Shown: positions 1 through 64,000 of the stretch, in pieces | How positions within the stretch are numbered: position 1 is the first letter of the stretch | How the letters are laid out: every line of letters starts with the position of its first letter | Assembly: GCA_011109175.1 (NCBI GenBank) | Contig: RDEW01000023.1 | Location: forward strand, 469,225-533,224 | Origin: Dicyema japonicum | Taxonomy: Eukaryota > Animalia > Dicyemida | Length of the DNA stretch: 64,000 nucleotides | Direction of reading: 5' to 3' | Program-made: the position numbers and the translations under genes | Notes under the pieces: generated by a model | Told to the model about the DNA's origin: nothing | The model's input: the letters and a program-made list of their open reading frames with translations, nothing else | The model's database searches: none

Positions 1-384
1 TAAAGTGGGTTTAGGATCATAAAGTTAAATAAGTCAATTTTTAGATCAAAATTTCGACTTTATAAGTCAAAAAATCGTCCTGGTTATAATTTTCCTTTAG
101 GCTTATAAAAATCGATATCTTTCCTAGTGATTGGATGCTTGTGTTTTTGCGCGTTCTAATAAACGAGATGGCTTCATCCGTTCCTTAGAAAATCCACACC
201 ACATTGCAAACACAATTTTTTAAGTGGATTTTATGGATTTTTAATTAAACCCATAATATAAATGGTTCTCTTTATAATCCCTTATTTTAAACAGGTCCCA
301 TCAAAAAGTTGCATGCTTTATTATTTAAATTATTTAGAATAAATTTATTTGTAAATATATCATAAAGGGTTATTTATTTAATAA

Positions 385-640
385 TTTGTCAAAATGCTTA
401 ATAACTTTGTCATAAAGCTTAATAACTTTGTCAAATACTTAATAATTTTGTCAAAATGTTTAATAATTCGTCAAAATACTTAATAACTTTGTCAAAATGT
501 TTAATAACTTTGTCAAAATATTTAATAACTTTGTCATAAAGTTTAATAACTTTGTCAAAATACTTAATAAATTTGTCAAAATGTTTAATAATTTGTCAAA
601 ATACTTAATAATTTTGTAAAAATGTTTAATAACTTTGTAA
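385..640 (+). repeat. Tandem ~21-nt repeat AATAACTTTGTCAAAATGTTT (left TIR array)
   Basis: About 12 degenerate units read directly. Confidence 0.9.
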
Positions 641-752
641 AGATTATTATTTATATTTTTGAGATTATTATTTATATTTTGGGATTATTATTTATATTTT
701 TGGGATCATTATTTATATTTATTGGATCATTATTTATATTTATTGGATTATT
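641..752 (+). repeat. Tandem ~22-nt repeat GATTATTATTTATATTTTTG, about 5 units
   Basis: Seen directly, between the left TIR and the transposase start. Confidence 0.85.
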
Positions 753-792
753 AAGTTCCTATAAATACAAATTTTAGCGCAAATTGAATTAA

Positions 793-1846
793 ATGAATAG
801 TTACAAAAACAAAAATACTACTCTATCCGAAGATAACCGAACACTTATTATAAATAAACATGAAGCAGGGTTGGCTTATTCAAAAATAAGCGAAGACATC
901 TGTATTAACTATCAGACAGTTGTTTCTATCGTCAAAATCATACAAAAATACAGGAAGTTTTGCTTCAACAAAAAATAATTGTGGACGAAAAAAAAACTTA
1001 ATTCATCGGATATCTTATTTTTGACTAAAAAAATTGAAGAAGATGCTTCATTTTACTCTGAAGAATTTAAAAAATTCTTTATTTGATGTGCAAAGAAAAA
1101 TGTCTCTTTATCGACAATAAATAGGACGCTAGATACATTTGGATATAGTTTTAAAAAGATTCAATTTGTACCTATGGCGAGAAAATTCTACAATAAATAT
1201 GGAAGAAAGATATAGATTTGCCAGAAAAATAATTGAAATTGATAATCAACGACTTATTTTTATAGACGAAATGGGAGTCAATTGTTCGATGAGATCCAAA
1301 TTTGGAAGATCTATAAAAGGAGTTACTCCCGAAAAAATGTATTAGAAACATAAGAGAGAAAAATTTTTCTATTGTGCTGCTATTTCTGTGGACGGCCTTT
1401 TACATTACGAAATCAATTCCTCCCCTTATCGCGCAGAGAGACGTTCATTGATTTTGTAATGCAGCTTAATTATAAGCTTGAACATGCAGGGAAAAAAAGT
1501 ATGGTTATATATTATATTTAAGACATGGTATTGATATGTGACAATGCATCAATTTACAAGAGCGAGCAATTAAAAAATGTTGTATTCGGAACTGGTATCC
1601 AATTAATTTTTAACGTGTATAGGGTATGAATTGTATTTTTTGCCTCCTTATACTCCTCAACTCAATCCAATTGAAGAGTTTTTTTCTGTTTGGAAAAATA
1701 ACATCAAAAAGAAAAATTGTAGGAACTCTGAGGAATTAATAAACGCAATCCACAACATCGGAGAAATTCCATCAGATGTGTGCAATAATTTGTATAGCCA
1801 CATGCGGAGCTATTTAGTTAAAGCATTGGCTTATGAAGAATTTTAA
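793..1846 (+). pseudogene. Tc1/IS630-type DD34E transposase, frameshifted, with two mini-introns (1499-1522, 1595-1622)
   Basis: N-terminal HTH-like ORF, then LIFIDEMG, LICDNASIYK and FLPPYTPQLNPIEE motifs. Frames are broken by indels; two GT-AG segments join the catalytic motifs. Confidence 0.8.
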
Positions 1847-1897
1847 TTTATAGTTGTTTTTTCAATTAATTATAAAATTGGTTTCTTTTAATTTGAC

Positions 1898-2200
1898 CCT
1901 TGACAAAGTTATTAAACATTTTGACAAAGTTATTAAATTTTGACAAATTTATTAAGTATTTTGACAATTATTAAAATTTTGACAAATATTAAATTTTTGA
2001 CAAAGTTATTAAATTTTGACAAAGTTATTAAATTTTTGACAAAGTTATTAAACATTTTGACAAAGTTATTAATTTTATGACAAAGTTATTAAACATTTTG
2101 ACGAATTATTAAACATTTTGACAAAATTATTAGATATTTTGACAAAGTTATTAGACATTTTGACAAAGTTATTAAATTTTATGACAAAGTTATTAAATAA
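1898..2200 (-). repeat. Tandem ~21-nt repeat (right TIR array; reverse complement of 385-640)
   Basis: GACAAAGTTATTAAACATTTT units, about 14. Confidence 0.9.
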
Positions 2201-2289
2201 ATAGGAAAACCCTGTAATTAAAAAATCCGTAATTCAAAAATCGCCCTCTGACAAATAAAAATCGTCCCTCAGGGGCGAATCTCTCCTCT

Positions 2290-2395
2290 TTGAGAAACGT
2301 TGAATTAGAAAATGCGCTCTCGGAGTTGTTTCAACAACCAGAATCTGACCTGCCTGAGAAGCCTGGCGAGCAGGCAAGCGAGGAAGGTTGTTAAA
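2290..2395 (+). mobile_element. 3' terminal fragment of the R4/Dong-like family seen at 31893-35299
   Basis: Encodes ALSELFQQPESDLPEKPGEQASEEGC*, matching the C-terminus ALSELFQQPESNLPEEAGEQAGEEGC of the long copy. Confidence 0.85.
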
Positions 2396-2777
2396 AATCA
2401 TTTAGTTAGTTATTAACCCAGACCTCACTACTTGTAGGAGGCCAACTGATATCAGGCGTCCAATAGCTAATGATAATGCTTCCACAGGTCTCTGATGTTC
2501 ACTGGAGGTCCTGGACAGGATAAAGCTTCTTTTAGAATCAATAATAATCGGTCCAGTAAAGAAACCAAGAGCCCGATTCGTCTTTTAGGAAGAAGTGTCT
2601 AGAACGTAATTGTGCTAGGGTCAAATAGTTACATTTTTGGTTGGTTAAATTTTAATTTAATTTATTAACTCCGGATACACCGAGAAGTTAAAGTAAATAA
2701 AGTGATCAAACTATAATTTAAATAATAATTATTTTAAATAATAAATAAATAATCCCGTTAGGAAGATCGTTCATTTG

Positions 2778-4001
2778 ATGAAACGTAAGCATCAATCAGA
2801 TTATGAGCGTATTGCGTTCCTGGGTGAAGGACAGGTCGTTTTTATTTTGTCAAATTAGTACGCCATTGTTTATAAGGCCTGCAGAATTGGGGAACCTAAT
2901 AAATTTTACGCTATAAAAAAAGTAAAGTATATTTTTTCATTATAGATGAGATCATACGACCGAAGATCTTCATCTGATGGAGTCCATATAACCTCCGTTA
3001 GGGAACTTAAATATTTAAGAGAATTCAAAATCAAAAACATAATTTCTGTACTTTTCACGACATATTCCAGATTACTGATACATTTGAGAATGACGGTTGT
3101 ATTCACCTAGTGATGGAGTACATGGACTATGACTTGGAGGTATTTGTGGTTTATATGTTTAGTCTATGATTAAAAAGAAGGATTTGTCGATTTCTCACAT
3201 CAAATTTTTTACTTATCAACTACTTCTGGCACTCGACTATTTGCATAAAAAGAGCATACTTCACAGAGTAAGTTATGTGTCATATTGTAGGACATTAAGC
3301 CCAGTAACGTACTGGTGAACAAAATGGGAGTCGTAAAGTTGACTGATTTTGGGTTAGCTCGGAAGTACGGGATTCCAAATCAGCAATTTACTCCAGGTGT
3401 GGCCACAATGTTCTACTTATTGGATATTTTAGATGGTACAGAGCCCCGGAACTGCTATATGGGGCTCGGCATTATGGAACAGGGGTTGATATCTGGTCAT
3501 TTGGATGTATTATTGGAGAATTCAGCACAAGGGTTTGATTGTGTTTATATGTAGACTGCGTTATTCCCTGGACATACGGATATTGATCAATTAAATAAGA
3601 TATTTGCAATTAGGGGATCACCTAATAAGGATACATGGCCTGTTTGTGTCTCCATTTATTCTAGAATGTCCACTTATTACCAGACTATTTGGAATTTTCT
3701 TATATGCCCACGATTTCCTTGAAATGCATCCTTCCTAACGCTTCCATTGATTTAGTTGCCATCGTTGAGGACGCACTTCAGATTAACCCAATCAACCGGC
3801 CTTCAGCTTCCAAAGTACTCTTTGTTGTCATTTCTAGTTGCTATCTTTTAAATTCTTAAGCGATCTTCCTTCTCCATCCGACTATAGGGACCCTCCTGAT
3901 CTTCAGACGGACAACGAAAACGTCTCGTCTTATGGTAGATACCAATTATATCTTTAGGAAATGTTTCTAGAAGATTGTTTCATTGAATTGTTTAATTTAA
4001 T
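2778..4001 (+). CDS. CDK7: Cyclin-dependent kinase 7-like (CAK/TFIIH kinase), 11 exons separated by 22-24 nt introns
   Basis: Spliced translation gives [70 protein letters not shown] and [19 protein letters not shown](F/Y)A.VYKA and GAR.YG.GVD are CDK7-type. The last intron (3935-3957) and stop at 4001 are less certain. Confidence 0.85.
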
Positions 4002-4065
4002 CCTAGTTTGATTTTGTGAAAAAGATTATTTTTTATAAACTAAGTGATATGACTTGTCTCCAAGC

Positions 4066-4215
4066 CAGTGGTTCTCAACCTTTTTGGTGTGCGTGCCAAA
4101 TCAATAATTAACAATTGGTTCGCTTAATTAGTTGTTTACTTTAACTTCTTTCTCGGAGTATCCGGGGTTAATAAATTAATTAAAAACAATTGGTTCGGGC
4201 GCCGAAAATTTTTTT
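4066..4215 (+). mobile_element. Partial hAT-type MITE (left end only)
   Basis: Starts CAGTGGTTCTCAACC, a typical hAT/Charlie TIR start. No right TIR seen. Confidence 0.45.
4123..4186 (+). mobile_element. 5'-truncated copy of the ~320-nt non-autonomous retroposon (SINE-X), with 12-bp TSD
   Basis: ACAATTGGTTCG flanks both sides. The interior matches the tail of 46497-46819. Confidence 0.8.
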
Positions 4216-4225
4216 TAAGAAAATT

Positions 4226-4229
<4 letters not shown>

Positions 4230-4264
<35 letters not shown>

Positions 4265-4606
4265 CCTTTTCACGAGAGCCATAGTATTTTATAGCTCCGC
4301 ATAGGCAGGACACACACTTTATTTAAGTAAAGAACAGTTAATTTTAACTAATCGTAGAACCAAGGAATGATCTTCACTTCTTTTTTTTTTTTCTTTTTCT
4401 TGTGTGAGTGTCCTTTCTAGACAAATCCAGTTCCGCAGTGAGTATTCACTGATGACGGCGTCACTCGTCAAACCATTTCTGCATCGTAGATGCGTGGAAC
4501 CTTCCACCAGGTGAACAGCAGCGAGATTCGAAGATTCGAACCCGTAGATTCGAACCCGTAGCCTAAGCCACTTAAGCCCGACACCTAACCACTACGCCAC
4601 CCGGCC
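4230..4606 (-). mobile_element. Full-length tRNA-derived SINE with poly(A) tail and TSD
   Basis: Minus-strand head GGCCGGGTGGCGTAGTGG (A box) and duplicated GGTTCGAATC (B box). 31-nt poly(A). AAAATTAAACT is repeated on both sides. A near-identical copy lies at 47548-47863. Confidence 0.9.
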
Positions 4607-4649
4607 AAAATTAAACTTTATTAACTAAAATTAATATGAGAATTGAATC

Positions 4650-5700
4650 TGCCTTCTTAATATGAGAATTGAATTCCAATTAGCTCCGTGTTCGAGTCTT
4701 CCATTAGGCTCTTGTAAGAAGAAAAGTTCTCAAGGTATTTTATTCCTTTTCTATCAAGAGTCAGTAGACCCCCTCCTTGCCAGATGGACGGTCGGATCTT
4801 ATTGTGTTGTATCCATTAAAGAGAGAAGTAGGAATGTTTTCTGAAAGCTTCGTTTCCTGCAGAAGGCAGATATCTACTCTGTTCCTTTCCAAAAATAAAG
4901 AAAGTTTGGCATTCTTTCCAGAGATGCCGTCGACATGAGATGAAAAGGACATGTGTGTTGAAAGTGATCCCCAAGATTTTCAGATTCTTCGTGAAAGGTA
5001 TTTTTGTCTATTTGATGTATTCACTGTCATTTGTCCAAGTCGTTTGTTCGAAATAAATAAGGACGAAGAAGATTCTTCAGTAGATATATAAAGGCGGTTA
5101 TAATTTAGTCAAATTTGAATCTTGTGAAGCTATTTTTTGTAGTCTTTCTGATGCCTTTAGGAGATTTGATCGCGGGATCCGACTAATAGGTCATCAGCAT
5201 ATGATAGGAGGAAATCGTCTTCATTATCGGGTTGTAGTAAATCGGACATATATAAGTTAAATAAGGCGGATGATAAAGGGGAACTTTGTGGGACACCATT
5301 GGGTAGTAATCTTGAAACTGATTTGGTCCCATCCATGTATACCCGGGCCTTTCTTCTATTGAAATTAGCAAACCAGAGTTTTATATTGAGGTTGACAAAA
5401 AGGCCAAATAATTTTCGGGTTAGGATTTTCCTGGAGACAGAGTCGAAGGCCTTTTGTAAATCGATCGAGCAAACGACTGTTTTGAGGTGGCGAGTATTTG
5501 TGTTAAAGCCTTTAAGGATAAATTGGTTGAGGGCAGTGAGGTGGGTAGAAGTTGAATAACCCATTCTGAATCTATGTTGTGAAGATGAAAAAGGAAGGGA
5601 CGGGGTTATAAGATTAAGAATTTTTTCCAATAATTTTGATAAGGTGCATAGTAAAGAGATTGGTCGAAATGATGCAGGATTGTCCTTAGGCTTTCCCAGT
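4650..5700 (-). mobile_element. Rearranged APE-RT LINE fragments (Ingi/Vingi-like)
   Basis: RT motifs SIDLQKAFDSV, GVPQSSPLSSALFN and YADD, then an APE fragment DICLLQETKL. Confidence 0.8.
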
Positions 5701-5869
5701 CTTAAGGATTGGGTGTATATATGACAGTTTTCAGATAATTGAATTTGTATTCATATATATTGAATAGTTGAAAATCACTGATATTACATCAATCGCAATA
5801 GGTCCATGGTGTTTTAGTAAGATACTAGGGATAGAATATTTTTGTCTGGTTGATAAATATTAGCTCTTT

Positions 5870-7630
5870 TCTAAGAGACGAAACTTAACCCACGGCGACC
5901 AACACCCAACTTTCCGGGAAACACTGTTTTCAGACGAGACAAAGGCCATGGAAAGGGAGGAGTCCTTATTACGCTAATTAGGAAGCATATAATGGCCAAA
6001 ATATTTCGGACGACATCCCGGACCCCTCACTGCCTGGACTACACACTGGAACAACTAACTCTGAGAATATGCCTACCCTCTCTATATATTGACAGTTGTC
6101 AATATGTACATACCCCTTCCACCGTCATGCCCCAGCGGCTACAGCCCAGAACTCAAGAGATTCACCAGGTTGGAAAACACGCAAATTGGCGGTGACCTAA
6201 ATGCGAAGAGTTCTCAATTTGGTATGCTGACCAACAACTGGATCAACGGGGAACCTTCATATCCAACAGTTTTGACGACTTGATCATTCTCAATAATCCA
6301 AGCAGACACACAAGGACCCCTTCCCGTCGAGGCGACCCCCTACTTCACCAGACATTTCTTTTGCCGCTCCTTCTCTTGCGGCTGTCATTTCATGAAATGT
6401 TATATACGACTTACATACGGACATAACCCGATTTTCATGAGGATCCCACAAAAACATAAATTAATGAACAATCCGAGAACCAATGTGAACTTCTCAAAGG
6501 CAATATGGCCCACATTCACATATTTCATCGAACTATACCTTCAGGCCTTCCGGATAGAGAACTTCGGATCTATCGACGCAGCTGTCGAATACCTAAACGA
6601 GATTATACTCAGAGCTTCCAAAAGATACATTCCGATGGGTCGTCCTCAACGTCCATCACACTCAATTGATGCTGAAATGCGAGATCTAATCCAAACGAGA
6701 AATAAGTTGAAGAATTTCGATAGATAATCAGTGGACGTAACTGAAAGGATATCAAAACTGAACAAAGAAATTACGCGGAACATCACAAAATACAGCAATG
6801 AACGTTGGGAAGTTTTGCTCAGAAAAGCTACAAACAATACTTCCCCCACTGTATTATGGAAATCGACAAAAGGCTCAAGAAGTGCTTTCCGCATTTAATT
6901 GGACATCGAGAGTCATGTCCAAATCCCAATGACATTATGAAGTACTATGTGAATATTAGTCATAAACCATATGGTTATAGTTTCCACTTCTACAGACCTG
7001 GATGTTCGTTCTGGCAATGGTCGAAGGAATAAATGTCCCAACATGACTTTCTTCGACCTTTCAATGGTGCACTCAGTAATCAGGAAAATGAATAACTCAA
7101 CATCTCTATTCTCGAACTGAAACACCTGGGTCCTTCCATAACGGCCGCAATAACACAAATTTTCAACTTCTCAATAAACGAGAACAAGATTCCGTCAATA
7201 TGGAAAAATATCTGATCCACTCTATTCTGAAGAAAAACAAACCACCAAACTGCTCGTCCTCCTACCCCGGTATCCATCATCTGCGCCTTATCATGAGTGT
7301 TAGAAAAACTGGTCCTTCTCAAGATCCATCCTTTCATAACTCTACCATCTTTTCTACACTGATTCCGCGAAGGACACTCAACAACAACTCATCTAACAAA
7401 ACTGGTTCAGTTCATCTCTGACGGCCTGAAAACCCAAATCCATACGAGAGAACCGTGCTGGTCTCAATGGATGTAGAGAAGGCTTTTGACTCAGTATTCT
7501 GGAAGATCCTTATAGCAAAAATTTTTGCGACGTCGATCCACCGTAAAATCAAATCATGGTTGGCTAACTTCATCAACGATCGAATGGGCCAACCAAAAAT
7601 CAAAACCGCGATACCTTCCAAATAGAGTTC
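5870..7630 (+). mobile_element. Decayed APE-RT LINE (Ingi/Vingi-like)
   Basis: APE GDLNAK motif, linker, RT start (IPSIWKK, SMDVEKAFDSV). Many frameshifts; truncated by the CRE-like insertion. Confidence 0.8.
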
Positions 7631-10020
7631 CACAAGCAGGATGCCAGCGAGTTTCGCTCAAGTAGTTAGCAGCGCTCACAGGGATCTCCTGTTCGTGTAA
7701 AAATCCGATTCCCTAGACGACTCAAGAATTCCAGCGTAGTAGACGCAGGGGAACCAAACATTTCGATAGCGAGGGAAAAAACAAAAAATCCTCTGGTAGG
7801 ACCGCATACTTTACCCGTTTTTGACCCCTCGGCTCTGGTGTAGTTCAGGGTGAATGTGTCGGTTCAGGTGACGTCCATGAAAAGAGGTTTCCCGATTTCA
7901 AAGGGGAAGATCATCATCCCATCTAGTCGTTTCCCGTCACGCCTGCAAAGACTGACTGGTTCAAGCATAGAGAGGTGTCCAGCGGCGTCCAAAGCTAGTC
8001 TAATGACTTCGTTCAAGGTCATGTGTCTGGAAGATCTGCCTGTACTCGTCCTGCAGAAGAGAGGATGTAAGCCAAAACTGTTAATCTAGTCCTCGCTTCG
8101 GCATGGATGCGGCACACAGAAGTTTAAATCCGAGTCGTCATGATATCCTATAGGGACGCATTCATCATCCAGAAAGGTACCAAAAACTCCATTGGGAATG
8201 GCGTTGAGCCAGACACCGCTCTTGAAGACGCCCCCGACAAAGAACTACCACGACGATGTTGCTTAGATGACACCAGCAGATCTTCAAATGACTTCCGGCA
8301 TACGGCATCGTCCAGATCCTGTTGAAAAATCACGGAAGGTTTGAAAAACTGATAGGTACGGCTCAAGAGCATGACCGACGTCCTGGTCAGTAGAGAATTC
8401 AGGGAGGGAGTGTAGAATCTTCTTTACAAGGGAGTTACAGGTCATTAATGACGAGAGATATTCAGGGGGAGAAATGTCTACAGAGTTGTAAATTCAAAAC
8501 CTTTCAAGTCTGACAGGCTGTGTAGCCTGCTTGCATGAGTTTTCATCAAACCGGACATTAAAGATGCGCTCTGCTGTTGAACGGAAGATCCTATCAATGT
8601 GTGAGAGTTGGTCGCATTGGGTGAAATAGGGAACAGTCCTCAGGACATATGCAAGTCTATGTATACTGAGGCTGTTCTTTTGTAAGAATAATGATACGTT
8701 TACTTCAAGAAGACACAAACGGTCTAGAGTCACTTTGAGTAACAGCAGTTTTCTTCTTATAGTTCTCCCCATTACACGCATGGTGATTGGGAATCTAAAG
8801 TCTTCTTCAACGGATTTTCTTCTAAAGTTCACAATTGTAGATTTCGCATTCAGATACCATAGATTGAGGAGCGAGCTCTGAAGTTTAATAATTCTTTCGA
8901 TTGCAAGACAGAACAACAGGGGATCCATCTATGGGGGTCTCCTTGTTGCACTTCGGTATAGGAAAGGATTAGGTAGTCTCTGAAAAGTATGGATGAAGGT
9001 AGACTATAGAACTGATTTACAATTTCGAAAATATTATGGCATCTTTCCAAACTCGCATCCAGGATATTTATTATCTCTCCTTAAACTGTTGAAAACGTTC
9101 TTGATGTCTAGTTTGACAAATACATGTTCTTGGAATCTTCTATACTGCGGTTTAGAAATGTTCTCACTGAATGGACAGTGAACACCAACGCATACTTGAT
9201 GAAGGTTCAAGAATTGTAAAGGCGAATAGAATATCGTGAAGAAATCTTGGCAGCCAGCCTCCTGAAGACGAACCAGACCGCAACCGGTCGTACGTCGTCG
9301 CCCTTCTTATCGAAGACTATCAAGTTGGTGGAGAACAGGATGTGGCGGACAACTTCGGGAAATACTCCATACAGAATTCGGTTCTTAAGTGAGATAATTG
9401 AATACGTAAGACAAAGTCTTTGGTCTCCTACGGATAAAAAGGTTAGATCTTTCAGATGGCCAGATCTCATTCCGTCTAGCCCGCCACTGCTACTAGGAGA
9501 AAACTCCCGTATTGCGAAAAGAACTTCATCGTTTGATCCAGTCAAAGGAATCACTCTGGATGGGGGAGCGACTGGACTTAGGTTGTGGGGTGGCTAAGCT
9601 CATGGTGGTAGCGAGGGCGCAAAACTGAGTAGACGCACCCAATCCTGTACTGCGTTAGTCCGGAAAGCATTTTCAGTCGTTTTGGAAAGGGCCTCAGCGG
9701 CGACAAATCGTACGGCCTTAGAGATCTTCAAAGAAAGGTCCGTGAAGAAAGTAACTCAGAGATGAGGTGTAAGTGATGGGTAATTAACGGAAGAGATAAC
9801 AGTAGCACGGGAACGGGGAACCACCCTGCATAGGCCGAGGCATGACTAGCAGTGCCATGCTCCAAGCGCTCTCGCTGCGGCTTAGGATAGTTTGATACAC
9901 TCGAGGTGGAAGAAATTTCTACAAGCAGAACAGATTCCACGATTCCAAGTTCAGACTAGCCGACAGGATGAACACCTCTCAGATGACTTGGCGATAAGAT
10001 TTTCCGAAGTGAGAACAAGA
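7630..10020 (-). mobile_element. CRE-like RT + restriction-like endonuclease retrotransposon, decayed
   Basis: SSGGLDGMR, DVRPVAV..VFRRLAAK, VQQGDP, RPDGMMIFPF..GKPL..DVT..DT (REL), and an N-terminal Cys/His PHD-like segment. Confidence 0.8.
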
Positions 10021-12030
10021 TACATGAGAGACAGATACCCTGGGGATGCAAGTGGATGAAACTCTAGTGAGACAGAGGGTGAAACTCTTGGGAAGTGGGG
10101 ATAGGTATTATGCACAGCAGTACACTGCTATACACACAAACTACACAGCACAAGTTTTTTGTAAATTAAAAATAACAATAATCATTAAACAGCCACTCTA
10201 TTCATTTGAGTGGATTTTTGCTGCTCTATAATTTTAAAATATCAACGATTTTAACTAAAAATTACACCATTCAAGTCAAATATCTCAGAATTATCCACGG
10301 TACTAATTTTTATTTTATTGGTTCTAATGGAGTTCAACATACGGCGGAGTTCCACGTACGGAGGAGGGTGACAATTATTAGAGTCATTTTTATAACAGTT
10401 AAAATTTAAAATATAGCACTTAAAAGTAAAATTAAATTTTGAATTATTCAGCATTAAAAATTACATTTTTTGAATTATTCAGATAAAATTATAATTTTTA
10501 AAGAAAACGATTTATTAACAAAAAAAGAAAGATTTCTATAATTAATCCTTTGCAGACAGGATTGCGTATGCGTTCACAAGTAATACGGCGACGTCTTTTT
10601 AAAAAAAGCCATTTTTAAGGAAAAGATCATATCCTTTAAAGTTAATTTCTTGTATGAATTGTATACCGAAATATTATGAGTAGGGCAAGTTGTTTCTAGC
10701 ACTTAAAAATTTTATTAGCGCTATAAAATTAGTAAATCTAGCACTTATAAAGAAAAATTGCATTTAAAATATAAAACAAATATTTAAAAATATACAAATA
10801 AAAGGATATTATTTATAGTAGTATAATAAAATTGGCTGAGCACGTTCCCATCATCTTCAATTGGTTCCCCTCTGGAACAGGACGCCCTGTCATGCGGCTC
10901 GACAAAAAATGTCATGTGACTTGTCGACGACGTGGTGGCATTTAAAAGAAAAGAATCACACTTTCCCCTATCTTCACGGGTGGACCAATAAGGAAGGCCT
11001 GCGCCGCTGCGGAGACGTTGAGGCAAACCCTGACCAGCCAGAATAGTCCAACTCAACATAATTGGAATCAAGAACAAGATACTCGAACTTCGGACATTTG
11101 TGAAAGAAAATCACATCGATCTGTTGCTAATTCAAGAGTCTAAACTTTCTCCAAAGAATTAAACACCAGTATTTCCGGGATTCATAGTAATTCGCCGTGA
11201 CAGAATTGGCAAACTTGGTGGGGCCTTCTCATAGTTATTCGCAACGGCATTCCGTTTAATGATTTAACTAACAGTGCCTACAGTATGCTTAAAGGATATG
11301 GAAATCTCGAATTTTTAGTTACCAAAGTACGATTCCCAAGACTATCAATAATACTTGTCAACGCATATCTCCCACCATTGAATTCCTGCTCGTCCAGTGC
11401 TCCCAGACTGACTCCTCTCGCATCACTGAAGGATGTGAGTATCTGTGGTGACTTCAATGCGAAGCACCCACTGTGGCTGACAGGACAAACCTACGACAAA
11501 AGAGGGAAGATGATAATTGAGGACTTACACAGCCTATGTATACTCAACGATCCTGCATCCCATACAAGAACACTTACTCGACGCAACGATAAACCTTCTT
11601 CTATCGACATCTAACTGTCATCATCGTCCTTGGCCCCTCTTATTGACTGGTCAGTGACCACAATCCAATATTTTTGGAGGTCAAAACGAGGTCACAGATA
11701 AAAGGAAAATGTCCAACGATAACTAATTACAGCCTTGCAAATTGGAGAGGATTTAAGGATTACGTCGATAATTGCATTGGACTCTCCAGAGAGAAAAGTC
11801 GAAGTCTACATAGATCAAGACACTGATAAAATATTATACGTCTATCTCCTACAAGAAGTTTTCAAAAGAACATCAAGTATTCCTGAAAAAGATTGAACCG
11901 AAACGCTCCGATGACTGGATCCTACTTACTAGTCAGGATGTTCGCAGAGCCATATCCAAAGCCAACAACTCAGAGCCAAAGGACCAGACAACATAACCAC
12001 ATGTGAACTAAAGCACCTACGCCATCGAGC

Positions 12031-13256
12031 GGTTGTAGGAAAAAAAGTCAAGTGGAAAAAAGGTCAAGCGGAAAAAAAAAGTCAAGTCCGTAAGCGGAAA
12101 AAAAGTCAAGTTGTCTTTTTTAGTTTATATCGCATTTTTGTGATACTACTAGCATCTTTTAATTTTTAAAAATTTTTTCAATACTTGACTTTTTTTTCCG
12201 CTTGACTTTTTTTCCATTTTTGAAAATTTTTCCCTTATAAATTTTCGAAATTTAGCGCAAAACGGAAAAAAAGTCAAGTCCGTTAACGAAATTACGGACT
12301 TCTATGATTATCATAAATTAAAAATGGTTCTTCTATGATTATCATAAATTAAAAAATTTTCTGAATCTGGACCAAGAGTTAAAGATAAAGACGATGGAAT
12401 ATCTCCGAGATCGAAAATATTTTTTGGAATATGTAGAGACAAGCGTTGATTCCTTAGTCTTCGCTTGAAAGAATCTGCAGAAAGGAGAATAATTCTGGTT
12501 GCTGTTTCACATTGAGACACAACCTTTGAATAGATTTGTAAGGGATTTTCTTGACTCGTTTTAGCAATAAGTTTTGCTTCGTTGCACAATTTCATCAGTT
12601 TTATTTGACTTTCGTCAAATTCGTGATTGTGAGAAATTCCTTCTTTGGGAAATTCAACTTAAAATCCGTATATTGATTAAGTCAAAAAGATTAAACCAAA
12701 GCGAAAAAAGTTAAGTCAATTTTATTATATTAGGAATCCTTGGCCCCAAGCAGATGAGTTGGTTCGTAAGATCGGTTCCATGATTCAAGCTGTGATTAAG
12801 GATCTGCGAGAGACTATTTGGTTCCGAGAACGTATTTCGTTGGCTATTGTTAAGGGAAATAGCATGGCCATTCAGATGCCTTAATTTAATTTTTATTCAT
12901 TTGATAATAAAAAAAAAAATTTTATTATTACCTTGAAATTCTTAAATTGATTTAGTCAAAGCGATTATACCAAAGCGGAAAAAAAGTCAAGTCCGTAATT
13001 TCGTTAGCGGACTTGACTTTTTTTCCATTTTGCGCTAAATTTCGAAAATTTATAAGGGAAAAATTTTCAAAAATAGAAAAAAAGTCAGCGGAAAAAAAGT
13101 CAAGTATTGAAAAAATTTTTAAAAATTAAAAGATGCTAGTAATATCACAAAAATGCTATATAAACTAAAAAAAAGACGACTTGACTTTTTTTCCGCTTGA
13201 CTTTTTTTCCCCTTACGGACTTGACTTTTTTTCCGCTTGACCTTTTTTCCGCACTC
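12031..13256 (-). mobile_element. Internally deleted Mutator (MULE)-like DNA transposon with ~290-bp repeat-rich TIRs and 9-bp TSD
   Basis: Long inverted arms built from AAAAAAGTCAAG units. TSD CCATCGAGC / CTATCGAGC. The internal minus-strand fragment HNHEFD...DIPSSLSLTLGPDSENFLIYDN resembles the N-terminus of FLYWCH-MULE transposases. Confidence 0.7.
12735..12885 (+). mobile_element. 3' fragment of a CRE-type RT-RLE element nested in the MULE
   Basis: LGPQADELVRKIG...WFRERISLAIVKGNSMAI, typical of a REL-domain C-terminus, followed by an AT tail. Confidence 0.6.
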
Positions 13257-15320
13257 CTATCGAGCCCTGGAACTATTAGCCTATATCTTCAATTTATCCA
13301 TTAACACAAATACAATCCCTGAAATATGGAAGAAGTCTCTAATCAGACCTATCAGAAAACCCAACAAACCAATAGATGAACCATCGCCTTATATCTATTC
13401 TAAGTCTTATTCTAAGTCCTGTCTCAAGGATCTTTGAAAGGCTTGTCTTTGAAAAAATACAAGACTCAATCTTAATACCTCCGACCCAGCACGGATTCCG
13501 GGATAACCATTCGTCCACAACACACCTTACAACCCTCACACGATTCATTGCGGTAGAATTTAACTTTTTCAAACCTCATCAGAGGACAGTACTTATATCC
13601 GTGGACATCACAAAAGCGTTCGACTTAGTCTCTAGGAAACTCCTAACAAAGAAAATATTTGAAACCAACATCCATCCGAACCTGAAACTTTGGCTTGTAA
13701 ACTTCCTAAATGGAAGACGAGCACAAGTACTATGCAACAACATCAAATCAAGATCTCGCTATTTCCCAAATGGAGTCCTTCAAGACTTTCTACTATTACT
13801 TCAACTCTTCAATCTCTACATAAACGACATGCCACAAATCTGTAATGAAAACTGTCTAATCCTCTCCTATGCTGACGATATCATTCTTGCCTCCAAGGAC
13901 AGAAGCATTTAATCAGCGACTCAGTCCGCTCAACAAATGCTTGAAAAGCTGGAACTATGGCTATCGAAGCGGAGACTCGACACATCAGCTGTTTTCCACT
14001 TACAAAAGACAGCTCTGTATCGAACCAAAAATCTTTATGAAGAACGAGGCTATTCCTATTAACAAAACACCGATATCTACAATCATACAAAAATTTTGAA
14101 CCGATGCCATGTCCAATGAGAAGAGCTGTTCAGGATTCTCGACCCGGCCGGACTCGTCCTCTCCTTTGTCGGTCTGGGATCACTTAGTTAGATGAGAACT
14201 TTTCTTTCTCTCTTTTGACCAAGTGATCCTGGGGGTAATAATAATAATGTTTGCATTATTAACTAAAATTCCATCAGACTCAAATTCGTTAAAAATTTGT
14301 TCAAAATTATTGAAATAATATTTGCTTCGAACCAGCTTTCCTAATAATACATAGTGATACTCAAATTCGGTGTATATCCTATATCTTTAGACAAATTACG
14401 ACCTGTTCGTTTTTTAACTGTAGCATCTTTAATGCTTATACGTAGAATAATATTATGTAAGAAATAAGAGAATATCACATAGACTATTGTACATCACAAT
14501 TAGTGTTTACCAACTATATACAGTCCGACCTCGATTTGGAACGGACCTCGGGGCTGGAACACCTCAGTTTTTGGACTTGTGTGGGGTCGAGATAGGAGCA
14601 TCGGGCCAAGATGAAGTGCCTAGAGCGTGCTGGGATCACGTGCTTAGTTAGTTTGTGTAAACGTGGTCTCTTGTGTGATTATTAATATGTGCACAGACCT
14701 CTCTCATATACATTTTCCAGTCTACTGTTGTCGTCAATACCAAGATAGCTTTTGACAATTCTTCTGGTCACAATCTTAGAGCTCCGCATAAAAATAAAAC
14801 GAATGCCATCAATATCCACTCGAGATTTCTATAACCATTGTACCTAAGATATTTAACCACGAATAATACCAGATCGTATCCTAATACTTGTCCTACATGT
14901 TCGAACAAGACCACTTTATGATCTAAACACCATAGAATCTCCTTTTTACATTATGATCTAAATACCATAGAATGTAGTTTTATTTATTTTATTTTAAAAC
15001 TAAGAATCACCGAAAAATCTTTATGAAGAACGAGGTATTTAACCGAAAAATGTAGTTTTATTTATTTTAAACTAATCGTTGTCGTCTAGTGATCTCGGCC
15101 TCCTTAACCATCCATCTTACCTTTGCTCGGTGTTTGTCCGAGATCCGACATACTTCCTATATGCACGAGTTACTTTTGGAAACTTTGAAGGTGTCAATAA
15201 TACTTCATAATTTCAATTTCAAGAAAAATCTAAAACGATTCATTTTTAAATTTACAGAAAATTTAAAAAGTTATGAAATTTAAAATTATTTAAAATAATT
15301 TGATTCACAATACGTGAACT

Positions 15321-15779
15321 ATGGTTGTTGGGGCCTTTCCTCTTTTCAAATTAGGAGCTTTATTTTTCAAGCAATTAAGCAAACCACTTGTCGCTCAAAT
15401 CAAGCATAGAGCAGTAAAGAGTTCTTTTTTTCGGAGATACATTTGTCTTCCTCCCGCGAGAATATATAACTGGGCAGAGACGACGGTCAAAAGTCGGTTT
15501 TACGGAATGGGGGCTGCCAAAAGCATTCCAAAGATGACAGACGAGATGGCCATTCAGTTGGGCTCAGAGATATTTGGAGAGACTTTAATGTTGTTACTGG
15601 CCTCGGGAATTCTCTTATTTGAATACAACCGGACCAATAGAATTTCTCGAGCGAAAGCTGAGGCTGAGAAAAACGAACACGACGCAATGAAGGATGATAT
15701 TGCTTACATAAAGTTGCAATTCGAAAAACTTAAAAGTGAATTAGAAAAAAATAACAAATGTCAACATTTTAACAAATAA
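15321..15779 (+). CDS. OPA3: Optic atrophy 3 homolog (mitochondrial), intronless
   Basis: MVVGAFPLFKLGALFFKQLSKPL...FFRRYICLPPA.IYNW and AIQLGSEIFGE motifs, plus a C-terminal coiled coil. Confidence 0.93.
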   Translation: MVVGAFPLFKLGALFFKQLSKPLVAQIKHRAVKSSFFRRYICLPPARIYNWAETTVKSRFYGMGAAKSIPKMTDEMAIQLGSEIFGETLMLLLASGILLFEYNRTNRISRAKAEAEKNEHDAMKDDIAYIKLQFEKLKSELEKNNKCQHFNK

Positions 15780-15974
15780 ATTTTTATTTTCTTGTAATTC
15801 TAACTCAATAATAAGGAAATTTAATTCTGAATCGTTAATAGAGATAGAAAATCTGTTAGTTAAGTGATGTGAGAGACTGGGAAGACTTTGCTGTTCTGAG
15901 AGGTTTGACATCGAAAATTGGAGGGTAGAAAAGGCTGATAACCATGATCATCTAAGCGCTGTATGTATATTATT

Positions 15975-16920
15975 ATTTTAAACCCCAAGAAAGAAAATAT
16001 TAACTCATTATGTGATCCCAGCCTCAAACATCTTTCTAATTATCCTTGAATGTACCGCCAGTGATCCAATTGCATTCCCGAAGTGTCTTCTTTTATGTCT
16101 GTAGAGGAATTCTATCGGAGTGCACTTTTTTAGTGCCGATCTGAATTCCTCCGCACTGCCCTCTCTCTGAATTGGTTTCCTAGCTCCTTGCACATACGTA
16201 GGAAGCCCTGACCATTTCTTACCGTCACCTCCTCTGAAAGGAGACTGGGGATGGATATGATATCTGATTGCATATGCCGCATGATCTTCCGCCTTAGAGA
16301 GTTCATAAGCTAGACCCTTGTAAAGGGAATATCGAATCTCCTAGCAGAACCGGCATTTTCAGCCGTCGGCACAATGACTTGAAGATATAATTTGCTGATA
16401 CAAGCAGTAGCTGGGAAGGGGCACTTGTTTATGATGACTTTTAAGACGTTCCATTTTCGAAGATCCTTGATAAACACTTCCTTTGTGTGACTGGAGAACG
16501 TCATAAGAGAGTAGAATGTCACTTCAGGGATCTTCTGGATTCGCGTATAAAGAATAGGAATGTTTCCGAGGAATATCTCAAGTCACCTTTAAATCTTTTG
16601 TCCGTAGTAAATAGGATGAACTGAGACTTGGATGCAGACACAGACAGCAAGATAGCCAGTCACACACCTAGTTGAGGTGTGACTGAACCACCCCCACAGC
16701 CCTGGAAGGAGATTTGTCCCTGCAGCAATAATCAGGTCGTTTCTATAAGATAAAAACATCGTTTTCTGATCTTGGATAGTAGGTAAGTAAGTGCGTCTTC
16801 ATGTTGAACATAGTTTTCTGATCTTGGATAGTAGGTAAGTGCGTCTTCCGTCTGTGATGAACTAGGAGACAGATCCCAAATGTGTCGTTGTCGAACGGCC
16901 TGATCTGAAGCCATGTTGAA
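15975..16920 (-). mobile_element. 3' part of an APE-RT LINE (same family as 58200-58940)
   Basis: RT C-terminal region (LRKWNVLK, PFPATACISKLYLQVIVP) and terminal GGCTGGGATCAC...GGGGTTTAAAATAATAA. Confidence 0.7.
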
Positions 16921-17269
16921 AATCAGGAAATTGTAGAACAGGGGAGATTAACATTAGTACAAGCTTCTCCAACACTATTGACAGGGCGGTAAGAGGATGG
17001 AATGTCTTTTGATTTTCCAGGCTTGATGATTGGAGTAATCAATGAGTTCTTCCATATGTTTGGTATTGTATGGGAATTTATAGAATAGTTGTAATTTTGA
17101 CTTTTTTCAAATATAGATCATCTTGTAAATCCACCAAATTGAATGGTCTTTTAATAAAACTTAAAATTAATTATAATATTAATATCTACAGTTATTATGG
17201 GGGCGAAATTTTTTTCATAGGGGAGATACAAAAAATAAGTGGAGAAATGCCGGTATAGATAAAAAAAGA

Positions 17270-18100
17270 AAGCAGCTATTGTGGCATCATCCAAGTACTA
17301 CAAGTTGAATTGGAACTGACCAAGACATCTAGAGAGGGATTTTCAGAAGGCAAATGGAGATATCGGGGAAGGTGTTCGATTAGTCTGTATGTATGTGTTG
17401 GAACTAGTCATTTAGGACGGTGAGGCATTCTATCTCCGATGAGGCATACTCCCCTTATTGATCTAGTTTCCCATAGCAGACCATAGAGGATTCCTGGCAT
17501 TAAAGTCCCATCAAACTATTATGTCCTTTAGGGACGAGATCCAAGAGAGGTCAGGTTGGTATTTTTTGGAGCAACTTAGAGGAAAGGGATATATAGCTTG
17601 ATGATTGTGTACGCCTCTTGTTGATTGTTATCAGCATCTAGATGACCTCCAAGTGAGCATCTGATAGAAATGTGAGGTTACGGTTACGTTACTAGGTTTC
17701 GGTTGAGGTTTCGGTTAAGGTGATACTGTCACCAAGTAGTGTGATAACCCCTCCTTCATTCGTTGCTCAAGACGGTCCATGAGAATACATAATTATCCCT
17801 TGAATCGATATGTGAACGTGAAAATTGAATTTCCTGTATTCCATCAGCCCCTCTCGTTTTCGCAAATCTCATTAATGTTTAGTTACAGAAGTATTATGCA
17901 TTTCGATGAAACCGGATTAGATTCGATGTCTCCAGAGAGGGCAAGAAAGTCGTGGAAGGAGCTGAGTGCTCCTTTGAGAACAGCCAAAAGTATCCCATTA
18001 AAGAGAAGATCCCATGATGAAGAAATTGTGGATCCTTAAGTTGTGTAAAATATAAAATTCGAATTTCCGTTCGATGAGGTGATCCGCATCGAAATTTACG
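17270..18100 (-). mobile_element. 5' part of an Ingi/Vingi-like LINE with a 2A-like motif before the APE
   Basis: Minus frame LALSGDIESNPVSSKCIILL*LNINEI runs into APE motifs (DRL...GGVITLL). Confidence 0.7.
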
Positions 18101-18225
18101 ACAACAGTCTATAATCTCCCTTAAAGTGAAGAGATTTTATTAGTTCTGAATTATTTTTATTAATAATGTTTGTTTAATTTTTATATAATATTTAATTATA
18201 TTGAAAAGTTAAATAATACCGCCAA

Positions 18226-21200
18226 ATGGAAGATTCCTACTGGGCAGAATTATACGAATCTGCTTTTGAATCATTTGATGAAGTAAATGATCATTTTGAT
18301 GGACTTGACTACGAAGCTTGCAAAAGATGGATATATCCACTGAATGGAGAATGGAGAGATTACCAATTCAATATGGTTTCCAAAGCTCTCTTCAAAAATA
18401 CTTTAATCTCCCTTCCAACCGGACTCGGGAAAACCTTTATAGCCAATGTCGTCATGTATAACTTTTACAATTGGTATCCTACTGGGAAAGTAATTTTCAT
18501 GGCACATACGAGACCACTTGTTAAACAACAAGCTCAGGCATTATTTTCTGTCTTTGACATTCCACTTACCCAGGTGGTTGAGTTAACTGGTTTTTCTATT
18601 CTAATCTTATAACAGGGACAAAGACTGTGTCTCTAAGAAAGGAAGATTGGGACACAAAAAGAATCTTTTTCATAACTCCTCAAGTTCTTGTTAACGACAT
18701 GGTGCGGTATCCTAATATTGCACCTACTATTAAGTGTGTGGTGGTAGACGAGGCCCATAAGGCTTTGGGGAACCACGCGTACTGTCAAGTGATTATATTT
18801 GTGATTGTAGGTAGTGAGGCAGCTGCGAAATAGTGGGTGCCAGTTTAGAGTATTAGGACTTTCAGCCAGTCCTGGGACTTCCGTTAAAGTATTTGGACTT
18901 GTGACTTTAGACAATTCAACAAATCGTGGACAATCTCTTAATAAGTCATATTGAGTTGAGGACCGAGCAATCTCTGGACACACGTGACTACTCTCACGGG
19001 AGGAGCCTTGAAAAGATAACAGTTAGTCTTTCAGGACATCCAATCGAGGGAATATCAGAGAAACTACTCTTAGTGAGCTGTTTGGTAATTTTCAGTAGAA
19101 TATGCATTCAGTTGCCAACAGACTCTACCAGAATAATCTCATCCGTCGTTTTTTTCCTAATTCAGTATCGAAATACTACGTTATAAAGGCCAGGGACGAA
19201 TTTCGTAGATCAAACCAATACGTGCCTATATCTGTTCACATGTAGAGTACTCTGTCCTCCCTTGAGTCTGATTTTGCACTTTTGATAAGCCTTAGTCACG
19301 CTTATGAGTTGTTGGTTGTTCATGGAATATATTCCTTCAAGAAATTCGTTAAATCTAAAAATCTGAGGGGTATTGACTGCGGATTGGAGTAACATGTGGT
19401 CTAATTTCAGGGCAGGACATCCAAAACAGGAGAAAGTCATCGAGATTCTACGAGATCATTTTAGTGCGTGCATTGATCTCACTAAAGCGATTGTATTCTC
19501 TCAATACAGGGATTCTGTTGAAGAATTGACCATGTTGTTGCAGAGTACTGAGATTGAAGGGGTGCGAGCACGTGGTTTTATGGGACAGAAGGCAAAGGGT
19601 ACCTCTAAAGTGACTCAGAAAGACCAATTAGAGGTGGTTTGCCCCTCATTGGTAGGTAATGGAGTCATTCAGACGTGGTGATTGTAACACATTGGTGTCC
19701 ACATGCGTTGGAGAAGAGGGAATCGATGTGGGGTCAGTCGATTTAATAATATGTTATGATGCTACAAAGTCACCTATTCGATTTATTCAACGAATTGGGA
19801 GAGCTGGTCGAAAGAGGCCTGCTAGAGTGTACATGCTAGTAACAGAGGGAAGAGAGGAATCTGTAGTAGTTTATTAACTATGTGTAGATGTACTACAACT
19901 GTATCGAGAAGAAAAAGGCGGTCACAAATGCCATTGTGGACCATTCAAAGAGTCTGAAGTTTAAGGATTCTCCTCGAATGATTCCATCTGACATTACCCC
20001 TACGGTTGTGAAGGTAAACATTGAGCCAGTCTTATCTGTAAACTACAAAATAGCAGATGATCTTGTTAAATGTGACAAATACACTCAATTGGAGGGTGTT
20101 TTTGACAGAATGTGTGTGATTAATGACAGTGTAAGGGGGTTTTATATGTCAGAGGTGTGCTAGACGAGTGCTACATTTTGCTGACGGGAGTGCAAATGTA
20201 TTGTGGACTGTTGGGAGGACTCAGTCGTTTATGACTGGAAGATATATTGTGATGAGGAATGAGTTGAGTGTTATGGATTCTACTTGTTTGACTGAGTCGT
20301 TTGAGCCCACGAAAAGGAGAGCTCTGAAGATTTTCAGTGATGATGATGACTTTGCAGGTTGTGGAGAGGTCTTGGCTAAGGCTATGAACAAAATATCTTC
20401 ATCTCCCATATTAGTACCGCAGCATAATAATAATGCGGATGAAAGTATGACTAATATCCTTTCATCCCCCGCATTGGTTCAAGAACAGAATTCTCAAGGG
20501 ACTGAAAGTATGACCAAGATTTCATCATCCCCAATATTACTATCGCATAAGAATGCCTTAGTTGATGGAAATATAGCTGTAAGCATGACCAAGATCTCAC
20601 CATCTCCAATATTACTATCACAAAAGAATTCTTTAGTTGATGAAAATATAAATCAAATATCAAGTCCTTCTCTTTTTTCTCGTAAAAATGTAATTATTGT
20701 ATTATAAACAAGTACTCGTCGCTACAAAACGCTTCTCCATTGGGGCACACGTGTCATGAAAGATTGGTAACTGTGTCCCCTGCTAAGTCTTCTTCATCTG
20801 ATATCTTTGATGACGTATGTTTCGACCTTGGTTATTCAATGTCCCCTGTCCTACAGTCTACTCCTATTCATGTATGAACATTGACTGACATTAGAACTAC
20901 TGTGAGACTACAGATTTGGTGGATAAGAAAAGTAAGAATTATGAAGAAAACAGATTCATTGATGACGCTTCGTTCCCACGTGATGTTACTCCTGTATGAA
21001 CATTGACTTACATTAGAATTACTGTGAGACTGTAGAGTTGGTGGATAAGGGAAGTAAGAATTATGAAGAGAACAGTTTCATTGATGACGCTTCGTTACAA
21101 GGTTGATGTTATTTAATGATCAAAGTGAACTGGGAAGATCTGTGTGACATGAATTTGTTTCATATGGAGAATATTAGACGAGTGGAGGATGAGGAATACG

Positions 21201-22201
21201 AGCGTGTCTTCAATAATATGAATAAACGTAAGCCACATGGGGTGGAGTACTCACAAATGCCGATCCAGGATGATGACTACGACTATGACAGTTTTTTAGT
21301 CCCAGATTCTGAATCTTCTGAGGAAGTGGTTCTCCCTCCAAAGAAAAGGAGGGCAATGATTCAGTCCTCAGAGAGTGAGGAAGTTGAATTGGCGACTTCT
21401 ATACACCAGAACGAGGCGGTCCTCAATCAAACAGGACATGTGATATATGGAGATTGCGGGAAGATTGCCCAACTTACGGTATTCTTATATGCCAATTTCA
21501 GGAATTAATAGGGATTCTTCGGTTCCGATTCGACTTTGATGTTCATTTGTGTAACCATTTGGGTTGCCATTTTGCACTTTCATTAGATGTATCGGTTTTG
21601 GTGATTAATATAGACTTTGGTGATTTTGGTATTAATTGTAGAATGTACTAAATTGAGGAAGAAACTCACGAGTAGTTTCGTGGGTGGTTTAATAAAGGAT
21701 GTGGAAAGGATAAGTGATCTGTATGAGATAGTATGGATTATTGTGGAGACGACTGGGACTCAGACTGTTAGGTTGCGAGCCTTTCATAGAATGCTGGCGA
21801 GTCTCGTTATTTGGCGGGCAAATGTTGTACATTCTGACAGTCCACGTATTATTTATTGTGATATTTTAGTTTCTACGGCAGAATGGATTAATCGAATTTA
21901 CAGATCACTCAACGTTGAGCCCACGTGTGTGATAAAGTTGGCACCTAAAACCGAGAATGTTCGTAGTTTGTTAATTTGTAGATAATAAAGGCCATTTCTG
22001 CAGTAAATGTTATAAACACGCCATCTCTGATCAGAATATTGAGTCGGTTTAGAGTTAGAGACATTATGGAGAGGTGCATATAGTATTAATCGTAGTGATT
22101 TGTCGATTGTTTCGTGTTTGACTAAAGTGCCTGTTTGGAGGCTTGAGAAGTTGAGATGTTTGCTTTGCTATAAAATAATGAAAGAGATGACTCCTTTTTG
22201 A
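18226..22201 (+). CDS. FANCM: FANCM/Mph1 DEAH helicase with C-terminal ERCC4-like region, many 22-26 nt introns
   Basis: WIYP..RDYQFNMV..AL..NTL.SLPTGLGKTFIA.VVMYNFYNWYP.GK, VVVDEAHKA, TCVGEEGIDVGSVDLIICYD..KSPIRFIQR.GR.GRKR and acidic DYDYDSFLV motifs. The exon structure of the C-terminal half is less certain. Confidence 0.92.
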
Positions 22202-22329
22202 ATTATGTGAATTGTTAAATTTATTTCAGACATAGCTGTCTTTAGTGGGTCTTCTGTTTTAATGTAGTAGGAGGCTATATTGTTTGTATAGTTTAATACG
22301 TTTGATAGTGGATAGTGATTTTAATATCG

Positions 22330-25024
22330 TTGCATTATTATTATTATGGCACTTTCACGAAAGCCATAATGTTTATAGCCCCGCATGTGCAACACTCAAA
22401 GAAACAATATTAGTAGTTAGTTTTCTCCATTTCCCCCTGTCGAATGCGAGTGATCTCAATTCGTCTAGGTCGTCCGCGGAAGGGTTTGTCGCAACTGTCA
22501 AAGTAATCTTCTATCGCTTTGTTAGCGAGTGCGTCCAGGTTCATTCTTAGTACATGCCCAAATAGCCTCCACCGGGTATCTATCATCCTTGCTGATGTAA
22601 GAACACATACACTTGTAGATACCACTCCATTCAGAGTAAGCTTCTTAGTTGCATTCTATGGAACGAATCCAGTTTCAATAGTTTGTTGAAGGAACTTCCC
22701 CATGTCCCAGCGTTGTACAGTAGGATCGGTTTCACAAACACGTTGTAAAGCCTGCATCTGATGTCAATTCCAAGTACTTTGGCTCTTAGCCATCTTTTCT
22801 TCAATTTAGCCATTGCCGCATTTGCCAGTGTTTTCCTCCTTAATAATCTTCAGCCAGCTCCTAGTAGAGAGCCGAGCTTATTAGTACGTCTCCATCTTTC
22901 ATGAGTAATATCGTCTTCTCTTTTGATTTCCGTAATTTCAGTTTTGTTTACATTTACGCTGAGAAACCATTTCTCAAGCTCCGCAGGTGCATTTTCTAGC
23001 AGGTGTTGGAGTGCGGTCACATCCCGTGATACAAAATCCACATCATCCGCATAAGATGTCTCTTCTATGTCTCCTATATAGCATTTACGGAGGTCGCGGA
23101 GTGCAGATTCAAGGTATATGGTGAATAGTAAAGGGGAGAGGGAATCACCCTGGGGTGTCCCAATCGTTGTTTTGAAACTGCGGGAAGTTGCTCCTTCTGT
23201 CCTCACAGATAGTCTTGTGTTCGCAAGTAGTAGTCTGATTATCCTAACCGACGATTCATCCAATATTTGCTCAAGCACATTCATCAGTTTCTGTCTGTTT
23301 ATTGAGTCGAAAGCTCTGGAGAGATCTATTCCCAACACGGTTGTTGCGCTCTTGAATCTTTGGTGCGTTGCGCAGCGCCATCTGTGGCTCCATACAATGT
23401 CTGCCGTAGACCTCCCTTCTCGGAACCCACTTTGACTTGCTGGTAGGTATATATTCCGCCACACCCTTTATCCGGCTTAGTGCAATGTTTGCCAGCACCT
23501 TGCGTATCGAATTCAGAAGTATTATCGGGCGGAGATTTTCTACTGGTCCTTTTGATTTGTTCGGTTTTTGTATGGGTATTAATAATCCATTTCCAAGTCC
23601 TAGATCGGTATTAGTTTCAAAGACGTCATTTAGGGTTTTTGCAATTGTGTCGCTAAGTTTTTTTGGCCCATATTTTAGGAGCTCAGGGCTTATGTTGTCC
23701 GGCCCAGCACTCTTGTTGTTCTTCAGTTTATTTATCGCTAATTCCACCTCTTCCACTGTGATTGGGATTTTTAGCGCCTTTGCTTCTCCTTGGAAAGGGG
23801 GAAAGTCATTATTTTCTTTATTCAACAGTGTTTCGAAGTGTCGTGCAATCAATTCTGCTTTTTCTTTCGGGTTACCCACGAATTTTCCATCTTTGTCTTT
23901 GATGTGAAGGATGTTTTGTCCTTTCTTTGTCCGCAGCAGCCGCAAAGCCGCATACATCCTTGAATTGTCTTTTAGGCATTCCACATCTTTTAATAGGGAT
24001 GTAATAATTTCCCGTGAGTGTTTTCTGTTCATCTTTTTGATTTTCCACTTTAGTTCCCTTTGTTGGATATTAAGCTCTTTTTTTTACTCTCGTCTGACGT
24101 GTTTGCCGCTTTTAGTCGTAGCTCTCTGCAATGCTTTGCCATATTTGGCACGTTCGGGTGGTGATCCAATTTTAGGGCGTGATGATTTCGGACTCCAAGG
24201 CATATTTTGGCCGACTTGGAGATTGCCTGTTTTGTTTGATCCCACAGAGTTCGTACTGATGATTCCGGTGCGGTTTTCTCCATAAGAGTCTCGATTTGTT
24301 CGTGATATTTAGCTCTACAAGTGGGCTCTAACCACAATTTTTCTGTCTGAAAGTATATATTGGGCCTTTGTCTCGCCTTCTTCGCGTTTTCAATGTATTT
24401 TTTCCCAGTCAGGTGCTTTTTTACAGAAAGTTTTGCAATGACGATCCTGTGGTCGCTGTCAGTTGTTGTTCCCTGGTAGGAACGTGCATCATTTAGCAGG
24501 TGTTTATCAGACTTTCGGCAGATAATGTAGTCGATTTGATTATATATATTCACGGTCTCCCCGACAGAGTTTTTTCTTTGTCCGTGCCATGTCGTCTTGT
24601 TGCAAGCTGAGTGCGTGAAGGCCGTGTTGCACAGGAATAGGCTATTTACCTCACAGAAGTTCACCAGAGAGGCTCCAGATGCATTTCTTCTTCCGCGCCC
24701 GTGTCTTCCAATAGAGGATTCTTCGCGTCCCATTCGCATTCCGGCTTTTCCATTCATATCTCCCACAACAAAGACAAGGGACGAGGAAGCATTATCAGAG
24801 TATGTGCTTGATAGTTCTGAGTAGAATTCCTCAAGCTCACCGGGGTTCTTGATTACTCGTCCACAGTGTGGTGCATAGACATTTATGACAGTTAATAGAC
24901 TCTTGGACGGGCATAGTTCATTTAGTTTGACTTGTAGGACACATATTCGGTCGTTGACTCTCCAATAGCGATGTAATTTTTTGAGGTAATCCACGTGTAG
25001 GGCAAATCCCATGCCGTAGTGCTT
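22330..25024 (-). mobile_element. RTE-clade LINE (APE-RT), 5'-truncated, few frameshifts, (TAA)n tail
   Basis: APE: VYAPH, GDMNGKAG, GRGRRNASG, NQIDYI, SDHR. RT: QSGFREGRST, QGDSLSPLLF, YADD. No ORF1 seen. Confidence 0.85.
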
Positions 25025-26506
25025 TTAAATAAATGTTGGTCTTTTACTGTATCTTGCGACAGCGTTTTTTGGACGCTTTTCTATCTTCCTTCCTGCAATC
25101 ATCTCTTCATTATTCATGGTTAAATCTTTGAGGATCTTCTCTGTGACCTGCGGGTCCTTAAAGTCTGCCAAAGTTCCTTATGGAAACGGCGCCATATGAG
25201 ACATCTATTGCACGATTTCTGGCTTTGTTCATGATTTTAAGGTGCTTTTCGTTTTCTCTAAGGTACCAGGACGGCTCCTTAATTAGGGTAACGTGGTGCT
25301 GGAAACTACACTTGAAGATGAATTTGACAGTAAAGTAACTCATTCTGACACCAAGTTACTTTTGACCTCTACAGTAACTCCGGAGACAGTCACTCTTGAC
25401 ATTAGAATATGATGCCGTTTAAGGCAGCTATAAACTAACAACCTGGATTTTCCTCAACATTTTGAGGAAATCTACTCTGGCATGTTACCTGAAACGAGAT
25501 AACGATTATCGTTTTCCATGACAGCAAGATAATCGTGCTTTTGTCCGTCGTTTTAAGACTCTGAAAAATTATTTTCTTTATACTAGATAAGCGATATATT
25601 TTTTTGTATTATAATTTTTTTTCTTTTAATTAAATTATTTTATCTTAATATTTTTAAATCATCACGTTTCCTATATATTTTTTGTGTATTATTGTGTGTC
25701 GTGGTTTGTTAATCAAGTTATCAGTGATGATACGAGACCTGTGTTGATTTTTCTTGATAATGATTGCTCTCTGAGATAATTGATTAACAACTCTAAACCT
25801 GTGACTATCGTTTAGTAAAAATTATCAAAAATAGTAAAATTTTTCTGATTAGTATTGAAACATAACCAGTACAATGAATTTTGACAATTTGCAGTCTTGT
25901 GTTTACCTTTCGTTTTCATTCGCGGATATCTTTTTATCTGCGAAGAACTAAAGGAAAATCATTTGACCCTTATGACCCCGTTATTAAGAATTATCTAACG
26001 TAATGGAAATGACTCTTTCAGATTTTCTCAAAAATGACTTATCAAAAATATGAAATTTAAACTCAGTAGACCAAAAAAATAGTTAGCAAGAGTCCCCAGT
26101 AGGAGAGAAAGTTGATTGATCGGATCTACGATGAAGTAGTAAAAAGAAATAATAGTATTGTTCTAAGGGACGCGATGAATCTCAAATCTTCCTCTTGGGT
26201 TCTCCGCTAGTTTTTGTCACGTCATTTTAGTCGCCGCAATCATGAAAGATGTTACTGATTACTTTGAACTAACAAAAACTATTTTATTGAGATTTTATGA
26301 TTATCTGCAGGGCGATTATTTTGACTTTATAAATCGGAAATTTTGACCTAAAATTGACTTGATTGACCTTAAAATTTTAAAAGTTTGACCTCTTTTGACT
26401 TTATGATAAATTTATCTACAAAAAAATTTTAATATATAAAAAACTAATCAAAATCTTTATTAAAATACAGAATAATGTAATTCGAAACGTTGTCGAATTA
26501 CATTGT

Positions 26507-29262
26507 AGCGTGGCGTTATGTGGTCCACCAATTCAAAAAATTCAAAAGGATTTGGCAACGCCCAGAGGGCTTCTAATACCCTCCCGAAAAGGACCATTAG
26601 AAAGTCCAAACATTCCGGCGAAAACCCTCAGCCCACTGTGGTGAAAAGAAATTTACTGCTCTCCAACTAAACATCAACGGAATTAAAGGGAAGGTCAGGG
26701 AACTCCGTTCAATCCTGGCAAATCAGAAGATCGACGTGGCCATGATTCAAGAAACTAAACTCCGCATGCATGATTCCACTCCTTCATTCCCTAGATACGA
26801 GGCAATCAGGATGGACCGTAAAAGAGAAAAGGGGGTGGACTACCTACTCTATTCAAAAAGAACCTGAAATGCAGAGACATTACTTCGGAAGTCTTGTTGG
26901 AAATGACGAGGTTACTGAGGCAATTGGAATCTCGCTTGGGACAACGAAAGGAAGTATGTTCCTCGTGAATATCTACTTCCTCCTCCCGGCTCCTGCCCAA
27001 AGGACTATGTTATTCAAAACCTATCAAGATTGGCTATCTACGAGAAGATCATCATATGTGGAGATTTAAACGCAAAGCATCCCTTATGGTTGTCAACCCA
27101 ACAGGCCGACACGAGAGGGAAGCTATTGTTATTGAAATCGGACTCCCTAACGATGCTGAATGACCCAGCGAAAAATACAAGGACCCTACTCAGAGAGACG
27201 GATTAGTCTACCTCTCCCGACGTAACACTCTACTTCACATCACTTTCATCGAAAATTACCTGGTCATTCTTCTACGAAACAAGAAGCGATCATTACCCAA
27301 TTGTGATGAAGATCAAGAGAGAAGCCAAAGTGAGAACACCTACTAGTTATAATTACAAAGCTGCTAATTGGGAATTGTATCGCGCAATCTCGGAATGATA
27401 GACTGAAGAATTGTTACTTGGACAGCTTCAAATCGCTAGAAAAGCGATCAAATACTTTACTTGCACAATCCTAGAAGCAAGATTATTGGCTATTCCCAAA
27501 CACCGTCTAAATTCCTCTAATGATCGAGGGAAGTCGGCATTGATCAAAGAAAGAAATCACCTAAAAAATCTAATTGGATCACATTAAAAACGAAACTGCG
27601 GATCAGAGCTCTAAACAACGAAATAAAGGCCAGAGAGCTCAAAACCCAGAAATTGAGGTGGAATCGGATTCTTACAAAGGTAAATCGCAACCGTAGTACC
27701 GGAGAAGTGTGGAAAGCCATTCGAAATGTTGCAAAGGGCGAAGAAACTTCCCCGAGGATGACTATACTCAACGAGACGTTAACAATTTGATAAAATTCTA
27801 CACAGAAATTTCGTACAAGAAACACATCAAGTCGGAAGTGCTTCTCTTTTCACGCAGAAATCTGAAGAAGGATTCAAACCCAGTTTATTTCTCAGATGAA
27901 AACGTGAAGAATGCGCTGAGTTTTACAAGAACAACGTACTCTGCCGGTCCCGACAACATTCCAGTAGTGTTATTGAAGAACCTTAGAGATATGGGAGTTG
28001 GTTTTTTAACGTCGATTTTCAACTATTCAATTATTTGGAATGTAATACCATTGTTATGGAACCAAGCATACATCCGACCTATACTGAAACCAGGAAAACC
28101 TAAGAAAGATCCGGCATCATTTAGACCTGTGTCATTGTTATGTTCCGAATCGAACATTCTGGAGAGGCTTGTGCTTGTGAGAATCAATTCTTAAAAGGAT
28201 TTTCAACACGGATTCAAGAGCGATTCTACATCAACGTACTACAGTCATTAGAGATGGTTTTTCAAACAAACCAAGGCATTTGAAGACAGTCTTATGTTCC
28301 ATTGATATTAACAAGGCCTTTGATTCTATTTCGAGAAAAATATTATAAATGAAAATTTTCCAGTCCGAGATCCAGGGGAAGCTTAAACTTTGGATAACAA
28401 ATTTCTTAAGTGGACGAAGGTGACGTGTATGCCTCGGAGGACTGAAATCAGTCTCACGTCTTCTCCCAAACGGTGTCCCCCAAGGATCTCCTTTATCCCC
28501 TGCCTTATTCAATTTATACCTGGCAGACCTCCCGACACCGGAATCCAATAACGATGTTCTACTCACATATGCGGACGACATTGTTTTGGCCTCGCGTGAT
28601 CGGGATATCCAAAATGCTACAGAAAGATTACAAATTAACCTGGACCGACTCAACGCCTGGGTAATGAAGAACCGACTCACGATAAATTCCAGAAAGTCGG
28701 TCACGTCTATGTTTACTTCGGACAAAAGGTTGGGGAAGATGACTGTCAAGTTAAAATTGGACAACTTTGAAATCCCCTTCACCAAATGTCAGAAGATCCT
28801 GGGCGTGACACTGGATACACACCTATGTTTGTCACCACACGTGGCAAACATTGTTCTGAAGTGCGAGAAGAGGATCAATGTATTAAAATGTTTATCTGGA
28901 ATATGGAAGACAGGTACCCACCCGATTTTTATAAACATTTACAAACAATACATCGAACAATGCTTCTCATACGCGTGTGCTTCGTGGGAACCCTCATTAT
29001 CATGGACGAACATAAGAAAATCGAGGACGTTCAAAAGAAGGCTTTCAGAATGACGGAGCGGTGGTCTTGTGGGAGACACACTGAAGGCCCTCATTAAACA
29101 AAACTCCGGCATGCGGGAAGGTGGCCCTGCAAATACAGTCAGCCGCCCGGTACGAGCTTGTGTGGGTACGAGGGAGGAGCACCGGGAAAGGATGAGGATT
29201 TTGGCGGAGCACATCGGGATCACGTGATAGTTAGTTTTGGTTTTACCGTGGTTCCGGGTGTT
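26507..29262 (+). mobile_element. Near-full-length decayed Vingi-like LINE (short structured 5' leader, APE, RT, no RNase H seen)
   Basis: The 5' end AGCGTGGCGTTATGTGGTCC is shared with 39759. APE QLNINGIK...AMIQETKL starts ~150 nt downstream. RT QGSPLSP/YADD; 3' GGGATCAC tail. Clade assignment is inferred from architecture. Confidence 0.8.
26511..26597 (+). ncRNA. Candidate HDV-like ribozyme fold at the LINE 5' end
   Basis: P1 GGCGTT/AACGCC, P2 GTGGTCC/GGACCAT, P3 CCAA/TTGG, P4 GAGGG/CCCTC and J4/2 CCGAAAA, in HDV order. L3 is non-canonical (it contains a small duplication). Confidence 0.5.
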
Positions 29263-30460
29263 AAAAAAATTTTTATCGGGTTTAAAATTTCGGTCTTTAG
29301 ATAGTAATTTTCCCAATAAAGAAAAACTTCTGTCAACAGATAATGTGGAAGGACACTTTTTAAGATAGTTGTATACATATGGAGAAATATGTTGTTTTTC
29401 CATTTTGAAGTAGAAAGCACTTGATTTACAGATAATCTTGATTCTAGATACTTCCCGATTTCCACATAAATCGTCCGTAAATGCAATTTCTTAATGTCTT
29501 CAACAGGGTCTTTTATAGTGAAATAGGTTTCTACTGCCTTCTTTATCATTTCACATATATCGTCATATTGGCATAATATTGATGATATATTTGTATGTAG
29601 TTCGTTTTGACAAACTGCTTGCAAACATCTTTCGACTAAAATCCCCTCTCCAGTGAAACTTTCAATTATTTTTTTTATTTCTGTGTAATTTTTGCAATAA
29701 TAGCGGACTGCTTCCATCCAACTCCCCCATCTTGTTAGAATAACTTCAGGTGGATAACCCGATTTCAGCAATTTTTTTTCTTCGTGTCTTGTTTTTGACA
29801 GTTGCGGCCTTTATCGATGAAAATTAAAAAACCCGCATCCTTAAAATATCCTCCTATTTTAAGGCAACAGTTATGAAGAAGATGAAGAACACATGTTACA
29901 TGATGCAAATTCGTGTATAAAACCTTCAATACCTGTGTGGCAGCTACCATTTATCTGGCTACATCAGATACCAGTAATACAAAATTATCGCGATTTATTG
30001 CAAAATTCCTTAGCACATCGTCAATTATCTGACAGACAATCGACGAGTTAGCTGCAGAAGACAATGGACGACAAGATATTAAAAATATTTTCTTGGGATC
30101 AGAAATTCTACCAATAAGTGTATTGATATATTTCTGTCCCCGGATATCAGTTTCGTCAATCAAAACAAAAATTTTCAGATCTATAATAAATGCAAAAAAA
30201 CCTAAAAAATAGCTTAATTCCCTCAAGCTGTTTCTGGCATAAATTTTCTACACTTTTTCGGCAAGCGAAAGTAAAAGGAAGATTATGTCCAATACTCTCA
30301 AACAAGTCTCGTAAGCTTTTACTGTTAACTTATGCAAGGGAATATCGGATTCGACAAAAGCGTATAACTTCATCATTCTATCGAGTTCCTTTTTGCTGAA
30401 ATCAGGACTGTTTCTCTTTTCAGGGGTTTTTATATTGAGAGAGTCTTCCACATGAATGAC
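29262..30460 (-). mobile_element. Decayed hAT-like DDE transposase element
   Basis: LIDETDIRG, LLVSDVARY, HVTCVLHLLHNC, PPEVILTRWGSW, and a C-terminal DRSFSLLGKLLSKDRNF. Confidence 0.7.
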
Positions 30461-30699
30461 AGGGACTCCTGTTTGTTAAACGCGGAAATGATTTTTCTCC
30501 ATTCATTTATTTCCTTTTTTTCAGAAATTTTCTTTATTTCGCTATCGGTATCTAATTTCTGATGATGGCCTTTGGATGCCTTTGAGTCGATTACGTTATT
30601 CACAATATTCTTCGTTTTGTGGTCAAAACATTTAATGTAGAATTTGGTTGACCTTTATCTGATCAATACCTTCATTACTTTTGGATCTTTCTGTTAACA

Positions 30700-31560
30700 T
30701 AGGAAACTGCATTATCGAGTGAGCTGAAATGTACTGTGTCGAAATTTGCTAAGCTTATATCCACATATTGAGCAAAATCTTTTCAATGAACGTTTCTGTA
30801 ATCCAGGAAAGTGTTTCGTCTTCTTTCAAGATGAGTGTGTTCTTCATCCGAATGAAAATATGATTTTGGTCCCTCCGGAAGTAATAAATCACAAACCAGT
30901 TGGCGAGAGAAGAAATGTTAGGGGGTGGAAAGGGTCAAACCAGGTGAAGTCGTGTTGTCATAAGCTCTATAAGGTGTTCTTGTGTTCTTTAAGGATTATG
31001 AAATTATCCAGTGGAGAGAGAAGGAGATTTTCTATGGCATCAGCAGTTTGGCTTTTGTACCAGGTCGGGGGTTTCGCATTGAGGTCGCCACAGATCAACA
31101 AACGTTGTTATTGATGTATTACATCCACGGAGAAGGTAAACTCCTTTGGGCAGGAGCTGGTAGAGAGAATGTACATGTTCACAATTGTAATGTTTCCCAT
31201 GTTTGTTTGAATGGAGATCCCAATGTATTCCACGGAAGATGAAGGATCATAATGGAAGGCGTTATTGTGCGCCCGATCTCACTTATTACGAGAGTAATGA
31301 ATCCTCCACGGTCAAACTGGAGATCCTTTCTGATAACAGTGTATCCCGGAAGTGTTGGAGTGGGTGAAGAGTGTGTCAATTTCGTATCCTATCGGAGGCA
31401 CACGTCGACGTCGTATTTCTTTAAAAAGTTATGAGCTTGATTATCTTTCCTCTCAATACATTTATGTTGAGTTGAATGATGGAATGAGATTTCGCTAGTC
31501 CCGGATAGGTTTGATGTCTCCAAAGATGATTAAGAGCGTTCTTAACAAGTCAGATGAGTA
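30700..31560 (-). mobile_element. 5' part of an APE-RT LINE with a 2A-like relic
   Basis: DLLRTLLIIFGDIKP(N)PGL, then IIQLNINVLRGK and YDVDVCL..TKL..PTPTLPGYTVIRKD APE motifs. Confidence 0.7.
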
Positions 31561-31892
31561 ATACAGAGAGAGCCTCCAAGTGGCTTCTTACATAGGTAAT
31601 CTGAAAGATAGTTGGAATATGAAATCTTAAAAGACGCCTTGCAAAATAAATTAAAATCCTACACAAGTGTTCACATGGAGGAGTCAACAAAATCGAATAT
31701 GATAGTCCACAACAATATTTTGCCAATAAAATTATTCTTTGAACTTGATAAATTAATTGATAGATTCCAAACCACGTCAGTCAGATCCGATATCACATTG
31801 CATTCAACCAAATAGACCTAAAGTCCTAAATATATTATATCTTAGCCCCACTTTATTTTAATAAACAATAAAAAAGTTAATATATTTATTAA

Positions 31893-34800
31893 TCAACAAC
31901 CTTCCTCGCCTGCCTGTTCGCCAGCCTCCTCAGGCAGGTTCGATTCTGGTTGCTGAAACAACTCCGAGAGCGCTTTGTCTAATTGAACCCTCTGCCCATA
32001 TGGCATCTCAGGGCTCTGCCTCCTATACTCCAGTGTCAGGCTCTCTAGGGTCCGCTTTAACACAGTGGACTGTAGATAGGCCTGGAGCTTCCTATCTACC
32101 CCCAACTGCTTCAGATAACCCTTGTGGTACTTTGTTGCAATTCCTTCCCACGTCATTACTATAGGAATAACGAGGACCTTGCAACCAAGCATCTGCCCCA
32201 TCTCGTTTGCAAGAAAGTCATACTTCCTTTTTTTCTCCACCTCCACAGTCTGCAAACGGTCTTGAGACGTGATGCCAACCTCTATGATAAGGACTTGGCC
32301 AGACTCCTTATCGTGTACCACAATGTCCGGTTTATTGTGCTTGACTAGCACCGAGGTACGGATAACACTGTCTACCTTAATTTGGACCCTGGTGTTCTCT
32401 ACTACAGATTGCACCTTATGAGTCCGCAACTTTCTGGTGTGGCGAATACCATACTTATTGCATAGTAGAAGATGAAGACTCCTTACTACCTCGTTGTGCC
32501 TCCACACATAGTCGTGGCAGAGCATGGATCCACATCGAGTGGCTAAATGATCAACCGACATGCTCCTTGACTTACAGTGGGGACATGTATTTGTTGATCG
32601 ACCCCAAAAAATATTGCGGTCTTGCATATACGTGTACAACGCCTCCGATCGAGGTGAGTTGTCACCGTATTTTAGCCATATTGTCGACGACTTAAGGTCG
32701 ACATGTGGGTTGTCCAATGCTCTGAAGAGGACCTTATGAAGGCTTTTTAAGTTGATCTTTTCCATCAAATTATTATATTGTAATTCGATCAACGCCTTCA
32801 CATTTACTAGCCCACCATCATCAACACCATACTTAGCAGACAAAAAAGGTCTGATAGTGCCTAGGTGGGTTGCCCGTGTTTTCTCGGTCGTTATTATGGC
32901 GTGCTTCCTAGCAGACACACTTGACCCAGCTATCAGGGTGTCGTGCATTCGCATTAGGATGCGCTCACTTAGTTGGACTACTCCACACAGTCCACGGCCG
33001 AATTTATCACGGGGTAAATATAGTCTCTCCTTATTGGCTGCCAACACATGGACATGGTTCTCTCTGAGTACTCCACGGATCATAACATCCATCTCATCAT
33101 ACTCTTTGGGCTCAAACTCCACAACACCTATGTAGTAGTTTAGCAGCGAGACAGCATACTCATTTAATGCTAGGAACAAATTCCTTGCATTTAGAGACGT
33201 CTTACACAATAACGCTGCTCTTTTACGGATGCCTTCAGTAATTTGTCGCTTTGTCTCAGGCATTATAAGGGACTTTGGAGATTCGGTAACACCCAGATAC
33301 TTATATCCTTCGTGTTCCTCTAGGACTCTTACTAACTCGCTACATACTTGCGTGTTAGTCGCAGACTTTGAATAATTCAAATCTAGCCCTATACTCTCAA
33401 AGAATTCCCTGGCACAGACCCCCATGGAGTAGAGCTCCTCGGCTGTTCGAGCATACATCTTCAAGTCATCGATAAAAAGAAGGTGATTTGTACTGAAACA
33501 GACCCCTTCACAATGAACTGGTATTTGCTCAAACCGGTCATTGAGGCGGCGACTCAATGGCTCCAAACAGAGAACAAAGAGTAGCGGAGACATGCTATCC
33601 CCTGAAGGATCCCCCTCTTGAGTTTTACCTCGCCTATCCGGTGCCTATTATAGTTCAGATGAATACTCCACCTATTCATCACAGCCACTACAAAGCTGAT
33701 GAACCACACAGGCATACACAGACTGTGTAGGCACTCGACAAGGTAAGAATGATCAACTGAATCGTAAGCCTTCTTCACATCCACCCACATAGACAAAAGT
33801 GAGTTTCCGTGAGACACAGAAAGGCATTTGTTGATCAAAGCCTGCTCTTTTGCCCCCTGACAATTTCGCACAGTTCCCAACTGATTCTCGGAGAGAATCC
33901 CATTTGCGTCTACAAAGCTCCTGACCTCATTAGCCACTAATTTGGTCATCAGCTTATACAGGGTTGGCATGCAGGTTATCGGTCGATAATCTGCAGCAGA
34001 CTGGGGGTTGTCCAGCTTTGGGATCAAATAAGTTGTCCCTGTGCATGCCCAATCAGGAATCGTTTCCGGGTTAGTGATGCTTTTCTGTAATACACGACAC
34101 ATAGACTCGTGTAATGAAGTGCATCTTTTGATAAAGAAATTATAAACTTTATCGACCCCGGTCGTCTTCCAATCAGGGAGATGTCTCACTACCGCCTCAA
34201 ATTTCTTGCGAAAATCGAAAATTCCGCAAGATTCCGCCAAGAAAGGAGCGGCGCTGTACGGGACATTCCACGCATTTCCTCTGCGTGGTTTAGCCTCCCA
34301 CATACTACCCCATGTGGAAAGCATTTCCGCGTCCTGCTGGGAACATACACTATGGCCATTTTCGTGTAGGCGACGGTAAAACAATCTGCGATTAAACTCA
34401 AACAGATTATTTTCTCTCCTTCTCTTACACCGACTTTCATGTGTATAGAGTTTCCTCTTATACACCATTATTGCCCCCTCTAACTCCACCTTTGCCCTCC
34501 TCAACTCTTTGAGGTCCCATTTGGGAACACGGAGTTTACTAATTAGCCCCTTTACTATAGCCGGTGCTTTTCCTCTAACCCCTCTCGCCACACTACTTAT
34601 GTGCCCCTCCAGTGCTTCCAGCTCAGTCTGTCTCCAAGCAATCTTGGCACAGATCTGCTCCCTCCATTTACTGGGTGGTCTGGGCTTGTCCGTCAATTCC
34701 TCATAGGTGATCTGTGCTGCATACAGCACTAGGGAGATGTCACCCAATGACCCTACTGGCTTAGCCTCCACCGCATAAGCCACAGCCTTATTGATGCAGG

Positions 34801-35299
34801 TTAACACTCCACCGTTAACCTTACAATGAGGAATCTTGCGGGTAAATCTACGGTCCTCAAGTGGGACATCTGCCGCTGCAGCGAGATTCCGCGCAAAGAC
34901 CTCATAAACATGCTTGAGCTGCAACGTATCACAGCTCTGGTGCTCGTGCTCTCTTTGACAGTTGTGGTCACCTGGTCCCCGCCCCTTTAGACCAGTACCC
35001 TCTTTGCCTACAGCCATCTTCTTGAGTTCACTCACAGATATAGCAGTACTGAATCTGCCACTGCAGAGCTCCGCCAAGTATGGCCATCCATTCCAGGGCA
35101 TTCGAGATAGCCTGCTACGTACCTGCAGGACTACCTGCCTCGCCCATTCTTTTGGGTCATCTGCCACAACGCTCTCGGATATGGCAAGAATTACATTCAT
35201 ACCATCAGGTAACGCAAGTGACCCTTCTCCTTTTTTCCTTTCAACATTTTTGCCAACTCGAGAGAGTTTTAACGCCACCGAATCGAACGCACGTTGCAT
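31893..35299 (-). mobile_element. Near-intact R4/Dong-like non-LTR retrotransposon (RT, CCHC finger, REL endonuclease) with a single frameshift near 33600
   Basis: Two long overlapping ORFs (581 aa and 566 aa): YRPITCMPTLYK, WVDVKKAYDSVDH, GILQG|DSMSPLLF, LLFIDDLK, CPHC..SVDHLATRC, RHNEVV, KPDIVV, IEVGIT and EKKRKY. Confidence 0.9.
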
Positions 35300-35879
35300 G
35301 TTTATTTATATTATATCTTATAATATTGCAATTTTTAATTTTTACATAAAATTAAAACTTTTATAATAATTGTGAAAATTAATTAATTTTAAATGAACGT
35401 GACATATTGACTTTTGTTGTGTGGCAAATGATGATATTTCTCTCATATTAAAATGATGAATTTCATGCTGAGCCTGATGCTAACAACAAATCATTCTCAT
35501 TAATTAACAACGTGTCTTAATATAAATGACACATAAAATCAAATAAAATATCATCCTATACGTACAGGTGATCATCAAAGTTCTTTCAATATTGGACTTG
35601 CAGGATTTGAAGTTGAACACTTATATCTTTTGTCAGAAGTACAGGGTTTCCGGGATCAATACTTTCATTTTTTCGCGAAAAAAGACTAGACATTTCGTGC
35701 AATAGGGGTACGCTACCTATACCACTATTGACCAATTAATTACGTAGTTAACTAATGTGAAATTCTCACAACACAACATATTGTTTTAATAATAGTGTAG
35801 TCAATTCAAAGTTCTGAAATGTGCAATTAAATTTTTTTTAAACAAATAAATTAATTTAGACAATAATTAGGACGACATA

Positions 35880-38390
35880 ATGGCGAAGGCGTTACCTCTG
35901 ATAATCGCCATTTCGAGCCTCTGCCTCAACCAGAGTCCTCCCGTGGATCGCACTTTTTAGAGGCGAGTTTGCTTCCAATGCTGTGGAGAAAGGCGTCCGT
36001 CTTCGCGCCTACAGTTCTAGTTGTCTCCACAAATAAATTGTTTTCACAAATAAATTAAAAAAATAAACGCGTTGTTGCGGACGGACGGACGGTCGTTGCT
36101 GTGATTATGTCTGCTGTGAGAAAAGCACCTGAAAAGAATGTTCCACTTCGGAAAAAAGGTACCAGCCAAGTCAACTGAGATGTGTTCGTCCTGTCAGCTT
36201 GTCAGAACTCGAAGCGTGGGATCTACTGCTCTGCTTGCTTCCACCTCGGGTGTATCAAGCTATCCCAAGCCGCAGCGAGCGTGCTTGGAGTATGGCACTG
36301 CCAGTCATGCCTCGGCCTATGCAAGGAGGTTCCTCGTGCCCGTGCCAATGTTAACTCTCCGTTAATAACCATCAACCACGGACCCTGAAACATTCCTACG
36401 TCTTATCTCTGAATTACGTTCTTCACGGGCAATCCCTGTGAGGGTTCCCAAGGCCGTACGACCTGTTGCTGCAGAGGCCCTTTCCAAAACGATCGAAGAT
36501 TCCCTCCGGATTAACGCAGTACATGATTGGATGCGCTTTTCAGTTTTGCGCCTTTCGCACTGGGACTTGATCGAGATGGTCACGGAAAGGAGTCTCTCGC
36601 TACAACCATGAGGACCAACATTCGTTCTTTTTTGGGAGGCATCCACATCTTCAGTTGTTCCGTGGCTTCTAGCCGTACGAGGGAGACACGTAGTCATAAC
36701 GAGGAAGTCGAAGTGCTCTGTCAAAAGAGAATTGTCCGTTCGAAGGTGGCACCCGCGAAGCCATCAGGGCACTTTCCTCGAGTGGACACGAAAACCGACT
36801 CCAGACGCCTACAATATTTTACTGAACAAACATCCACTGCCACCCAAGGCCGCTGATCCATTCAGTGAGACATTCTTAAACCACAGTATAGAAGATTCCC
36901 GAGGACATGTCCTGGTCAAACTGGACATCAAGAACGCTTTCAATAGTCTAAGGAGGACAATATCCTGGAGGCGTCTGTTGAGAGATGCCATAATTTTCGA
37001 ATTTGTGAATCAGTCATACAGTCTACCTTCATCCTTACTGTCGGGGACACCTAATCCAGTCGTATTCTGGAGTGCAACAGGGAGATCCCTTGGACCTTGA
37101 TTGTTTTGCCTTACAACGTAGAAAATCACTAAACTTCCGTGCTCGCATTTCAACCTATGTTATCTGGATGATGCGGTCCTCGGAGGACCCCCGATACTGT
37201 TTTCCGGGATTGGAAGTGATAATTCCAGCTTTGTTGGAGGCTGACTGGAATTAAATTACAATAAATGCGAAACCTACAATTGCGGACTTTCAGAGAAGTA
37301 TTCAAAAGCTTTGTCATGTTTCGGAAATTTACTCCCTGGAAGTATTTCCACACCCGATGAAGAACTTATATTCTTCGGTCCCGTCACTATAAATGCAATA
37401 GAAAGCTATACGTGAAAAACGACTTTCACTCGGAGAGACTCTGAACCCCTTGTGTCTACTTGATATGCACACAGTCTCAACGTACAGAGGCTTGCATATG
37501 TCCTGAGGACTGTTCCCTATTTCACCCTGTATGATCCACTCGCACAGATTAACGAGATCTTCCGTACGACAGCGGAACGTATCTTCAACGTCCGGTTCGA
37601 GGATTACTCATGGAAGCAAGCCACGCTGCCAGTGAGACTCGGAGGACTTGGAATTCAAAACCCTGTGGACCTTTCTCTCCCTTCATACCTATCATCGCTA
37701 GTGGCTGTAGCATCCATGTCAAGAGGATTCTGCACTACCTACCCGAATTCTCAATTGACCAAGACATAACCCACGCACGAGAAGCTTGGAATGCCACCAA
37801 CCTCCCCTGCCCTTCACAAGACTGTCAGCGAAACCTGGACAATTTATTGTGCTTGAAATCATTTGGATTCTTACTGGAATCAGCACCGACGCGCTTGTTG
37901 CTTTCGGGGCTTCCCTGAGAGCGGAGATTTTCAAGGCACAATGCTGTGAATGAGATTGTCAAACGGCTATGGATGCTGCTGGATACTCGCCATTCTTGAA
38001 CTGTCGGGTTATGCAGAAGTGACGGGAAACGACCGGACGGATGACCATGATTCCCTTCGAGGCCGGGAACCCACTGTTTAGGACGTGACATGTACAGACA
38101 CGTTCGCCCTGAACGTTCTTCACGAGTACGCTTAAAGGACCTGCTCTGCAGACGTCAAGGCGGAGAAGGCCAAACTCGAAAAATACGGCGACCTTCCCGA
38201 TCATGTCAATTTGTTCCGCTTGCGATGGAGACTTCCGGATCCTACTCCCCCTCTGCACTAGAGTTTTTCGGACGTCTTGGAAACCGGATCACCTCATGCC
38301 TTGGAGATCTCCGCGAACACCGCTCGCAATTCTGAGAGGGAACAGCCACGCAGTGAGGGGCAGCTAACTGATGTTTTGTCCTTTTTTATT
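35880..38390 (+). mobile_element. CRE-like RT-RLE retrotransposon with N-terminal PHD-like finger, decayed with an internal deletion
   Basis: CSSC..CSACFHLGC...WHCQSC, VLVKLDIKNAFNSL, QQGDPL and RPDG/WDVTC REL motifs. Same family as 7630-10020. Confidence 0.8.
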
Positions 38391-39758
38391 TGTATCATAA
38401 TTTATTCACCAAAAAAATATATTAAATATGGAAAAAATTTTTTTATAAAAATAAATTAAAATATAGAAAAAGTTTCTTTTTCGGCAAGTAAACTGAACTT
38501 TTGCATAATGGCCAACAACCGCCCCAGATACTAGAAGACTAAAAACCCGTTATGGGAAGCGGTTCAAAATCTCCGCCGATTTCGATGTTCTCCTTGTCAG
38601 TATGAGATCATTTGGTTACCTGAAGAAAGGCGACAATACAGAGATTTCTCGTTAAGATAGTTTAAGTATAAAATCGACGTCCCATTTTATGTATTGCTCC
38701 ATATTTTTATTTAATATCAACAGAAAAGAAACCATCCAAGCGATAATATTTTCACGTTTGATTTTGGTATCGTTAATCAAAGCTATATCGACATGTTCGA
38801 GTTACACAAAGTGGTGTCTCAAGTTGCTAAAACGACTGAATTAAATTTGCGAAAAAGTGAGACAAAGTCTGTCAAAGAAGAACATGGAAAGAAATGTCTC
38901 AACAAAGTCGATATCGCCAACATCCAATGTCTGAACCACAATAAAAGTTTGTTAACAAGAAGATTAAAAATAATGCTCGTTCCTTAAGGAAAAGGCATAA
39001 TGAACTTGCAATCATTTCGACTACCTCTAAGGAAGGTATCCTAGTAGTTAAAAAGATCACTAAGATTGATGTCACAAATGAAGGGTCACCATTAGGTGGA
39101 TATACAGGAACATCTATTCTTTTTGTTGCGCGGAAACATGGATTAATGGTGATGGACTCTACTCTAGGAACCTGGAGACATGTTCTACAGGGATTTTTCA
39201 GTTTTACAACAAGAATTCGTATTCAATTTTGGTGGGAAATCTCAATGAAAAATGTCAGCTGTTGATATAGTGTTAGATGAACCAACGTGGACGGCGTTTG
39301 GAGGTCTGAAACCTCTGGATTTGAAGTTCTAACGTCGGAAGATCCAACCATCATTCCTATATCGGTGGTGATAAACTATGAGTTTTTCTTGTTTTCTTCC
39401 ACTTCTCGCAAATTTGGATATGCCTAGAACCGTATGTAACGTATTGGAAGTGACCACTCAAAGATAAACGACCAGCGCAGTTCGTGTCGGCGAATATTCC
39501 TAAGTATCTATCTAATTTTAAAAGAAATTTCTAAACCGGGAGGGAATATTTTAAAACGGCCGGAATTGTCTCCAGTGCGATATCGCTTATCAGAGAGTTC
39601 TACAGGCTCATTTTTGAACCTAATTCTATTTAATATTTTTTATGCCGAGTTTCTCAAAACCATCAAATTTTAATTTTGAAAAATCTATGCAGACGGGATT
39701 ATTATGAAGGCGTCCTGGAAGTCAGTTCTATTAGAAAGAAGAATAAAATATTATAATT

Positions 39759-41350
39759 AGCGTGGCGTTATGTAGTCTACCAATTCAAAAGGATTGGAAA
39801 CGCCCAGGGGCACCTAATGCCCACCGAAAAAGGACCGATAAACCCCATCCTCATGGAGACATTCTCGTCCTCGGGCAATGCATTTTGCGTTAGATCGAAC
39901 CTTCCTGGAGGAAATCCTCTGCCCATCGAAGAGAAAAGCACTTTACGGCTCTCCAGCTAAACATAAATGAAAAAAAAAATCAGGGAACTCCGCTCACTCC
40001 TGCTTGTCAAAAGATTAAAATTGCGATGATTCAAGAGACCAAAGTCTCTTTAAATGACCCTACCCCTACATTCCCAGGATACAAAGCTATCAGGAAGGAC
40101 CGTAGAGAAAAAGAGGTGGAGTATGCTCACTCTATTCAAAAGAACTTGATTGCAGAGACATCTCGGAAGTGAGAAAATTGTTAGGATGATGATGTAACAG
40201 AAATAATTGGAATCTCACTCGGATCGACGGAAGAAGACTATGCCTTGTGAATATCTACGTTCCGCCTCCTGGTTCCTGCACGAAGAGCTATGTTACGCCA
40301 AACTTATCAAGACTGTCTTCTTTTGATGAGATCATCATCTGCGGGGATTTGAATACGAAGCATTTAATATGGCTGTCAACTCAACTAGCTGACATGAGAG
40401 GGAAACTATTATTATCGCAAACGACTCCCTAACGATATTGAATGATCCATCGAGAAATACAAGGACACCATTGAGAGAGACAGATAACCTACCTCACCGG
40501 ACGCACACTCTGCTCATCGTCGCTTTCATCAAAAATTGATTGTCAGTTCTCTGCGAAACAAGAAGCGACCACAATCCAATTGTGGTGAAATCAAAAGAGA
40601 GGCCAACGTGAGGAGAATTTCTAGCAGCCACAATTACAAATGTGCTAACTGGAATTGTATCGTGAAGCTCAGAAGATAAAATGAAAATTGTTACTTGGAT
40701 AGCATCAGTCTCTGAGATGCATCAGCTACTTTACCCAAATAATCTTGGAAGCAAGATCAAGGGCTATACCAAACATTACTTAAATTCGTCGAGTTGTCGA
40801 GGGAAGACGGCCTTGATTAAAGAAAGAAATCTGCTTAAAAAAATTAACCGGATAACCTTGGATATGAAACTCCGGATCAGAACATTGAATAATGAAATAA
40901 GGCCAAAGAGCTCTAGGCCCAGAGGTTTAAGTGGAATCGTGTGCTTACATTGTGAATAGAAATGCACTACGGAAGGTGTGGAAAGCTATTCGAAATGTGG
41001 CAAAAGGCGATGAAATTTCAACAGAGGAGGCTTATGTTCAGTGATGTGAACAACTTGATAAAATTCTATACTAAAATTTCACACAAGGACACATGAAGTC
41101 TGATACACTACCATCACGTAGAAAACTAAAGAGACTATAAGAACCACTCTTCTTTTTCCGAGAGAGAGGTGAGGGATACAATAAATTCCGTTAAAACAAC
41201 ATACTCCCACGGACCAGTACGTTTATACGCGGGCACGAAGGAAAAACAATGGGCAAAGATGAGGTCTCTGTTAGAATGCATCGGATCACGTGTTAATTAG
41301 TTTGGTTTTACCGTGATCTTTGGTTAAATAAATAAAATAAAATAAATAAC
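39759..41350 (+). mobile_element. Second Vingi-like LINE copy (5' end, APE, internal deletion, 3' end with TAAAA tail)
   Basis: Collinear with 26507-29262. It jumps from the HGP motif near 41210 to the 3' UTR. Confidence 0.8.
39763..39837 (+). ncRNA. Candidate HDV-like ribozyme fold, second LINE copy
   Basis: P1 GGCGTT/AACGCC, P3 CCAAT/ATTGG, P4 GGGCA/TGCCC (different sequence, same helix), CCGAAAAA, and P2' GGACC. The 5' strand of P2 is mutated. Confidence 0.45.
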
Positions 41351-41829
41351 GAAGGATAAAAGAGTACATGGAAATTATTGAAAAACGGTGTAACATGAGA
41401 GGGTTAAAGCTCTCTCTTTTAAAGTCCAACGCGCTACGAATTAGCCGCGTCAAAAATTAGCTAAAGCAAAATACACATTGATCGTGGTTGAATATAATAT
41501 ATAAAAAATCAGAGTAAGGAATAAGGCCCTCCAAGCTCTTTTATGCACTCGCAAGCTAAGCGTCAATAAGGATACCTTTCTATTCATCTTTTTGGAATTA
41601 TTTGCTCTATGGGTGCGAGAGTTGGTATTTCTTTTTGAAGAAGGATATAATAATATTTCTATTGGAGAAAACAAGCACATCAGACATTAAGTCAAAGTAG
41701 AAAAGAGGTTATGTGATGAGCTAGATAAGGAAGAGGATAAACTGCTTACGCACTTAAACCGATTAAGTTCGTGGTGGAGGAAAGGATCATGATGAGAACC
41801 AATATTCAGCACTCCTACATATAAGTTGG

Positions 41830-42010
41830 GAGCAACTAAGGAGAAGAGGAATCTGGTGAAATGTTCAAGCCACGTGACACTTCAAGTAGGGTGGTCCAGC
41901 ACATATGAGACATCTCTGTTCTCTGACAGAAACGTGCCTTATGTCCAAACGTTGGCATCTATAACATATGATAGTTCGCTTTCGAGTTCATTCACCGAGT
42001 ATCGCCTCAA
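41830..42010 (-). mobile_element. Possible gag-like zinc-knuckle (LINE ORF1) fragment
   Basis: Minus-strand YRCQRL...RCLICAGP, degenerate. Confidence 0.3.
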
Positions 42011-42049
42011 AACTAATAAATAAACTTAACCGCACACGCACACGACGTA

Positions 42050-42926
42050 TCTTCTGCTTTACATCCAAAAGACAGTCGAACAACATTAAGTTTTTCTCCC
42101 TTCTTGTTCATCAAGAAACTGAGGTAGCAGAAAATGGAAAAAATTATAAGAGTTTAACCCATCTCAGAGTTCACAAACATTTCTTTCGGCGATAACGGAT
42201 ACTCGAAAGGATTGGGGGATCAAAGTAACAGAAGCATTTTTGGAGGCAAATATCCAAATTTACAAAATGAGACACCCTTCTCTCATACGCCTTTTTGAGC
42301 AAGAAACATATCATTTGCCATCCGAATCATCTTGCAGGTTAAATGTTAAAGAAATATCAAAATATAAAATTAATACCATTCAGACTCATTTACTGTAATT
42401 TTTTGAAATTATTCAATAGTGGGGAATGTGTTTTTCTGGTTTGTGATGAAGCTCAAGTCAACGGAACTCGCTTTTTAAAGACGCTGGGAAATGTTCTCAC
42501 AAATAAAAAATCCACCCGAAGTTGTTGTCACAAGATGGGGAAGCTGGCCAAAAGCAGCCAAATATTACTCCCAGAAATTATCAAAATTGTCTCTGAATTT
42601 GAAGGAGATGGAATTTTAATCAAAAATGTTTCGATTCTTAATTATTTTAGGCCAAAAAATCAGTTAATATTCTCACGATGTTTTCAAATTTAAGGGCGAT
42701 GTCTCTTAAACTGTTGTGGAAGCTCAGCCTTAGTTAAAAGGGCGATATCTCTTTTGACGAAAATTATTGCTAAAGATCGAAACTTTAAACATGAAAATGT
42801 TTAGGAATATTTAATTTCGTATTACAATAAATAATTTCGTTTATTTTTCCATAATGCAATATTTTACTATTGAAAAAAAATTTTATTTGAAATTTTTATT
42901 TTGAAAATTGCAATTTTCTGGTTGCC
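42050..42926 (+). mobile_element. hAT-like element, 3' part
   Basis: PPEVVVTRWGSWPKAAKYY and LLTKIIAKDRNFKHENV. Ends TTTTCTGGTTGCC. Related to 29262-30460 and 57650-57851. Confidence 0.7.
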
Positions 42927-43740
42927 CGAGTCATTATCTTTGTTGAAATACATATATTTGGGTTTAAATTCGGTTTTTCAACAGATTTGAACAAACATTC
43001 TTCTAATATGTGGCAATATTTGCGAAATTCATTATCTCATCAATAAAATATAGTTCTCATATTCCTAAGAACAGAACCACCTCCCAAATCATGATACTTT
43101 CTAACCTATACTTTACAGCTGGTAATGGCATTCTTGTTAATATGCTGTATGTAGTTTTCTCCAAATTGAAAACGTATACATTTTTCCGAACAATTCTGTT
43201 TTTGTTTCATCTGACCAAAGAATTTGTTTAATAAAATCATCTTCAATTAAAAAAATTCGCGAATTGTAATCTTTCTTTTTTTCGTCTTTCCTTTTTATGT
43301 TTTCGTTTAAGAAGAGAGTTTTTCGATGTTTTCTCTTCCATTAGAAATTGAGAATCGCATCGATAAAAAATAGTGAATCAATTAAAAATAATAAACTTTG
43401 ATTTTTAAGTCATTTAAATCAGTTATTTTTATTTTAAATATTTTTCTAGATCCTTCACTTCCTTTGTTCAAAACCTCACGTTTCCGATGTTTTCTGTGTC
43501 CGCCACCTTTTTTTACACTCACGAGAAGGAAGACAAGGATTCCATAATAAAGTTAAATAGATATTCTGTCTAATAGGGGCACGTTAACCCTTAATTTTCC
43601 GACCAATTAACCGCGTGACAAACTGGTAAGGAGAATGCTCCGTAAATTAACTTTCTTGCGGCTAATTGGTCGTTATGTTATTAAATTAGCAAATCAATTG
43701 ATTCGATTATAAAAATGTAATTGTTTCCCACTAAAACGAT

Positions 43741-44835
43741 ATGAACCAAGTCAATGAGTCAATTTGGAACATTCTTAAAGATTTACAGAACCCATACCGA
43801 TTTGATAATAACGAGAGGCTTGGACTTGTATTTTTCTATGTTTTCCTGACTACTCTGGGAATCGTTTCCAACCTAACAGTGATTGTGCTGTTGAGATATC
43901 GTCATATAAGAACACGCACAAATATATTCATTCTTAATCTGGCCTTAAGCGATTCTATTTTCTGCTTATTTTCTCAGCCAATAAACGTGATTAGGATTCT
44001 TCTTAAATACTGGATTCTAGACAATTTCATGTGTCCTTTGTCGCTAGCAATGCAACAAGCCAATGGATTGGTAACTTCTCTAAACATGACGATTATCATT
44101 ATAGATCGATACTATATTTTGAAGGTCCCCCACAGAAAATGCTCAGATCTTCGAGTTTCAAATATTATTACTTCGTTCTAATTCTCATATGCTGTGTCGT
44201 TTCTTCTCCTTTGGTATTTCGAAGAAAAGTTACAGTAGTTGAACCAATTGAAGATTTTAAAAAATATTATTTGTGCACGACAGTGAATTCTGGAAGAGAA
44301 TGGATCAAAGTCTTAGCCATTACTTTGGTTCTCCTGCAATGTTTGGGCCCCGTGATTTCAGTGGTTGTCACACAAGGACTATTCAGATCTTCGAATGGGT
44401 AAAATTATGAAAGCATTATTTAGACAAACTAGTCACTTATATTCCATGAAAAAATGGTTACAACGGAGAAATGCTAAATGCTTCAGCGAAAATGCACGAA
44501 TAAAAGTCACGTGCCCTATACAGATTAAAAACTTTCGAATATCGGACTATCGCAGAGCCAAAAGTGAAAAACATTCAAGAAGATTTATGCTTTTTATGAC
44601 AATTTTATTTATAATTTCATGGAGTCCAATTTTTGCCATTAACCTCTCAACACTGTTTGAAAAAGACTCAATCCTTGACGAAATGAGGGATTCAAATTTC
44701 ACGCTTGTTCTGCTATGCTATCAAATATCTATCATTTCGTCATCATTCAATCCCTTATTTAACATGAAACTAAACAGCAACGTTGTTCAAGAATTTGGAC
44801 AAGTATTTCACCCAAAATCACAATTTAATAGATAA
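43741..44835 (+). CDS. Class A (rhodopsin-like) GPCR, neuropeptide-receptor-like; one 25-nt intron (44399-44423) and one unexplained 1-nt frameshift near 44172
   Basis: TM1 GIVSN, TM2 TNIFILNLALSD, W.L..FMC, TM3 IDRY, TM6 FIISWSP and TM7 SSSFNPLF. Confidence 0.8.
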
Positions 44836-44845
44836 TTTATTAAAT

Positions 44846-45127
44846 TTAAAGTTTATTTGAACTGATTTTGCTGAGGAAGTTTATTTGCATTTTGTGCAGT
44901 TCGATTTCCTGTTCTATCTTTGAAATATCTGAAAGGAGTTGTTGTCTCTTTTGTTTTAAGGTGTTGATAAGATCGGATTTTCTTGATCTTGATTTTAGAG
45001 CGTACTTACGGTTTTTGAGCACTCTTCTGCGGTATTTCAAATTACTTGCTTCTCCATGTGCCATATTTTTGACCATTTCGTTGAATTCTCGTACACTCAA
45101 AGACATCAATTCTTCATCACTTATCAT
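44846..45127 (-). CDS. Minimal Maf-type bZIP transcription factor (93 aa)
   Basis: SDEELMSLSVREFN (Maf extended homology region), LKYRRRVLKNRKYA basic region, then a leucine zipper. Confidence 0.85.
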   Translation of the reverse strand: MISDEELMSLSVREFNEMVKNMAHGEASNLKYRRRVLKNRKYALKSRSRKSDLINTLKQKRQQLLSDISKIEQEIELHKMQINFLSKISSNKL

Positions 45128-45239
45128 TTAGAAAATAAAAATTTGAAGATACCGCATTCGAAATTTTTAACATAACCAAAACCACACGACAAACCACACG
45201 ACAAACCACATATTAACTCGACATTACCTTGGTAGGTTT

Positions 45240-47300
45240 TTTCACTAACTCACTATTATTTAATTATGCTAATAAGTCTTCTCTTAGAAGAGGAGTCGTT
45301 GACCTGAAACCTATCCGTTTCCTCCTCACCCGGGTTGCATGGAACGTCATCGAACTGGTTTGCTAATTCCACCAGGTGATCGGTTGCTGTAACCAAATCT
45401 TCCTCTATAGTGCGCACCTCATATTTATATACACCAACATCCTCTCTAACGTCATCTGACTCCAAGTGAGATTTATAAGCCTTCGAAAAACATCGATATG
45501 ACTTTGACTGGAGCACCATACATTAGTTTGAGCTCTTTAACCAATAAATCGTATTTATGGAACTTTTCTACTTCAATGTGCTTCAATAATTCCTTAAAAG
45601 TTATTCCAATTTCAATAAGTACAATTTAATTCTTTACCTTATTGTGGACGAAAATATCAGGTTTATTGAACCTTTCCTGAATATCTGTCTTTATGGATGT
45701 TTCCACCCGAATTTTAACCCTTGAGTATTGACCATGGAATTGACAGAATGAGTCTTCAGTCTCTTTAACTTTTTGATGACGTAATTATGCACAAGTGCAA
45801 ATGTATGAATCTAACCACTTCATCTTGCCTTCTAGCAAAAACAGATTCCTGTTTTGAAAAATACAATACAAAGCCTCGGATCTCGGACTATTTTTTACTG
45901 ACCAACTACTCAGCGGATCCAACAACATCAATATTTTTTATCTTCGAAACAATTATAAAGTATAGAGTAGAATGACTTACTCCTGATACTATCCATCTGG
46001 GATTTCTGTTGATAGTCCTTGATACTGTTAAGGCTTACTTGGGTGGGATCCATCTTGTACTTGAAAGCATGTTAGAAAAATTGATAAATAATCTTTCTTT
46101 GTTAGCAAGTTTAATTTACTTTATACTCTGTTGAAATACGGCAAATTTCAACATCAACAGACTCAAATTCCTTCGGTTCAATGTCAATTAAGCCAATGCA
46201 GTAATTATAGAGAGACAAGATATGGTCGTTGATTGTTTTAGATAGATTTGCAGCATTGATCTTCTTATGGACCATTTTCACGATCCTTTTTTTCATGTTT
46301 TTCGCGATCGTTCTCAAAACATCATGCTTCATGACGTTGCCAGCACAATCCTTTAAACTCCGAGGTAGCGATCCATCCAGAGATTTTAAATCCTTCATAT
46401 ATCCAGATTAGTTGCAGACTTCTCAAAACTCCTTCTAAGCTCAACCACATTGAAATACTCATCAATCTCATTCATCATCCTCACTATTGTATCTTCCCGC
46501 GTGGCACCATGTGGTGCTGCGTGGCTAATTGGTTGAAGTTTTCTCTTTGTTTGTCTGTTCCTCCTCTCTCTTCCTATTAGAGTGGCGTTATGTGATCCAC
46601 CTGTCTAGGTGTCGCCCAGTGCCTGGCTGGCACAAAAAAAGATCATTTGCTCTTCCCCACTCTACTGAAGGGGTTTCCACAACTGCAAGTATAAACGTCT
46701 TACGCTTTATGTGGATTCCAAATGGACTCTGTTTCTGTAGAAGTGGAAACTGGATACACTTAATTAGTTGTTTACTTTAACTTCTTTTTAGGTGTATTCG
46801 GGGTTAATAATTTAAATTAATTGTATCTTCATTCTCCGCAAATATTTTTAGATCATTTTTAATAAAAAGTAAGTGATTGTTTGTATCCGCCATCAACGAT
46901 GAATTACTTTGGGCTATAGACATTTTGGAAATTTACTATTTAGAATTTTGCTTACGGATCCATGAGTAGCACAAAGAGCTGCGAGATAATGAATCTCCTT
47001 GCAATATACAGCGGTTTAATTTAACCATTCCACTCATTTCATTGGATTATCAGGCTCTTCAAACTTTCCAATTGACATTGAGAGGCCAGAACAGTACAAT
47101 ACATGACAGAGAAGGCCATGGTCTACAGAGTCGTATGTCTTCTTTACATCAATCCAAGAAACGAATAGTTTGTTTTCATAATCACTGTTTATAAACTGGT
47201 TTATTAAAGCATGTTCCTTCGCCCCTTGACACATCCTCTTCGCTCCCAATTGATTGTCAGAAATAATCTCGAACACTTACAAATAATTGTTAAGTTTTGA
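45240..47300 (-). mobile_element. Decayed R4/Dong-like RT-RLE element (second subfamily), interrupted by SINE-X
   Basis: NQLGAKRMCQGAKEHALIN, WIDVKKTYDSVDH, LYNYCIGLIDIEPKEF and KPDIFVHNK. Confidence 0.75.
46497..46819 (+). mobile_element. Full-length ~320-nt non-autonomous retroposon (SINE-X) with an internal HDV-like fold and 11-bp TSD
   Basis: ATTGTATCTTC at 46486-46496 and 46820-46830. Homologous copies at 62652-62975, 54780-54890, 4123-4186 and ~2660-2700. Confidence 0.8.
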
Positions 47301-47394
47301 GGTGACACATTTAGTAACCAATTTATTCACTTTTTAATTTTTTTATTATTTAAATCGAAAAACTTTAACTTCCTAATTTTAACCCTAAAAACAA

Positions 47395-48045
47395 CAATGC
47401 ACTTTCCGAGGAGCCATATTAGCCATCGTTCCCCTTAAGCAGAACACACACTTTAATTAAGCAAAGAACAGTTATCATAACTAATCGTTGAGGGAGAATC
47501 AAGTAATGCTCTTCATTTCTTTTATTTTTGTTTAGTGTATAATAATAACAGCCTTTTCACGAGAGCCATAATATTTATATCTCCGCATAGGGAGGACACA
47601 CACTTTATTTAAGTAAAGAACAGTTAATTTTAACTAATCGTAGAACCAAGGAATGATCTTCACTTCTTTTTTCTTTTTCTCATGTGTGGGTCCTTTCTAG
47701 ACAATCCAGTTCTGCAGTGAGTATCCACTGATGACGGCGTCACTCGTCAAGCCCTTTTAGCATCGTAGATGCATGGATCCTTCCACAAGATGAACAGAAG
47801 CGAGAATCAAACCCGTAACCTAAGTTCACTTTTAGCCCGACACCTAACCACTATGCCACCCGGATTTTTGAGTGTATGTCCTATATAGACGATCAGGTTC
47901 CGCAGTGAAATGTTCACTGATGACGGCGTCACTCGTCAAACCAAAGCATAGAGATGCGTGGAACCTTCAACCGAAATTTACAGTATCGTGATTCGAACTA
48001 GGGACCTCAGGCCTCTTGCTCGGCAATCGTTACAATGAGCCACCC
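47395..48045 (-). mobile_element. Cluster of tRNA-derived SINE copies (related tail fragment 47395-47520, full copy 47548-47863, copy with a different head 47890-48045)
   Basis: Shared core CTGATGACGGCGTCACTCGTCAA. A-box/B-box-like heads at the right-hand ends. Confidence 0.8.
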
Positions 48046-48970
48046 TAACTTTAATACTTAATATTACAAATTAGAAATTAATTTTTTAATCTATTTCAAT
48101 AAATTAATAATAATAATCTAATTTTAGAGCGTCCCTTCTAAACGTTCAACCGACTCACTTTCATGTGAAGATTCCACATTTCTTATCAACTATTATGTAT
48201 CTAGTAAGTTCCAATCCATCATAAAACGAAAATTGTCTTAGATTGGCACCAGGATCCTGTCTGAATAATTTTTAATGACTATAAGATGCCTTATTACAAC
48301 TATGCTGCCAGTTTTTAAGGGATATTCTTTTTTCTATTGGAATGGAACACAAATTGAAATAACTTTCGAAATTTTCGCTCTTGTATTCCAGAAAAAGATT
48401 CAAAAAAGATTCAAATTTGTTCAGCCTACAGTCACATATTAGTTTAAGAAAATTGCATTTAAAAATGAATATGGTATTTGAACTCATTTATGGCAATTAA
48501 TACTAATTGTCATTTTTTGAAAGGTAGGTTTCCATACTTTTACCAAATTATTTTGGGCTGATCTACTTTTCTGGCCTGAATATATTTATTTAAAGGCAGT
48601 AAATCGAAAGAATATATTTTCCAAATGCTTAAAATGATGAAATTTGGAAATATTAAAATTTTCAAATAAAAGTTCCACTATGGTCTATGCAAATCTTCGA
48701 TGCTTTACTGCCAGTTCTGCCTCGATTGAACTGACTATTTCACTATTATCCAAAATTTTCATAAAGGATCGAACTTTTAAAGCCAGAAATATGGATTACT
48801 TTTTGATTTGTTCTATAAAATTGATTTTAAATGCTACTTTTTTCCATTTTTAATTGCTATTTTCAGGTTTCCCTAGTGATGATTTAATTTCTTAGTAGAT
48901 TCCCTATTATTTGTTAATCGCAAACGCTATTCAAAATAAAAATTATATTGTAAAAAAATGAAAATAAAAA

Positions 48971-50864
48971 TTATTCTTTCTCATTTGCAGTATAAAAAGT
49001 ATCACTTCCACTTGCAGTGTAAAATACATCACTTTCATTTGCAGTTTGAGTAGTATCACTCCCACTTACATTCTCATTAGCAGTTTTAAAGGAATTTAGG
49101 TCGATTGAAAACGAAATAGTGAAATCTTTTGATGATGAAGATGAACTTGAATTCATTGCCACACACTCACAAACAGGCGGTTTATATGTGTAACAAGATT
49201 TGTAAAAATATAACTGTTCACCAATTTTCGACTTTGCAGTGAAGAATTCTTCAGAATTATTCAACATTTTTTCTTTATCTGAAACATTGGTTTCGACAGT
49301 TTTCTCGTTTAAATTATCTGAATTTGAGGGCGTCGGCATTTCATCTTCTTTAACGGGATGTATGATGGTTTTCAAAAACGCCAAAAATCGTAATCGGTAA
49401 AACGATGGACGTGTCACGGAAACATTATTCTAATATTAATGATAGAAATACTTGATTTTTGAAGAGCTCTTTAAATTTGTTCTCAATTCTCTTTCTCCTG
49501 CTATACCACTGCAGTATATCGACAATTCCTAATCTAATAAGAATTCTCTCATTATTCGCAGTCCAACCAGGAAGGTAGGAAACACCGTGTTCATTAGTAT
49601 TTTCGATTAATTTTTCCACTTTCTCTTTCTAAAAATTACAAAGCAAAAGCTAACGTCAGCAGCTTCTGTGGAGCAATAACGTATGCCCATTAAAAGGCTG
49701 TAATCCATGATTTTGAATTGTTCAAGGACCTAAATGTAATCAAATAATTTACATCAGTGTCTTTGCCTAAAATGTAAAATAAGCGGATCCAGTCCTTTTT
49801 CAGTAGGAATATTCCTTTTGGATGATTTCTGAGAAAATCTCCATCGCGTAAAGTTGGAAGTTGATTTTTCAATTCTCTTTTTCTCGCAAAGTTCTTGATT
49901 CCCTTCAAATCGTACTTCTCTTGGATATTGCTTTGGAAGGGGAAAATGTTGTTCATGACAGTATAAGTCGTCTGAATATTATTTTTCTGAATTTTAAGTA
50001 CATCAAGTACCTTCAGAGTATATATTCCGTAAAATTTTGGCAGCAACGAATCCTCAGACTCGATGACATTAAGCATGTAAACTGGAAGGAATTTTTTAAA
50101 TGTTTTCAATTCTTTCTTCATCACAGATTTTATAACAAAGTATTCGTTTTCCGATAGGAAAAACGAGCAACCACTTTTTGCGGGATTTTTAAATTTGTTC
50201 CAAGGAAGAGAGATTGAGCACTAAAACTTAAATAAAAGAATACCTTGTAAAATCCAAAGAAAGGCTCAAACTTATGTTGAAGAATGTTGAATATCAACGG
50301 AGCGATAACTGAAATCGAGCAACAAAACTTTTCGTCCAAGAAAACGTTTTCAGGAGCGGTTCTATAAAAATTATAAATTTATTTCGTTACGATGGAAACT
50401 TAAAAACGGCCTTATCAGTGAAATTCTTCAAAGTGAAAGTGAAGGGTCTGCCATATTGCTCTTTTTCAGCTTCTGCGATGGAGTAATATATGGTGGCCGC
50501 AATGTATATCTTGAACTTATTAACGACATTCTAAAATTTATAGTTTTATTACATGTGGGCCAATGAAATTCTTATTCAATATACTTTTCGCATTCCTAGC
50601 ACAAAAATAGTTCATAATCCACAGATATGTTTCATCATAAATATTATTGCGAAAATTATTGAATGTTTTGTTAATTATTTGTTGTAGTTGAAGAAAACAA
50701 GTTTCAGATATTCTTTTCTGAAAAATAAGATATTGGTCTTTGATATTGAATTTTAACTTTCTCAATATCCATTTCTTTGCGTTTTTTAAAAATTTCTTGA
50801 ATTTTTTGCTCAAATAGTATTTTAAGTCTTCATAGAGTGATAAAAATAACAAATTTCCCAGCAT
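48971..50864 (-). CDS. Phosphatidylinositol-phosphate 5-kinase (PIP5K-like), mini-introns; 5' extent uncertain
   Basis: Spliced reading gives NPAKSGCSFFLSENEYFVIKSV, LLPKFYG, VMNNIF, YDLKG, PTLRDGDF, KIMDYSLLMG, LGIVDILQWY and RPSFYRLRF. Confidence 0.8.
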
Positions 50865-50995
50865 CCCCCGATTATGTGATTCAAGCAGAAAACTATTATA
50901 CGATGAGCATGATCGTTGAATAAATCAGAATGAAAAGAAAGGATTCATAATTTTGTTCTTGTATTTCCTTGGAATGATATTTTTTAAGGTAGCAC

Positions 50996-52530
50996 TCAAT
51001 CGATCGTTATTTTGCGATAAATTTGAATCAGAATCATAAAAAACGTTCTGTTAGGTTCAGAGGTGGGAGTTATGTCCTCTGTATGGGTCTCAGTGTTCAA
51101 TTCGTAATATCCTTCCGCGTTGGCGCAATGTCTTATATTAAAACTATTTTGGATGGACTCATCGTTCTCATCAATTTCGTTAATTTTTTTGATAAGAGGG
51201 AAAGCAGATGATGTGCGCTGCAAACTATCCAAAGTCTCACTAGCTTGGAGATATTTCAAGTCCTTGAAATTGCCGGTTGTTGTAGGTTGATTTTCTGAAT
51301 TTTCTTGGACAGTGGTTATGTAAAAATATTTGATTTGATTACAATTTGGTTTTACGGAGATTAGTCTTTCAATGTCCACTTGCTGAGAGTTTGTTAAACA
51401 ATTTAGAATGAGAGGAAGTTTAGAAAAATTTTCTTCGAGGTAATTTAAAGAACGAACAAGAATCCCAGTAGTCTTAGGGATGTTGACAATGTCCCTGGTG
51501 GGAATTGGAATAGATTTTCTTGCATAATTGAGGACCTTATAGGTTAAACTTTGGCCATTTATTTTGTCCATTGGTAATTTTGCCGTGTCCACGAAAAAAT
51601 CAAGTTGATTAATAATTTGAACTCTGTTTTGATTGACGGGAACATGTGACTTATAAGTTTGTTCAACATGATTTCTTCGTATGTCCAGACAGTTTATAAT
51701 ATAAGCAGAATCAGGCATATCTTCGACCTGGTAAGATTCATTTGAGCGTTTCATGATGTTGAATATAAAGACACTGAGAAAACCAATTTCCTCTTTGGGG
51801 ATATGATTTCGAATACAACTTTGGTTAACAACCCGCCTTTCCATTCCTGCATAGCTCTTCCATTCGCTGTTGAGGGAAGTTAACAAAACATCTACAATTT
51901 CTTGATTAAAATTACCAGAAAAGAGGTCGATAAACTTACGATGCTGGAAACGAGTTTTTCCAGGGTATTTCAACGAAAAATTATCAGATACTAGATAAAT
52001 ACTATTTTATACATTTTTTTCGTGGGGGTACCTTCATTTCAGTCTTGTCTTGCTCATTTAGCTGAATTTGCGTTTCCAGTCCTAAACTATTTTAAACAAA
52101 ATACCAATTTTAAACGAAAATTCTGTCTTTTCGGAGGCCAAAATCTTCTTGATCTTGTTTTTAGACCGAAAACGCTTGTTTTTAGTGAGATTGTCGATAA
52201 TATGACCAACAACAAGTTTTAATACATTCTTGTCATATAAAACAGAGTCAGTCGAACTTTCAGTCTCCATTAACCTTAGTTTAAGCTTTTTTCGTCCAAT
52301 AAAGAAAAATAACTTCATTCCGCAGATATTTTGTAATTTTACAACGTTCATAAGTCTCAACTAAAAAACTGATTAATAGTTTTACCTTGAAATAGTCAAC
52401 ACAAAAAATTTGAAGTTTAGAAGTGAAGGTGGACTTCAAATCCTCAAGCATAAGAATTCCATATGATTTTGTGTTGACATAATTATGTGTGAAACACACA
52501 AAAATCAACAAGCCTTTGTTGTTTTTCAAA
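50996..52530 (-). CDS. Unassigned coding exons (325-aa ORF plus upstream ORFs); possibly the N-terminus of the PIP5K gene or a separate gene
   Basis: Long ORF in AT-rich DNA with no TE motifs. Same strand as, and directly upstream of, the PIP5K exons. Confidence 0.45.
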
Positions 52531-53714
52531 ATCTGGTGGATCTAAAATAGAAAAAAGCAAAAGAAACCTGATATTCATTTCCAAGGAATTTAATGGTCAT
52601 CTAATAAACGTAAAATACGGACTTTTTATTCTTATACAAAAAATCGGAAGTAAAAAAATTTCTAAAATAAGATCGCTTGAGGAGATGTTAAAATTGAGGA
52701 ATGACTTTGAAACTGAATATAAAATCTAACTTAAGTTTTTTTGCTTTTTATGTTTATTCACATTATTTTCGACAGTCCACATGACGCATATGATCAAAAT
52801 CAAAATTTTCTAGAGACCACGTGATATATAAAGCCGGTAATAGTGATATGAAGGTAATTGTGTAGATTACTAAATTTCAATTTTGAAGAAGAGGTCTCGA
52901 TGACTTGGAAGTGCTCATTCAACTTTCTAGTCAATTCCTTTGAGCATTGCTGGTTACTCGAACTTCCAACGAAAGTAGTGTCAGACGCTCCTATTCAAGA
53001 AATTCATCTGGGCGACGCTGTACTATAATTTACAAATTGGCTCCATGCATTTCACTTTCTCTTATAAAAGATAAAACAGGTGCAAAATTCATCATTGAGA
53101 GTTATAAAAAAGGTATTTAAAATCACTCTCGTTGGCCACTTACACGAAGGTCCTGTCTTCCGGTGACAACCTTGAAGAAGCTTCACTGATCACAAAAGAA
53201 CACTCAGGAAAATCCCACATGCAAAAAACCAGGTCTGGACCAAAAGAATACAAACTTCTTGTCTAAACTTGCATACGAACCCCAGAAGAGAACAAGATAC
53301 TGCAGAGGAAACCTCATAGCGCTTCAGAACTGTTTCTTCCGATGATCGTCAGAGAGGAAGTATCTCGCTTGCGTTGCGGTCGTCATCCGCCTCTGGCTGA
53401 GAGAGTAGTTCAGGATTTCTTTGCTCACCCTGGACCACCAGGGCTCGACGTGAATATAATTGATCTCTGTAAGCTTCCTGTCTAGCAGCACATTTTTGAC
53501 GACCGCCGATTCCTAAAAGTTAGAGAAACTGGGGACAAAATTTAATAAGGAGCGCATTCCCTCTTACAATTTATATAAAAATTCACTCAATCAGTCAGTT
53601 TTTCTCGTCTCTCCTTTTTTGCTTTCGACATAGGGAAGAAAGCGATTTGATCTTAAAATGCGTATGAAAAGGAACTCTCGTTCTAAAAGTCGCTATTTTT
53701 GGTTGAATTATCAT

Positions 53715-54095
53715 TAAGTGTCTTGGCGATACACAATATTGAGTCTTGGATCACGCACTGCTATCACTTGCAGAGTATCATCCCCTTGTATCCCCTGCGC
53801 ATCACATATCCTCAGTTGTCCTACATCTTCTAATCATACACGGTTGATACATATTCCGAACAAGGAAGTGGAAGTTCTCCATCTCAAGAGAATTGTTCAC
53901 TCGAAGTTAAATCGAAAGTGGTACCCGCCTAACAATCAGGGCACTTTCCTCAAGTGGACGGCGAAAATCGACTCCAGACGCCTACAACATTTTGCTGAAC
54001 AAACATCCTCTGCCACCCTAAAACCTACGATCGATCTTTCAAGAGGTGTTGTCGAAGAGAAAGTTACAAATGTCCTCGTCCGCGTTTGGAAATGA
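53715..54095 (+). mobile_element. Internally deleted 5' fragment of the CRE-like family
   Basis: Matches 36700-36850 (KIDSRRLQHF, QTSSAT) with a PHD-like start. Confidence 0.6.
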
Positions 54096-54779
54096 GTCAA
54101 TATAAGAGATTTATCTTGGGGGTTTGAGGATATAAGAAATTCTCTGAATGGACAAGCTGATTCAATCATTTTATATATTCAATCATTTTGTTAATTCAAA
54201 AATTGTGTTCCCAAAGGCTGATTCGTTGCCCAGAATTATACTTTCCAAGGTCTGAGTGATAATTGTTGAATAAAATCATATGTCCCCTCGCTTATATTCA
54301 ATGAGACTGTATATTCTGAAAAGATGACAGGGAATCATCCCAAGTGAAGACTATTGGGACAACCTTTATCTTTGCATGGTGTTATTCCCATTTCAACAAG
54401 AAATAAGACTTATATTTATCAGACACCAAAGACCAAGAGTAACCAAGCTAACTAACACCTTGATCCTGACTCGTTCCAGCATTCCAGAACTTTTTCTCCA
54501 GGTAACGACATTGTCCCCCTTGGAAGAATAGTTGGATCCTCTTGAAAGCCAGCCAGGCATTGGGCGTCTCCTCAGTAAGATGGATCCAATGACGTTATCG
54601 GAAGGAAGGAAAATAATTTATAACCAACTATCCACATAGCACCACATGGCGCCATGCGGCCAAATTATTATTATTAACCCAAAAACACCAATAGTTAATC
54701 TCTTAAAATTAAATAGGTGATCCCAACGATCCTGATGAGCTTTCTCAGCTTCTCCCGATGTTGGAATTAGCGTATTAAT

Positions 54780-54890
54780 TAAATTATTAACCCCGGATAC
54801 ACCGAAAAAGAAGTTAAAGTAAACAACTAATTAAGTGTACCCAGTTTCCACTTCTAAATTAGCCACGCAGCACCACACGGAGCGACGCGC
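54780..54890 (-). mobile_element. Internally deleted SINE-X copy (head joined to tail)
   Basis: Minus strand GTGTGGTGCTGCGTGGCTAATT joined to AGAAGTGGAAACTGG...GGGGTTAATAA. Confidence 0.7.
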
Positions 54891-54939
54891 GGCAAATTAA
54901 TTATTTATTTTTGTGTTGGCTATTTTATTTATTCATTAA

Positions 54940-57250
54940 CAATTCAAGACCACGGTAAAACCAAACTAATTATTACGTGATCCCGATGCATTCTAACAGC
55001 GACCTCATATTTGCCCGGTGTTCTTCCTTCGTGCCCGCGCATGAACGTACAGGACGGCTGCCTGATTTTTAGGGCCACCTTCCCGTGATCTGGAGTTTAG
55101 TCTCATAAGGGCCTCCAGAAGCGTAGGTCCGGTTCTGTGATCTTCACAAATTCAACGCTCCGTTACTCTGTAAGCTCTTTTTTTATTTCCTCAATTTTCC
55201 TCATATTTGTCCAAGATATGGACGGTCTCACGAGGCGCATGCATATGAGAAACATGGCTCGATGTACTGTTTGTACACTTTCATCAAGACCGGGTGAGTA
55301 CTACTCTTCCATATTCCCGATAAACTTTTCAATAAGTTCAGTTTTTTCTCGCATTTTAATATAATATATATAAGAAAGAAAATAGAGTAACGATTATATA
55401 GAAGCTGCCCTGACTGCGTGGCTATTCGCTCTCAAGATAGCGAGCGAGATTCGCTCAAATAACCAGCAGCACTCACGAGAGTCTCCATTTCATGTAGCGA
55501 TCCGATTCACTAGACGACTCAAGAATTCCAGCGTCGCAGGGGCAAAGGAACCAGACGTCTCAACGGCGAGTGGAACAAACAAAAATCCTTGGACAGGAGC
55601 GCGTACATTTCCCGTTTCATCTTCTCGGCCTTCTCAGCGGCAGAACAGGCTCTAGAGGCACTCTGGAGTAGGTTGTAAGAGGCAAATGTGTCGGTGCAGG
55701 TAACGTATCAGACAAGATGTTTCCTGGCTTCAAAAGGGAAGATTGTCATCCCATCTGGTCGTTTCCCCGTCCCGCCTGCAAAAGCTGACAGGTTCGAGCA
55801 TGGAGGGGTGTCCGGCGGCGTCCAATGCTCGTTTAACGACTTTTTTCAAGGCCATGTTTCTGGAAAATCTGACTGCACTCTTCTGCAGGAGAGAGGGTGT
55901 ATGCCAAAACAGTCGGATCTTGTCTCCGCATCGGCAAGGATGTGGAACACAGACTTTTAATCCCAGTCGCAATGAGATCCAATACGGACGCATTCATCAT
56001 CCAGGAAAGTACCTAGAACTCCATTGGGAACGGCGTTGAGCCAGGCATCGCTCTCGGAAGACGCCCCCGACAACAAACAGGCACAGCGATGTTGGCTAGA
56101 TGACACTAGCAGATCTTTGAAAGAATTCCAGCATATAGCATCGTCCAAGCTCCGCTGAGAGAACGAGGAAGGCAGGGAAAGCTGATAAGTTCGGCTCCAG
56201 GCCTCACGAGCATGGTCGACGTCTTTTTCAATAGAATATTTTCTACGTGTGGTGTCAAACAAAGATGCATATCAATTGTCACACCCAAGATCCTTTGACA
56301 TCTGTGAAAGGGATGACGACCTTGTTTAACTTCAGGTAATTGTCGTCCTTCCCAATCTTTTTCAGAGATAAAAGTGACGTAGACGACTTCTCTGTATGCA
56401 CCATGAGCAGGTTTTCCATTATCCAGGCATTAAGCCTGTCCAGGTTAATTTTTATTCATTCTGTGGCCTTTGGATGTCCTGATCTCGCAAAGCCAACACA
56501 ATATCATCCGCATAGGAAGCAGAACATCATTATCAGATTCAAGAGTCGGAGATTGCCAGAAAGAGTTTAAACAGAGTAGGGGATAAAGGAGATCTTCGAG
56601 GGACTCCGTTGGGGGAGCGTAAGATTGATTTCAGACCTCCGAGGCAATCACGCCCCTTAGTCCACTTAGGAAGTTACTATCCAAAGCTTGAGCTTCCCTG
56701 GGATCTCCTATTGAAATATTTTTCTCGATAAAATCTTCCTCGAGACTGAGTCAAAAGCTTTATGTATGTCAATCGAGCAGAGCACTATTTTAAAATGTCT
56801 CGGCTTGGTTGTAAATCCGACTCGAATGAAGTCGCTCAATGTTTGTAGGTATATAGACGTGGATCTCTCATTTTTGAATCCATGTTGAAAAGGTCTCTTT
56901 GGTAAAAATTCTTTTGTTCTACCGAGCACAAGTCTCTCCAGATTTTTGGCATAAAACATAGTAGTAACACCGGTCTAAAAGACGCTGGGTCATATCTCGG
57001 TCTTCCTGGTTTCAGTATTGGCCGTATTATTGCCTGTTTCCATAATAATGGTATCACATTCTGGTTAATCGAATAGTTGAAAATCGATGTTAGAAAAGTG
57101 ACTCCCACGTCTCCAAGATTTTTTAATAAAATAACAGGAATGTTGTCTGGTCCGTGAGAGTATGTCGTTTTTGCGGCATGTATTGTATCCCACACCTCTC
57201 AAAAGAAGAGTGGTTCTGATAGCTGGTAGGAGTTCCTCCTCACGTTGGAC
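54940..57250 (-). mobile_element. Third Vingi-like LINE copy (RT and 3' end), interrupted by a CRE-like element
   Basis: Collinear with 27900-29260 (HGPDNIPVILLKNLGDVGV, SIDIHKAFD, GGGATCAC tail). Confidence 0.8.
55395..56262 (-). mobile_element. CRE-like element 3' part (zinc finger + REL)
   Basis: AWLNAVP, PHPCRCG, RRDGETT and TCTDTFA..NLLQS motifs. Confidence 0.75.
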
Positions 57251-57649
57251 CTCTCTTTTGATTTTCATTACAATTGGATTATGGTAATAAAACAAAAATA
57301 ATGAAAGAAAATCAATTGCAATTAATAAACACTAATGTGCAAGCTGAATTCTTCTCTTTGGGCACTAGCTCTTTGTATCACCCTCATTGTTCCCCTCATA
57401 TACCACTTGAAAAAGCGAATCACTAGACAAGACAGCTGTTTCTCCTGCTTCCTCTTCTACGTCACCTCTGATTTCAGAGCCAATTGAGATAAGATGATTA
57501 GTCATTCTTGTTACCTCATCATTTGGGCAACCAATTGCAATAAATCGCAATTAAATATAATTTAAGTTAGATAAATTGATTTAAAGAAAATTAACGAGTA
57601 AATTAACTAATTAAACGAATTTTAATCCAGATTGCTTGTAATTCCTCTT

Positions 57650-57851
57650 ATTAGCTCAGCCTCAGTTGAAAAGGCGGTATCTCTTTTGACGAAAATTCTT
57701 ACTAAAAATCGAAATTTTAAACCTGAAAATGTTCAGGAATATTTAATTTTGTATTACAATAAATGATTACGCTTATTTTTCTATAATGCGATTTTTTACA
57801 ATTATTTTTTTTTGCAATTTTAAAATAAAAATTGCATTTTTTCTGGTTGCC
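57650..57851 (+). mobile_element. hAT-like element 3' end
   Basis: Collinear with 42720-42926, including the TTTTCTGGTTGCC terminus. Confidence 0.7.
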
Positions 57852-58199
57852 TTACTCATCATCATAGTTATCAACTTTCAGCCCATGTCTATGCTCGATT
57901 ATCATTCTCCCTAAAGTTTTTTAATCGTCATTGATTGGATGTACGCCCTTGTAGAGACATCCACGTTGAATCTTTCCATATAGGACTTGTAGTACTTTGC
58001 TACTACTCCATCCTATGTCAAAACAATCGGAATTATTGTCACTTGGCATTGTGAATTTGTGCTAGTTCTCCTGCCAGAAAATGGTATTTGTGGAGTTTTT
58101 CCACTTCGACATGTTTTAGCAAATCTTGGGAAGTGATCCCTGATTCTACTATTATTATTTCGTTCTTGGATTTATCGTGTACGAAAATATTTATTTATT

Positions 58200-58940
58200 T
58201 ATTTATTTAACCCCAAAACCACTAGGAAAGATAGGTCAAACTAATTAAATAAGTGATCCCAGCCTCCAACAACATCCGAACTTTCTTCATTTAATCTTCT
58301 GATGATCCAACCGCACTCCGGAAGCGTCTTCTCTTCCTTCTGCAAATGAATTCAATCGGCGTGCACTTTTTTTATTACCGACCGAAATTCTTCTGCATGG
58401 GCCACTTTTTCCTTGAGTGGGTTCTTGCAGAAACGTAAGAAACCCTGGTCCTTTTTCAACGTCGCCTCATCAGAAACGAGGTCGCCAATGGAGATGTCCG
58501 TGTGGTGCATAATTCTCCGCCTGAGGGAGTTCAAACGGTCCACTCTCGAAGAGGGAATCGCAAACCTCCAGGCGGAGCAGGCATATTCAATGGTAGGTAC
58601 GATTACTTGTTGATAGACCTTGCTGACGCAAGCAGCCGGGGGGAAAGGGCTCTTCTTTATCATCGCATTCAGAATGTTCCATTTCCGAAGACCCTTGGCA
58701 AGCACCTCCTCCACGTGACTCGAGAACGTCAACAAAGAGTCGCAAACTACACAAAGGATCTTCTGGGTCCGCGTGGAAGGGATGAGTATGTTTCCAATGA
58801 ATATCTCAAGCCCACCTTTAACCATTTGTCCGTAGTGAATATTGTGAATTGAGATTTGGATGCTGATACACATAACATATTTGCAGATAGGCAGTCACAA
58901 ATTCTGTTTAGGTGTGTCTGAACAGTTACTACAGCCATGG
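58200..58940 (-). mobile_element. LINE 3' fragment (family of 15975-16920)
   Basis: ILCVVCDSLLTFSSHV and PFPPAACVSKVYQQVIVPTIEYACSAW, plus tail GGCTGGGATCAC...GGGGTTAAATAAATAAAT. Confidence 0.8.
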
Positions 58941-59015
58941 AAGGAGATTTATCTCTTGCAGCGAAATTATCAATTTTGTTATTTTTAATTTGTATATCCT
59001 TTTGTAGTGTAATAT

Positions 59016-59214
59016 ATATATAATTATTAAATAAAATAAAATAGCGGTCGCTTTGGTGGATACGTATGAATTTCTTAGTGGCGAGAATAAATAAAAAGTT
59101 CACAAGCAAAATCATTATATATAATTATTAAATAAAATAAAATAGCGGTCTTTTTGGTGGCTACATATGAATTTCTTAGTGGCAAGAATAAATAAAAAGT
59201 TCACAAGCAAAATC
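59016..59214. repeat. Tandem duplication of a ~100-nt unit
   Basis: Two nearly identical units, each ending CACAAGCAAAATC. Confidence 0.9.
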
Positions 59215-60498
59215 TTAACAGAGGCTGATATAAAAGATTCAGTTAAAATTTGGGTTTATAAATAGCACAATTCATTGTTTGAAGTGATGAAGCAACTTAT
59301 ATGCCTTTACCATTCTCAGTCTGACATATTCCCGGCTCACGTTAGTCTTCCCTTCTACCTTTTCAGATATCTGTAAAATCATCTCTTATTTTAGTCAGAA
59401 AAATAAAATTATAACAGTTTCCTTAAATGAATTCTTGAAAAAGGGTAGTTGATTTGCTGATCGTCAGATCCAACTTTAACAAAAAATATCCTTGATATTC
59501 TTGATAAAAACTGCGACAAAGCGATTTAATATAGACAGAAGGTTTATAATATCACTAGAATAATTGTAGGTTTCCTTTTCAAATCGTAGATTTACAGAAA
59601 TAGCCAGATTTCAAAGCTAAAAGTTCTGAAACTGCAGAAAGAAGCCATCTTAAATAAATATGAGGAGGAAAACTTAGATTACGACAAACAAATCGAAGAA
59701 GTTTTTTGTGGTTTTTTGACAGATAGCTAACAAAAAACATGGAAAAATTAAAACTGGAGGAAAAGGCAGGGATCTTTGAGGAGAAAAGATGCCGTGAACC
59801 GGAATCCATGCTTAAAAGATTGGAGTAAAAGAAGGTTTAATTGTGATTTATTATTATCAGAGAGAGCTCGAAAATGAACTTGAAGAGTGGCAAAATAACA
59901 TCAAAGAGGTGGAATTACTAAATAAAAACCAAATGAATAGGAATAGGAAGGTAAAACTGAAATTAATGAAGAACAAAGTGGATAATTTGAATAAGAAAAA
60001 GTGAATATTGGTGACATTGTAGACCTTTGAGCGAGACGGAGTATTTGAATCACAATGCGAAAATTCTGAAGAATATTGTCAGGGCTTTTAAAAATCTGAA
60101 TTCGTATACTACCTGTATAGAGGACATTTCGTTTTTTTGTGTTTTTATTGCAGTGCTTTGAAGGTGGAAATGATGGAGATGAAAGAAAATGAAAATGATG
60201 GGGAGTTTTCGGAATTTCACAGAGTCGTTGATAATATGATTTGATTGGTTTTTTTCTAATACTTTTGTTCTAAATTTCTCTCGATAATAGGAGAATATAT
60301 ATTTTCAACAACCCTGGATATTCCTGAAACAGTTTCTGGTCTGAGTGGAAGCATCTTTTCTAAGTATCATACCGATATCCGCCATTATAGTTAGGAAGAG
60401 AGGATTTTTTCTCTTGAATTTTGTAGACCCCATAACGCCTCTAAGAAATTACTGAACAGCCCAATTTGGAATAAAAAATCAAATAAATTAAAGACTTT

Positions 60499-60686
60499 CT
60501 CTGCTGAGGGAGGCTGGAATCACCTGAATTTTTCCATTTTGGCTATTACAATGTTGTTCTGGTTCAATAAATTTAAATGAATCCATAGATCACTCTGCTG
60601 AGGGAGGCTGGAATCACCTGAATTTTTCCATTTTGGCTATTACAATGTTGTTCTGGTTCAATAAATTTAAATGAATCCATAGATCA
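60499..60686. repeat. Perfect tandem duplication of a 94-nt unit
   Basis: CTCTGCTGAGGG...ATAGATCA occurs twice. Confidence 0.9.
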
Positions 60687-60859
60687 CAAAACATAAAATA
60701 TTTTCATGATTTTTCATGAAAAATTCCATTAAATTTGCGACTATTCCATTTAGATTGCAACTGCTATCGCTTAGTGTGGAAAAGGGAAAAAAATATATTA
60801 ACAGAAAGTAAAGTTGTTATGACAGGTCTCCATCATGGCCTGCAGGCATTGAGCACGCA

Positions 60860-62640
60860 ATGGGAGTTACCTCTCATAATCGCGACTCTAATTTTCTGGA
60901 AAAGCCGTCACGTCAGTTTAGATACACCCTTCCGCTATCCCCGCAAGCCGTCCGATTAACCTGATAAAATCTGACATGCTCGGACTAATTCCGCCATACG
61001 TCTCAACGGAGATCTGCTGGAAAACGAACCGATCCACGATGATGTGGTACTCTTTTCTTTTCATATAAGAAGAAAGTGCTTGCTGCGGAACCCCCGTGCA
61101 ACGATGATCTAATCAAATTTCCATTGGAGAAAGTGTCGGTGCACGTTGAATCCCAATCAAGACACTTCCCTCGGCTTTATGGCATGGTTGTTGCACCATC
61201 CGGCCGTTTGCCATCACATCTATATAGACCTACGGGCTCCAGAAAACAAATAAACTCGCGTCTTCGATAGCTCTCATGACAGTCACGTTTAACATGGTAT
61301 GACGAGGGAATCTCCTGGAGCTCCGTCTGTATGACAGGGGGTGTAGTCCTTTCCTATCAACCATTCCACCACATCGGCATCGGTGTTCCAAGTAAACGTC
61401 AAGGCCAAGCCAATAAGTATTACCGTCAAGCAAAATACCAACTGTCCGTACCAACAAGGCAATAAGTCAGGACTGAAGTTCAGACATGTGCAACGATGGG
61501 TATCCGCGGACCTTCCAAGTTCATTTAGCTTTTAATCACAAAGTATTTCATCCCAGTACTTTTTAGAAGTAAAGTTTGTCGGAATACCAAACCCGTTCGC
61601 TGTCTACTGCTGCACAACTGCGTCAAACACAAGGTACAGACTCAATCCGTCACACGAACGTACAATTGAGGGTGCCAAGGCAACTTGTAAGGGACGACAG
61701 GTAAAATGGATAAATCGACAGGATACTTCAAACCAATTCCCCCAAACCTTATCTGGAACTTTCCTTGGGACCAGCCAATGCTGTCAAAACTGATATTGAG
61801 GACTTTTTCAGTTGTACTCCAGAGATTTGAGAGAATCATACTCATGGGAACAGAGAGAACTCCGTAATGAAAAGATCATCTTTGGAGCAAAAACGTTAAG
61901 AAAAGGTTCCTCGCGAAAAGTCGATGGCACCACGAATTAGTCTGTTGACCAAATTTGTAATAGATCTGGGAAGTTCCTTTCCGCTTCTGCAGTGCTTCCA
62001 GGGATGAGATCTTTTACATAGTCAAGCCGTAAACCACAATCCTGCTGCTGGAGCTACGGAAAGATTGAATTCAGTTAATAACTGACTCTTGTGAAATAAC
62101 AGAAACTGGAAGACTTTTGGTAGGATATCCATCAATATAGTCTAGTAGCCTCGGGGGCTGTTGCCTAGAGGTCGTGTCTAAGGTTAAGGCCGAATAGGTG
62201 GCAATATTGTAATTTGACTCAATAATCCTGAGGGCTGCGCGGATGTCTTTTTCGATGAGCTTTCGTTCTAGTCTTTTCTTTAGATTATTGCTTCTGAGGG
62301 AGTCCACACTATCCTCCCGTCCTGGTAAGGGAATACCGCGATCCGCAAGCATAGTTTCCAGGTCAGCAGTCATAATAGATTAGGCATTACTCCTGATCTG
62401 GAAACTAACAGAGGAGGGGGGAGTACAAAAGGAGCGAAAAGGAAGAGTCTCGTCCAGTCTTCAGGATGTTCGGAAGATAAGGCAGAATCGATGAAACATG
62501 AAAGATTTTCTGCCGCAATGATTCTCAGTTTTTCTGATGCGGATTTTTATCCTCAATCTCAGATCAGAGAGCTGGGAGAGTATCACCCGTGGACAATCAC
62601 TGAACGCGGATGGAGCAGACATTTTTCGGACTGGATAAAG
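60860..62640 (-). mobile_element. Decayed CRE-type RT-RLE element
   Basis: KLIEKDIRAALRI, IRFGGIGL, HRCRCG..VDRKGLHPLS and RPDGATT motifs. Confidence 0.7.
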
Positions 62641-62651
62641 AATGCATGAAT

Positions 62652-62975
62652 CCAGGTATTTATTAACCCCGATACACCGAGAAAGAAGTTAAAGTAAACA
62701 ACTAATTAATTGTATCCAGTTTCCACTTCTACAGATAGAGACCATCCGGAATTAAGGGTAAAAGACGTCCAGACTTGCAGTTGTGGAAACCCCTCCAGTG
62801 GAGTGGGGGAGAGAAAATGATCCTTTTTCGTGACGGCCTGACATTGGACGCCACCTAGACAGGTGGATCACACGACTCCACTCTAATAGGAAGAGAAAGG
62901 AGGAACAGACGAACAAACAGAAACTTCAACCAATTAGCAACGAAACACCATATTGCGCCACGCGACTAACATCCA
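62652..62975 (-). mobile_element. Second full-length SINE-X copy
   Basis: Collinear with 46497-46819 from head to GGGGTTAATAA tail. Confidence 0.8.
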
Positions 62976-63149
62976 AGTATTTAAAACTTCCTCAGTTTTC
63001 TTGGATAGTTTAACGCAGCTGATATGAAAAAAACAACAACGTTGGGAGCAGAAAACCCCCAATTTCGGGGAGTTTGAAAGGAGGCATATTGTACAGTTAG
63101 CGGTTTCGTAGGTTGTTTTGGTGGATGTACTGGTAGCATTGGGAGGATT

Positions 63150-63345
63150 ATCAATAGTATAAAGAGGGGATATATAAGGAATAGAATAGAACAGGATAGG
63201 CTAAAATAGAATTTAAAAAAAAAGGAAATACAAAAAAGAATAGAATAGAAGGGGTAAGTAAAAGATGATAGGATAGAATAGATCGGAAAGAAAGAGGTAA
63301 AATACGATGGGATAGAACAGAAGAAAAAAAACAGACGACCACAAC
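63150..63345. repeat. Low-complexity (GAATA/GATAG)-like repeat
   Basis: Purine-rich degenerate pentamer run. Confidence 0.7.
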
Positions 63346-63375
63346 AACAACATGTTAATGTTAAAAATGGTATAG

Positions 63376-63540
63376 AACAGGGGTGGGAAACCGTGGTTCT
63401 TTGAGTTTTTTATGTGGCTCTTTCAATTATCGCAAATGATTACTTACATCTCCAATAGAATCATTATCAAAATAGTTATAATAATAAATTCTGTCTGTGG
63501 CTCTTCAACTATGTTTGTAAATTTAAATTTTTGAACCAAA
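63376..63540 (+). mobile_element. Possible hAT-type MITE left end
   Basis: CAGGGGTGGGAAACC start and an internal TGTGGCTCTT repeat. Right TIR not seen. Confidence 0.4.
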
Positions 63541-64000
63541 AAACACCGTAACAGACATTATGCAATGCCTCCATGGAAGAATTTTTCGCCTATACTGTAT
63601 CTTCTGCATTCAGAGGACGTCCAAGAAGTTGTCTTCCAAGGACACTTGCGGAGGATTACGCTGTGATCGGGAGCCGACTGATGGATGCGGATCAGGAAAC
63701 GAGCACGACAACGAAAAGGACGAAGAAGACAGAAAAGATAATCAAAAAAATGGAACAAGCAAAACCATAAACAGTGTTTACTGGTAACACGAATGTGCCT
63801 TAACTATCGACAACTAAGCACTGTAATAGTCAGAATGAAAAAATTAGGTGATCTCGACCTCCCTCAACAGTCTTTGTATGCGGACTTGAAGGAAGTGTTG
63901 TCTAAGGACAACTCCTCTGGATGGTTGTTGACTAATGACTTTTTTTGGATATAAATTAGGATTATATCTGGCGCCATCAGAGATTGTGAACCACATGACG

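Follow-up and report, generated by a model that had tools for sequence, protein, structure and literature searches.

What does a ribozyme-like fold do in the middle of a short retroposon that its own cutting would behead? The question is raised by a 322-bp repeat at positions 46498 to 46819 (+ strand) of a 64,000-nucleotide stretch of the Dicyema japonicum genome (GenBank assembly GCA_011109175.1, contig RDEW01000023.1, positions 469,225 to 533,224), here called the window, to whose numbering the coordinates below refer. A first-pass annotation had read this repeat as SINE-X, an apparently undescribed ribozyme-bearing SINE mobilized by a Vingi-like reverse transcriptase (RT), and had proposed that cleavage removes the element's own 5′ head.

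The copy is flanked by an 11-bp TSD, ATTGTATCTTC, which occurs identically at 46487 to 46497 and 46820 to 46830, as first annotated. Its insertion host is an old minus-strand LINE, with RT pieces at 45476 to 45892 and 47094 to 47324. At ~90% identity to a 315-nt family consensus, the copy consists, on the + strand, of a head (46498 to 46541) homologous to a LINE 5′ terminus and common to a second family, SINE family B; a pyrimidine-rich spacer (46542 to 46583) lying 5′ of the predicted cleavage site; an internal 63-nt module (46584 to 46646) that reproduces the whole LINE 5′ pseudoknot and has its helices in HDV order; a family-specific body (46647 to 46749), from which an 18-mer probe was taken; a 3′ hairpin (46750 to 46801) with an extended stem GGATACAC/GTGTATTC; and a terminal GGGGTTAATAA with an A/T microsatellite (46800 to 46819). 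The spacer is kept in essentially all of 32 aligned copies, despite its position 5′ of the predicted cut. Contig depth over the SINE was very high (four sequence runs, contigs).

As annotated, SINE-X is a real non-autonomous retroposon, abundant and flanked by TSDs, rather than a piece of some longer LINE. A first look across the genome gave 1834 candidates. Copies were then counted as whole-genome matches to short probes (≤1 mismatch): the body 18-mer matched 956 times and a 25-mer across the spacer/module junction 703 times (0 for its reversed control), counts that extrapolate to ~2,000 to 2,600 copies at ~10% divergence in the 67.5-Mb assembly. TSDs of ≥7 bp flanked 24 of 31 family copies (median, 13 bp). 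SINE-X is thus a SINE in being short, noncoding, dispersed, flanked by TSDs, and LINE-like at its 3′ end. A strict definition also asks that the head stem from a Pol III gene; that of SINE-X showed no similarity to tRNA or to Rfam small RNAs, 5S, 7SL, and snRNA included (ARAGORN; Rfam at E ≤ 10), and is LINE homologous instead. Four diagnostic 18-mers of the element had no match in paper texts.

Within the window, the five copies originally listed proved a generous count, since only two are full length. The second (62660 to 62964, − strand) shares 84% identity with the first and has seven extra 5′ bases and an imperfect TSD (AATACTTGGAT/AATACCTGGAT); its module, near 62816 to 62885, has the reported P2 strands GTGATCC/GGATCAT, then ...CACGAAAAA. 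The remaining three are an internally deleted copy whose head is joined straight onto its tail (54779 to 54889, − strand), a 62-bp 5′-truncated tail insertion with its own TSD, AACAATTGGTTCG (about 4121 to 4184, + strand), and a tail fragment (2653 to 2700). The 5′ part of a family B element lies at 54530 to 54660 (− strand), with a head (54617 to 54660) nearly the same as that of SINE-X, a short spacer, and its own version of the module.

Three parts of SINE-X are LINE related—the head, the full module, and the 3′ hairpin with its A/T-repeat tail—and with them the pyrimidine-rich spacer is listed as a fourth. The comparison element, LINE1 (26502 to 29269, + strand), is a compact APE+RT LINE with the same module at its 5′ end and the same hairpin-and-tail type at its 3′ end; a second LINE 5′ end with the module, LINE2, lies at 39757 to 39841 (+ strand). 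Head positions 46500 to 46516 match the LINE 5′ end (26509 to 26525) at 14 of 17 positions, the figure first annotated, and the family consensus matches it at 15. The second LINE-like start recognized in the annotation is also there, with 46582 to 46601 matching 26511 to 26530 at 19 of 20 positions (18 to 19 of 20 overall). A 5′ end homologous to that of an autonomous LINE, seen here together with a full internal module, is characteristic of bipartite non-autonomous LINEs and LP-SINEs. The head itself holds only the leader GCGT and the P1 and P2 5′ strands of the LINE module. The body had no LINE or small-RNA match and is absent from family B.

The 3′ hairpin is unusually stable (minimum free energy [MFE], −21.9 kcal/mol; z, −6.96; 0 of 200 shuffles as stable) and is followed by GGGGTTAATAA, the same build as at the LINE 3′ ends at 14170 to 14241 and 29215 to 29269, which bears out the resemblance originally noted. 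Sites like GGGGTTAATAA number eight in the window against 1.3 expected. The LINE1 and LINE-C tails form homologous hairpins whose stem sequences differ yet stay complementary, and the SINE-X tail, ~60 to 65% identical to that of LINE1, belongs to the same hairpin-plus-GGGKTTAA class as both. Tails end variably in (TAAA)n or ATTAA repeats. The hairpin is presumed to be the recognition element for the LINE RT. A partner LINE with an identical SINE-X tail was not found among seven matches to a pattern of tail plus non-SINE upstream sequence; two of the seven, with non-SINE sequence upstream, are candidates (C201:167197 and C290:211929). LINE1 is ~2.86 kb at full length in two other copies, and its open reading frame is broken into pieces in all copies seen. 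Pfam found only Exo_endo_phos and RVT_1 in it, with nothing in the last 208 amino acids, and an atlas search returned generic RVT_1 clusters only. Vingi elements are compact single-ORF APE+RT LINEs of ~3 kb without RNase H (PMC13708176), and by domain content and size the Vingi-like label given to the RT in the annotation appears to fit.

The module is a pseudoknot with the helix order of the HDV ribozyme, a fold that compensatory changes between families support. P1 pairs 46584 to 46589 with 46611 to 46616, P2 pairs 46592 to 46597 with 46641 to 46646, P3 pairs 46599 to 46602 with 46607 to 46610, and P4 pairs 46619 to 46623 with 46629 to 46633, followed by J4/2 (46634 to 46640); the strand order P1-P2-P3-P3′-P1′-P4-P4′-P2′ is that of the HDV nested pseudoknot. 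The four annotated helices are present, P1 in this copy only as 4 bp with one mismatch and one wobble (6 to 7 clean bp in the family consensus). Changes private to the copy weaken P1 and P2; at 46589 it alone has T, and nearly all related contigs read C. Across the alignment, pairing was kept in 83% of cells, compared to 33 to 45% with slid partners, and the covariation score (0.205, versus 0.128 in shuffles) was matched by none of 500 shuffles. Double changes separate SINE-X from family B at P2 pairs 13-69 and 14-68 and P4 pair 41-55, and LINE from SINE in P1 (C-G to T-A) and P2 (A-T to G-C); the P2 change from G-C to A-T relative to the LINE, reported earlier, is real. P4 differs in sequence between LINE and SINE and still forms a hairpin, P3 has changed too, and a covariance model trained only on SINE modules recovered 11 LINE 5′ ends.

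Two other pairings were rejected. A fold of the head's P1 and P2 5′ strands with the module's 3′ strands does not covary, because the SINE-X and family B heads are the same and their P2 3′ strands differ, and an extension of P1 into the conserved upstream bases lacks complementarity. Nested MFE z scores for the module were weak (−0.4 to −1.6), which is normal for a pseudoknot, and carry no weight here.

Would such a fold cut? The HDV descriptor pairs G1 with a pyrimidine and prefers U at −1 (PMC6326823; PMC1874588), and SINE-X, family B, LINE1, and LINE2 all have a G1-C pair with T at −1. The descriptor further specifies a 3-bp P3, an L3 with U...CG, and two C-G P1.1 pairs formed with J1/4 (PMC6326823). 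This canonical L3/P1.1 is absent from SINE-X, family B, and the LINEs: L3 is GTCT or TGTCTA in SINE-X and TACTG in family B, P3 is a closed 5- to 7-bp hairpin in SINE-X and the LINEs (7 bp with an AAAA loop in the LINEs, LINE2 among them), and J1/4 is CA throughout, allowing a 2-bp UG/CA P1.1 in SINE-X only and without covariation. The unpaired catalytic C that opens a CRRA J4/2 is likewise missing from SINE-X, whose J4/2 is GAAAAA, purines only, because the C at issue, C55, is engaged in a P4 pair with G41 that covaries to A-U in family B. A C-to-G change at the catalytic J4/2 position abolishes HDV-type cleavage (PMC6326823). The SINE-X module is probably catalytically disabled, given its purine-only J4/2 and noncanonical L3/P1.1. 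LINE1 (CCGAAAA) and family B (CAAGA) retain a free J4/2 C and, since they also keep the G1-pyrimidine pair and U at −1, may still have modules that cleave slowly or conditionally. Nor is an unusual core proof of inactivity: the L1Tc ribozyme is active with C at +1 and only one base pair in P1.1 (PMC3185411).

At gathering score, no Rfam HDV-like model matched the window, and with the cutoff relaxed to E ≤ 10 neither the 46498 to 46819 copy, a consensus-like copy, nor the LINE1 5′ end matched HDV, CPEB3, or drz. This negative is weak, the models being specific to sequence families and ignoring pseudoknots. Sub-threshold matches to UCA1, snoR97, greA, and FsrA were dismissed as noise.

The genome itself would keep a record of cutting, since in L1Tc- and R2-type elements genomic 5′ ends coincide with the cleavage site. 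They do so neither in SINE-X nor in LINE1. SINE-X homology breaks exactly at G1 in 6 copies, compared to 703 intact junctions and 11 breaks at a control position, and small indels in otherwise intact copies account for most of the 6; LINE1 gave 0 breaks at G1 against 46 intact. The LINE copies keep 6 to 10 nt upstream of the predicted cut, and a conserved TAGCGT or GCCGCGT precedes G1 (TAGCGT in LINE1). Cutting of retrotransposed SINE-X RNA by the module, and with it the original proposal that SINE-X removes its own head, is not supported, as judged from a genome that carries no cleavage footprints. We consider it improbable that the module is an active HDV-like ribozyme and frees SINE RNA of its 5′ head by self-cleavage, for instance to yield the real template or a small RNA. 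The helix order with its compensatory changes, the G1-pyrimidine pair, U at −1, a CGAA-like J4/2 string, and the HDV-like ribozymes proven in the related Ingi/L1Tc clade and in non-autonomous NARTc (PMC3185411, PMC4035085) all speak for such activity. However, copies starting at G1 are not enriched in SINE-X or the LINE, the C of the SINE-X CGAA sits in the covarying P4 pair, the descriptor's L3 and P1.1 are lacking, P3 is closed, Rfam is silent, and, as Kojima noted, any SINE with a ribozyme in its interior would end up truncated (PMC5786205).

The 5′ ends point to a start further upstream. Among 18 copies with a clear TSD, 17 carry 5 to 22 extra 5′ bases, and a (TTC)TGTGATGTTA leader is common to eight copies at different loci that also share diagnostic substitutions and diverge further upstream. 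These leaders, a new observation, are subfamily specific, ~10 to 14 nt long, and inherited, so the template RNA would start upstream of the conserved head. Such a placement is what an internal promoter would produce, and the head contains A-box-like strings (TGGCGCCATGTGG and TGGTTAATTGG); LINE promoters have also been proposed for mollusc LP-SINEs with LINE-derived heads (PMC4758252). It nevertheless seems highly improbable that head and module work mainly as DNA, whether as an internal promoter for Pol III (A/B-box-like) or for Pol II, with an incidental RNA fold. No B-box was found in the head/module region, the head is unlike any tRNA, 5S, 7SL, or snRNA, a T4 to T5 run at consensus positions 42 to 45 argues against Pol III by supplying a stop, and paired compensatory changes in four helices would go unexplained.

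The module could also be a functionless relic of bipartite LINE descent, its fold shaped in LINEs before capture. The compensatory changes show that the fold has been under selection in some lineage, which need not be that of the SINEs, because the families compared may have captured modules from different LINEs. All clear compensatory changes separate families of this kind. Within SINE-X there is only U-A/U-G alternation and one double change, GTGAC/GTCAC in P4 of the copy at L041:532-602, which we rejected as a sign of selection since it occurs in a single copy. Published SINE middles derived from RTE and Vingi 5′ regions have been explained as such relics (PMC5786205). On the other hand, head and module are, besides the tail class, the only parts common to SINE-X and family B, whose bodies differ; at least three SINE families keep the module full length and in an internal position; and of ~12 subfamily-diagnostic changes only 1 falls in the module, with pairing kept (not significant). 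A neutral passenger is a rather unlikely account in our judgment. Another reading, that the HDV-shaped pseudoknot is an exapted, silenced RNA domain which Vingi-like LINE proteins require 5′ on their template and which SINE families keep as a central domain, is a possibility that we put forward tentatively.

We favor, as the probable reading, a LINE-dependent retroposon whose head is a start-site element, whose module is an uncut structural or inherited piece, and whose tail is recognized by RT. SINE-X would have been assembled from LINE parts and be non-autonomous. Its ~45-nt head would derive from the outermost 5′ terminus of a Vingi-like LINE of the compact APE+RT type and, we infer, most likely functions as DNA, either as an internal promoter or as an element that sets the start site, with RNA beginning ~10 to 14 nt upstream of it. 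The pseudoknot would leave the retrotransposed RNA uncut and be kept as a structural element, plausibly a 5′ handle bound by a LINE protein or ribonucleoprotein particle (RNP), or be inherited from a bipartite LINE ancestor. The RT of the mobilizing LINE would recognize the 3′ hairpin, GGGGTTAATAA, and A/T repeat and proceed by target-primed reverse transcription, which may yield the ~13-bp TSDs, the occasional 5′ truncation, and the extra 5′-junction bases. Engineered Vingi donor RNAs carry both 5′ and 3′ UTRs (PMC13708176), which we count in favor of this explanation.

HDV-like ribozymes are known at the 5′ ends of the Ingi/L1Tc, R2, and RTE LINEs. NARTc and RIME, bipartite non-autonomous partners of L1Tc and ingi, carry the Pr77 promoter and the HDV-like ribozyme L1TcRz (PMC3185411, PMC3383444, PMC4035085), and the analogy drawn to them in the annotation is apt: these too are short elements made of LINE 5′ and 3′ ends, partnered with an Ingi-group LINE, with a 5′ piece of HDV helix order that is thought to be an internal promoter. 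The L1Tc/NARTc ribozyme, however, is strictly 5′ terminal and cleaves at +1, the element's first base, whereas the SINE-X module lies ~87 nt inside, behind a head that is only a partial module, and leaves no cleavage footprint; in both SINE-X and its LINE, conserved bases precede the predicted cut site. R2 SIDEs are internally deleted R2 elements with a 5′ HDV-like ribozyme (PMC3414825). Like SINE-X they are non-autonomous and keep a LINE 5′ HDV-type fold and a 3′ RT-binding region; in contrast to SINE-X, the R2 ribozyme is proven, lies at the terminus, and is required to free the RNA from its rRNA cotranscript, and insertion is site specific. UnaL2 and UnaSINE1 form a stringent-type LINE/SINE pair recognized through a 3′ stem-loop and short repeat tail. 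SINE-X shares with them the 3′ hairpin and short-repeat tail, a class common to SINE and LINE, but its tail is only ~60 to 65% like that of LINE1, and no partner with an identical tail emerged.

The claim that SINE-X is undescribed is only partly right, since its middle and tail have a published parallel. SINE2-1_ACar, SINE2-1B_ACar, and SINE2-1_AMi have a middle from a Vingi LINE 5′ end (Kojima 2018, PMC5786205). Like SINE-X, they place ~70 nt of LINE 5′ terminus in the middle and end in a LINE-type tail; their heads are tRNA derived, in contrast to the LINE-derived head of SINE-X, and for their Vingi-derived segment neither an RNA fold nor covariation was reported (PMC5786205). Vingi also lies outside the six clades listed there as ribozyme bearing (PMC5786205). 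In gastropod and bivalve LP-SINEs, a LINE-derived head has been proposed as the promoter (Matetovici et al. 2016, PMC4758252). Their 5′ ends, as in SINE-X, are homologous to the start of a LINE 5′ UTR and not to a Pol III gene; the source is a Nimb-type LINE, and no internal second LINE 5′ copy or pseudoknot was reported (PMC4758252).

Why many SINE superfamilies conserve a middle domain is an old open question, and some of these domains have been traced, without a structure, to RTE or Vingi 5′ regions (Kojima 2018, PMC5786205). Here, a LINE-derived SINE middle is a pseudoknot of HDV layout, supported by compensatory changes from one family to another and placed where cutting would be self-destructive, and more than 700 junctions carry no trace of cutting. 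This yields the testable proposal that the fold is used rather than its catalysis, for example to offer the LINE RNP a 5′ handle, an idea relevant to engineered Vingi gene-writing donors, which also carry a 5′ UTR. If true, it would give a SINE central domain a defined structure and function, a ribozyme fold having been put to new use as a handle for proteins. The findings also caution that an HDV-shaped fold in a retrotransposon need not be a ribozyme.

The SINE-X copy at window positions 46498 to 46819 (+) is bounded on both sides by an exact 11-bp direct repeat, ATTGTATCTTC (46487 to 46497 and 46820 to 46830), as the first-pass annotation had described. Because it is seated within an older minus-strand LINE whose RT fragments lie on both sides (45476 to 45892 and 47094 to 47324), it is an insertion, and the reading that it is a piece of that LINE was rejected. 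The host LINE (45476 to 47324) is decayed and of a different type, and the wider window is a mosaic with at least five LINE remnants. A genome-wide census with TSDs was run on the 67.5-Mb assembly (377 contigs): among 1,834 first-look candidates for the 322-base query, 40 scored full-length matches had ~90% identity, and TSDs of at least 7 bp (median, 13 bp) were present in 24 of 31 copies. The 315-nt consensus of 32 aligned copies is sharply bounded: it opens with (G)CCGCGTGG... and closes with ...GGGGTTAATAA, after which come (TAAA)n/ATTAA repeats that vary among copies. A body 18-mer occurred 956 times and a spacer/module junction 25-mer 703 times in the genome (≤1 mismatch), with no matches to the reversed control of either; at ~10% divergence we infer that these k-mer counts imply ~2,000 to 2,600 copies.

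Sequence search of the window recovered a second full copy (62660 to 62964, −), an internally deleted copy (54779 to 54889, −), a 5′-truncated 62-bp insertion with its own TSD (near 4121 to 4184), and a tail fragment (2653 to 2700). The 62-bp insertion (4110 to 4197) consists only of the SINE/LINE tail hairpin with a 13-bp TSD, AACAATTGGTTCG, and is a textbook 5′-truncated TPRT product. One more LINE/SINE type is represented at 54661 to 54778 (−), where its tail, a hairpin plus TGGGTTAATAATAATAA, separates the internally deleted copy from the head of family B, a related SINE (54530 to 54660, −); all three follow one another in a head-to-tail stack.

The annotation's SINE with LINE-derived parts and a ribozyme-like fold was confirmed, the fold being HDV-like. 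The head (46500 to 46516) is identical to the LINE 5′ end (26509 to 26525) at 14 of 17 positions, as first reported, and at 15 of 17 in the consensus. Beyond a pyrimidine-rich spacer lies the second LINE-like start that had been noted; 46582 to 46601 matches the same LINE stretch at 19 of 20 positions and leads into a complete pseudoknot module. SINE-X ends 3′ in a hairpin of high stability (46750 to 46801; −21.9 kcal/mol, z = −6.96) and, after it, GGGGTTAATAA. In agreement with the LINE-like tail proposed earlier, this design of hairpin plus terminal motif recurs in LINE 3′ ends at 14170 to 14241 and 29215 to 29269 and in seven more copies of LINE1, a compact APE+RT LINE; the LINE stems differ in sequence from SINE-X yet stay complementary (GGGATCACG/CGTGGTCTT, then GGGTGTTAAATAAA). 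LINE1 is ~2.86 kb end to end (two copies) and has APE and RT domains, and a domain search of it found no RNase H. Vingi elements are likewise compact and without RNase H (PMC13708176). By size and domain content, the annotated "Vingi-like RT" fits this published description.

In the SINE-X consensus, helices P1 (GGCGTC/GACGCC), P2 (GTGATCC/GGATCAT), P3 (ACCT/AGGT), and P4 (GTGCC/GGCAC) follow the strand order of HDV-like ribozymes. Private changes in the copy at 46498 to 46819 weaken P1 and P2 (e.g., T at 46589 versus C in nearly all related contigs). Standard pairs filled 83% of the pair cells in 13 SINE modules drawn from three families, compared with 33 to 45% when 3′ partners were slid by 1 to 3 columns. 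None of 500 shuffles reached the observed covariation score (0.205) or the observed count of doubly changed cells (17). Double changes between SINE-X and family B (G-U to U-A and U-A to G-C in P2; G-C to A-U in P4) are family-level events, and comparison with LINEs gave C-G to T-A in P1 and A-T to G-C in P2; LINE P4 is of unrelated sequence and retains a 5-bp hairpin. A SINE-only covariance model lacking P1 recovered LINE 5′ ends at full length (E = 1e-4 to 0.07). Together, the pairing, shuffle, family-comparison, and covariance-model results indicate that selection has acted on the pseudoknot as an RNA structure, at least in the source LINEs, and the covarying helices of the annotation hold up. 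Every clear compensatory change falls between families, the sole within-family candidate being a single copy. In contigs of sequencing run X4 (second sample), the first module half (46572 to 46602) was 7 to 20× deeper than the remaining SINE, which fits a module common to several repeat families.

Measured against the HDV descriptor of Yamagami et al. (PMC6326823), the module has the helix order, the G1-Y pair, and U at −1; the L3 U...CG and the two P1.1 C-G pairs are absent. P3 can form a closed hairpin, of 5 bp in SINE-X and of 7 bp in LINEs. The LINE hairpin (26530 to 26556 and 39782 to 39800; CCAATTC/GGATTGG, AAAA loop) would deprive an HDV-type active site of a free L3; the LINE1 P3 loop holds a 9-nt internal duplication (AAAAAATTC). 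The cytosine of the SINE-X "CGAA" pairs with G41 (A-U in family B, by covariation), so J4/2 is purine-only in SINE-X; LINE1 and family B have a free C there. Rfam searches matched no HDV-like family even at E ≤ 10. Catalysis is unproven for all module versions and, for SINE-X, unlikely.

If cleaved RNAs served as templates, copies should start at the predicted cleavage-site base, G1 (consensus 88, window 46584). A 22-mer from G1 preceded by three non-consensus bases was found 6 times in SINE-X, versus 703 intact junctions, and most of the 6 were intact copies with small indels; an arbitrary control position in SINE-X gave 11 breaks, and LINE1 gave 0 at G1 versus 46 intact. In L1Tc, the cut site is the first base of the element (PMC3185411), whereas here conserved bases immediately precede G1 in both elements (TAGCGT for the LINE, GCCGCGT for the SINE head). 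The genomic evidence argues against ribozyme removal of the head, and the working, head-removing ribozyme of the first-pass annotation was not borne out.

Among 18 copies with clear TSDs, 17 had 5 to 22 additional bases that separate the conserved GCCGCG from the upstream TSD. The same leaders recur at unrelated loci (e.g., ...TGTGATGTTA and ...ATTATCTCAC; 133 exact heads in the genome listing), and eight copies with (TTC)TGTGATGTTA have common diagnostic substitutions elsewhere and diverge further upstream; in one of these, L056, the leader falls within the TSD. At L051 to L058 and in the genome listing, subfamily leaders extend ~10 to 14 nt upstream of GCCGCG (e.g., TTCTGTGATGTTA and ATTATCTCAC). 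Since leaders recur and co-occur with diagnostic substitutions, they are inherited, which places the template RNA start at least 10 to 14 nt upstream of the conserved head, as expected of an internal start-site element. LINE1 subfamilies vary upstream of TAGCGT (ATTG, AATT, and CGGATCT). Immediately upstream of several LINE1 5′ ends lies a tail, (TAAA)n or GGGGTTATTAAATAAA, that belongs to another element (L032, ~2357 to 2400, −; L036; L038). This suggests that LINE1 inserted into tails already present or that the template switched onto them. At L042 (~2351 to 2375, −), one LINE1 copy has a leader with a partial tandem duplication (ATTGTAGCGTG + TGTAACGT before GGCG), a hint of slippage or template switching at the RNA 5′ end.

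The head had no similarity to tRNA, 5S, 7SL, or snRNA (ARAGORN; Rfam at E ≤ 10). A T4 run at consensus 42 to 45 (window 46538 to 46542 region), ~45 nt into the element and T5 or T3 in one subfamily each, would be a Pol III terminator and speaks against Pol III. By analogy with mollusc LP-SINEs, for which a LINE-type Pol II promoter was proposed (PMC4758252), such a promoter seems more likely.

HDV-like ribozymes are established at the 5′ ends of R2, RTE, L1Tc/Ingi, and other LINEs, and in the non-autonomous NARTc and R2 SIDEs the ribozyme is terminal (PMC3185411, PMC4035085, PMC3414825); in SINE-X, by contrast, the module is internal. SINEs with a middle derived from a Vingi or RTE LINE 5′ end have been published, with the remark that a ribozyme inside such a SINE would truncate it, and Vingi is absent from the ribozyme-bearing clades listed there (PMC5786205). 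SINE-X departs from these in three respects: its head, too, derives from a LINE; its HDV-shaped module is complete, has structural support, and lies inside the element; and the genome gives direct evidence that this module does not serve for cutting. None of the paper texts searched contained any of four diagnostic 18-mers.

SINE-X is most likely a composite non-autonomous retroposon, built in order from a LINE-derived head, a spacer, a LINE 5′ pseudoknot, a unique body, and a LINE-type 3′ hairpin and tail, which a compact APE+RT LINE would mobilize in trans via the 3′ hairpin. The module may be either a passenger inherited from a bipartite ancestor or a structural RNA element in use by SINE-X; structural use is consistent with the retention of module and head together across families with different bodies and with the inclusion of the 5′ UTR in engineered Vingi donors (PMC13708176).
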